Shown: positions 1 to 51,562 of the stretch, in pieces
How the letters are laid out: every line of letters begins with the position of its first letter
Position numbering within the stretch: the stretch's first letter is position 1
DNA from: Chiloscyllium plagiosum
Lineage: Eukaryota
Length of the DNA stretch: 51,562 nt
Assembly: GCF_004010195.1 (NCBI RefSeq)
Contig: NC_057753.1
Location: forward strand, 3,751,514 to 3,803,075
Reading direction: 5' to 3'
Program-made: the position numbers and the translations under genes
Notes under the pieces: model-generated
The model's database searches: none
Told to the model about the DNA's origin: nothing
What the model saw: only the letters and a program-made list of their open reading frames with translations

Positions 1-699
1 GTCCCATCTCTTCTAGAGGCACGTATAAGCATCTGTTAACAAGTTGGTTAGTAAATATCCAGTGCTCCAGTTTGTGGTAACAGAATGACAATTTGGTCAC
101 AGGTTGTGAAGAGCCACAGATTGGCTGGAAATCAATTTCATAGCTTACCATGATTGCCATGGCTAGTAGGATGCAAAAGATGCGCATCATAAGAAAATGT
201 CAAGTCAGAATGCTTTGTCCAACTCCCACTCCAGAGATGTGAGTATAACATCCCGGCTGACTGTTCAGTGCAGCACTGAGGAACTGCTGCAGTTTCAGAA
301 ATGCTGTCTTGCAGATGTGGCAGTAAACCCAATCATGTGGGTGCTGGAGATCGCATGGATTCTCATAAACTTCCTGTACAATCACGGCAAAAGAAGAAAG
401 AAAGGCAGTACCAATCAGATTTAGCGAGAAGTGGGAACCACAGGAGACAGAACGCTTTATCACTTTTTGCAATTCCCTTTTTCAAATAAAAGGACACACT
501 GTGTTTTTAACCCTTGAAAGAAGAGAAGTCCCTGAGATTATTGTTTCACTGGTTAAGCTAATTTAGTTTGATGTTCTGAATCCTGGAAGTTGCACAAGGT
601 ATTTACTTCATTGGGTCAAAGAAGAAATGATGAATTTTATGTAATTAATATGAATGTGAATTTGAAGACATGAAGGGGTCCAGGCCGTGCCAACATGGA

Positions 700-1010
700 G
701 ACTTCCTTTTTCCCTTGCGAGACTTGGACATCGCTGGCTGGCAAGCATTTTTCTATCGTCCGTCGCTAGTTTCCCCTGCAAAGGTGGTGGTGAGCTGCCT
801 TCTTCAACTGTTGGAGTCCACATGCTGGAAGTTGTCTCTCAATGCAATTATGGAGAGGACTTCAGGAACTTTAGCCAACGAAATGAAGGAATGGTGGTAT
901 TTGCAAGTCAGGACTGGTGAGTGGCTTGGAGGGGAACATTACATGGGGTGGTTTTCCCATTTATCTGTTGCCCTTGTCCTTCTAGTTGTAAGTGGTCATT
1001 GTTATGAAGA
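700..1010 (-). mobile_element. Degenerate LINE (CR1/L2-type) 3' end
   Basis: Resembles a recurrent elasmobranch LINE tail (ggtggtggtgagctgccttctt...gcccttgtccttctag); a related stub lies at ~23810-23910. Recognised from memory. Confidence 0.45.
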
Positions 1011-2142
1011 TGTAAGGGGTTTTGTACTTTTAAGAGAGTTGAAAAGCTAGCAATGACTTAGAGAAGCACAGAGAGTCTGGAACAAGGTAACAACGTAACG
1101 CTTGGTCAGAACAGCTCTCAGATTGGGTTTTAAAGGATTCACAGTCAGGTACAATATTGGATGCTTCACAGGCGAACAAAGTGTGTATGGGATACAAACC
1201 CACTTCTCAAAGAAAATGCACTTTCCGCCAAGAGGCCAGTTAATAATGCCGTATACTATGTCGCCCTTTCAACTATTGTTGCCCCAAATGAAGTCCTTCT
1301 GTCAGTTACTCCTTCTGAAATGCATTAGCTGTTTGGACTGTTCCAGTAGCTGACTGTTGATGGCAGCTTGCACAACAGGTTTCCCCCGGAGTAATCTGAA
1401 GGAGCTGCGTCAGTTGGATAGGCGTTACGAGTTGAAGCCTCGAAATATTATTTTGTTTTTGCAATTATATTCAACGGGTGACTCTATTTTCATCCTTGTA
1501 CTTGGCCTGAAAAGAGGTGTGAATCATCCACCCGAAACCCAACTTCTCAAGAATACTTCTAAAATGTATCAATTTTCAGCAACCAGCACTTCACCACTGA
1601 CTTATATCCATTTGCAAGACGTTGTTGTCGCGACTTGGAATAAGGTTTACCCTCCATCTTTAAATGCTGCAGATGGTTCTGAACCACCTTATGAAACCAC
1701 GGTAAACCACATGTTGCACGTCCATTAGGAGCTGCAAACAAGCTCTCCCGCAGCTCTGCCTCGCAACTGAGGAACAGCATCTGGCGAATGGTTTTGTTTT
1801 GCCACAGATGCCATTATACGTTTCTGTGCACACGTAATTCAAATCGTTACCTCGAAGCTATGTTCTCATGGCAGTTTACCTCCCATTTTATTTACCCACT
1901 CTCCAGTCCTGTGCAAATGGGATTAATTGTTCCAAATCGATGGAACTGCAGTCTTTTGAACAGTGCGCGCTTTAAAATGTAATTCACTGTTAACAGTATG
2001 TCACTTTATACCCAATCATTGTTACCAGTTTAACCTTCATTGCAGATGTCTCAGAAAGAGTTAATGCTGATCATGTTATGCAGGTTTATACAATACTGAA
2101 ACAACCACAACCAAACACTGATTTGAGGAGCATCAATATTCT

Positions 2143-2435
2143 AAAGGTAAAGTTGCCAAAGTCCGCTGTCCCATTAGAGAGAGACTACTGGAGATTCACC
2201 AGGCACCTGGTGAAAAGGTGAGGGGTGAGGTCATGGTGACCTCAATTAGTCTCGGAATTGAAACCATGCGATCAGCGTCACTCTGCATTGTGAATCAGCT
2301 GTCCGAGCCAGCTGAGCTAACCATTGCCAACCACGCCCTTCACCTGAGACTTGGTGACCCTCAGGTTAAATAGCACTAGTTACCTCTGGTAAGAGGGCAG
2401 CCCTGTGGTCCTCTGGGACAATGTAGACTTTACCC
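2143..2435. mobile_element. tRNA-derived SINE (minus, 2143-2322) next to a plus-strand 3' half of the same family (2330-2435)
   Basis: The minus strand reads ggttagctcagctgg (A box) ... ggtttcaattcc (B box). The 3' half matches the reverse complement of 5530-5640. Confidence 0.55.
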
Positions 2436-2799
2436 TCACCACAGATATTACCTCACCATCACATACTTGGGAAAGCCATGAGATAGGTGCCTCAATTTGG
2501 TTCCGACTCGAGATGGTTTTTCTGAAGATATTCACAAATCCACACTCATTTCAAGCATGATGCAACTCTCAAGTGAAGGATATGTTTTCTTAAAAAGTTG
2601 CACATCATACTACTTGTCACAGCCTTTGAATTTTTTAGATTGTTTTATCGGAAAAGAGGTGATATTAAATTGTCCTGATGCGGGGAAATTGATATCCAGT
2701 TTGTGTATAGCAAGATCCATAAATAACAGTAGGGCACTCACCAGATAACATGTTTGGGGATGTTATGAAGGATTATGTATACTGTGTAAACTCACTGTT

Positions 2800-3030
2800 G
2801 TAGAAATGTACAACGCGTAAAAATGCCTTTGGGTCCAACCCAACAGCTCCAGTCAAAAGCAATCCCATTTGCCAGCACTTGGCACTATAGCCTTGTATGC
2901 CTTGGCATCATAACTGCACACGTAAACGCTTCTTAAGAGGGTTCTGCCTGTGCTACCCTTACAGCCAGTCAGTTCCAGATTCCAACCACCCTCTGGGTGA
3001 TTTTGTTTTCTTACATCTCCTCTCACTGAG
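2800..3030 (-). mobile_element. CR1/HER1 LINE 3' tail remnant
   Basis: Similar to the tails at 14187-14450 and 37772-38012 (cccatttgccagcacttggc...ccaccctctgggtga). Confidence 0.55.
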
Positions 3031-3466
3031 TCACAGAGTCATAAATTGTGCTGTCTTTGAAGAAGTGCTATCACATGCATGAGAACAAGTGGAGTTTAAA
3101 TTTAACATCACTTCGATAAATTTCCTGAATATTTTAATCCCTGAAATGTTATTTGTTAGCCTCTATTTTGTATGCATTTTTTTTGTATTCATATAGATAC
3201 ATATTATTTTGCCTTAAAGCATGATTTGGACCAATTATGTGAATTTATTACAACCTAGAAGGGAAAAGGAGGGGATAACAATAATAATCCAAATGGTTTA
3301 GACTACGGCCAATCAGTCTGTGAGACCAGTGGGGTATGGTTGATCTCTTTGTCACCATTTGAGTTTTCTCTGGTTTGGGGCACTAAGTCTTGGCATTACT
3401 CTATTTGTCAATTATTGATTGAAAATGGCTCTCACGGTCATTGTACCATCCATTCCTATTGCTGAA

Positions 3467-3685
3467 ACGAAAATAGAAATTGCAGGGGAACTAACCAGGT
3501 CTGACAGTGTGTGTGGAGAGAAAACAGAGTTACCATTTTTAGTCCAGTAATGCTTCTTCAGAACTGAAGAACTTCAAAACCAATTCCGAGAAGAGTCACT
3601 GAACCTGAAACATTAACTCTGCTTTCTCTCCACAGATGCTCCCAGACCTGCTGACTTTTTCCAGCAAGTTCTGTGTTGATATTGA
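3467..3685. mobile_element. Head-to-head pair of Penelope-like terminal repeats (family C, CTGAAGA hammerhead core)
   Basis: Imperfect inverted arms (tgtggagagaaaacagagtta / taactctgctttctctccaca) around ctgaagaa...gaaacattaac; same family as 6515-6750. Confidence 0.65.
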
Positions 3686-4181
3686 TGAAATTTGGACGTT
3701 GCTGAGTTAATCATTTCTGAGGCAGCAACCACAAATTTTGTGAAGGCAGAACAAAGACAAGAAACCTGGTCAGCAAAGGTGACGTCTGTTCTTGAAATAA
3801 AGATCAAAATCTGTCTGATAGCAGACCATAAACTGGTGCAAACATATTCAACGTGAAGAGAAGCCATGAGACCTACCTAGTATATGAGATCTGATTCTTC
3901 TACCAACTACTTTGTGGATATATTCTGGGAGAACAATGTTATTTGTGTTTCAGTATAGTCTGTTGGTATTGTGATCTTTCTTTGACTGTGTGTTGATCTG
4001 GAGGGTAGGATCTGTGGAAGTGATGCCATGCTGTGAACCATTCAGCACTAATGCGGAATGGTGAGGCAGTGCTGTGCAGATGTTATCTGTAATCACAGAG
4101 GAAAACGTGTGCTCACACGTACAGACAAGCACTGTGCACATGAACAGATTGGACAAGGGCTGCCTGACTGTGTAGCGAGAG

Positions 4182-4308
4182 ATTCCTGATGAAGGGCTTT
4201 TGCCCGAAACATTGATTCTCCTGCTCCTCAGATGCTACCTGACCTGCTGTGCTTTTCTAGCACCACACTCTTGACTCTGATCTCCAGCATCTGCAGTCCT
4301 CACTTTCT
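4182..4308 (+). mobile_element. Penelope-like terminal repeat (family A) with minimal hammerhead motif
   Basis: CTGATGA (4186-4192)-aGGGC tttt GCCC-GAAA (4206-4209), followed by the ~120-bp repeat ending gcagtcctcactttctcc. This repeat adjoins PLE ORF fragments at 12990-13320 and 46505-46710. Confidence 0.8.
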
Positions 4309-4619
4309 CCCTGTGCAGTGAGATGTCCCCGGACAGTTTTGAAGCTGTCTATGACCTCTATATCCTTTTGAAAGGGTCAGTGCAGTGGAGACAACAACAA
4401 AGGAAAGAAGACAAAGAGGAGGAATAAAGCAAGAATTTTGGATACTATAAGGAAACAATTTCAATTTGCTGTCCTGATCTGACATTGGACATTTATATTT
4501 GTTTCATTCTGTCTTCACTGCCTGAACTTGACCTTTAGTCTGAAGCTTTGTCCTGACTTTCTCTTAATAAAGCTGCTCCATAGCTGAATATTATTGCAAT
4601 ATCAGATCCTTTTCTCAAC

Positions 4620-4870
4620 AAAGTGCAAGTTCACACCAGGAAGATGCCATTCCATATGTGGGAGAGGATCCTTTTGTTTGTGCAGCCTCATTGCACTTCT
4701 CATTGTAAAAGATCTTTTTCATTATTTGTACAGAATGGAGGGTTTTCAAAGCAGTGAAGTTCTATTAAAATACCAGTGCACTCACTGGAGGGAAACCAGT
4801 CACTTGAGTTGAGTGTGGAAAGGGATTCACTCTGTCCTTCAACCTGCAGACACACTAGTGAGCTCCCATC
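4620..4870 (+). pseudogene. Decayed C2H2 zinc-finger gene remnant
   Basis: Reads ...QVHTRKMPF / CGRG... / LLKYQCTH (frameshift) GGKPVT*VECGKGFTLSFNLQTH**, i.e. HTGEKP-linked fingers with stops and frameshifts. Confidence 0.75.
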
Positions 4871-5409
4871 TGACTGAGTTCTTGGATTCTGTTGTTCTCC
4901 TAGCCACTTCCATTTGGTATGAAGATGGCGGATCATTTAACTCAGTATCCTGTTCCACTTCCTCCCCAAAGCTTTTGATCCCACAAGCTTCCACAAGCTT
5001 CAGTTTCTTGTGGACACTCACCACAGGAATGACTGTACAGTGTTCTCCACAAACAATGTCCCAGATGGACATTTCAATTCTCATTCCACTCCTTGATAAC
5101 ATATAGTCTTTTCACTTGGAATTCTGTGCAGTGTGATTGATTAGTACCCCTACGCAACCATCTCTCAATGACTGAAGCCAAAGGAGGAAGATGCTCTCAG
5201 CACTTGTGAAACATCACAGGAGAGAAGTGGTTTCAAGCAGGATAGATGATGGCAATGGGGGGTTTTGTTTTCTCTTTATGGTTGGTACTACTTGCTAACT
5301 GTCCCTATAAGTGCAGGAGAAACCTTTTGACAGGATTTGCCTTATTATAGCATTATTTAAGGTCTGTACTACTAAACAACTACAAAATAAGAAGTATAAA
5401 TGCAATAAT

Positions 5410-6500
5410 GATGCAGCAGAAGCGGGACCTGGGTGTACATTTGGATAACACTTTAAATGGAAGGACAACTTGAAAAAGTGATTAATGAAGCAGACAGTAT
5501 GCTAGGCATTATAAATAGGGGTGGCAGTAGTAGTGTCACCATAGTCTCAGAGGACCATTGGACTGCTCTCATTAGGGAAAAAGGGTTGTTGGTGAATTTA
5601 ACGAGGGTCACCATAACTCAAGCAAAGGGAGAGGTTGAGGAGGTGGCTCAGTGGCTAACACTGCTGCCTCATAACACCACAGACCCAGGTTTGATTCCAC
5701 CCTCAGGCACCTGTCTATGTGGAGTTTGCACATTCTCCTGGTGTCTGTGTGGGTTTCCTCCGCAATCCAAAGATGTGCAGGTTAGTCGAATTGGCCATGC
5801 TAAATTGCCTGTAGTGTTCAGGGATGTGTAGGTTAGGTGCATTAGTCGGGGGAAATGTTGAGTACTCGTGTAAGAGAATGGGCTGGAGTGGGTTAGTCTT
5901 CAGAGGGTCAGTGTTGATGTAGGCCAAGTGGCCTGTTTCCACACTGTAGGCATTCAATGATAAAGTGGAGCTCCATGGTGACGTCAGCCAGGTGAACTGA
6001 ACCCCTGCTAGTGGCATCAATCCATATCATAAACGAGTCAACAGAGTAATCAAGTTATGTTGAATTTCTATGAAAGATGGATTAAGCCTCAGTTAGAATA
6101 TTCTGTTCAGTTCTGGCCTCTGCACTTTAGGAATATGTGAAGGCTTTGGAGAGAAAGGATTCAAGAGAATGGATCCAGAGCTTGGAGGTTTCAGTTATTG
6201 ATTATATGGCCTCTTGATGGCTGAGAGGACATATAATCAAAGTATTCAAATTCAGAAGTGAAATGGACAGAGTAACTAGGGATTCTGATGGCAGGATTGA
6301 GAATGAGATGGCACAGATTTTAAGTAATCAATACAAGAATCAAAAGTTATCTCAGAAAAAAAAGAACTCTTTCAGTGGTTAATGTCTGTAATGTACCACC
6401 CAAGAATGTAGTTTCAATCAAGGCATTCAAAATAATCCAGATGACTATTTGAAATGGAAGAATGTGTCGGGTTCCTGGAAGAAGACTGGCAAATAGTGCT
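5410..6500 (+). mobile_element. Old CR1 LINE 3' part interrupted by nested SINEs (5521-6035)
   Basis: QKRDLGVHLDNTL / GQLEKVINEADSMLGIINRG before the insert; KPQLEYSVQFW-type sequence resumes at ~6040. Confidence 0.7.
5641..5961 (+). mobile_element. HE1-type V-SINE nested in another SINE
   Basis: tRNA-like head gtggctcagtggctaacactgctgcctc, V-domain tgtggagtttgcacattctcc, tail gcctgtttccacactgtagg. Confidence 0.85.
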
Positions 6501-6514
6501 AATTAATGCTAAGC

Positions 6515-6750
6515 AAAACTAGAAATTGCTGGATAGGTTCAGCAGGTGTGGTATCATCTGTTTAGAGAAATCAGAGATAATGTTTTGGGTTCAATGATCC
6601 TTCCTCAGAACAATTCTGAAGAAGGGTCACTGAACCTGAAACATTAACTCAGATTTTTCTCCACAAATACTGCCAGACTTGCTGAGCATTTCTAGGAATT
6701 TCGGTTTACAGTTCTGATTTCCAGCATCCACAGTCCTTTTGGTTTTTACT
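6515..6750. mobile_element. Head-to-head PLE terminal-repeat pair (family C)
   Basis: Inverted arms; plus-strand core CTGAAGA (6616-6622)-agggtcactgaacct-GAAA-cattaac; mirror core on minus at ~6575-6612. Confidence 0.7.
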
Positions 6751-6970
6751 AATTAATGCTAATTTGGACATGCTAATGTAAGATGTGCACAATGGACTCT
6801 TTCTGCATTGCAACAATAACAAAGATGGGATTGTGGGTCATCCGTTCAGATTCTTGCTCAGATTCTGGTTGAGATAGAATCAGTATAATTTATTTTCTGA
6901 CAGTGTTATTTGACTCTTCAGCTCCATTGTCCATCCCATAACAGGAAACAACTTTGATAGAATCAGACAG

Positions 6971-7290
6971 AGGCCGCGTGGTGGCTCGGTGGTCAGCACT
7001 GCTGCCTCACAGAGCCAAGGACCTGGGTTTGATTCCAGCCTGGGGAGACTACCTGTGCGGAATTTGCACGTTCTCCCAGTGTTTGTGTGTGCGGTTGCTC
7101 TGGTTTCCTCTCATGGTCCAAAGGTGTGCAGGTTAGCTGGGTGGGCCATGCTAAATAGTGTGCTGGAATATGCAGAGTGGGTGGATTGACCAAGGGAATT
7201 GCATTAATAAAGTAAGGGCTGGGCCTGGGTGGCATGCTCATAGCAGGGCCGATGGGCCAAATGGTCTCCTTCAGTCCTTGAGGGCTTCTC
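6971..7290 (+). mobile_element. HE1-type V-SINE
   Basis: Head, V-domain and tail as in the other copies. Confidence 0.85.
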
Positions 7291-7319
7291 CAATCCCATC
7301 ATTCCATAGGGGTGAACAT

Positions 7320-7685
7320 ACCCATAATCCCCCGCGGTGCAGACCGTCGACCCAGAGGCAGGAGAGCAGTGCGCAGGCGCAGAGTCGGCAGCGACTGGAA
7401 AATGCGCGGAGAGGGCGAAGGCGATGGGCTCCGTAAACCTCGGTGATGATGCAGGAAGGAGGAGCCGGTCGATCGCGCGAATGGACTGAGAGATTTCGTG
7501 AAGGGCTCGTGTAAGCCGCAAACCCCGAGTAGAATTACCCCGCGCCGCCGTTTGCACCCAAATGACCGACGGCTCCGGGCTTCCTCCCGGCGGCAGGGCC
7601 CTGCGCCGCTGCCGCCATCTTTGTTGGGGGCACTGGCGGCTCAGACGCATGCGTGGCCGCCATCTTTGTAGGGGGCAACGTTTTG
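7320..7685 (+). promoter_or_regulatory. CpG-island promoter and probable non-coding exon 1 of ZNF gene A
   Basis: Dense CpG; NRF1-like tgcgcaggcgca (~7370) and acgcatgcgt; candidate donor gtaagc at 7511; two YY1 sites gccgccatctttg at 7611 and 7656. Confidence 0.75.
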
Positions 7686-7687
7686 AA

Positions 7688-7957
7688 TGAGTGGGCGGAG
7701 CTTGCTGCCCATTGTTCCGGGTGGAGACAACTTGTCCATCAGGCTGCATCAGCCCTTCACACCCAATGTCTTGTTGATGAGGCAGAGAGGCTTCAAAGAA
7801 GGAAAGGAAGCAAATCCTGCTCTCCAGGTCTCACTGTGCCATGGGTCTCTTTGCTCCATGTGTTCAAAGATCTGTGGCTCCTTTTAGACACGTGCACCTA
7901 CAGACCCAAAACTCAGGACCCTGTGCGGAAGTCATCCTCAAATTGAGTGACTGACCA
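7688..7957 (+). mobile_element. RTE-clade LINE 3' end
   Basis: NEWAELAAHCSGWRQLVHQAA...EAERLQRRK followed by CSMCSKICGS, the characteristic RTE C-terminus. Confidence 0.7.
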
Positions 7958-8062
7958 ATCACACCAACAGGTGGAGTGCATAGTCATCTAGGGCGAGGTG
8001 GAAGGGATGTTTTTAATTTCTATATTGCACTAATAGTGATGGATTTTGCAACGTCCTTTTAC

Positions 8063-8619
8063 AGGGTGCCATGGTGTCTCAGTGGTTAGCACTGCTGCCT
8101 CACAGCACCAGGGACCCGGGTTCAATTTCAGCCAAAAGCGACTGTCTGCGTGGAATTCGTACGTCCTCCCCCCCTCTCTGTGGGTTTCCTCTGGGTGAAA
8201 AATGTGTTGCTGGAAAAGCACAGTAGGTCAGGCAGCATCCAAGGAGCAGGAGAATTGACATTTCGGGCATAAGCCCTTCTCCTGCCCAAAACGTCGATTC
8301 TCCTGCTCCTTGGATGCTGCCTGACCTGCTGCGTGTTTCCAGCAACACATTTTTCAGCTCTGATCTCCAGCATCTGCGGAACTCACTTTCCTCCGGGTGC
8401 TCTTGTTTCCTTCCACAATCCAACGATGTGCAGGTTAGGCTGAATTGGCCGCGCTATGTTGCCCATAGTGTGGAACATGTAGGCTAGGTGTGTTAGTCAG
8501 GGGTAAATGTAGAGTATTAGGATTGGGGAGTGGGTTTGGTGGGATACTCTTCGGAGGGTTAGTGTGGACTTGTTGAGCTGAAGGGCCTGTTACCACACTA
8601 TAGGGAGCCTATGATTCTA
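8063..8619 (+). mobile_element. HE1-type V-SINE split by a PLE mini-palindrome
   Basis: HE1 sequence stops at ...gtttcctctgggtg (8197) and resumes at ...cctccgggtgc (~8390). Confidence 0.85.
8197..8390. mobile_element. Head-to-head PLE terminal-repeat pair (family A)
   Basis: Long inverted arms: aaaatgtgttgctggaaaagcacagtaggtcaggcagcatccaaggagcaggagaat versus its reverse complement. Confidence 0.8.
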
Positions 8620-8730
8620 AGGGTGTTAGATGGGGAGGACCTAAGCATTGCAAATTCAAACTAATAGAAGTGTTTTTTTAATGTGTAATCTGCACAGTAA
8701 GGAATGACATTTGTAAACTTCTTTCACCAG

Positions 8731-8809
8731 GATATTTGAAGAACATTCATGTCTTCTAATGGATGCGAAGATTCGATCATCAGAATCTTGATATTATCTA
8801 CCTTTGATT
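8731..8809 (+). other. Predicted 5'UTR exon 2 of ZNF gene A
   Basis: Acceptor taaacttctttcaccag|gatatt and donor gatt|gtaagt; the acceptor is homologous to that of the gene B exon at 32023-32112. Confidence 0.55.
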
Positions 8810-9029
8810 GTAAGTATTAAATTCCAGGTTAGTACCACTCACTGCATTTAATTTCTTCCCTGTATATTGTGGCCAAATTCTGGTATCTGTGATGCATCAA
8901 CTATGATTCTGAACGTTTCTTCATAGAAATGGGAGGAGGTTATTCAGCCCTTCAAGCCTGCCCATAATTCTATACAATCATGGCTGATCTAACACTTCAC
9001 TGCCTTTTACCAACCCTTCCCCATTTTAT

Positions 9030-9300
9030 TTATTCTCAGGATGTGGCGTTATTGCTCATTCCTACAATGCTGTGGGTCAGGAGTCAAATGTAGGTCAGAC
9101 CCAGTAACGATAACTGTTTCCTTAGCTCAACAGAGTTAGTGAACTGGATGGTTGTTTCCTGATAATCATCAATCGTTAGACATTTAATTTCCAGATTTTT
9201 ATTGAATACAAATTCCATCATGTGCTGTGGCAGGATTTAAATCCAGACGCTGGATTGTAGTCCAACGATAATACATGTCAGCCATCACCTCCCATGCTGG
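9030..9300 (-). mobile_element. DeuSINE-like (SacSINE1-type) remnant
   Basis: The minus strand contains ...ggaaacagttatcgttactgggtctgacctacatttgactcctgacccacagc, resembling the Deu domain. Recognised from memory. Confidence 0.5.
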
Positions 9301-9309
9301 TAATCAGAG

Positions 9310-10745
9310 GTCTGTCAATCTGCATGTTAAATATGCTCGAAGACTGAGCTTCCATAGCCCTCTGTGGTAGAAAATTCCAAAGGTTCACAACACTCTAAGT
9401 AAAATAAATTCTTCTAATTTCAGATCTATTTGGCATTTTTAAGTTGTTGCCCCCCGCGCCCCCCTCACCCCCTGATGTAGACTCCCCAGCAATAGGAAAT
9501 GGTTTACCTGTATTCAGGCAGCACTGTGGCTCAATGGTTAGCACTGCTGCCTCACAGCACCAGGGTCCCAGGTTCGATTCCAGCCTTGGGCGACTGTCTG
9601 TGTGGAGTTTGCACATTCTCCCCGTGTCTGTGTGGGTTCCCTCCGGGTGCTCCGGTTTCCTCCTACAGTCCAAAGATGTGCAGGTCAGGTGAATTGCCCA
9701 TGCTAAATTGTCCATAGTGTGAGGTCCATTAGTCAGAGGGAAATGGGCCTGGGTGGGTTACTCTTCGGAGGATCAGTGTAGACTGATTGGGCCGAAGGAC
9801 CTGTTTCCACACTGTAGGGAATCTAATCAAATTTGTATTCACTCTATCTTTCTCATAACTATTCAGTAAGCTTCAGTGAGATCACCTGTTATTCTTTGAA
9901 ACCTTAGAGAATGTAGTCCCAGTTTATCCAGAGGACAGTCCCACCATCCCAGGAACAAATCTGGTGAATCTTGTTCCACTCCATCTTTATTGAGAGACCA
10001 AAACTACACACAGTACTCCAGGTTGGTGGAACCAAGCTCCTGTACGATGGGACCAAGGCTTCACTACTGCACTCAAATCCAGTTGTGAGAAACACAAACA
10101 TTCCACATGCCTCCCTAATAGCTTGACGCATTTGCATGTTAACTTTGATCATAGAAATATACAATCCCTGCAATGTGGAAATAGGCCATTCGGCCCCCCC
10201 AAGCCCACACCGACCCTCTGAAGAGACTTATCATCAAAGACGTCCAGGTTCCCTTGTACATCTATACTTTCCAACCCTTTGCCATTTCAGAAATAATGTG
10301 CACATCTGTTTCTCCTAGGAAAGGGGAAACTTCAAGACTTTGGATATGCAATTGCGATGCCAAAGCATATAAGGTGATAGATCAATGGAATTACAGTAGT
10401 CAGGTGCTTGATTTTTAATAGTTCAGAATCGATGGTCTGAAGGACCTGTTTCTGTCTTGTAGATCTCTATCACACGATGCTGATATGATACATGTTTTTT
10501 CGCATTATATTCCAACTGCCATGTCCTTGTCCATTCCTGAAACTGCTTTACATCTTCTTCACAGTGCACATTACCCACTTAATTTTGTACCATTGCAAAT
10601 TGGAAATTTTACATTTCATCCCCGCCTCCAAATTATTGATGTGTGCTGTTGATAGCTGGGGCCCAAGTACTGGTCCGTGCAGCATCCCACTAGTCACAGC
10701 CTGCCAATGTGAGAAGACCCATTTGTTCCTACTTGTTTCTGTTAG
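9310..10745 (-). mobile_element. Fragmented CR1 LINE in the intron of ZNF gene A
   Basis: Minus translations WQAVTSGMLHGPVLGPQL and YRSLVPPTWSTVCSFG (RT and C-terminal region). Confidence 0.7.
9517..9830 (+). mobile_element. HE1-type V-SINE
   Basis: Near-consensus copy ending gggaatctaatc. Confidence 0.9.
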
Positions 10746-10921
10746 CCCTTCATTAATTGAATCTACTTTTGTGTTTTGTGGGCTCTCTGTTACTCCAATT
10801 TTTCTGTTCAAAATAAATTTCACAGAGTGTTAGAAGGGGTGGATTTGTAATTGGGCAACAGAAGCGAACGGCAAATCAGGACCTGTCTGAATTACCAAGT
10901 TTCTGGTGACCCGATTTGAAC

Positions 10922-12121
10922 ATGGAAGGGGAAAGCACTGTTCACAGCGGAGAGACACTGCACACGCCTCCTGGTTGCCGCCAGGATTTCAGCCAGTCTT
11001 CTGGTGTGTTGGAACACAGCCAGAAAGAGAAGAAACCTTGGAAGTGTGGGGACTGTGCGAAGGGATTCCGATTCCCGTCAGAGCTGGAGGTTCATCGGCG
11101 CACTCACACTGGAGAAAGGCCATTCACCTGCTCCAAGTGTGGGAAGAGGTTCACTCTGTTATCCCACCTGCTGACCCACCAGAGAGTTCACACCGGGGAG
11201 AGGCCGTTCACCTGCACCGAGTGTGGGAAGGCTTTCACTCAGCTGTCGCACTTGCTGAAACACCAGCTCGTTCACACCGACAAGAGACCTTTTCAGTGCC
11301 CAGACTGTGGGAAGTGCTACAAGAGTTCGGATAATCTGACGTCCCATCAACGTGTTCACACGGATGAGAGACTGTTCAGGTGCTCTCAGTGCGGGACTGG
11401 GTTCGGGCGGTCATCGCACCTCACTGCCCACCAGCGGGTTCACACCGGGGAGAGGCCGTTCACCTGCTCTGTGTGTGGGAAGGGGTTCACACAGTCAACC
11501 CACCTGCTGAGGCACCACCGAATTCACACTGGGGAGAGACCGTTCCATTGCCTGGATTGCGGGATGTGCTTCACAAGTTCTGAGGAACTGGCGTCCCATC
11601 AACTAGTTCACACTGATGAGAGACCGTTCATGTGTTCTCACTGCGGGACTGGGTTCAAGAAATCATTCCAGCTGACTGTCCACCAACGGATCCATTCTGG
11701 AGAGAGGCCATTCACCTGCTCCGAGTGTGGCAAGGGATTCACTCGCTCATTCCACCTGCTAAGACACCAGCAGGTTCACACTGGAGAGAAACCTTTTAAG
11801 TGTCTGAACTGTGGGAAATGCTTCAAGAGTTCTGGGGAACTAATCTGCCATCAACGTGTTCACACTGATGAGAGGCCATTCAGGTGCTCTCACTGTGGAA
11901 CAGGCTTCAGGTTATCATCTCATCTCACTGTGCACCAGCGTATTCACACTGGAGAGAGGCCGTTTACCTGCTCTGTGTGTGGGAAGACATTCACTCAGTC
12001 ATCTAACCTTCTGGCACACCAGAGGACACACACTGGAGAGAAGCCGTTCGCCTGCCCCGTGTGCAGAAAGAGATTTGCTCAGTCGTCCAACCTCCTGGCA
12101 CACCAGCGGATTCACAACTAA
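10922..12121 (+). CDS. ZNF gene A: C2H2 zinc-finger protein, 399 aa, 13 tandem fingers, no recognisable effector domain
   Basis: Uninterrupted ORF from aacATGG. Thirteen Cx2Cx12Hx3H motifs with TGERP/TDERP linkers. Acceptor tttcacag ends at 10825; in-frame TGA at 10907-10909; AATAAA at 12545. Confidence 0.93.
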
Positions 12122-12156
12122 CTGCAGTGCTTGGAATTTGCTATTATGGTCACGTA

Positions 12157-12470
12157 GACTAGACTCCCTACAGTGTGGAAAGAGGCCCTTCGGCCCAACC
12201 AGTCCACACCGACCCTCCAAAGAGTAACCCACCCGGATCCATTTCCCTCTGACTAATGCACCTAACATTACAGACAGTTTAGCGTGGTCAATTCACCTGA
12301 CCTCCACATCTTCGGACTGTGGGAGGAAACCGGAGCACCCGGAGGGAACCCACACAGACACGGGGAGAATGTGCAATCTCCACACAGACAGTCTGCCCGA
12401 GGCGGGAGTTGAACCTGGGTCCCTGGTGCTGTGAGGCAGCAGTGCTAACCACTGAGCCACCATGCCGCCC
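12157..12470 (-). mobile_element. HE1-type V-SINE, antisense in the 3'UTR of gene A
   Basis: Full reverse-complement HE1 between the stop (12121) and AATAAA (12545). Confidence 0.9.
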
Positions 12471-12544
12471 GATGTGGATCTGTTTCTGTTGATGTTAATA
12501 ATCTAGAGCCCAGTCATAGGTGTTAAAATGCTGGTTAACGGTCA

Positions 12545-12550
12545 AATAAA
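12545..12550 (+). terminator. Probable polyadenylation signal of gene A
   Basis: AATAAA followed by GT/T-rich sequence. Confidence 0.5.
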
Positions 12551-12862
12551 TCCGACTTGTGTTGCATACACTAAGTTTTGAGTCTTTTTTAATATGTCTG
12601 ACACAAGTTAATTTCTTTTGAAGAATTCTCCTTCAACTTCACCTCAGGGATGACAAACCCACAAGAGATTCTTTGCCACTGAGATTGAGACAATGTAATC
12701 ACCTGCTTCTTGCTGCTTCCCTTCCTTCCCCTGATGAATCGAGCAAATTCATGTCAAAGCTGTGAAATCATCCGTTCTTCATTTAGTCTCTTATGTCCCC
12801 TTGTTGCCTGTCAGCGCTCACCTTGTCCATGAGATCCACCTCCTCAGTCTTGTTCTGAACAA

Positions 12863-13405
12863 GGAGAAAGTGAGGACTGCAGATGCTGGAGATCAGAGTC
12901 GAGAGTGTGGTGCTGGAAAAGCACAGCAGGTCAGGCAGCATCCGAGGTGCAGGAGAATCGACGTTACGGGCATAAGTCCTGCATCAGGAATTGCGGCAAT
13001 TAGACATGAAGAGATCGAGGGCGGGTAACAGGCCAGTAGGGGGTGTCCAGGTGGATGGGGTGTATTGGAGGTGAGAGAAGGGGTCCTCGATGGGGGGGCG
13101 GAAGTCTTGGTTGAAAAATTGGTGGAAAAAGTGTTTAAGGTTATGACGTGTGTCGAACTCATTAATCCGGGAGTGTAGGGGGATGAAGGTGAGGCATTTG
13201 CTGAGGACTAAACATTCATCTTCAGTGAGGGGGGCCCTGGGGGAATAGTAAAGAAATGGCAGGACTGAGAGCTAGGACCTGGTGAAGGGCTGGAGCTGGG
13301 TGTGGGGGCAGAGAGAGGGCTGATGAAGAGTTTATGTCCGAAATGTTGATGTTCCTGCTCCTCATGCTGCCTGACTTGCTGTGCTTTTCCAGCACTACAC
13401 TCGAC
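12863..13405. mobile_element. Penelope-like fragment: inverted family-A ends around an ORF N-terminal piece
   Basis: The minus-strand interior reads LTEDECLVLSKCLTFIPLHSRINEFDTRHNLKHFF, typical of the start of vertebrate PLE ORFs; mutated hammerhead cores at ~12960-12990 (-) and ~13320 (+). Confidence 0.75.
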
Positions 13406-13409
13406 TTGG

Positions 13410-14186
13410 CTCTGACCAATGCTGAACTAGTGACAGCATTTACCAAACCGTCCTTGCTCACTCATATTGTTCATGGTTCTCTCTCTTCAAAGACTATCCC
13501 ACTTTCCTTTCACTCTGCCGCCATTTACTCATCCTCAAAAAGAAAACACTTGGCTCAGCCGTCATTGTATCCCATCTCGAATCTCTTCCTCTGAATGCTT
13601 TGCCTCCTTCTAAATCTGTGTCCGTCGTTCCCAGAACTCCATCTTTCAATTCCTCCAAACAGATTTCTTCCCCGTCATCAGAATCAAATTCTTGTCAAAA
13701 TCACTGATTTCGAAAGTAAGCAATTACTCCTTGACCTTCTTGCCCCGTTCTGAAACCTTCTACCACACAATCCTCCTGCAGCCCCTCGTCACTGTTGTCC
13801 TGCTGAATGGACCGACGCTTTTCTGACTCATTGCTGACCTGTCAGGTCACGGCCAGAGCATCAGTGCAACGCCTTCCCTTCCTGCTTCCAAGGCCTTACT
13901 TCTGGTGTCCCAGAGGATCTGTCCTCTGCCTCTTCCTATTCCTAATCCACATTCTGCTGCTCAAGGACCTCATCTGAAAAACACAGTGTCAGATTTCACA
14001 TGTGGCTGATGACACCAACAGCCATTGCAACTCTTCCACTGTTACTAAATTCTCAGAGTCTTCATCCCACATCCAGGAGTACACTTGTGGACTTTCCTCC
14101 AGCCTAACCTTGTGGAGGCTGAAGCCACTGATGCTGGCCCCTCTTTCAACTTCTGCTCCTCAGCTCCTTATCCTTCTCATTGGCAA
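13410..14186 (+). mobile_element. Degenerate L2 LINE RT fragment
   Basis: tctggtgtcccagaggatctgtcct ([12 protein letters not shown]) and gctgatgacacc (ADDT) in pyrimidine-rich L2-style sequence. Confidence 0.6.
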
Positions 14187-15055
14187 GTCATAGAGATGTA
14201 TAGCATGGAAACAGATCTTTCAGTCCAACCCGTCCATGTCGACTAGATATCCCAACCCAATCTAGTCCCACCTGCCAGCACCCGGCCCATATCCCTCCAA
14301 ACCCTTCCTATTCATAGACCCATCCAAATGCCTCTTAAATGTTTCAATTGTACCAGTCTCCACCACTTCCTCTGGCAGCTCATTCCATACACGTACCACC
14401 CTCTGTGTGAAAAGGTTGCCCCTTAGGTTTCTTTTATATCTTTCCCCTCTCGCCCTAAACTTATGCCCTCTAGTTCTGGACTCCCCCACCGCAGGGAAAA
14501 GACTTTGTCTATTTACCCTACCTATGCCCCTAATGTTTTTATCAACCTGTATAAGGTCACCCCTCAGCCTCCGACACGCCAGGGAAAACAGCCCCAGCCT
14601 ATTCAGCCTCTCCCTATAGCTCAAATCCTCCAACCCTGGCAACATCCTTGTAAATCCTTTCTGAACCCTTTCAACTTTCACGACATCCTTCCGAATTGAA
14701 GGAGACCAGAATTGCACGCAATATTCCAAAAGTGGCCGAACGAATGACCTGTACAGCTGCAACATGACCTCCCAACTGCTGTACTCAATAGACTGACCAA
14801 TAAAGTAAAGCATACCAAATGCCTTTTTCACTATTCTATCTACCTGCGACTCTACTTTCAAGGGGTATGAACGTGCACTCCAAGGTGTCTTTGTTCAGCA
14901 ACACTCCCCAGCACCTTACCATTAAATGAAAAAGTCCTGCTAAGATTCGCTTTCCCAAACTACAGCACCTCGCATTTATCTAAATTAAACTCAATCTGCC
15001 AACTCTCAGCACATTGGCCCATCCGATCAAGACCCCGTTGTAATCAGAGGTGACC
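14187..15055 (-). mobile_element. CR1/HER1 LINE 3' portion
   Basis: ORF 14262-14861: VRPLLEYCVQFWSP...RRLRGDLI...FTQRVVRVWNELP; tail ctctatgact. Confidence 0.92.
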
Positions 15056-15624
15056 CAAGTGTCTGTGACTAAACCAGTCTTTCACATAATCGAGCCCAAG
15101 ACATTGAAGGTGTGAGGTCTGTGTTATTGAATATATTCCAGGCTGAGTTAGGCAGATGTTTGGGGAGTCCACGGTTATGGGCAGACAGGAAAGTGAGATC
15201 AAGGTCACAACTCGATCAGCCGCGATTTTATTGAATGACAGAACAGACTCGAAGGAGCTGATTGGTCCACTCTGCCTCTGATTTGGATGCTCTTTTGCTG
15301 CAAGTATTAACTGAGTGGGAAGTGTCAATGACAGATGCTATGAAGATGTGGGTGTACTGTTCTTTATGAGAGTTAAAAGCTAGCACAACTACCTGACAGC
15401 ACCAAGTGTTCTGAACAAGATACAATGTAACATTTGGTCTAACAACTCAATTAGCTGGGTTTCGAAAACAGATTCGAATTAGGCCAATCGGCTTAAAGTA
15501 TAACCTGAGAAATACCAAACTCCAATCAAGTTTGAATTTAGTATATTGACAATCTTAAAAGCCAATGACACAATTCGATGCTTTGAGGGTATAAGACTGG
15601 GGAAAATTGAACAGGTGGGAGGAG

Positions 15625-17504
15625 CACAATGGGAGGATATTTAATTGGGGAAAAGGAAACTATGATATTATCAGACGTGAGTTGGGAAGCATGGACTGGG
15701 AGCAATTGTTCCATGGAAAGGGCATTATAGACATGTGGAAACTGTTGAAGGATCATTGTTGCGCGTGATGAATAAATATGTCCCCCTGAGACAGGCAAGA
15801 AGGGGTAAGATAAAGGAACCTTGGATGACGAGAGCGGAGGAGCTTCTCGTCAAAAGAAAGAAGGCAGCTTACGTNNNNNNNNNNNNNNNNNNNNNNNNNN
15901 NNNNNNNNNNNNNNNNNNNNNNNNNNNNNNNNNNNNNNNNNNNNNNNNNNNNNNNNNNNNNNNNNNNNNNNNNNNNNNNNNNNNNNNNNNNNNNNNNNNN
16001 NNNNNNNNNNNNNNNNNNNNNNNNNNNNNNNNNNNNNNNNNNNNNNNNNNNNNNNNNNNNNNNNNNNNNNNNNNNNNNNNNNNNNNNNNNNNNNNNNNNN
16101 NNNNNNNNNNNNNNNNNNNNNNNNNNNNNNNNNNNNNNNNNNNNNNNNNNNNNNNNNNNNNNNNNNNNNNNNNNNNNNNNNNNNNNNNNNNNNNNNNNNN
16201 NNNNNNNNNNNNNNNNNNNNNNNNNNNNNNNNNNNNNNNNNNNNNNNNNNNNNNNNNNNNNNNNNNNNNNNNNNNNNNNNNNNNNNNNNNNNNNNNNNNN
16301 NNNNNNNNNNNNNNNNNNNNNNNNNNNNNNNNNNNNNNNNNNNNNNNNNNNNNNNNNNNNNNNNNNNNNNNNNNNNNNNNNNNNNNNNNNNNNNNNNNNN
16401 NNNNNNNNNNNNNNNNNNNNNNNNNNNNNNNNNNNNNNNNNNNNNNNNNNNNNNNNNNNNNNNNNNNNNNNNNNNNNNNNNNNNNNNNNNNNNNNNNNNN
16501 NNNNNNNNNNNNNNNNNNNNNNNNNNNNNNNNNNNNNNNNNNNNNNNNNNNNNNNNNNNNNNNNNNNNNNNNNNNNNNNNNNNNNNNNNNNNNNNNNNNN
16601 NNNNNNNNNNNNNNNNNNNNNNNNNNNNNNNNNNNNNNNNNNNNNNNNNNNNNNNNNNNNNNNNNNNNNNNNNNNNNNNNNNNNNNNNNNNNNNNNNNNN
16701 NNNNNNNNNNNNNNNNNNNNNNNNNNNNNNNNNAAGTGATGCATTTTGGAAGGTCGAACTTGAAAGTTGAGTACAGGATTAAAGACGGAATTCTTGGCAG
16801 TGTGGAGGAACAGAGAGATCTTGGAGTGCAGGTACATAGATCTCTTAAAATTGTCACCCAAGTGGACAGGGTTGTTAAGAAAGCATATGGTGTTTGGCTT
16901 TCATTATCAGGGGGATTGAGTTTAAGAGCCGTGAGATCTTGTTGCAGTTCTATAAAACTTTGGTTAGACCGCACTTGGAATACTGCGTCCAGTTCTGGTC
17001 GCCCTATTATAGGAAAGATGTGGATGCTTTGGAGAGGGTTCAGAGGAGGTTTACCAGGATGCTGCCTGGACTGGAGGGCTTATCTTATGAAGAGAGGTTG
17101 ACTGAGCTTGGACTTGTCTCATTGGAAAAAAAAAGGAAGAGAGGGGACCTAATTGAGGTGTACAAGATAATGAGAGGCATAGATAGAGTTGATATCCAGA
17201 GACTTTTTCCCAGGGCAGAAATTGTTAATACGAGCGGTCATAGTTTTTAGCTGGTTGGAGGAAAGTATAGAGGGGATGTCAGAGGTGGGTTCTTTACGCA
17301 GAGAGTTGTGAGAGCATGGAATGCGTTGCCAGCAGCAGTTGTGGAAGCGAGGTCATTGGGGACATTTAAGAGACTGCTGGACATGCATATGGTCACAGAT
17401 ATTTGAGAGTTCGTACACTAGGTTTACCTTACATGAGGATCAATGGTCGTCACAACACCGTGGGCTGAAGAGCCTGTTCTGTGCTGTACTGTTCTATGTT
17501 CTAT
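15625..17504 (+). mobile_element. CR1 LINE spanning the assembly gap
   Basis: KYVPLRQ..KEPWMT before the gap; VMHFGRSN...LVRPHLEYCVQFWSP after it; tail (ttctatg)n. Confidence 0.9.
15875..16733. other. Assembly gap (859 N)
   Basis: Run of N. Confidence 1.
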
Positions 17505-18272
17505 GAACTGCCAACCCAACGACATCTGCATACTGCCGGAAAAATAGCTCTCTTAAAGATGCCTTGATCGATCAATAACCTGTGAAGCAAAAATCCCTAA
17601 GAAGAAGAAAAGAAGACACAGGAAGACATAACGGGAAGATTCGATATCTGGCTGGTTTTGAAAATTTGAATTCTTGGCTAATCTTAATCAGGGTGTTTTA
17701 TTGGACTCGTATTACAGAAGGGAAAGTGAAAGATAGGTTAGAGGAAGGAGTTGTAAGAAGTTGTTAGTTAATTATTCTCTGTTATAATTTAAGAAATAAA
17801 GTTGTTAAGTTTTACTTTAACAGCTTCTTGGCCTCTCGAATTTTCACATGTTACTGCACGGGATAAATCTTTTCTGTGTTGCTGGTTTAAATTAAGCAGG
17901 AGGGTTGACCCCGTGATGTAACTCAGACTAAATTGTCCAATCAGGGAGAATGCTGAGTTCATTGCCACAGCCGATATGTTTTGTCTAACTGACCCAATGA
18001 CACCATCCATTTGATCCAGCCAATGGAGAACTGGGCAGCTCAGTGAGTCCTGGATAAATGGGGTTATGACAGAAGACAGTAAGCTCCCCTTTTTATAACA
18101 TTAGCTTCTCTGCCTGAGCGAATCTTTTAAAAGCACAACATCAGTGGATGTGTAAATGGTGAGTGGGAAGTGGGTTTCCAGGGAAGTGAGTATTCTCGGT
18201 ATAGTCCGGTGTGGGCTTATTCCGTGATCAGTAACAGTTAACTGGTGTGCGGTTGTGGGGTCAGTCGCTGTG

Positions 18273-18443
18273 GAGAAAGTGAGCACTGCAGATGCTGGAG
18301 ATCAGGGTCAAAGAGTGTGTTGCTGGGAAAGCGCAGCAGGTCAGGCAGCATCCAAGGAGTGGGAGAACTGCCGTTTCTGATGAAGGGCTTATGCCCGGAA
18401 CATTAATTCTCCTGCTCCTCGGGTGCTGCCTGACCTGCTGTGC
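18273..18443. mobile_element. Head-to-head PLE terminal-repeat pair (family A)
   Basis: Inverted arms with an internal ctgatgaagggcttatgcccggaac core at ~18377. Confidence 0.8.
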
Positions 18444-19619
18444 GGGGTCAGTTACTGTGTTTAATTGAGTTGTCCACCTATTTGAACATTTATTAAACAG
18501 TCTAACACCTCCTTGGTAAAGACACAGTTTAGTCTGGCCTGTCACATCATAGTCTTTAACCTGGTCTTGGATCAGAGACATTTGCAGAGGTTCCTGGACA
18601 GCAGGGGATCATTCCACCTCAGGTTTGACATTCCTGTGCAGCTTACTTGTGTTTGTGTTGGTCAGGACTTGCACAGAATCATGATGCGAACCTCCTGATG
18701 TATGTCTGATCATTCCAGGGACAGGAAAATTTGAGTTCATGCCAGTGAATACAGTCAAATGAACGGTTAGCGTTTGAAATGGATAAACATGTTGGGTCTG
18801 CATGCACGTGATGAGCTCTGAGCGGGCCCGTTGCTCTGCCATCTCATAGGTTTCCTGATCGACACTGCTTTCACCACCAGCGGTGCTGCTGTGCCTTTGC
18901 ACAGGTTGCCTTCACCTTGCGACTTCCACCGTGTCTTCACTTGAGATAACTTGCACCAGAGACAAACTTCTGCTGTCAAATAATGTTGGTTAATAACGCA
19001 CAAATGACCTGTGCAGCCAACATCAGCATGTATTGCTGTGAGCTTGAACAGGGCAGAGACAAATGCAGTAAAACAAGCAACTTATCGTCGCTCCTGTCAA
19101 TCTCCTGAGTCGATGCCTGATGGACATTCCTCACCAAAAACAACTGACAGGTGGCAAATCCGAAACATTTACACATTGCATCTCTTTTGAGTTCTCCTCC
19201 CCTCCTCCTTCCTGTTCAGTTTTTGGGTCAATGAATCAAGACATAAATCAAGACAGGCCCTAATCCCAAACTTTACTTGAGATGTGGGAGCAGATATCTA
19301 AAATGCAAGGCATCGAGAAGTGAGGTGTTTGCAGATGACGGGTTAAAAAGACATGAGCATGTCATACTCTTGATCTCCTGTACTGATTCCAGAAAGGTGT
19401 ACCATGGCCATTACTCCCAGAGGAAGTCTCTTCTTCCTCTCTTGTGTACATTACTGCACTGTGCAATGGTGCCAAGTTTTCACACAAGACTTCAATGTGA
19501 AGGAGAGCTGCAGTAACTTCACACTGCACAGCACCTGTACTGCAGGACATTACAGCATAGTTCCTGTTTAGATGTGCTGAGCTTCAGTGAAGTGTTTGCA
19601 TTGTTTTAACTATCACTCA

Positions 19620-20035
19620 GGGTGTAAGTTTGCTTGCTGAGCTGGAAGGTTTGTTTTTCAGATGTTTCATCACCATACTAGGTAACATCATCAAGGAGCC
19701 TGTGGTGAAGTGCTGGTGTTATGTCCCACTTGCTATTTGTGTGTTGAAGGTTCCTTGGGTTGGTGATGTCATTTCCTGCATTGGTGATGTTATTTCCTGT
19801 TCATTTTCTGAGAGGATGGTAGATGGGGTCGAAATCAATGTGTTTATTGGTAGAGTTCTGGTTGGAATGCCATGCTTTGAGGAATTCTCATGCGTGTCTC
19901 TGTTTGGCTTGACCTAATGGAAGTGGTGTCCTTCCTCATTTGTGTGTAAGTATACTAGTGACAGCAATACAGCTTAGCATGCAAACTTACACCCAGAACC
20001 TCAACCTGTGCTACAAGTCTTCTCAAAACTTGCAA
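19620..20035 (-). mobile_element. Penelope-like element 3' end (family D) with inverted stub
   Basis: Minus GQAKQRHA*EFLKAWHSNQNSTNKHIDFDPIYHPL (GIY-YIG C-terminal region), then ttgatga-tgttacc tagtat ggtgat-gaaa-catc; inverted stub at ~19973-20035. Confidence 0.75.
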
Positions 20036-20164
20036 AACTATCACTCAATTAGTCTGATACCAAATCGGATGCAAGAAATGACGGGGACACATTTCGCTGA
20101 ACTCAGTTGTCTTCCTGCCTTTAAAACAGAGGAAAACAAATGTTTGTACCATCTATAACTATGA

Positions 20165-21850
20165 TCTGAGGCACCGGATGACTGGAAAGTGAATAATGTT
20201 GTGCCTTACTTTAAGAAGAGAAGTAAGGAGAAGCCTGAGAACTATAGACCCGTGAGTCTGACTTTAGTGGTGGGTAGGTTGTTGGGAGTGATTCTGTACA
20301 GGATTTTTAGGCATTTGGAGAGGCAAGGAATGATTCGGGATAGTCAGCATGGTTTTCTGTGAGGAAAATCATGTCGCTCAAACTTGACTGAGTTTTTTTG
20401 AGGAAGGAAGCAAAAAGGTTGATGAGACCAGAGTGGTGTACTTTTGTTTAGTTGGAGTTTAGTAACGCCTTTCGCAAGGTTCCATGTGTTTGACTAATTA
20501 GTAAAGTTAGAGGGCGGCACGGTGGCTCAGTGGTTAGTGCTGCTGCCTCACAGAGCCAGGGACCTGGGTTTGATTCCAGCTTCAGTCGACTGCCTGTGTG
20601 GAGTTTTGCACATTCTCCCTGTGTCTGCGTGGGTTTCCTCCGGGTGCTCCGGTTTCCTCCCACAACCCAAAGATTGAGGGTCAGATGCATTGGCCATGCT
20701 AAATTGCCCCATAGTGTTGGATGCATTCGTCAGAGGGAAATGGGTCTGGATGGGTTACCCTTCAGAGGGTCAGTGTGCACTTGTTGGGCCGAATGGCCTG
20801 TTTCCACGCTGTGGGGAATATAACCTAATCTAGATCAGATGGGATTCAGGGTGAGGTTGCCAATCGAATACAAAATTGTCTTAACGGCTGGAGACAGAGA
20901 GGATGGTGGAGGGATGTTTTTCGGACTGAAGGCTTGCTACCAGTGGTGTAGCACAGGGATTGGTGCTCGGTCCACTTTTGTTTGTCATTTATATAAATAA
21001 TTTGGATGAGAGCATAGAAAACACATTTAGTAAGTTTGCAGATGACACCAGAATTGGTGATAGAGTGGACAGTGAAGAAGGTTATCAAAGATTACAAACA
21101 TCTTGATCGATTCAGTCAACGGGCTGAGGAGTGGCATATGGACGTCAATTCGGATAAATGCAAGGAATTGCAGTTTGGTAAAATGAACAAGGACAGGGCT
21201 TCTAGAATTAACCTTGGATAGTATTGCAGAACAGAGATGTAGGGATTCAGGTTCATAATTCATTGAAACTTTCATCACATGTAGACAGAGTGGGTAAGAA
21301 GGTGTTTGGCATGCTTGACTTCATTGCTCAGACCTTTGAGTATGGGGATTGGGAAATCATGTTGAAGTTACACAGGACGTTGATATACCTCTTCCGGAGT
21401 AGGATATTATTAAGCTGGAGAGGGTTCGGAAAAGACTTTCCAGCACGTTGCCCAGAAGGGAGAGATTGAATAAACTGGGGCTTTTCTGACTGGAACCCGC
21501 TGACTGAATTAATCAAGATCTCTGTAATTTTTGAAACCTTCACCGTCCACTCTATCACCAATTCTGGTGTCATCTGCAATCTTACTAAATGTCTTTTCTT
21601 GACAAACAAAACTGGAACCCAGGAGGTTGAGGCGTGACCTCATTTTTATAATGTGAATGGGAGGAATCTTTCCCCTGGGTGGGGCGATTTCAAGATGGCG
21701 GCATATTTTGTAAGGTGAGAGGAGAAAGAAATTTAAAAAGGACATATGTCGGGCAACGATTTTTACACAAGAGAGTGTTTAGTGTATGGAATTATCTTCC
21801 AGAGGAACAGATTGATACAGTTACATTTAAAAGTCACTTGGATATGTACA
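20165..21850 (+). mobile_element. Degenerate CR1 LINE (RT to 3' end)
   Basis: NYRPVSLT, SQHGF, SKFADDT and CKELQFG motifs with many stops; interrupted by HE1 and a local inversion. Confidence 0.88.
20512..20835 (+). mobile_element. HE1-type V-SINE nested in CR1
   Basis: gggcggcacggtggctcagtggttag... full copy. Confidence 0.9.
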
Positions 21851-22360
21851 TAGAACATTACAGAGCAGTACAGGCCCTTCGGCCTTCCATGTTGTGCCAA
21901 CCTGTAAAACCTGAAGTCCATCTATCCTACACTATTCTCGTCCATATGCCTATCCAATGACCATTTAAATGCTCTTAACATTGGCGAGTCTCCTACTGTT
22001 GCAGGCAGTGCATTCCACACCCCTACTACTCTCTGAGTAAAGAAACTACCCCTGACATCTGTCCTATATCTATCACCCCTCAATTTAAAGCTATGCCCCC
22101 TCGTGCTGCCCATCGCCATCCGAGGAAAAGGCTCTCACTGTCCAACCTATCTTACCCTCTAATTATCTTTCATGTCTCAATTAAGTCACCTCTCAACCTT
22201 CTCTCTAACAAAAACTGCCTCAAATTCCTCAGCCTTCCCTTGTAAGACCTTCCCTCCAGACCAAGCAACACCCTAGTAAATCTCCTCTGAACCCTCTCCA
22301 AAGCTTCCACATCCTTCCTATAATGCGGTGACCAGAACTGTACGCAGTGCTCTAAGTGTA
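21850..22360 (-). mobile_element. CR1 LINE 3' end
   Basis: [43 protein letters not shown]. Confidence 0.88.
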
Positions 22361-23324
22361 TTGAGTATAGATGTTGCCAATCTCTCTTACTTCTCACTAT
22401 TTATAAAGTCAATGTCAGTGCTGTCCTAAAATAAAATGGTGGCTGTGAACAAATCTAAGATGTCTGACTTGACTCATTTGTCAGCAAGGGAGAGGGGGTA
22501 ATGTGTCAAAAGCCATTTCCATTCATCGATCCTTGCAGCGGTTGAAAATGGAGACAGCTCTTTGAAGGTGATTAAAGTGCAATTTGTTTACAGTGAATGC
22601 CTGAGACAATGTCAGATTCCAGCAATGTCTGCCTTACCTTCCAAGCTCCAAATATCTGAGACTCGAATATACAAAACCTGAAATAGCTCCGCCACTGAAT
22701 TGTGGATCTGCAGCCTTGGATCAGAATTTGTCACAGACTGAGTGTGTGCTCGGCCCGATCTAAATCTCCCTCAGTCCCTTCCTGACTGTTGGTCACTGTG
22801 TGTGTGTGTCTATTTACTTCTCTCCCATCTTTCAGAACACAAGGAAACCTCCACCTTCCAGTCTGTAACTCACTCCCTATCATGTTAAGCTCATGTTCCC
22901 AAGACGATCTCCTGTCAAGAACACTCAGTGTATTACTTGTCTATGGATGAATAAGAGATGGATAGGGGCCAAGCAGACATAGCTAGGACTAGTTTAGTTG
23001 CGATTATAGTTGGCAGTGGACAGATTGAACCGAAGGGTCTGTTTCTGTGTGGTATGACTTCAAAAGCGGAATGTGGGAGTTAAGAAGTTTTGTTTTATTT
23101 CATTGCAGTGGGTAATAACGAATGTCAGAGAGTGAAACCATCGTGATGCTGGGAAACTTGAAGCGATCGAGCACAGAAAGCAGTCATTCAGCAAAGTTTT
23201 GAACAAGTAGTTGTGATTGGTTGATCAGGTGTGATATTAGTAGCAGTGTAAACAGCTGGAAGTTAAATCTTTCCCATCGTCATCATCCATTGTTTGTCCT
23301 GCATCAGTAAGTCGAGATTCTGTG

Positions 23325-23727
23325 CAGATTAGAGTGGTGCTGGAAAAAACACAGCAGGTCAGGCAGCATCCAAGGAGCAAGAAAATTGATGTTTCGGGCA
23401 AAAGCCCTTCATCAGGAAGGGCTCAGGTAAAGACTGTGTGTTTTAGGAACTGTCCTAAAGGGGGAAAAGTGTCGGTATCATATTCCAGCTCAAAGCAATG
23501 GATGTCATTGGCTTCCTGATGAAGGGCTTTTGCCCGAAAGGTCGATTTTCCTGCTTCTCAGATGCTGCCTGACCTGGTGTGCTTTTCCAGTACGACTCTA
23601 ATCTCCAGCATCTGCAGTGCCCACTGCCGCCTATAGATTTTCCTGCTTCTCGGATGCTGCCTGACCTGGTGTGCTTTTCCAATACGACTCTAATCTCCAG
23701 CATCTGCAGTGCCCACTGCCGCCTATA
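23325..23727. mobile_element. Head-to-head family-A PLE ends with captured filler and a tandemly duplicated right arm
   Basis: Intact cores on minus (~23390-23418) and plus (CTGATGA at 23516); ~93-bp tandem duplication across 23543-23728. Confidence 0.8.
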
Positions 23728-24457
23728 TTCTGTGCACGCAACCTTTCACAACCATTCCCTTTTGCTTTCACTTCTTCATTCCATCTCTAGTCTGTTACTC
23801 TTTCACAGGACGTGATCATCAGTGGCCAAGGCCAGTGTTTCCTTGCTCAGCCCTCATTGCCCTGGGGAAAGAGAGGGTGAGCTGCTTTACTGAATCACTG
23901 CAGTCCTGGTGTTGCAGTTCCAAAGTGATTCCAAATTTGCAGCTGGTGTCGAGCCTCAACATTGACACGACTGATTCTCATCAAACTGTTGTCTCTTAAA
24001 TTTTCAGTCAGTAAGAAAGGTGTGTTAATGTCAACATTTGCACAAATTAAATAATCTTCATTGACTGAGACTAGGAATCAAACCCAGGCAAAGACAAATA
24101 ACATCAAATCTAACCTTGAGAGCACCAGGGAAGCTGCCTCTAAATGTTCACACTTAGCTTTACCCTTTCTATTTCCATTATTTTCACCAAAGGCAAGTTT
24201 CTCTGACAAAATGATATGTTTAAGTCGAACGCAAGCAACTCCTTCAGCCAATGACATCCGTTGCTTTGAGCTGGAATACGATACTGACATCTTTCTCCCC
24301 CCCCCTGCCCCGAACAGTTCCTAAAACCCCAGTCTTTGCCTGAGCCTTATCTTTGCCCAAGCCTTTTCTCACTTTCCCTAATATGTCCCTAAGAAGAACC
24401 TTCAGAGATTTCATGAGGTGAAATAAATAGGAATTGTTGTCAGACAGAAAGAGGAGG

Positions 24458-25036
24458 ACAAATGTGGATGCACTGGTTACAAAGGCCCAACAACGTCTCT
24501 TCTTCCTCAGGCAGCTGAGGAAATTTGGCATGACGGCGAATACCCTCGCCAAATTTTATAGGTGCGCCATCGAAAGCATTCTGTGGATATATTAACTGTA
24601 CCATTCAAGATTGGAGACCGTTACAGAGAGTGTGGTGAACTCAGCCCAGACAATCACATAGGCCAACCTCCCATCTATAGAATCCGTCTACCAGGCCCAC
24701 TGTCAAGGAAAGGCCGCCAGCATTCTCAAAGATCCATCCCACCCCGGCAATGTTTTTCTACAGCCTGTACCATCGGGGAGAAGGTACAGAAGCCTGAACA
24801 CACACACACACACACCAGCCGGTTTCGCAACAGTTTCTACCCTACTGTTGGTAGAATGCTGAATGGTCTCTCAAACTCATAACATTCGCCTGTACCTGTG
24901 TTTTTGTTTTTGCTGCTGTTTACCTATTATTTACTTATCTATGCTACTTAACTCTGTGACCTGCCTGTATTGCTCACAAGACAAAGCTTTTCACTGTGCC
25001 TCGGTACACGTGACAATAAATTCAATTCAATTCAAA
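24458..25036 (+). mobile_element. Rex1/Babar LINE 3' end
   Basis: LVTKAQQRLFFLRQLRKFG; TSRFRNSFYP; tail aataaa(ttcaa)n; near-identical to 49740-50322. Confidence 0.85.
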
Positions 25037-25314
25037 TCAAAATCTCGAGTTGCAAATTTTCACACTGATATCCTTTTTCTTAAAACATTTTAATATGAAC
25101 AACTAAAGTGACCAACGTTTGAGATTGTCAAAAGGAACAAATGTGTTTGAGGAGTCGAAAAGGTACAACACATTGTGATGAGCACAAAACTGAAGTAATG
25201 AATGTTTATGCAAAAATATTAATACCTACAACTGAGGTGGTGTTTAATAACAACTGTAGACACAGACACCAGTGTAAACAGTTCAGTCCTGGATCTGACT
25301 CATAGGAAAGTCCA

Positions 25315-25995
25315 TCACTGTGGTTCCTCATGGACCCGTTGGTGTCTCAGCAGGGCGGTCGAACAAGTGAATTTCTTACCACACTCGGAGCAAGTGAACA
25401 GTCCCTCCCCAGTGTGAATGCGCTGGTGTATCAACAGAGTGGATGACTGAGTGAATGCCCTCCCACACACTGAGCAGGTGAATGGCCTCTCCCCGGTGTG
25501 AACCCGTTGGTGTTTCGTGAGGCCAGATAACTGCCTGAACTCGTTCCCACAGTGAGAGCACCTGAATGGCCTCTCGTCAGAGTGAATACGTTGATGGCGC
25601 ATCAAGTCCCCAGAACATTTAAAGCACTTCCCACAGTCTGGGCACTTAAAAGGTCTCTCGCCGGTGTGGACCCGCCGGTGCCTCAGCAGGGTGGAGGACT
25701 CTGTGAATCCCTTGCCACACGTGGAGCAGGTGAATGGTCTCTCCCCAGTGTGAATTCGCTGGTGTTTCAGAAGGTCTGACGACTGAGTGAATCGCTTCCC
25801 ACAGTCTGAGCAAACGAACGGCCTCTCCTCGGCATGACTGTGCTGAGGCGTTTCCAGCTCAGCCAGGGATCCGAATCCTCTCCCACATTCCCCGTACATC
25901 TCTCCATTCCGACTGCATTTATGTTCTGACAGCCCAGATGACTGGCTGAAGCTGTGTCCGCAAACACAGCACGTGTACAGTTTCTCCCCTTCCAT
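25315..25995 (-). CDS. ZNF gene B: C2H2 zinc-finger protein, 226 aa, 6 intact plus 2 degenerate N-terminal fingers
   Basis: Open ORF from ggcATGG (MEGEKLYTC...), paralogous to gene A (MEGES...). Acceptor tttcacag ends at 26097; in-frame TGA at 26011-26013. Confidence 0.9.
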
Positions 25996-26160
25996 GCCCA
26001 AACTCCAAAGTCATGACCAGTGGGGTGACTCTGTCAGACCCAGCTTTGTTTGTTTGGCTTCCTGTGCCTGGCTGCTAAACGTCTCCATCGAACAGCCTGT
26101 GAAACCGATATAAAACAGACGAATGGAGTGAGAGTCAACACACAAGAAAACAGTACCACA

Positions 26161-26480
26161 GGGCAACACAGTGACTCAGTGGTTAGCACTGCTGCTTCAC
26201 AGCACCCAGGGTCCCAGGTTCGATTCCAGCCTCGGGGCGACTGACTGTGTGGAGTTTGCACGTTCTCCCAGTGTCTCCGTGGGTTTCCTCCGGGTGCTCC
26301 GGTTTGCTCCCACAGTCCAAAGATGTGAAGGTCAGGGTGGATTGGCCACGCTAAATTGCCCCACAGTGTTAGATGCATTAGTCAGAGGGAAATGGGTCTG
26401 GGTGGGTTGGTCTTCAGAGGGTCGGTGTGGACTTGTTGGGCTGAAGGGCCTGTTTCCACACTGTAGGGGAATCTAATCTA
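26161..26480 (+). mobile_element. HE1-type V-SINE
   Basis: Full copy just upstream of the gene B acceptor. Confidence 0.9.
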
Positions 26481-26689
26481 AAAGCAAGTGGAAGCGGTGA
26501 AACGGAGCTGAATGAATCTGGACGTGGCCAGCACTCAGCAAAACGTAATCATGGATAATGCTGGGATTTCAACTCAGTTGGTTCATCATTCTCACTCTGC
26601 AAAGGGAAAACTGCTGCCAGGTCTTTACTGATAGAAGACTCTGGTCTCCGTACAAAGGGACAGGTGGGAGATACAGGTAGGGTATTTCT

Positions 26690-27045
26690 TTTGTTACCTC
26701 TTGACTCTACTATTCAAACACACTCTTATCCGAATCAACACTCAAACTCCCTGTAATCGTCAGGTCATTCAAAACTCTCCAGCCCATGTGCTTCTTCACA
26801 CCAAGCCTTGTTCACCTGAGCTTAACATTCTTTGAGTGAAGAGCATGAGACGTTTACAATTTCTGTCCTCCTTCTCAAGTCCCTCGTGATATTGTGTCGC
26901 CCAGTAACCTTCTCCAGACTCAGCCTCCAGCCTCATTCTGTCATCAAGTCCTCTCACCTCGAAAGCCTCCCAATCTCTGTAACTCCTCCAGCCTCACAAC
27001 CCCTCCCTACCTCTGGGATCTCGCTCAGACTCACAACCTTCGGCT
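26690..27045 (+). mobile_element. L2 LINE 3' remnant
   Basis: gactctactattcaaacacactc...caaaactctccagcccatgtgctt; related to 32480-33400. Confidence 0.55.
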
Positions 27046-27048
27046 ATT

Positions 27049-27369
27049 TGGGGCGGCACAGTGGCTCAGTGGTTAGCACTGCTGCCTCACAGCACCAGGC
27101 TCCCAGGTTCGATTCCAACCTTGGGCCACTGTCTGTGTGGAGTTTGTACATTCTCCGTGTATCTGCGTGGGTTTCCTCCGGGTGCTCTGGCTTCCTCCCA
27201 CAGTCCAAAGATGTGCAGGTATGGGGTGAATTGGCCATGCTAAATTGCCCCATAGTGTTAGGTACATTAGTCAGAGGGAAATGGGTCTGGGTGAGTTACT
27301 CTTCAGAGGATCGGTGTGGACTTGTTGGGTCGAGGGGCCTGTTTCCACACTATAGGGAATCTAATCTAA
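27049..27369 (+). mobile_element. HE1-type V-SINE
   Basis: Full copy. Confidence 0.9.
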
Positions 27370-27879
27370 GTAATAGTAAAATACTAATAACGGACCCGTT
27401 ATTAGAGGAAAGTAAACAGGGTAGTTAGGGAGGGAGGGCAGTGTTGAAACAGAGCAATAGTTGGACATGGATTATGATCCACAGTCAAGGTGATACACAA
27501 GCCGAAGAGCCAATGGAACCAGATAACCGAGTACAGCATTAGAAGCTCAAAGGTGTGGGTAAATTACTTAAAATACTCACCTCTGAAACAATCTCACTGT
27601 TTTAATGTAAACTCTCCTGCTGGGACTCGCAGCTGTAAAGATAACAGAAACACTGGAGTCAGAGAAAAAGCTGAAGAGTTGAGGAAAACCCCCAGCAAAT
27701 GGGTGATGTCACCATGCAACAGTCAATGTGTGAAGACATTACCGACAGGAAGAAAGTGCATCGGTGCAAACCAGAGATCACCACATATTGTGAAGGATGG
27801 GAGGATCCCAGAGAGGAGGTTTTGATTTTATGGTAACTTTCGATAAGGCAGATAAAGGGAAAGGTGTTCCCATTAAATT

Positions 27880-29667
27880 ATGAATATATCAAGGACAAAA
27901 GGGTAACGAGAGAGAGAATAGGGCACCTCAAAGATCAGCAAAGCCACAGGAGATGGGGGAAGATACTAAATGAGTATTTAACATCAGTATTTACTGTGCA
28001 GAAGGACATGGAAGATATAGAATGTAGGGAAATAGATGGTGACATCTTCAAACACGTCTATAATAGAGGAGGAAGTGCTGGATGTCTTGAAACACATAAA
28101 AGTGGATAAATCCCCAGGACTTGATCAGGTGTACCCGAGAACTCTGTGGGAAGCGATCGCTGGGCCCCTTGCTGTTGTATTTGGATCATCAATAGTCACA
28201 GGTGAGTTGCCGGAAGACTAGAGGTTGGCCAACGTGGTGCCACTGTTTAAGAAGGGTGGTAAGCACAAGCCAGGGAACTATAGACCAGTAAGCCTGACTT
28301 CGGTGGTGGGCAAGTTGTAGGAGGGAATCTGAGGGACAGGGTGTACATGTACTTGGAAAGGCAAGGACTGATTAGGGATAGTCAAGATGGCTTTGTGCGT
28401 GGGAAATCATGTCTCACAAACTTGATTGAGTTTTCTGAAGAAGTAACAAAGAGGATTGATGAGGGCAGAGCGGTAGACGAGATCTATATGAACTTCAGTA
28501 AGACAACGTTATCCATGGGAGACTAGTTAGCAAGGTTAGAACTACTTAGAAGTCATGGATATACAAGGAGAACTAGTTTTGGATACAGAACTGGCTCAAA
28601 GGTAGAAGACAGAGGGTGGTGGTGGAGGGTTGTTTTTCAGACTGGAGGCCTGTGACCAGTGGAGTGCCACAAGGATCGGTACTGGGTCCACTACTTTTCG
28701 TCATTTATATAAATGATTTGGATGCGAGCATAAGAGGTACAGTTAGTAAGTTTGCAGATGACACCAAAATTGGAGGTGTCGTGGACAGCGAAGAGGGTTA
28801 CCTCAGATTACAACGGGATCTTGATCAGATGAGCCAATGAGCTGAGAGGTGGCAGATGGAGTTTAATTCAGATAAATGTGAGATGCTGCATTTTGGGAAA
28901 GCAAATCTTAGCAGGATTTATACACTTAATGTTAAGATCCTAAGGAGTGTTCCTGAACAAAGAGACCTTAGAGTGCAGGTTCATAGCACCTTGAAAATGG
29001 AGTCACAGGCAGATAGGATAGTGAAGGCTGCGTTTGGTATGCTTTCCTTTATTGGTCGAGAGTATTGAGTACAGCAGTTGGGAGGTCATGTTGCGGCTGT
29101 ACAGGACATTGGTTAGGCCACTTTTGGAATATTGTGTGCAATTCTGGTCTCCCTCCTATCGGAAAGATATTGTGAAACTTGAAATGGTTCAGAAAAGATT
29201 TACAAGGATGTTGCCAGGGTTGGAGGATTTGAGCTACAGGGAGAGGCTGAACAGGCTGGGGCTGTTTTCCCTGGAGCGTCAGAGATTGAGGGGTGACCTC
29301 AGAGGTATACAAAGTCATGAGGGGCATGGAGAGGATAAATAGACAAAGTCTTTTTCCCTGGGGTTGGGGAGTCCAGTACTAGAGGGCATAGGTTTAGGGT
29401 GAGAGGGGAAAAATATAAGAGACCTGCGGGGCAACTTTTTCCACACAGAGGGTGGTGCGTGTATGGAATGAGCTGCCAGTGGAAGTGGTGGAGGCTGGTA
29501 CAATTACAACATTTAAAAGGCATTTTGGATAGGTATATGAATAGGAAGGGTTTGGAGGGAAATAGGCCGGGTGCTGGCAGGTGGGACTAGATTGGGTTGG
29601 GATATCTGGTCGGCATGGACGGGTTGGACTGAAGGGTCTGTTCCGTGCTGTACATCTCTGTGGCTCT
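27880..29667 (+). mobile_element. CR1/HER1 LINE, 5'-truncated, RT with frameshifts
   Basis: [63 protein letters not shown]. Confidence 0.95.
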
Positions 29668-29689
29668 AATTGGTGGAGGATGATCCCAC

Positions 29690-30192
29690 TGGTTGAATAG
29701 GCTCTCTCTCTCTCTCAGGCATGCACACACATACAAGTCTCTGAGGTGAATTTGCATTTGCAGAATTATATTTGCACAATCTGCAGGTAGTCGATTCATG
29801 TAATATTTTATAAATTCCACTTTGGAAATAGAACCAGTCTGACTTAAGATTGGGACACAGACTCAAACCTCACACCTTTAATGCATTGTCTGAGCTGAGA
29901 TGCCACCTTTTTTATAAAACCTTAAGTTATCTCAAGAATGTGACTTAAAAGAAGTTCTGGGGTTGACGCATTAATGAACCCAAAACCTGCAACCTATTCC
30001 GAAAGATGTAACAGCAATCTAGGTTTGTTCAATATATCGTTTCAGTTGCATGAAACTAGAATCTTTTGCTCTAAATTCTGTGTCTTATGATCCAGTTCCA
30101 CAACCACCTGATGAAGGAGCAGCGCTCCGAAACCTAGTGTGTTGCCAAATAAACCTGTTGGACTTTAACCTGGTGTTGTGTGATTTTTAACC
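29690..30192 (+). mobile_element. PLE long terminal region (family B) with hammerhead motif
   Basis: cac-CTGATGA (30108-30114)-aGGAGC agc GCTCC-GAAA (30129-30132)-ccta-gtg; homologous to the region downstream of the GIY-YIG ORF at 47340-48290. Confidence 0.8.
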
Positions 30193-30194
30193 AT

Positions 30195-31790
30195 GTCTTT
30201 CCTATAACAGGGTGAGCAAACTGTACACAATACTCAAGTGCAGTCTTACCAATGACTTATACAACTGTAACATAATGTCCCAACTCCTTTACTCAATACC
30301 TTGACCAATCAAGGCCAGCATGCTAAATACCTTCTTCACCGGCCTGTCTACCTATGACGCCACTTTCAACAAACTATGTGCTCGTACTCCCAGGTTCCTC
30401 TGTTCCACGACACTGTGGAACAGGCGGCACAGTGGCTAGCACTGCTGCCTCACAGCATCAGGAATGCGGGTTCAATTCCAGCCTTGGGGCGACTGTCTGT
30501 GTGGAGTTTGCACGTTTTCCCCCGTGTCTGCGTGGGTTTTCTCCGGGTGCTCCAGTTTCCTTCCACAATTCAAAACTGTGCAGGTTAGGGTGAATTGGCC
30601 ATGTTAAACTGCCCATAGTGTTCAGGGATGTATAGGATTGGTGCATTAGTCAGGGGTAAATGTAGGAGAATAGATCTGGGTGGGTTGCTGTTCGGAGGGT
30701 TGGTGTGGACTTAGTGTCATAGAGATGTACAGCATGGAAACAGGCCCTTCGGTCCAACTTGTTCATGCCGACCAGATATCCAAACCTAATCTAGTCCCAT
30801 TTGCCAACCTTATCCCTCTATTCATACACCCATCTAGATACCTTTTAAATGTTGCAATTGTACAGGCCTCCAACACTTCCCCTGGCAGCTCATTGCACAC
30901 ACGCACCACCCTCTACATGAAAACGTTGTCCCGTAGTTCCCTTTTATGTCTTTCCCCTCTCACCAGAAACCCTCTAGTTCTGGACTCCCCCACCCTTGGG
31001 AAAAGACTTTGTCTATTTATCCTATCCATGCCCCTCATGATCGTATAAACCACTATGAAGTCATATTGTTGGGTTGAAGGGCACGTTTCCACACTGAAGG
31101 GATTCTATGATGACTGCTCAGGACCTTACCATCTACTGTATAAGTCCTACCTTGGCTTGACTTCCTAAAGTGCAATACTTCACACGTATCTGTATTGAAT
31201 TACATTTGCCAATCCTCAGCCCACTTCCCCACCTGATCAAGATCCCTCTATAATTTTTGATAACCTTCCTCGCTATCAACGATACCTCCTAATTTTGAAT
31301 CATCCACAAACATACTAATCACGCCTTGTACATTCACATCGAGATCATTTAAGTAAAAGTAATTAATAAAGGTCCCAGCATCGACTCCTGTGGCACTGCA
31401 GTAGTCATAGGCCTCCAGTCCAAGAAACAAACTTCAACTATCACCTTCTGCTTCCTTCCATCAAGCCAGTCAATATAGGGCAAGTTAGAATCAAACACCA
31501 CAACGACCCTGCCATTTTTACTCTTTCCAAAATCTGTCGACATCTTCTCTATCTCCCGCTGACTGTTGGGAGGCCTGTCGTATACCCTCAGCATTGTGAT
31601 TTCACCTTTCCTATTCCTGGATTCTTTCCATACTGCCTTATTGCATGAGTCCTCAGATGTATCCTCCCTCAGTACAGCTGTGAGATACTCCTTTACCAAT
31701 AATTCAACTTCCCTCAATCCTTTTACATCCACTTCCTTCACACCTGAAACTTCTAACTTCTGGGACATTCAGCTGCCAGTCCTGTCCCTC
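30195..31790 (-). mobile_element. Fragmented CR1 LINE (endonuclease and RT pieces) with nested HE1
   Basis: Minus LRVYDRPPNSQREIE, DSNLPYIDW, WRPMTTAVPQESMLGPLL, SMFVDDSKL. Confidence 0.8.
30422..31112 (+). mobile_element. HE1-type V-SINE split by a minus CR1 tail (30717-31065)
   Basis: HE1 breaks at tgtggactt and resumes at ttgttgggttgaagggc. Confidence 0.85.
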
Positions 31791-31791
31791 T

Positions 31792-31890
31792 TTCCTGATG
31801 AAGGGCTTATGTCTGAAATGTCGACTTTCCTGCTTCTTAAATGCTGTCTGGCCTGCTGTGCTTTTTCCAGCACCACATTTTTCATCTCAC
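31792..31890 (+). mobile_element. Family-A PLE end with hammerhead motif
   Basis: ctgatgaagggcttatgtctgaaatgtcga from 31795. Confidence 0.75.
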
Positions 31891-32022
31891 TCCCTCTTGC
31901 AGCCAAGTCTCCTCTCCATAATTGCTATGCCATAGTTGCAAGTACTCCCCAAAGCTCTAATTTCATCGACCTTGCCTATTATACGTCTCGCCCTGAAACA
32001 CATGAATTTCAGACCACCTTAC

Positions 32023-32112
32023 CTGCTCTTTTCAGCAGTGTTTCTGTGCCTGTTCTTGCTCCTACTCAGCATTTGGATTGAGTTTTCTTTTTGTACAGCT
32101 GCGTGGAATATC
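32023..32112 (-). other. Predicted 90-nt 5' exon of ZNF gene B
   Basis: Acceptor taaacttatttttacag|gatatt and donor gcag|gtaagg; homologous to the gene A exon acceptor at 8731. Confidence 0.55.
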
Positions 32113-32479
32113 CTGTAAAAATAAGTTTATGAAGTTATGCACTGAGAGTCCAGGACAGCAATCAGAAGAACCATACATTTCTCTTGTTTTCCATTTGCTG
32201 CCCCTTTCAACTGTCCTGTAAAAACAGTTTACAAAATCCATCACTGTCAGCCCAGGAGGAAAAATCACAACATGCCCTACTCCTGGCCCAGGATAATCCT
32301 GCAGGTGAGCTGTTGCCACTGCAAGTTGTCATGGCTGGCAGTTCCTCAGATTGACGAGGTTCTGCCTTGACTTTTTATGCGACTGAGCAGGGCCACAGAC
32401 CTTTGGACGTGGGGCAGTATGTCCCATGAGATGGTGGCCATCAGAAAGCAATATTTGCTTCTTTTTGTGCTGTGTATTT

Positions 32480-33400
32480 CCATCTGGATAATATCACCCG
32501 ACTCCAGCCTACTCTCAACTCTAGGTTCAACTATTCTAACACACTGCCAAACAGCCCCTCCTGTTCATACATCTCGAGATTATCCTGAACTCTGGCCATT
32601 AGCGACACTCAGCAAGTCTTGTTCACCCATTGTCCTTGTACTCACGAACCTGCAAAGTTTCCTGGTTGTAAAGCAACAACGTTTTAAGTTTCTCATACCT
32701 TTTTCCATCTTGATTGTGTTCATTTCTATCTCTGTATTCTCTTCAAATCACAGATCCTTTGAGATCTCTGCAACTTATCTAATTCTGGCCCCAGATACCG
32801 AGGTTTTAATCAAATAGTTCTTGACTGTAGGGAAACTGCAACCTGGTCTGGACTGATACAAGGAGTGAGGCAGACAGAGAGAGAGGAACATGTAGGAGAT
32901 ACAGGTGGTTAATTCATTTGTTACTCTACAGTTAACCACTGTAATGCACTTCTTGGTCTCCCACATTCAACCTTCGTGCAATCCTGAGGTCATCCAAAAT
33001 TTTGCTGTCCATGTGCTTACTTGCAAGAAGTCTTGTTCACCCATCACCCCATAGCTCACTAACCCGCAACTGTCTTCAGTTTAAGAGATCCAAACATTTG
33101 AAACCCCTCAACGTCACACTCCTTTGTGACTGCAATCCTCCTTGGTAATTTCTTTCTGCCTCTGAACCTTTGAGGTTTCTGTACTGATCTAATTCCAGCG
33201 TCACAAACAATCCAGATTTAAACAGATTATTCATTGGTGATTTTTCTTTCAGTTGCTAAACCTTTCTGTCTCTCCACATCATTTCACTGACATAAAATAC
33301 TCATTACAACTCCCTCTTCAACAAAGTGATTGGTTGCCCCAGCCTTAACATTTTCTTATGTTCCTCCAAAAGGTTCTTTTTTATATTTTGGTGATTTGCC
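32480..33400 (+). mobile_element. Two L2 LINE 3' remnants
   Basis: Repeated caagtcttgttcacccat(t/c) L2-tail motif at ~32612 and ~33028. Confidence 0.55.
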
Positions 33401-33624
33401 TTGTCTGGTTCTATTATGTGGAATATAGTACAAACTGTATTAAATATAATTATAGTGAAAACAAGGGACACATGGTTCCCACTCAAAAGTATTGAGAACC
33501 ACAGTCTTAACGTGGTTTCCACATGAAGCAAAAACGAGATGACAACAAACAATTTCACACGGCAAGTAGTTTGACTATGGAATGCACTGTCGGGACATTT
33601 CCTGGACACATATTCAATTGAGGG

Positions 33625-33770
33625 CAAAAGTGAGGACTGCAGATGCTGGAAATCAGAGTCTAGATGAGAGTGGTGCTGGAAAATCCCTCTTCAGGCAAAA
33701 GCCATCCATTTTCCTGCTCATCGGATGCTGCCTGACCTGCTGTGCTTTTCCAGCACCATTCTAATCTAGA
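33625..33770. mobile_element. Head-to-head family-A PLE ends
   Basis: Inverted arms; acacat(a)ttcaattgagg is repeated on both flanks (~33607-33623 and ~33770-33786), TSD-like. Confidence 0.75.
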
Positions 33771-34084
33771 CACATTCAATTGAGGCATTCAAGATGACCT
33801 TGGAACATTATTTAGATAGAAACAATGTTCAAGGTAATGGGGTAAAGGCAAGACAATGGCATTAGGTTGTGAAATTCATTCAGAAAGCCAGTGCACTCAA
33901 TGATGAGCTGAATGGCCTCCTTTGCGAGGTAACAATTCTGTGATTGTGAAATTGTTGTGAATTTAAACATGTATCACAATCCTTCATCATCACTGTGTGA
34001 GCAACCTGTACTTGTTTACCTAACAGCATGGTGGTGGGGGGGGGCAGCTTCACCTCACAAACTGCGCTGATTCAGGAAGGTTAC

Positions 34085-34114
34085 CTCCTGGCCAACTGTG
34101 CGTTGACAAAACAT
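34085..34114 (-). other. Predicted 30-nt 5' micro-exon of ZNF gene B
   Basis: Strong acceptor ttgttttgttctctctctccacag| and donor gag|gtaacc. Confidence 0.5.
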
Positions 34115-34439
34115 CTGTGGAGAGAGAGAACAAAACAAAGTGAATGAACTATGTATAATATCTTGGTCAATTTGATGGTCAGTGTATGCTCAGAAGCAAA
34201 AGAGAAGTATACAGGAAAAACAGTCTTAACTGTTAAAAATGCTGTAGGTAATGTTGCTGGGTAGGTTAGCAACATTACATGGTCAGGGGAGGGTCAGCAG
34301 TAGAAACCTCTAAGAAAAATGTACAGAGAAGTAACAGAGTTAAAATGCACTGATTAGGAGAGCCAGAGGGAGTTAGATAGTGACAGAAAACTGATCAGGG
34401 TGGGCACTAGTAGATATGAACAATGAATGGACAGGAAGG

Positions 34440-35080
34440 AAAAAAACCACCAGGCATGCGCCATGTTTCATATTGCCCCCCATAAATATGGCGTCTACGC
34501 AGCCACAAGGTCCTCAGTGCCCCTAACAAAGATGGTGGACGGCAACACGAGCTCGGAGATATCCGGAGTCCTTTCTCGTCCCCGACTCGTGCCAACAAAT
34601 TCTCATTCCAGCCACCGTGCCTTCCGCCATGTCTCCGTGCAATCGCCTGGTCCCTCCACCATCGTTGTCCTGCTGCCTGCTTGATGATCGGCGCGGACAC
34701 AAGTCTTGGAAAGGGGGAGGGAGAAGAAACACAGTTCCCGCCCAGAGGCCCCACGTGACTGAGGGCGGCGCTGCGCCAATAGGAAGGTCGCCCGGCCTTG
34801 GAGGACCGAGCGTGGGCAGCTGGTCCTCCAACCAATCGGAACGAGGTAGGGGCGGGGAGGTCAGAGGTCGGACACGTCATGCCGCTGAATGCACTGAAGC
34901 CTGAATGGATTCGGGAGGTGAGGGAAAGGGTAAGGAAGGAAAAGGAAAACAGCGGAGGGCGGGAGACTGGTTTACGCATTGGAAAGATTTATTCCCCTCC
35001 ACTATCCGAATTAGAAACTCGTCGTCTAGCGTTTGCAGCAAACGGTTGTGGGCGCCAGGCCCTGATAGGCCCAGTTACCT
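34440..35080. promoter_or_regulatory. CpG-island promoter of gene B, probably bidirectional
   Basis: CpG-rich; E-box cacgtg (~34752), two CCAAT boxes (~34776, ~34832), GC box ggggcgggg (~34849), NRF1-like gcatgcgc. YY1-type motifs lie on minus at 34472-34540 and on plus from 35081. Confidence 0.75.
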
Positions 35081-35890
35081 CCGCCATCTTTGTTGGGAGT
35101 AATGGTCCACCTGACGTACGAGCGACCGCCATCTTTGTTAGGGGTAATATTCAACTGGACGTACGAGCGACCGCCATCTTTGGTGGGGGTAACGGTCAAT
35201 GGGACGCATGAGCGACCGCCATCTTGGTGGGGGTAACGGTCAATGGGACGCATGAGCGACCGCCATCTTGGTGGGGGTAACGGTCAACGGGACGCACGAG
35301 CGACCACTATCTTTGGTGGGGGTAACGGTCAACGGGACGTACGAGCGACTGTCCTCGTTTGGAATAATGGTTGTGGGATATAAATGAATTAATGTTATTT
35401 CTGCAAGTATAAATTCTGATACAGAATAGGAATGAGAAAATACATATTCAGCAAAAAGAAAGCATGAGACATGAATACAGAACAATGGTGGATATATGGG
35501 CAAACAGGAAAGCATCTGTTTCCCCACTATCTTTGGTGGGGGTAATGGTCAACGGGACGTACGAGCGACCGCCATCTTTGGTGGGGGTAATGGTCAACGG
35601 GACGTACGAGCGACCGCCATCTTTGGTGGGGGTAACGGTCAACAGAACGTACAAGTGACTGCCCTCCTTATTGGGAGTAATAGTCAATGGGACATACAAG
35701 CGACTGTCCTCGTTTGGAATAATGGTCAACGGGACATACAAGCAACTGCCACCTTTGTTGAGAGTAATGGTCAACGGTATGAACGAGTGACCGCCGTCTT
35801 GCTGGGAGTAATGGTCAATGGGTTGTCTGACCGAAGGTCATCTTTCGGGGTAGATTTCGGAGGGAACCCTGCTCGTGACCGCCGCGTTTT
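35078..35890 (+). repeat. 45-bp tandem minisatellite (~16 units) carrying YY1 sites
   Basis: Unit gcgaccgccatctttggtgggggtaacggtcaacgggacgtacga. CCGCCATCTT at 35081, 35126, 35171, 35216, 35260, 35569 and 35614; AT-rich interruption at ~35372-35522. Confidence 0.92.
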
Positions 35891-36028
35891 TTTATAGTAG
35901 ACACAATTGAGGTTGGAAGAACACAGCAAGTGTAAATATATGCCTTAGTACGAAGCATTTAAATGATATATTTGTTTCAGTTACTTATAATACAATGCTA
36001 TGCTTAACCATTAACTAACACAGTGGGT

Positions 36029-36614
36029 TGTGTAACCCTTGTGGGGACGGACAGACAGTGGAAAAGTACTGAGTACATCTGACTTGTGAAGATATGCTGA
36101 TGTAAACACACAATAGGAATGACTTTTAACAAAGAGCAGTGTGTACTGGCAGCCTTGGTGGCGGCTGGGAGAGCGAGGCAGACAGCGGGGGTGTTGCCAC
36201 CCTGTGAGTGCACATGCAGGACATGTTGTAGTCTGTGGTTTTAAACAAAAACAAGAACTATTTCGCGCCACCACCTGCAGAAGGGGGTCACATGGGGTCA
36301 GTTATCCAGGAATGCGAGAAGGAGGAGAATGGAGTCAGGTCAACAGTCAATCAAGAAGACAACCACACCTTAAATGCTTGCACAATGTTCTGTGATTACA
36401 TGACGTTTTGTACTGTATAAAAGACTGGGTCAGGGGCAGGATAGGGGTCGGACTTCGTGAACTGACACACTTTGCTGTTTGTCAGGAACGGGAAGACCTA
36501 GACCCAGAGCTCTGTATACTTTATCCACTTACTGCTAAAATAAACTAAGAGTTTGAGACCGATTATCTTCTCCTATTGCTTCATTTAAAGAACACGCAGG
36601 ACTGGGCTCACACA
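36029..36614 (+). mobile_element. Possible solo LTR
   Basis: Imperfect terminal inverted repeats tgtgtaaccc/gggctcacaca, TATA (tataaaa ~36416), AATAAA (~36539); no TSD seen. Confidence 0.4.
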
Positions 36615-36654
36615 TAGAGGAAAGTAAGGTGGTAAATTGAGCCAAAGTCTGACA

Positions 36655-37720
36655 CAAGCCAAGGCAGCATCAGGTGGTGGAGGTCAATGTTTCAGGTGTA
36701 ACCCTTCTTCAGGAATAGAGGTGGGGATAGAGTGGAGCTGCAAGTAAAGAGCAGAGGGGAAAGGGGTGCAATGGTGAGGTAGTGATAGGTGAACACAGGT
36801 GGTGGGTATGACCTGGTTGGAAGGAAGGGTCCATCGGTGGAATGGAAAAGAGGTGGTGGGACTGGAAAAGGACTAAGCTGATGAGAAGGAAGGTTATTTG
36901 AAATTGGAGAACTCAATGTTGAGTCCTCTGGGCTGTCGGCTGCGCAGGCGGAAGAGAAGGTGTTCCTCCTGTTTGCAGTCTAATTCACTGTGATAATGGA
37001 GGAGGCTGAGGATGGACATGTCAGAGAGGGAATGGGAAGGGGAATTTAAATGGGTGGTCAGGCTGGCCCTAGCAGGCCTGGCCGAGATGCTCAGTGAAAC
37101 GTTCCCTTAGTTTATGGTTGGTCACATGGTGTGGTCTTCACTACATCTGATGCACTAAACTAAAGTTGGGGGAGAGGTAGGTGAACCTTTGTCTAACCTG
37201 GAAGGATTGTTTGGGGCTGAAGGTGAGAGGAGTGGTGTATGGCAGGTTTTGCATCTTTTACAATGGGAGGAACAGTGTCTGTGTATGTTTGCGACATCGA
37301 ACAGTCCCTCTTCAGTACATGCACAGGTATTCTTCCCAACTCTTCTGCTGTTACACTGATGACTGCTCCCTGCTCCCAGGTTGGACTGCATCAGTTCGTG
37401 AACCTCACCAAGAACTCTCACCATGCCCTTTAAATTCACTTGGTCCATCTCAGACATCTCCCTCCCCTTTCTTGACCTCTCAGTTTCCATCTCCGGCAAC
37501 AGTCTACAGACTAACATTTACTGTAAATCCACAGACCCCCATAACCACCTGGACTACACCTCCTCCCACTCTGTATCCTGCAGAAACCCCACCCCATCTT
37601 TCCAATTCCTCCATTGGTCGCATCTGCTCTGACAAGGAGACATTCCACTCTCAAGCATCCCACATCCTCCAGCCTCCCGCCTGTCTACTTTTGGATTCCA
37701 GCATCTGTAATTTTTTTTGC
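36655..37720. mobile_element. Penelope-like element with internal inversion: GIY-YIG and terminus on minus, RT thumb on plus
   Basis: Plus: FKFTWSISDISLPFLDLSVSISGNSLQTNIYCKSTD..LDYTSSH. Minus: CKRCKTC and LNIEFSNF. Hammerhead core ctgaagaagggttacacctgaaacatt on minus at ~36686-36714. Confidence 0.85.
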
Positions 37721-37771
37721 CTTGAACAGCATTTATTATAACGGCATAGAGGTCGATAGCCCGGAAACAGG

Positions 37772-38012
37772 TCATAGAGTCATAGAGATGTACAGCATGG
37801 AAACAGACCCTTCGGTCCAACCCATCCATGCCGACCAGATATCCCAACCTAACCTAGTCCCACCTGCCAGCACCCGCCCCATATCCCTCCAAACCCTCCC
37901 TATTCATATACCCATCCAAATGCCTCTTAAATGTTGCAATTGTGCCAGCCTCCACCACTTCCTCTGACAGCTCATTCCATACACGTACCACCCTCTGTGT
38001 GAAAAGGTTGCA
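37772..38012 (-). mobile_element. CR1/HER1 3' tail
   Basis: Near-identical to 14187-14420. Confidence 0.85.
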
Positions 38013-38049
38013 CCTTCAGCTTAACTTGAGAAGGAAACATAATATCAGT

Positions 38050-38625
38050 GACATGGTTTGGAGATGCCGGTGTTGGACTGGGGTGGACAAAGTTAAAAAT
38101 CACTCAACACCAGGTTATAGTCCAACAGGTTTAATTGGAAGCACACTAGCGTTCGGAGCGCCGCTCCTTCATCAGGTGGTTGTGGAGGACACAATTGTAA
38201 AGCATAGAATTTATCGCAAAAATTTACAGTGTGGTGTAAATGAAATTATACATTGAAAAATACCTTGATTGGCTTTTGAGTCTGTCATCTGTTCGAATAC
38301 CTGAATACCATGGTGTTGTCTAGCTAACACCAATTGTTACAGTTATCCTGAGAATGCAACTTCTAAAAAAAAAAGGTTTTGCGAATTACACATGAAAGAA
38401 GTGAATCTATCATGGTATTCAAACAGATGAAAGACACAACAGACAATCAAGGTATTTTTTCAATGTATAATTTCAGTTAGATAACATTGTAAATTTTTTG
38501 CTATAAAGTCTGTGCCTTACAACTGTGTACTCCACAATCACCTAATGAAAGAGCAGCGCTCCGAAAGCTAGTGCTTCCAAATAAACCTATTGGACTATAA
38601 CTTGGTGTTGTGAGTTTTAACTTGA
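38050..38625. mobile_element. Head-to-head family-B PLE ends
   Basis: Inverted arms of ~170 bp; cores at ~38144-38178 (-) and ~38539-38573 (+), each with one core mutation. Confidence 0.8.
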
Positions 38626-39772
38626 TATAGGTGATGCCATGCAGGTAGAAGGAATAGATTGTTGAGAGGTTAACCATAAAACAGAGCATGGTGAGGGCAG
38701 AACCCCTGTTTTGAGGAAACAAGAGTTGTGAAGACTTAAAGACTTTGGTACCTATTACGGTATCTTGCAACTGAAAATGCACTTGATTATGTCAAAGGGC
38801 TGAGTGAAGTGGACTTGGTTTAAAAGTCCATCGGAAGATCCACCTTGGTGAAGCTGGGAGATGAGATCTTGTTCATGTTGTACTTTTAATCACAAGATGA
38901 CAACTCAGCGTAGAAAGTGGCACAATCTATAATCACAGCATGAGTTTTCATTTATATTAAGAAGTTAATTGGGAATATCTAATTTCCTTAGTTTGTCGCT
39001 TATTTGCCCAACACATAGTGTTTATTAATGCTGGTTTTACACTGTCGCTACAATAGAAAATCAGAAAACACACAGGGCCAAATTCAGCCAGAAATTATCT
39101 GTCATCCCTCTGTCTAAGCATCTGTATGCCCTCGTGTGCTACGATCTGGCTGTCCTGCTCACAAAACTGTGCTTGGGTGTGCGATGCCAATATATCAAAC
39201 AAAATCTCTCCGGCTCCGGATTATTTGAGATTGGAAGTAAAGCTGAACAGAGACGGTGCAATGCTCTGGGCTTTCTGATTTGCTGAACGCTTGAGTTGGA
39301 GCTGCTGGTGTTGGACTGGACCACTTACCTAGACAGTTACACAGGAAATATTAGATGAATTTAAACCCAGCTCAACATCTACATTACTAAAAAACTGACC
39401 ACTGCAACTCCCTGCTGACCACTCCTGGCCTAACCTAACACCTTGATTAAATTTGACTGGATTATCCTAATCACCACCAACCTATGACAATCCTAACTTC
39501 TACCCATTTACTCATCTGACTATCCAATGAACCACCTAACCACATCATTCACCTCTCCTTGTACCCACTTAAAGACTCAACCATTTAAACTGGATGTTTA
39601 AACTTACCATACAGCAGCTAGTTCTGTTCCGAGGGTCTTGTCTTGCTGTGACTCCACTAATCATTTTTGCATCCTTTCCATTTTAATAACATCCTTCCTA
39701 CAGCAGGATGACCAGATTGTGCACAGTACCCCAAATGCGACTTTACCAATTTCTTATACAGCTGTAACATGA

Positions 39773-39951
39773 TTAGATTAGATTAGATTACCTACAGGCC
39801 CTTCAGCCCAGCAAGTCCACACCGACCCTCCGAAGAGCAACCCACCCATACCCACTCGCGTTCATATACCCCTTCACCTAACACTGTGGGCAGTTTAGCA
39901 TGGCCAATTCACCTAACCTGCACATTTTTGGACTGTGGGAGGAAACCGGAA
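39773..39951 (-). mobile_element. HE1 3' half
   Basis: (attag)n tail and V-domain end. Confidence 0.85.
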
Positions 39952-40489
39952 CATCCCAATTCTTGTACTCAATGAACCGCTGAAGGGAAGTGTGCCAAAT
40001 ATTTCCTTTGCCAGCTTGTCTCCCAATGACAGCACTTTCAAGGAACTATGTGCCTGCACCCGCTAGGTCTCTCTGTTAGACATCATTCCCCAGGGCCCTA
40101 CCATTAACTGTATATCCTGTGCTTGTTTGTCTCAGATAAATGCAACAAATGCATCTAAGTTAAATTCAGTCTGCCATTCCTCAGCCCGTTGACCCAGTTG
40201 ATCAACATCCTGTTGCACTCTTAGATCAGAGTCGCGAGTATGGCGCTGGAAAAACACAGCAGGTCAGGCAGCATCCGAGGAGCAGGAGAATCAACATTTC
40301 GGGCATCTCCTAGTACTCTTAGATACTCTCCACTGCCTACTCTGCCACCGAATTTGGTGTCATTGTCAAACTTACTCGCCATGCCTCCTGTGTTTGCATC
40401 CAAATTGTTTATATAACTGACAACCAACAGTACCAATTCTAGTGGCACACCGCTGGTCACAGACCTCCAGAAAAAAAGCCAACCCTTCA

Positions 40490-41567
40490 CCTTTACATGG
40501 GATCCAGTGGGAGCTAGCTAATTGGATACAAAGTTGGCCTGAACATAGGAGACAAGAGGGTGTTGGTGACGGAGGGATGCTTTTCAAACTGGAGGCCTGT
40601 GACCAGTGGTGTGCCACAAGGATCGGTGCTTTTCGTCCTTTACATAAATGGTTTGGATGTGAATACAGGAAGTATGGTTAATAAGTTTGCCGATGACCCC
40701 AAAATAGATGGTGTAGGGGACTGTGCAGATGGTTGTCCCAGAGTATAACAGGACCTTAGTCAGATGGGTCATTGAGCCGAGGCATGGCAGGTGGAGTTGA
40801 CTTTAGATAAATGTGAGATTTTGCAGTTTGGTAAAGCAAACCCTGACCAGACATATACAGTAAATGGTAGGGCTCTGGGGAGTTTTGCCAAACAAAGCGA
40901 CCTCTGGGTGCAGGTGCATAGTTCCCTGACAACGGAGTCTCAGGTAGTGAAGATGGCGTTTGGCATGCTTACCTTCATTGGTCAATGCATTGGGCATAGG
41001 AATTAGGATGTCCTATTGTGGTTGTACAGGACAATGGTGAAGCCGCTTTTGGAATACCGCAATCAATTCTGGTCATCCTCCTTTCGGAAGGATGATGGTA
41101 AACTTGAGCGGACGATGTATAAAAGATGTTACTGGGACTGGAGGGTGTGAGCGATAGGGAGATGCTGAATAGGCTGACTCCCCCCTCTTTCCCCCCCCCC
41201 CCCGACCCCAGATCGGTGACCGTATAGAGTTTTATAAAATCATGAGCAGCATGGATAGGGTGAAAGTCAAGATAGTTTTCCCAGGGTGGGGGAGCCCAAA
41301 ACGACAGGATATGAGGAAAGATTTAAAAAGGACCCGAGGGGTCATTCTTTCAAGCAGGGGGTGGTCTGTGTATGCAAAAAGCTGACAGAGGACGTGGTGG
41401 AGGTGCGGTGCTATTACAACATTTAAAAGTTATTTGGATGGGAATACGAATAGGAAGCGTTGACAGGGCTATAGATCAAAATGGAACTAGGTCAGATTGG
41501 GATGTCTGGTTGGCGTGGATGAATTGGACCAAAGTGCCTGTTTCTGTGTGGTATGATTCCATGACCT
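40490..41567 (+). mobile_element. CR1 LINE 3' portion
   Basis: [31 protein letters not shown]. Confidence 0.88.
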
Positions 41568-41649
41568 CCCTCTGTCTTCTATTGTCAAGCCAATTTTGTG
41601 CCCACTTGGCTAGCGCTCCCTGGGATCCCATGTGATCTTGAGGATCTGA

Positions 41650-41962
41650 ATTAGATTAGATTCTCTACAGTGTGGAAACAGGTCCTTCGGCCCAACAAGT
41701 CCACACCACCCCTCCGAAGAGCAACCTACCCAGACCCATTCCCTTGCATTTACCCCTTCACTTAACACTATGGGACAATTTAGCATGGCCAATTCACCTA
41801 ACCTGCACATCGTTTGGACTGTGGGAGGAAACCGGAGCACCCGGAGGAAACCCACGCAGACACTGGGAGAATGTGCAAACTCCACACACAGTTGCCCCGA
41901 GGCGGGAATTGAACCCAGATCTCTGTCGCTGTGAGGCAACAGTGCTAACCACTGTGCCACCC
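41650..41962 (-). mobile_element. HE1-type V-SINE
   Basis: Full reverse-complement copy. Confidence 0.9.
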
Positions 41963-41994
41963 AAACCTGAATACAGGCTGAGGTCACTAGTTAT

Positions 41995-42591
41995 TGTCAG
42001 GAACAACCACTTAACAGATGCTCTTAATAACTTAGGTGGCAATAAAATGGCTCCTCAATACAAATAGTATGACAAAATGGCTTCTGGGCTGCAAATTGAC
42101 AATTCTGCTAAAGGCTGTATAAAAAGGCTTTTAATTCTGCTACAGCTGCATAAGTGACTAACCACAATCTGCTTCAATAGAGATTAGCAGACAATGCTCC
42201 CTTTACAGCATAGAAATAACGAGGCGAGATCAGACATTACTGGCCAGCCTAACCTGACCTTCAAGTGCAGCTGCAGTGGCTCGTTTAATGAGTTAAGGGT
42301 GGCCTGAGTATTGGAAAACAAAGTTGATTCCCAGGAAATATCATTGGACCGAGCAGCTGTCAAATAAAACTATTTTGTTAATTGATTGGTAATTGTGTGA
42401 ATGTACTATACGATTATGGTCTGTACCTTCTTGACTTTGTTTAAACAATGTGTGCAGCTCCTCTGAGGAACACGGAAGTGTATAACCTCTATGTTCCTGG
42501 ACAACCTGTGAATAATAAAGAGTGAGGTCTTAAAGGACCAGACTGATTGCGAGTGTTTATTGACCAGCCGCGGAACCCATAGACCCCAACA
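41995..42591 (+). mobile_element. Possible solo LTR
   Basis: TG...CA ends (tgtcagg / ccccaaca), AATAAA at ~42514; no TSD found. Confidence 0.35.
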
Positions 42592-42884
42592 GGGGTCAAG
42601 ATCTTCAATTTAACTTTACTAACTGGTCTACCATGTGTATTTTAGGTAAGGCATGTTACAGACAGGAAGCTGAAAACAAACCTGACATCAAGATCTGATG
42701 GAGGCGCTCTGTTCAGAAGAACTGGAATATCACCCCTGCCTTTGACTATGGAAAGGGAAAGGTTAGTCACTTCGCTCTCTGGAAAAGGATTTTGGGTTTT
42801 GATGTGACTGGGATATTCACCACCCAGGAGTAACAAACTCAGTCTTAACCTGAACTGAGAAAGGACAGAAGAAACTAAATGGTG

Positions 42885-43460
42885 AGAAGTTATGGAGATC
42901 TGGTGTCTGAGTGCATGATTCACAGAAGGTTAGTTGGCAGATATAACAAGTAGTCAGCAAGGGATAGGGTGGTTACTCTTCAATTATTCGGAGCATTGGA
43001 GAGACTGTCCGAAGCACTGTGTACAGTGTTGGTCATCGTAGGATGTTAATGCATTGGGTTGACGAGACTAATACCTCAGACTGCCTTCTGAGGAAAGGCT
43101 AAACCTGCATCATCTCGACCTCAGAATAGTTAGAGGTGAATTAATTGAAATATATAAAATTCTGAGGGGACTTGAGTGTGTAGAGGCCAGCAGGATATTT
43201 CCTCTTGTGGGACAATCTAGAGCTAAGAGTCAGTTTCCACATAGGCTTTCTCACCCATTTAAGGACAGATGAGGAAACCATTTTTTTTTTTAAGCTTTGT
43301 GGGGTTAAGAGTCTTTGGAATTCCCAGTCTCAAAAAGTAGTGGCTGCAGAGTCTTTAGATAATCTTTCATTCTTCAGTGATCAAACTGTTATCAGGGCTA
43401 TACAGGAATGTGGACTTCAGGTTAAAATCCGAACAGCTACGATCTTGAATTAACTCTTCC
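42885..43460 (+). mobile_element. Old CR1 3' remnant
   Basis: ggagatctggtgtc, cactgtgtacagtgttggtc, and agaggtgaattaattgaaatatataaaatt (RGELIEIYKI). Confidence 0.65.
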
Positions 43461-43604
43461 CCTTGCCACTGATTTTACGCTTAGTTCTTCCAACACCTTC
43501 GACTTTTAAACTCATTTGCTGGATATATTCCTGGAGTTTAAAAGATTAGAAGGCACTTTGATCAAAGATTTCACAATGTTACTTGAAATTGGTAGGGTTA
43601 ATAG

Positions 43605-43792
43605 AGAGTCGAGAGTGCGGTGCTGGGAAAGCACAGCAGGTCAGGCAGCATCTGAGGAGCAGGAGAACAGACATTTCGGGTATAAGCCCTTCATCAGGAA
43701 TCTGATGAATCTGCTGCCTGACCTGCTGTGCTTTTCCAGCGCCACACTCTCTCGACTCTGATCTCCAGCACCTGAAGTCCTCACTTTCTCCT
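43605..43792. mobile_element. Head-to-head family-A PLE ends
   Basis: Near-perfect inverted arms; centre ttcatcag-gaat-ctgatgaa. Confidence 0.82.
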
Positions 43793-43879
43793 TCAGGGTT
43801 GATAAGAGAGGAACGATTTCCGCTGTTTGGAGGAATCCAGGATAAGGGGACAAGGACTGAAATGACAGCCTGTCCTTCC

Positions 43880-44135
43880 AGGAGTGAATGAGGAAATAGT
43901 TCTTCAGGTGAATACTCCCGTTGAGCTTGTGCAGGAGGCTGTGGGGACGGGGAGGTCAGAGTGCAAGTGGGACGGACAGTTAAAGGGACAACTGACGGGA
44001 AACTTAAGGCCCACCTTGCAGACTGAATGGAGCTTGTTCCACAAAGTGACCATCCTGTCAGTGTTTGCTGACTCCCAGTATAGAGCATACAGAATTGGGA
44101 GCAGTGAACACAAGAACTAAACTGCAAGAAGTAAA
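43880..44135 (-). mobile_element. PLE GIY-YIG endonuclease remnant
   Basis: Minus ALYWES...LHSVCK..FPVSCPFN resembles LYIGET...EHLRSV..PVA.HFN. Confidence 0.55.
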
Positions 44136-44279
44136 CTTAAATCACTTTTTGGACCCTCTTTCAAAACCTTGAGAACAATTGGGAGAAAAATACTTTCTAG
44201 CCATTCCTATTCAGGTAAAGCAGATCAGGCCGATTGATAGAAAGTTCAGCTTTATCATCAGAGATAAATCCCCAGTTGA

Positions 44280-44510
44280 CAAAGTGAACATTGTTCAGTT
44301 CCATATGTGATTAACAGTAAAAGCCAACTGCTTTTCATCTTGCTTTCATCGTTGTTCATCTTGCTGGTGTCTCAGCAGTGATTGATAAAATCCCATCTGA
44401 TACACAGCCTCAAAGATTGGTCCCGCTCCAGTGTGAACACATTCATGCATGTCCTGGGAGTAATTTGTTCTCCAGTGCACCATTTGCCCTTCTCTTTCCA
44501 AGTGGTGAGG
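44280..44510 (-). pseudogene. Decayed C2H2 zinc-finger 3' end plus 3'UTR
   Basis: Minus CVHTGAGPIF...GFYQSLLRHQQ. Plus tggtgtctcagcag and the adjacent gttcagt..at.tga segment match the end of gene B (25270-25352). Confidence 0.6.
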
Positions 44511-44584
44511 CTTGAGAATTTCGATAGAGAGAAATGGAGGAACAAGAGTATGTCTTTCAGCCCCTTGAGTCTGTTCACTATCCA

Positions 44585-45410
44585 GAGAGATAGGTAGAGG
44601 GGCAGGTAGCATTGAAGGAGGCATGGAGGCAGCAGAGGGATTTGGACAGGTTAGGAGAGTAGGCAAAGAAGTGGCAGGTGGAATACACCGTGGGGAAGTG
44701 TGAGGTCATGCACTTTGATAGGAAGAATCATGCACTTTGATAGGAAGAATAGAGGCGTGGACTATTTTCTAAATAGGGAGAAAATTCAGAAGCTGGATCA
44801 GTGGTGCTGGAAGAGCACAGCAATTCAGGCAGCATCCGAGGAGCTTCGAAATCAAAAGTCTGAGTGCAAAAGAGACTTTGGAGTTCTCATCTAGAATTCT
44901 CTCGAGGCAAACTTGCAGATTGAGTTAGTAGTTAAGAAGACAACTACGTTTATTTTGAGAAGCCTTGAATGTAAAAACAGCTGCACTTCTGAGGCTCGAG
45001 AAGGCTCTGGTCAGACCACATTTGGAGTGTTGTGCGCAGTTTTGAGCCCCACGTCTTAGGAACGATGTACTGGCCCTGGAGCATGTTCAGAGAAGGTTCA
45101 CGAGAATGGTCCCAGGAATGAAAAGCTTAACATATAAAGTACGCTTGTGAACTCTAGGTCTATAATCAATGGAGGATCTAATTGAAATTTACAGAATACT
45201 GAATGGCGTGGACAGAGTGGATGTTGGGAGGATGTTTCCATTGGTAGGAGGGACTAGGACCCGAGGGCACAGCCTTGGAGTAAAGGAACAGAGATGAGGA
45301 GAAACTTCTTCAACCAGAGAGTGGGGAATCTATGGAATTCACTGCACAGAAGGCTGTGGAGGCCGGGTCATTGAGTATATTTAAGACGGAGATAGAGAGG
45401 CTTTTGATTG
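44585..45410 (+). mobile_element. CR1 LINE 3' portion
   Basis: KCEVMHFDRKN, LVRPHLECCAQF, FFNQRVGNLWNSL. Confidence 0.85.
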
Positions 45411-45414
45411 TTAG

Positions 45415-45765
45415 CTCAGACAATGCATTGAAGGTGTGAGGTTAGAGTCTGTTTGTATTCCAAGCTGAGCCGAGATGTCACCTTTTTGTTTTAATCTCGG
45501 GAATGTGACTTGAAAGAAGTTCTGGGATTCATATGTTAATGAATTGAAATCTGCAACCCATTCGACAAGATGAAAGACTTAACAGCAATCTAGCTTTGTT
45601 CAATACATCACATCAGTTGTATGACATGATGATGTTTTGCTGTAAAGTCTGTGTCCTATGATCCTGCCCCACTAGCTACCCGACAAAGGTGCAGCATTCC
45701 AAAATCTTGTACTTCCAAATAAACCTGTTGGACTATAACCTGGCGTTGTGCGATTTTTAACCTTG
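45415..45765 (+). mobile_element. Family-B PLE terminal region (degenerate core)
   Basis: Ends ccaaataaacctgttggactataacctgg...tttttaac. Confidence 0.75.
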
Positions 45766-46004
45766 ACACGGTTGGCAGTCCTGGCTTTGTAGATAACATC
45801 TATGCAGTCGAAAGTTTCTGACCTAGGTCTTCAGTGGGACTGAACAGAACCTCAAATCAGTGAACACACAGGGCAGGACTACTGTAAGGCAGTGTGATTG
45901 TCTCCCCCTCTTTCCTTCTGTGAAGTCGCTCTGCTGCATCAATAAGACACTGGGTGTGAATAGCTAATGTAGCTTGAAGAATAAGTTGTCTTCATGCTGA
46001 GCAA

Positions 46005-46270
46005 TTGATGTGGAGGAGCCAGTGTTGGATTGGGGTGGACAAAGCTAAAAATCACAACACCAGGTTGTAGGCCTATAGGCTTATTTGGAAGCACTAGCTT
46101 TTGGAGTGCTGCTCCCTCATCAGGGAGCTGTGGAGCAGGACCACAAGACACAGAATTTTACAGAAAAAGATTACAGTGTGATGGAACTGATATGATGTAT
46201 TGAACAAACCTAGATTGCTGTTAAGTGTGTCATCTTTTAGAATGGGTTGCAGGTTTCAGTTCATTAATAT
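46005..46270 (-). mobile_element. Family-B PLE terminal region
   Basis: Minus ctgatgagggagcagcactccaaaagctagtg at ~46092-46123. Confidence 0.75.
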
Positions 46271-46998
46271 TGTTACCACACGGGTAGACCCCTCTGCTAA
46301 TTTAAACCCGACACACAGAAAAGGTTCACCCCATGCTGTAATCTGTGAAAATTCAAGGGTGCCAAGACCTATCCCAAAGGTCACTATTTAAAGTAAAAAT
46401 TAACAACTTTTTGAAAAAAGTCTAACAACGAATAGTTGTTAGATAGTTTAGAGAAAGGAGTGTGGTGCTGGAAAAGCGCAGCAGGCCAGGCAGCATCCGA
46501 GGAGTGAATCCGGGGGTTGGGACTGAGATAAGGTGGGGGGAGGGGAAATGAGGAAGCTGGAGAAATCTACATTCATCCCATGTGGTTGGAGGGTTCCTAG
46601 GCGGGAGATGAGGCACCCTTCCTCCAGGCGCCATGTGGCCAGGGTCTGGCGATGGAGGAGGCCAAGGACCTGCATATCCTTGGCAAAGTGGGAGGGGGAG
46701 TTAAAGTCACGCCTCCCTGTTCCCATCCTATCATAAGCCGATTACCTCACTTGGTAGCTATTTTCTTATCTGGCCATCCTGCTGTCCTTGTCTGCATTCT
46801 TTGTTCCTTGTTTGTTACAGCTTGTTCCTGTATCCAGTTTCTCTTATCATACTGTAAGCTTTATTGTGAAATGCCTCTGTTGCTTCTTTTTGTGGTCAGC
46901 TACAACCCTTTAAAGTTATTCCCTAGCTTAAAACTATTTTCTTTAAAAGACCCTCTATATTCATTAAAGTCTTAGCCTTAAGTATGCGACAGGCTACA
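46271..46998 (-). mobile_element. LTR related to 15336-17923, interrupted by a PLE fragment (46450-46710)
   Basis: 46271-46410 resembles the reverse complement of 17790-17923; the insert encodes RLEEGCLISRLGTLQPHGMNVDFS (PLE endonuclease end). Confidence 0.55.
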
Positions 46999-47049
46999 AG
47001 AATTAACACCCCCCCCTCCCCCCACCTGCAACAACAACATTTCTAATCT

Positions 47050-47305
47050 CCCACACCGCCAATAAAGATGACGGCCTTTTCCCCATTCCTGGCTCTGGGA
47101 GGCCAGAGGCGGACTTGGGCAAAGATGGCGACTGGGCATGCGCTCTCTGAATCACGGCGGCAGCAAGTCGTCACGGCGCATGCTCCCGGTCTCCCTGGAG
47201 CTGACAGGTGTGAATGACGTCGTTCTCGACCAATAGGAAGCGGGGCTGTCCTCCAGCCGATGGGAGAGGACAGGGGGCGGTGCTGAGCCTGGATCAGCGC
47301 GAGGA
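47050..47305. promoter_or_regulatory. Third CpG-island promoter, paralogous to the 34.8-kb promoter
   Basis: YY1 aagatggcg (~47122), NRF1-like gcatgcgc, CRE tgacgtc (~47215), ccaataggaag (~47229), GC box. Confidence 0.7.
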
Positions 47306-47339
47306 GAGTTGCATGCTGTCAGTATTGACAACATTGCAA

Positions 47340-48685
47340 AATCATACAGCACTAGGTCATGGTGCAACAGGTTCACTGGGAAGCACTAGCTTTCAGAGCA
47401 CTGCTCCTTTGTCAGTAAGCTAGTGGGACAAGGTACATTGGACACCGAATTTATAATGAAAAGATCAAAGCCTCATACGACTAATAGAATAGAAGAATCC
47501 CTATAGTGTGGGAACAGGTCCTTCAGCCCAACAAGTCCACACTGGCCCTCCGAAGAGTATCCTATCCAAACCCCTGACTAATGCACCTAACCCACAATTA
47601 TCCCTGACTAATGCACCTAACCCTACACATCGCTGAACACTATATGGGCAGTTTAGTACTGTCAATCCACCCTAACCTGCACATCTTTGGACTGTGGGAG
47701 GAAAGCAGAGCACCGGGGGGAAACCCACACAGGCAGTGGTCCAAGGCTGGAATCAAACCCAGGTCTTTGGCGCTGTGAGGTAGCAGTGCTAACCACTGAT
47801 CCACCATGCAGCTAACTTATTAGACTAACCTAGATTGCTGTTAAGTATTTAATCACTTGGAAATGGAGGTGCAAGTTTCGATTGATTAATATGGAAATCT
47901 TAGAATTTCTTTCAAATCACTACACTGAGATAACTTTTATCAGTAAATTGTAAAAAGGTGATATCACCGTGCATGAAAGGTGTGTGCTCAGAGTCTGTCT
48001 ATGTCCCATCCTAGCATCAGACTGGTTTTATTTTCCAAAGGAGGTATTTGTAAAATGTCACATTGACTGCTTACAGATTGTGTGCTTTTTGAACAAAATA
48101 CTATGCATCTGCAAATACAAATCTGCAATTGCAGATTCATCCCGTTGACACGTGTGTGTGCGTGCATGAGAGAGAGTGTGTGTGTGTCTGCTTGAGACAG
48201 CATGTGTGAAAGTGTGACAGATTGTATTCCTGCGAAAGGGTGCGTGTGTGTGTGAGAGAGTGAGTGAGTGAGTGCGCGAGAGTGTAAGTGTGGTGGGGCC
48301 ATCTATAGTGTGATATGAACCCAAGATCCTGGTTGAGGCTGTCCTGATGGGTACAAAACTTGGCTATCAGCCTCTGATCAACTCCGTGTTGTTGCGTGAC
48401 CCAGAGTCCGCCTTGGAGGACATTGACCGGGCGCTCCAAGGCCGAATGTCTTTGACTGCTGAAGTGTTCCCCCACTGGGAGGGAACATCCCTATCTGGCA
48501 ATTGTTACACGGTGTCCATTCATCTGTTGTCATAGTGTCTGCTTGGTTTCCCCATTGCACCATACCTCAGGGCATCCTTGCCTGCAGCGAATGTGACAGA
48601 CCGCGTTGACCGAGTCACATGAGTACCCAGTGCACACGTTGTGGGTGGTGTCCCTACATATAATGGTAGTGTCCTTCTTGATGCT
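47340..48685 (-). mobile_element. Penelope-like element 3' part (GIY-YIG plus family-B terminus) with nested HE1
   Basis: Minus GEHFSSQRHS..VNVLQGGL..DQRLIAKFCTHQDSLNQDLGFISHY; CA/GA microsatellite; degenerate hammerhead at ~47383-47415. Confidence 0.85.
47487..47808 (-). mobile_element. HE1-type V-SINE
   Basis: Reverse-complement copy with an internal deletion and a short duplication. Confidence 0.85.
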
Positions 48686-49399
48686 GCTATGGACCCTCAA
48701 AACATTTCACGAAGGTAGCCCAGACCCTAGCATTTCTAGTTGTTTTGAGCGAGAGTTAAGTGGATATTCCTGGAGTGATGCAGTTCGTCAAAACCTCTCA
48801 GTTCGTCAAAACCTCTCAGTTTTGAACGAAACAGAATTTATTTACAGAGTGCTGAATGAAACGTATACAAACAAAAACAGAATACAGAATAACCTATCCG
48901 AAATCCCAGTAGAATTTCCCAACTTAATGATGCTGTTGCAAACTCCTGTAAAGATCCCCATGAACAAAAACGTTGAGATCAAACACAGCGTCTCACAGGA
49001 GAAGGAGAGGGATGGCAGAGTGTGGAAGTAAGTCGGACCAGATTTGACACAAAATGTCCGTGGAAGCCATTTTGTCACAAGCAACCTTTGCAGTGAGATA
49101 CAGACTGCTAATCCTACTGTTAGAAACTGACTTAAGGAATTTGTTTTGATAAAATGTCCTGGCAGCTGCAAGTCATCTCAGTCCCCCGGCCCCTTAGACA
49201 CAGGCGCTGCTTTCATAGATGATGTCCTGTCCGTTACACTACTTATCTGTTCCTGTCCAGTTCAAACCTCCAGTATGAGATAGCATTCACTTCTGTAGAC
49301 GTTAAAAAAATGTAGGGCTGTGAAATGTATGTACGAACTAACAGTTTACCTTGCAACTGCCGCTAGGCTGCGTAATTAATGGGCAGTGGGCTTGTGATA

Positions 49400-50322
49400 A
49401 CACTCAACATTGGAGCCCCCCCAGAGATGTGTACTCAGCCTCCTACTGTACTCACTGTATACCCATGACTGCATCGCCAAATACCAGACTAATGTCATTT
49501 ACACATTCGCTGATGACACCACCATAGTCTGCGACGAAACAGATTACAGACGGGAGGTGGAACCACCTGAAAAAATGGTGCACTGAGAACAACCTAGCTC
49601 TCAATGCCGGCAAAACCAAGGAACTCATTATTGACTTTCAGCGGGATGTTACTCATGCCCCCCTACACATCAACAGCACAGAGAGTGTCAAGCTCCTGGG
49701 AGTGGTCATCCTCAGCAAGCTTTCTTGGACTCTTCATGTGGACACCCTGGTTACAAAGGCCCAACAATGTTTCTTCTTCCCCAGGCAGCTGAGGAAATTT
49801 GGTATGATGGCGAATACCCTTGCCAACTTTTATAGGTGCGCCAGCGAGAGCCATTCTGTCTGGATGTATCACTACGGTATGGCAAATGTACCATTCAAGA
49901 TTAGAGATTGTTACAGAGAGTGTGGTGAACTCGGCCCGGACAATCACAAAGACCAACCTCCCATCTATAGAATCCATCTACCAGGCCCGCTGTCAAGGAA
50001 AGGCCGCCAGCATTCTCAAAGATCCATCCCACCCTGGCAATGTTTTTCTACAGCCTCTACCATCGGGGAGAAGGTACAGAAGCCTGAATACATACACCAA
50101 CCGGTGTCGAAACAGTTTCTCCCCTACTGTTGTTAGAATGCTGAACGGTCTCACAAACTCTTAACATTCACCTGTACCTATGTTTTTGTTTTTGCTGCTG
50201 TTTCCCTATTATTTACTATCTGTGCTACTTAACTCTGTGAATCTGCCTGTATTGCTCACAAGACAAAACTTTTCACTGTGCCTCGGTACACGTGACAATA
50301 AATTCAATTCAATTCAATTCAA
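49400..50322 (+). mobile_element. Rex1/Babar LINE RT and 3' end
   Basis: GAP..CVLS / LLYSLYTHDC / FADDTTIV, LNAGKTKELIIDF, KAQQCFFFPRQLRKF; (aattc)n tail. Confidence 0.88.
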
Positions 50323-50499
50323 TTGATTGGAGAGGAGGCAAGTAGAACAGACAGTGGAACAGCAATGGCAGGAGTTTATGGGAGTAATTCAGGAGAGACA
50401 ATAGAGATTCATCCTGAGGAAAAAGAAGTGTGGGAAGATGAGGCAATCAGAGAACAATACAACGCAGAACAGGCCCTCCTGAATACTTGGAAGTGTATG

Positions 50500-50842
50500 A
50501 TATTGGGCTACATCAGCATGGTTTCACCAAGTGGAGGTCATGCCTGACAAAGCTGCTAGAATTCTTTGAGGAAGTAACAAGCATGATAGATCAAAGAGAG
50601 CCAGTGGGTGTCGTCTATCTGGACTTCAAGAAGGCCTTTGACAAGGTGCCACACAGGAGGCTACTGAGTAAGATAAGGGGCCATGCTGTCAGAGGCAAGG
50701 TATTAACATGGATAGAAGCTTAGCTGTCTGGCAGAAAGCAGAGAGTGGGGATAAAAGGGTCCTTCTCAAGATGGCAGCCGGTGACAAGGGGTGTTTCGCA
50801 AGGCTCAGTGTTGGGGCCACAATTTTTCACTTTATGCATTTA
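50500..50842 (+). mobile_element. CR1 RT fragment
   Basis: QHGFTKWRSCLTKLLEFFE..VVYLDFKKAFDKVPH; GVSQGSVLGP. Confidence 0.9.
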
Positions 50843-51562
50843 CATAGAACATAGAACAGTACAGCACAGAACAGGCCCTTCAGCCCACGATGTTGTGCCG
50901 ACCACTGATCCTCATGTATGCACCCTCAAATTTCTGTGACCATATGTATGTCGAGGAGTCTCTTAAATGTCCCCAATGACCCTGCCTCCACAACTGCTGC
51001 TGGCAACGCATTCCATGCTCTCACAACTCTCTGTGTAAAGAACCCGCCTCTGACATGCCCTCTATACTTTTCTTCAACCAGCTAAAAACTATGACCCCTC
51101 GTGTTCGTAATTTCTGCCTTGGGAAATAGTCTCTGGCTATCGACTCTATCTCTGCCTCTCATTACCTTGTATACGCTATCGACTCTATCTCTGCCTCTCA
51201 TTACCTTGTATACCTCAATTAGATCCCCTCTTCTCCTTTTCTCCAATGAAAAAAGTCCAAGCTCAGTCAACCTCTCCTCATAAGATAAGCCCTCCAGTCC
51301 AGGCAGCATCCTGGTAAACCTCTTCTGAACCCGCTCCAAAGCATCCACATCTTTTTTATAATAGGGCGATCAGAACTGGACGCAGTATTCCAAGTGCGGT
51401 CTAACCAAAGTTTTATAGAGATGCAACAAGATCTCATGACTCTTAAACTCAATACCCCTGTTAATGAAAGCCAAAACACCATATGATTTCTTAACAACCC
51501 TGTCCACTTGGGTAGCCATTTTAAGGGATCTATGTACCTGCACCCCAAGATCCCTCTGTTCC
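50843..51562 (-). mobile_element. Young CR1 3' portion, same subfamily as 16734-17504
   Basis: DALERVQKRFTRMLPGLEGLSYEERL; runs off the end of the window. Confidence 0.9.

What the first reader, a model, noticed from the sequence alone, without database searches (positions are those of the whole stretch)
35078..35890. A ZNF-promoter YY1 module amplified into a ~16-copy, 45-bp CpG-rich array
Seen: the unit gcgaCCGCCATCTTtggtgggggtaacggtcaacgggacgtacga repeats with a 44-45-bp period; 7 units keep a perfect CCGCCATCTT. It is not a random minisatellite. The gene A promoter has the same extended motif twice, exactly 45 bp apart (7611, 7656), with a spacer sharing gacgcatg, and the other side of this same island has a pair 44 bp apart (34488, 34532). 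Established: CGCCATNTT is the YY1 site and its binding is CpG-methylation sensitive. Tandem YY1 arrays are known at mammalian epigenetically controlled loci such as Peg3 (itself a C2H2 gene with a bidirectional promoter) and Xist. Inference: a two-unit promoter module of this shark ZNF family expanded into a possible methylation-sensitive switch, copy-number rheostat or looping anchor. I know of no description of this in cartilaginous fish but cannot search.
Basis: partly seen in the sequence, partly recalled or inferred. Interest (0 to 1): 0.72.

Follow-up and report, generated by a model that had tools for sequence, protein, structure and literature searches.

The report
YY1-site minisatellite beside shark zinc-finger promoter
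A short control module shared by neighbouring shark zinc-finger gene promoters has been copied about fourteen times at one of them, giving a variable and partly decayed run of sites for the common regulator YY1; it is real but looks more like an ordinary promoter minisatellite than a dedicated epigenetic switch.

Summary
The array is real: 13 full 42-45-bp units, one half unit and two faint remnants, in two blocks split by a 152-bp piece of a high-copy repeat. Seven units keep CCGCCATCTT. Units 1-2 align over 67 bp with a two-unit module downstream of the promoters of zinc-finger genes A and B, above all 200 shuffles. The extended motif occurs only at these three places in the window. The unit is not a high-copy repeat at 90% identity or more. 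The switch or rheostat reading is not supported. YY1 columns are no better conserved than the rest (87% against 85-89%). Half the units have lost the site, mostly by CpG deamination. A second sample carries a reshuffled allele. The array points away from gene B and no gene body follows it in the window; units 1-5 lie in an RNA contig of unknown strand. Best reading: a promoter-derived minisatellite whose proximal units probably bind YY1, with at most a modest effect on expression. Binding, methylation and genome-wide enrichment could not be tested.

The parts
35077..35166 (+). Founder units u1-u2: the counterpart of the two-unit promoter module of genes A and B; both keep the YY1 word
   Evidence: Ungapped 67-bp alignment to 7612-7678 (score 66, shuffle max 37) and an 89-column alignment to the B module (score 48, shuffle max 36)
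35167..35371 (+). Rest of block 1: u3, u4, u5 (YY1 intact; u4 and u5 are 44 bp), u6 (YY1 lost) and half unit u7 (YY1 lost)
   Evidence: TRF, alignments; u3 and u4 differ at 1 of 45 columns
35372..35523 (.). 152-bp AT-rich, CpG-free piece of a high-copy dispersed repeat that splits the array; lacks 10 bases seen in other copies
   Evidence: DNA-run contig depth 19381 and 10441 in the two bins against 7.6 baseline; X14 and X9 contigs of depth 565 and 611 match 35372-35511 and 35371-35525; GC 32%, 0 CpG
35520..35654 (+). Block 2 proximal units u8 (YY1 lost, left end truncated), u9 and u10 (YY1 intact); u9 (35565-35609) equals the majority consensus
35655..35830 (+). Distal decayed units u11-u14: no intact YY1 word, 5 of 20 consensus CpGs left
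   Evidence: deamination-type changes 15 of 40 at CpG positions against 9 of 65 at other C/G, Fisher p 0.008
35831..35890 (+).
   Evidence: Below 21 of 45 ungapped identity (absent from the scan); poor alignment
34730..34960 (.). Core of the CpG-island promoter (GC boxes, CCAAT, E-box); gene B starts on the minus strand near 34730-34770 (inferred)
   Evidence: Motif scan with recalled consensus words; contig ends at 34732 and 34740 and raw reads in 34638-34771
34473..34538 (-). Gene B two-unit module, 44-bp spacing, about 200-270 bases downstream of the inferred start
   Evidence: 76% over 67 bp to the gene A module, E 4e-7 within the window
34115..34230 (-). Spliced intron of gene B's leader (GT..AG on the minus strand), showing that X9 is RNA and that this transcription unit is expressed
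   Evidence: Joint 34114-34231, depth 60.9 in X9, 0 in DNA run X1; ends read
34902..35298 (.). Stretch covered by one RNA contig (X9 record 19) that includes units 1-5 of a different allele; strand unknown
   Evidence: depth 13.6, 15 other letters, 1 gap; 911 further letters do not lie on 33700-37700
7612..7678 (+). Gene A two-unit module, 45-bp spacing, both YY1 words perfect
10910..12121 (+). Gene A C2H2 zinc-finger exon (403 aa stop to stop, 12 zf-C2H2 stretches)
25315..26010 (-). Gene B C2H2 zinc-finger exon (231 aa stop to stop); its link to the promoter at 34750 is inferred from strand and layout, not shown by a splice joint
47050..47290 (-). Third promoter-like island (C) with one YY1 word near 47131 and a degenerate one at 47072, upstream of a faint zinc-finger relic at 44361-44741
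   Evidence: Sequence, relaxed scan, tblastn E 0.09-0.28; its alignments to A, B and the array do not exceed shuffles

Best explanation
A promoter-derived minisatellite. Zinc-finger genes of this cluster carry, about 200 bases downstream of their start, a pair of ~21-bp elements 44-45 bp apart: a YY1 word followed by a G-run ending in GGCA (shown for A and B). The outward-facing arm of gene B's CpG island carries a third, equally old copy of this pair (u1-u2; shown). That copy was amplified by slippage or unequal exchange, interrupted by a piece of a dispersed repeat, and still turns over between individuals (shown at sequence level). The promoter-proximal units sit in the island, keep their CpGs and most likely bind YY1 (inferred). 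The distal units have been methylated in the germline and lost the site by CpG deamination (inferred from the mutation spectrum). The likely effect is a modest, allele-dependent tuning of the level or direction of transcription from this island, or none; the extra copies show no sign of being kept for their YY1 sites.
For: Homology of u1-u2 to the A and B modules above all 200 shuffles; identity is 13-19 of 21 in the motif against 4-12 of 20 in the spacer over 24 comparisons, so the founding motif has been under constraint. The extended motif has 11 matches in the window, all in A, B or the array, with 0.00 expected. No pile-up of DNA contigs on the units. YY1 columns differ at 17 of 130 cells, the extension at 17 of 156 and the rest at 45 of 299; distinct changes are 10 in 10 columns against 34 in 35. 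Intact CpGs: 22 of 30 in u1-u6, 11 of 15 in u8-u10, 5 of 20 in u11-u14. In the X9 allele, 12 of the 13 array substitutions listed are letters found in the same column of another unit, against a 31% background, p 7e-6; the changes are linked, so this p is optimistic. GGCA is present in 4 of 4 A/B copies and 0 of 14 array units. Human VNTRs linked to expression or methylation are enriched at promoters and enhancers (10.1101/2020.12.16.423078, abstract). Mammalian YY1 clusters near promoters were bound in 6 of 7 tested cases (PMC2665242, section 14).
Against: The five units nearest the promoter all keep the YY1 word and the four farthest all lack it; this fits selection on proximal sites as well as protection from methylation. 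Units 1-2 are also present in a run with a second organism label (34986-35136, 3 other letters in 151). Peg3's functional cluster also varies in number and spacing (PMC2665242), so turnover alone does not show neutrality. The column test has little power, because related units share changes. Only one DNA run and one other allele were seen. No binding, methylation or expression-by-allele data were available.
Confidence: 0.6

Rival explanations
1. A selected, Peg3-like YY1 cluster: the same-orientation sites next to a two-way CpG-island promoter act as an orientation-dependent activator or copy-number rheostat for gene B or an outward transcript, switched off by methylation.
For: Seven same-orientation perfect sites in 550 bp meet the published cluster rule of 3 motifs in 500 bp within 5 kb of a start (PMC2665242). 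The layout resembles Peg3 (PMC2615030, Background). An RNA contig covers units 1-5. The proximal 5 of 5 units are intact.
Against: No excess conservation of YY1 columns; 7 of 14 units have lost the site; a repeat fragment sits in the middle; no zinc-finger gene body was found on the plus strand downstream in the window (best tblastn E above 2); no raw single-cell reads in 34772-35307, at low depth. At Peg3 the sites did not control methylation or imprinting (PMC5526879).
Confidence: 0.24
2. The array acts at RNA level, as part of a leader or non-coding transcript crossing the island (repeat RNA, or repeated splice-donor-like words).
For: X9 record 19 spans 34902-35298 at depth 13.6, above about 1 in neighbouring intronic bins, and continues for 911 letters that do not lie on the stretch. 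Six donor-like words lie in the units.
Against: The plus strand of block 1 folds no better than shuffles (z -0.24); 0 Rfam matches at E 0.1 or below; the contig does not end at a donor-like word; its strand is unknown; block 2 has depth of only 1.1-2.7.
Confidence: 0.08
3. The unit comes from a transposon or satellite family, and the likeness to the promoter modules is convergence on a common YY1 word.
For: The array is flanked and interrupted by multi-copy elements. Older copies below 90% identity would have been missed by that call.
Against: No depth excess on the units; homology to A and B extends past the YY1 word and keeps the spacing; no other copy in 51.6 kb.
Confidence: 0.05
4. The array encodes a 15-residue repeat peptide, or is an assembly artefact.
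For: Open frames of 140 aa (plus) and 129 aa (minus) cross block 2; short-read assemblies can mis-join repeats.
Against: 44-bp and 42-44-bp units shift or shorten the frame; 0 Pfam families; 0 of 42 candidates pass for the minus frame; of 5 hits for the plus frame, the 3 I read are unrelated low-complexity repeats. An independent DNA run reproduces 33746-35187 and 35608-35958, but no piece spans 35188-35607, so the exact middle is unconfirmed.
Confidence: 0.03

Closest known systems
YY1 cluster in the Peg3 differentially methylated region (PMC4196374 passages; PMC2615030 abstract and Background; PMC5526879 abstract and Introduction)
   Same: Several same-orientation CGCCATCTT words inside a tandem repeat, in a CpG island beside a two-way promoter of a C2H2 zinc-finger gene; number of sites variable.
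   Different: Peg3 has about 10 sites over 2.5 kb in the first intron of the zinc-finger gene itself, kept across mammals, bound in vivo and methylated by parental allele. Here 7 sites lie in 550 bp upstream of and antisense to the zinc-finger gene, half the units have lost the word, and no conservation, binding or allelic methylation is shown.
Non-imprinted clustered YY1 sites near mammalian promoters (ECMFinder set of 31 loci, PMC2665242 section 14)
   Same: Meets the density and distance rule (3 motifs in 500 bp, within 5 kb of a start).
   Different: That set required the cluster in three species and was checked by ChIP; neither is shown here.
Promoter VNTRs carrying transcription-factor sites (human eVNTRs and mVNTRs, 10.1101/2020.12.16.423078 abstract; MNS16A of TERT, PMC5438627 seen as listing and start of abstract only)
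   Same: GC-rich minisatellite at a promoter, variant units, allelic reshuffling, position at an antisense-facing promoter arm.
   Different: Here the unit can be traced to a gene-family promoter module still present as plain pairs at two paralogues; no association with expression has been measured.
YY1 sites in the XIST P2 CpG island (PMC4363909, abstract)
   Same: Clustered YY1 words in a CpG island within a transcribed region.
   Different: XIST sites are conserved, bound only when unmethylated and tied to X inactivation; nothing comparable is shown here.

Membership tests
Clustered YY1 sites (ECMFinder definition) | At least 3 cgCCATntt motifs in 500 bp | tested here: met
   5 perfect words in 35081-35269, 7 in 35081-35623; rule from PMC2665242
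Clustered YY1 sites (ECMFinder definition) | Within 5 kb of a transcription start | tested here: met
   Spliced RNA 0.85 kb away and contig ends at 34732-34740; the exact start is inferred
Clustered YY1 sites (ECMFinder definition) | Cluster kept at the homologous place in several species | tested here: inconclusive
   Only a near-identical second organism label was seen (1 other letter in 384; units 1-2 with 3 in 151); no distant shark DNA could be searched
Clustered YY1 sites (ECMFinder definition) | YY1 bound in vivo | not testable with these tools
   No ChIP or CUT&Tag data available
Peg3-type imprinting control region | All sites in one orientation inside a tandem repeat | tested here: met
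   7 of 7 on the plus strand
Peg3-type imprinting control region | Cluster in the first intron of the zinc-finger gene | tested here: not met
   The array is upstream of and antisense to gene B (minus-strand intron at 34115-34230); no plus-strand zinc-finger exon follows in the window
Peg3-type imprinting control region | Motif conserved while the surrounding repeat diverges | tested here: not met
   Within the array, YY1 columns 87% against 85-89% elsewhere. The pattern holds only between the founder pair and A/B
Peg3-type imprinting control region | Parent-of-origin methylation set in the germline | not testable with these tools
   No methylation data; CpG decay in u11-u14 shows past germline methylation only
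Promoter minisatellite / VNTR | Head-to-tail units of 10-100 bp at a single locus | tested here: met
   TRF period 45; depth at or below baseline on the units
Promoter minisatellite / VNTR | Alleles differ in unit order or number | tested here: met
   The X9 allele differs by unit-type swaps, 12 of 13; a difference in total copy number was not shown directly
Promoter minisatellite / VNTR | Copy number associated with expression or methylation (eVNTR, mVNTR) | not testable with these tools
   Needs matched genotype and expression data
High-copy satellite or transposon | Many near-identical copies elsewhere in the genome | tested here: not met
   Unit bins 7.61, 3.99, 2.94, 3.9 against 19381 and 10441 for the inserted spacer, at 90% likeness; more diverged copies not tested

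The most novel reading that the evidence does not exclude
Shark zinc-finger cluster genes share a family-wide two-unit promoter element (YY1 word plus a fixed-distance GGCA, the core reported for the YY1 partner THAP1). At this locus the element has been amplified into a YY1-only array, having lost GGCA in every unit. The array tunes a two-way promoter by allele and by methylation spreading in from the distal end: an independent origin of a Peg3-like YY1 array in a cartilaginous fish, with its unamplified ancestor still visible next door.
Probability: 0.2. Interest if true: 0.65.

Novelty: new member of a known kind. Interest (0 to 1): 0.34.

Why it matters
If functional, it would give a clean natural series, from plain pair (genes A and B) to amplified polymorphic array, showing how tandem YY1 clusters like Peg3's can arise from an ordinary promoter element outside mammals. 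As it stands it is a traceable example of a promoter motif turning into a minisatellite. The more solid by-product is the shared two-unit promoter element of these shark zinc-finger genes, which none of my paper searches returned.

Tried and rejected
Whole-genome search for enrichment at zinc-finger promoters: no genome is held, so this remains open. Pattern scans: 0 matches in viral contigs; 10 single matches in metagenome contigs, each limited to 18-30 letters with one YY1-like word per locus, treated as chance. Coding reading: rejected; 3 of the 5 hits were read, 2 were not. Structured RNA: rejected for the plus strand of block 1; the minus strand was not folded. Canonical G-quadruplex pattern: 0 matches in 35077-35900 with loops up to 12. 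Full-length zinc-finger search was uninformative for taxonomy; the N-terminal search gave sharks as the highest-identity hits. Promoter C as a fourth full module: its alignments did not exceed shuffles, so it is kept only as a lead. The isolated YY1 words at 4922 and 21692 lie outside CpG islands and lack the extension. Terminal inverted repeats of the spacer: none found. Kim et al. 2006 (PMC1484457) is not held, so Peg3 facts come from later papers. Earlier-finding look-ups gave no look-alike of this locus. One search was a weak absence search: none of the 15 listed papers held the phrase sought.

Full report
Observation. Tandem Repeats Finder reports two blocks of period 45: 35081-35349 (6.0 copies, 89% matches) and 35529-35822 (6.6 copies, 79%). 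Unit by unit there are 13 full units, one half unit at 35345 and two remnants near 35831 and 35875 that barely align. '~16' is therefore an upper count. CCGCCATNTT occurs 11 times in the window against 0.18 expected; 7 matches are in the array, 2 are the gene A pair 45 bp apart, and 2 are isolated. CpG observed/expected is 1.09 across the array, 0.78 in the island to its left and 0.39 for the window; the stretch between the blocks has no CpG.

Setting. The window holds two C2H2 exons: gene A (plus, 10910-12121) and gene B (minus, 25315-26010). A faint relic lies on the minus strand at 44361-44741 (tblastn E 0.09-0.28), below a third promoter-like island near 47050-47290. No whole genome is held. 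The array is on the plus strand, about 310 bases upstream of gene B's inferred start and facing away from it. No plus-strand zinc-finger exon follows in the remaining 15.6 kb (best E above 2).

Origin. A 20-letter extended motif (YY1 word plus G-run) with up to 3 mismatches has 11 matches in the window: 2 at gene A, 2 at gene B and 7 in the array, with 0.00 expected. The A and B pairs are 76% identical over 67 bp. Units 1-2 of the array align to the A pair without gaps (score 66, maximum of 200 shuffles 37) and to the B pair (48 against 36); promoter C does not exceed shuffles (the shuffles permuted two-letter blocks). Over 24 comparisons, identity is 13-19 of 21 in the motif and 4-12 of 20 in the spacer. 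The three pairs are thus old paralogues with a constrained motif, and the array grew from the pair on the outward arm. All 4 A/B copies end the G-run in GGCA; 0 of 14 array units do. GGCA is the core reported for THAP1, which co-occupies promoters with YY1 (PMC5511047 and PMC13631171, passages). That link is a lead only, since four letters prove nothing.

Public reads. Of 24 runs listed I laid 4 on 33700-37700 at 90% likeness; the tool showed only the best-supported rows of each table. In DNA run X1, single-copy flanks have depth 7.6 and the bins made of units alone have 7.61, 3.99, 2.94 and 3.9, while the two bins holding the spacer have 19381 and 10441. The tool warns that depth is no copy number, but a contrast of over a thousandfold is clear. 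The units are not a high-copy family at this identity, and the 152-bp spacer is. X1 contigs reproduce 33746-35187 (7 other letters, 7 gap letters) and 35608-35958 (3 and 2); no piece spans the middle. Run X9 shows a minus-strand intron at 34115-34230 (depth 60.9, absent from X1), so it is RNA and the minus-strand unit is expressed. One X9 contig covers 34902-35298, including units 1-5, at depth 13.6, and continues for 911 letters that do not lie on the stretch; block 2 has only 1.1-2.7. Contigs give no strand, and other X9 contigs cover 34484-34921, so this may be an outward transcript or read-through from upstream. Bins between 34370 and 34905 reach only 1-7.6 against 60 for the spliced exon, so gene B's first exon is not pinned down. 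Raw single-cell reads (X21, 2% of the run) lie in 33968-34235 and 34504-34771 with one polarity; there are none in 34772-35307. A run with a second organism label (X14) holds 34350-34732 with 1 other letter and 34986-35136 with 3, too close to test conservation.

Selection and turnover. Against the majority unit, the YY1 columns differ at 17 of 130 cells (87% identity), the extension at 17 of 156 (89%) and the rest at 45 of 299 (85%). Distinct changes are 10 in 10 columns against 34 in 35, so the YY1 word is not specially kept. It is intact in u1-u5, u9 and u10 and lost in u6, u7, u8 and u11-u14; 6 of these 7 losses include a C-to-T or G-to-A change at the word's own CpG. Intact CpGs fall from 22 of 30 (u1-u6) and 11 of 15 (u8-u10) to 5 of 20 (u11-u14). 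In the distal units, deamination-type changes hit 15 of 40 CpG positions against 9 of 65 other C/G positions (p 0.008); the excess is not significant in the proximal groups (p 0.50, 0.34). Of the 13 array substitutions listed for the X9 allele, 12 are letters already present in that column of another unit (background 31%). This points to whole-unit swaps, the usual behaviour of minisatellites. Against my reading: the 5 units nearest the promoter are all intact, related units share changes so the column test is weak, and only one other allele was seen.

Mechanism. Shown: descent from the family's two-unit module, amplification, interruption by a repeat fragment, allelic reshuffling, and polar CpG decay. 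Inferred: the proximal units are unmethylated and bind YY1, because they are perfect words in an active island and 6 of 7 tested mammalian clusters were bound (PMC2665242, section 14); the distal units are or were methylated in the germline. In human cells YY1 activates from just downstream of a start, and sites further downstream were linked to repression of starts (PMC11269187, passages). An array some 180-700 bases downstream of an outward start and 300-900 upstream of gene B would then most plausibly modulate the level or direction of initiation rather than act as a switch. I put 0.6 on a mostly neutral promoter minisatellite with at most modest tuning and 0.24 on a selected Peg3-like cluster.

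Comparison. Peg3 has about 10 same-orientation sites in a tandem repeat in its first intron (PMC4196374, passages). They act as an orientation-dependent activator and are bound only on the unmethylated allele (PMC2615030, abstract and Background). Mutating 7 of them changed expression but not methylation or imprinting (PMC5526879, abstract and Introduction). The shark array resembles this in layout but fails two tested features: it is not in the zinc-finger gene's intron, and the motif is not conserved above its spacer. It is not filed as an imprinting-type control region. It meets the tested features of a promoter minisatellite, a class often linked to expression and methylation in humans (10.1101/2020.12.16.423078, abstract). 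XIST was seen as an abstract only (PMC4363909). I read no supplementary files; the list of 31 loci in the supplement of PMC2665242 might include further zinc-finger genes.

Novelty. Searches returned no paper on YY1 arrays or zinc-finger promoter elements in sharks; passages of the whale shark genome paper (PMC8455134) do not treat them. The library lacks most subscription papers, so absence is not established. The locus appears undescribed but belongs to known kinds. Verdict: observation largely right, origin supported, function unshown and not favoured by the sequence evidence; interest 0.34.

Noticed in passing
window 7612-7678 (+), 34473-34538 (-), 35081-35147 (+): A two-unit promoter element (YY1 word plus G-run, 44-45 bp spacing) is shared by paralogous zinc-finger promoters; the unamplified copies end in GGCA, a possible THAP-family core. 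It may be a family-wide signature and is better supported than any role of the array.
   Followed up: partly
window 34902-35298, run X9 record 19: An RNA contig covers units 1-5 and continues for 911 letters that lie nowhere in 33700-37700; splice partner or structural allele unexplained.
   Followed up: no
window 7711-7806 (+) and 45910-46005 (-): A 96-bp low-copy segment (79% identical) lies downstream of both promoter A and promoter C in the sense direction; possibly a shared leader exon.
   Followed up: no
window 44361-44741 and 47050-47290 (-): Probable dead zinc-finger gene C with a surviving CpG-rich promoter; it could drive read-through into gene B and place the array in an intron.
   Followed up: partly
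window 35930-36682: A 753-bp multi-copy insertion with LTR-like features (TATA-like and poly(A)-like words, read by eye) interrupts an older repeat just right of the array; contigs from other loci join 35929 to 36683.
   Followed up: partly
window 35608-35958, run X1: The contig over the distal block has about half the depth of the flank (3.9 against 7.6), as expected if that sample carries two different alleles; weak, since depth is not copy number.
   Followed up: no
window 4613-4858 (+): Remnant of a further zinc-finger exon upstream of gene A (tblastn E 0.003).
   Followed up: no
window 49736-50322 and 24462-25040: A 596-bp low-copy direct duplication, 88% identical; the ORF at 49528-50136 looks like a retrotransposon fragment (by eye).
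   Followed up: no
window 15875-16733: Assembly gap of 859 N inside a LINE-like region.
   Followed up: no
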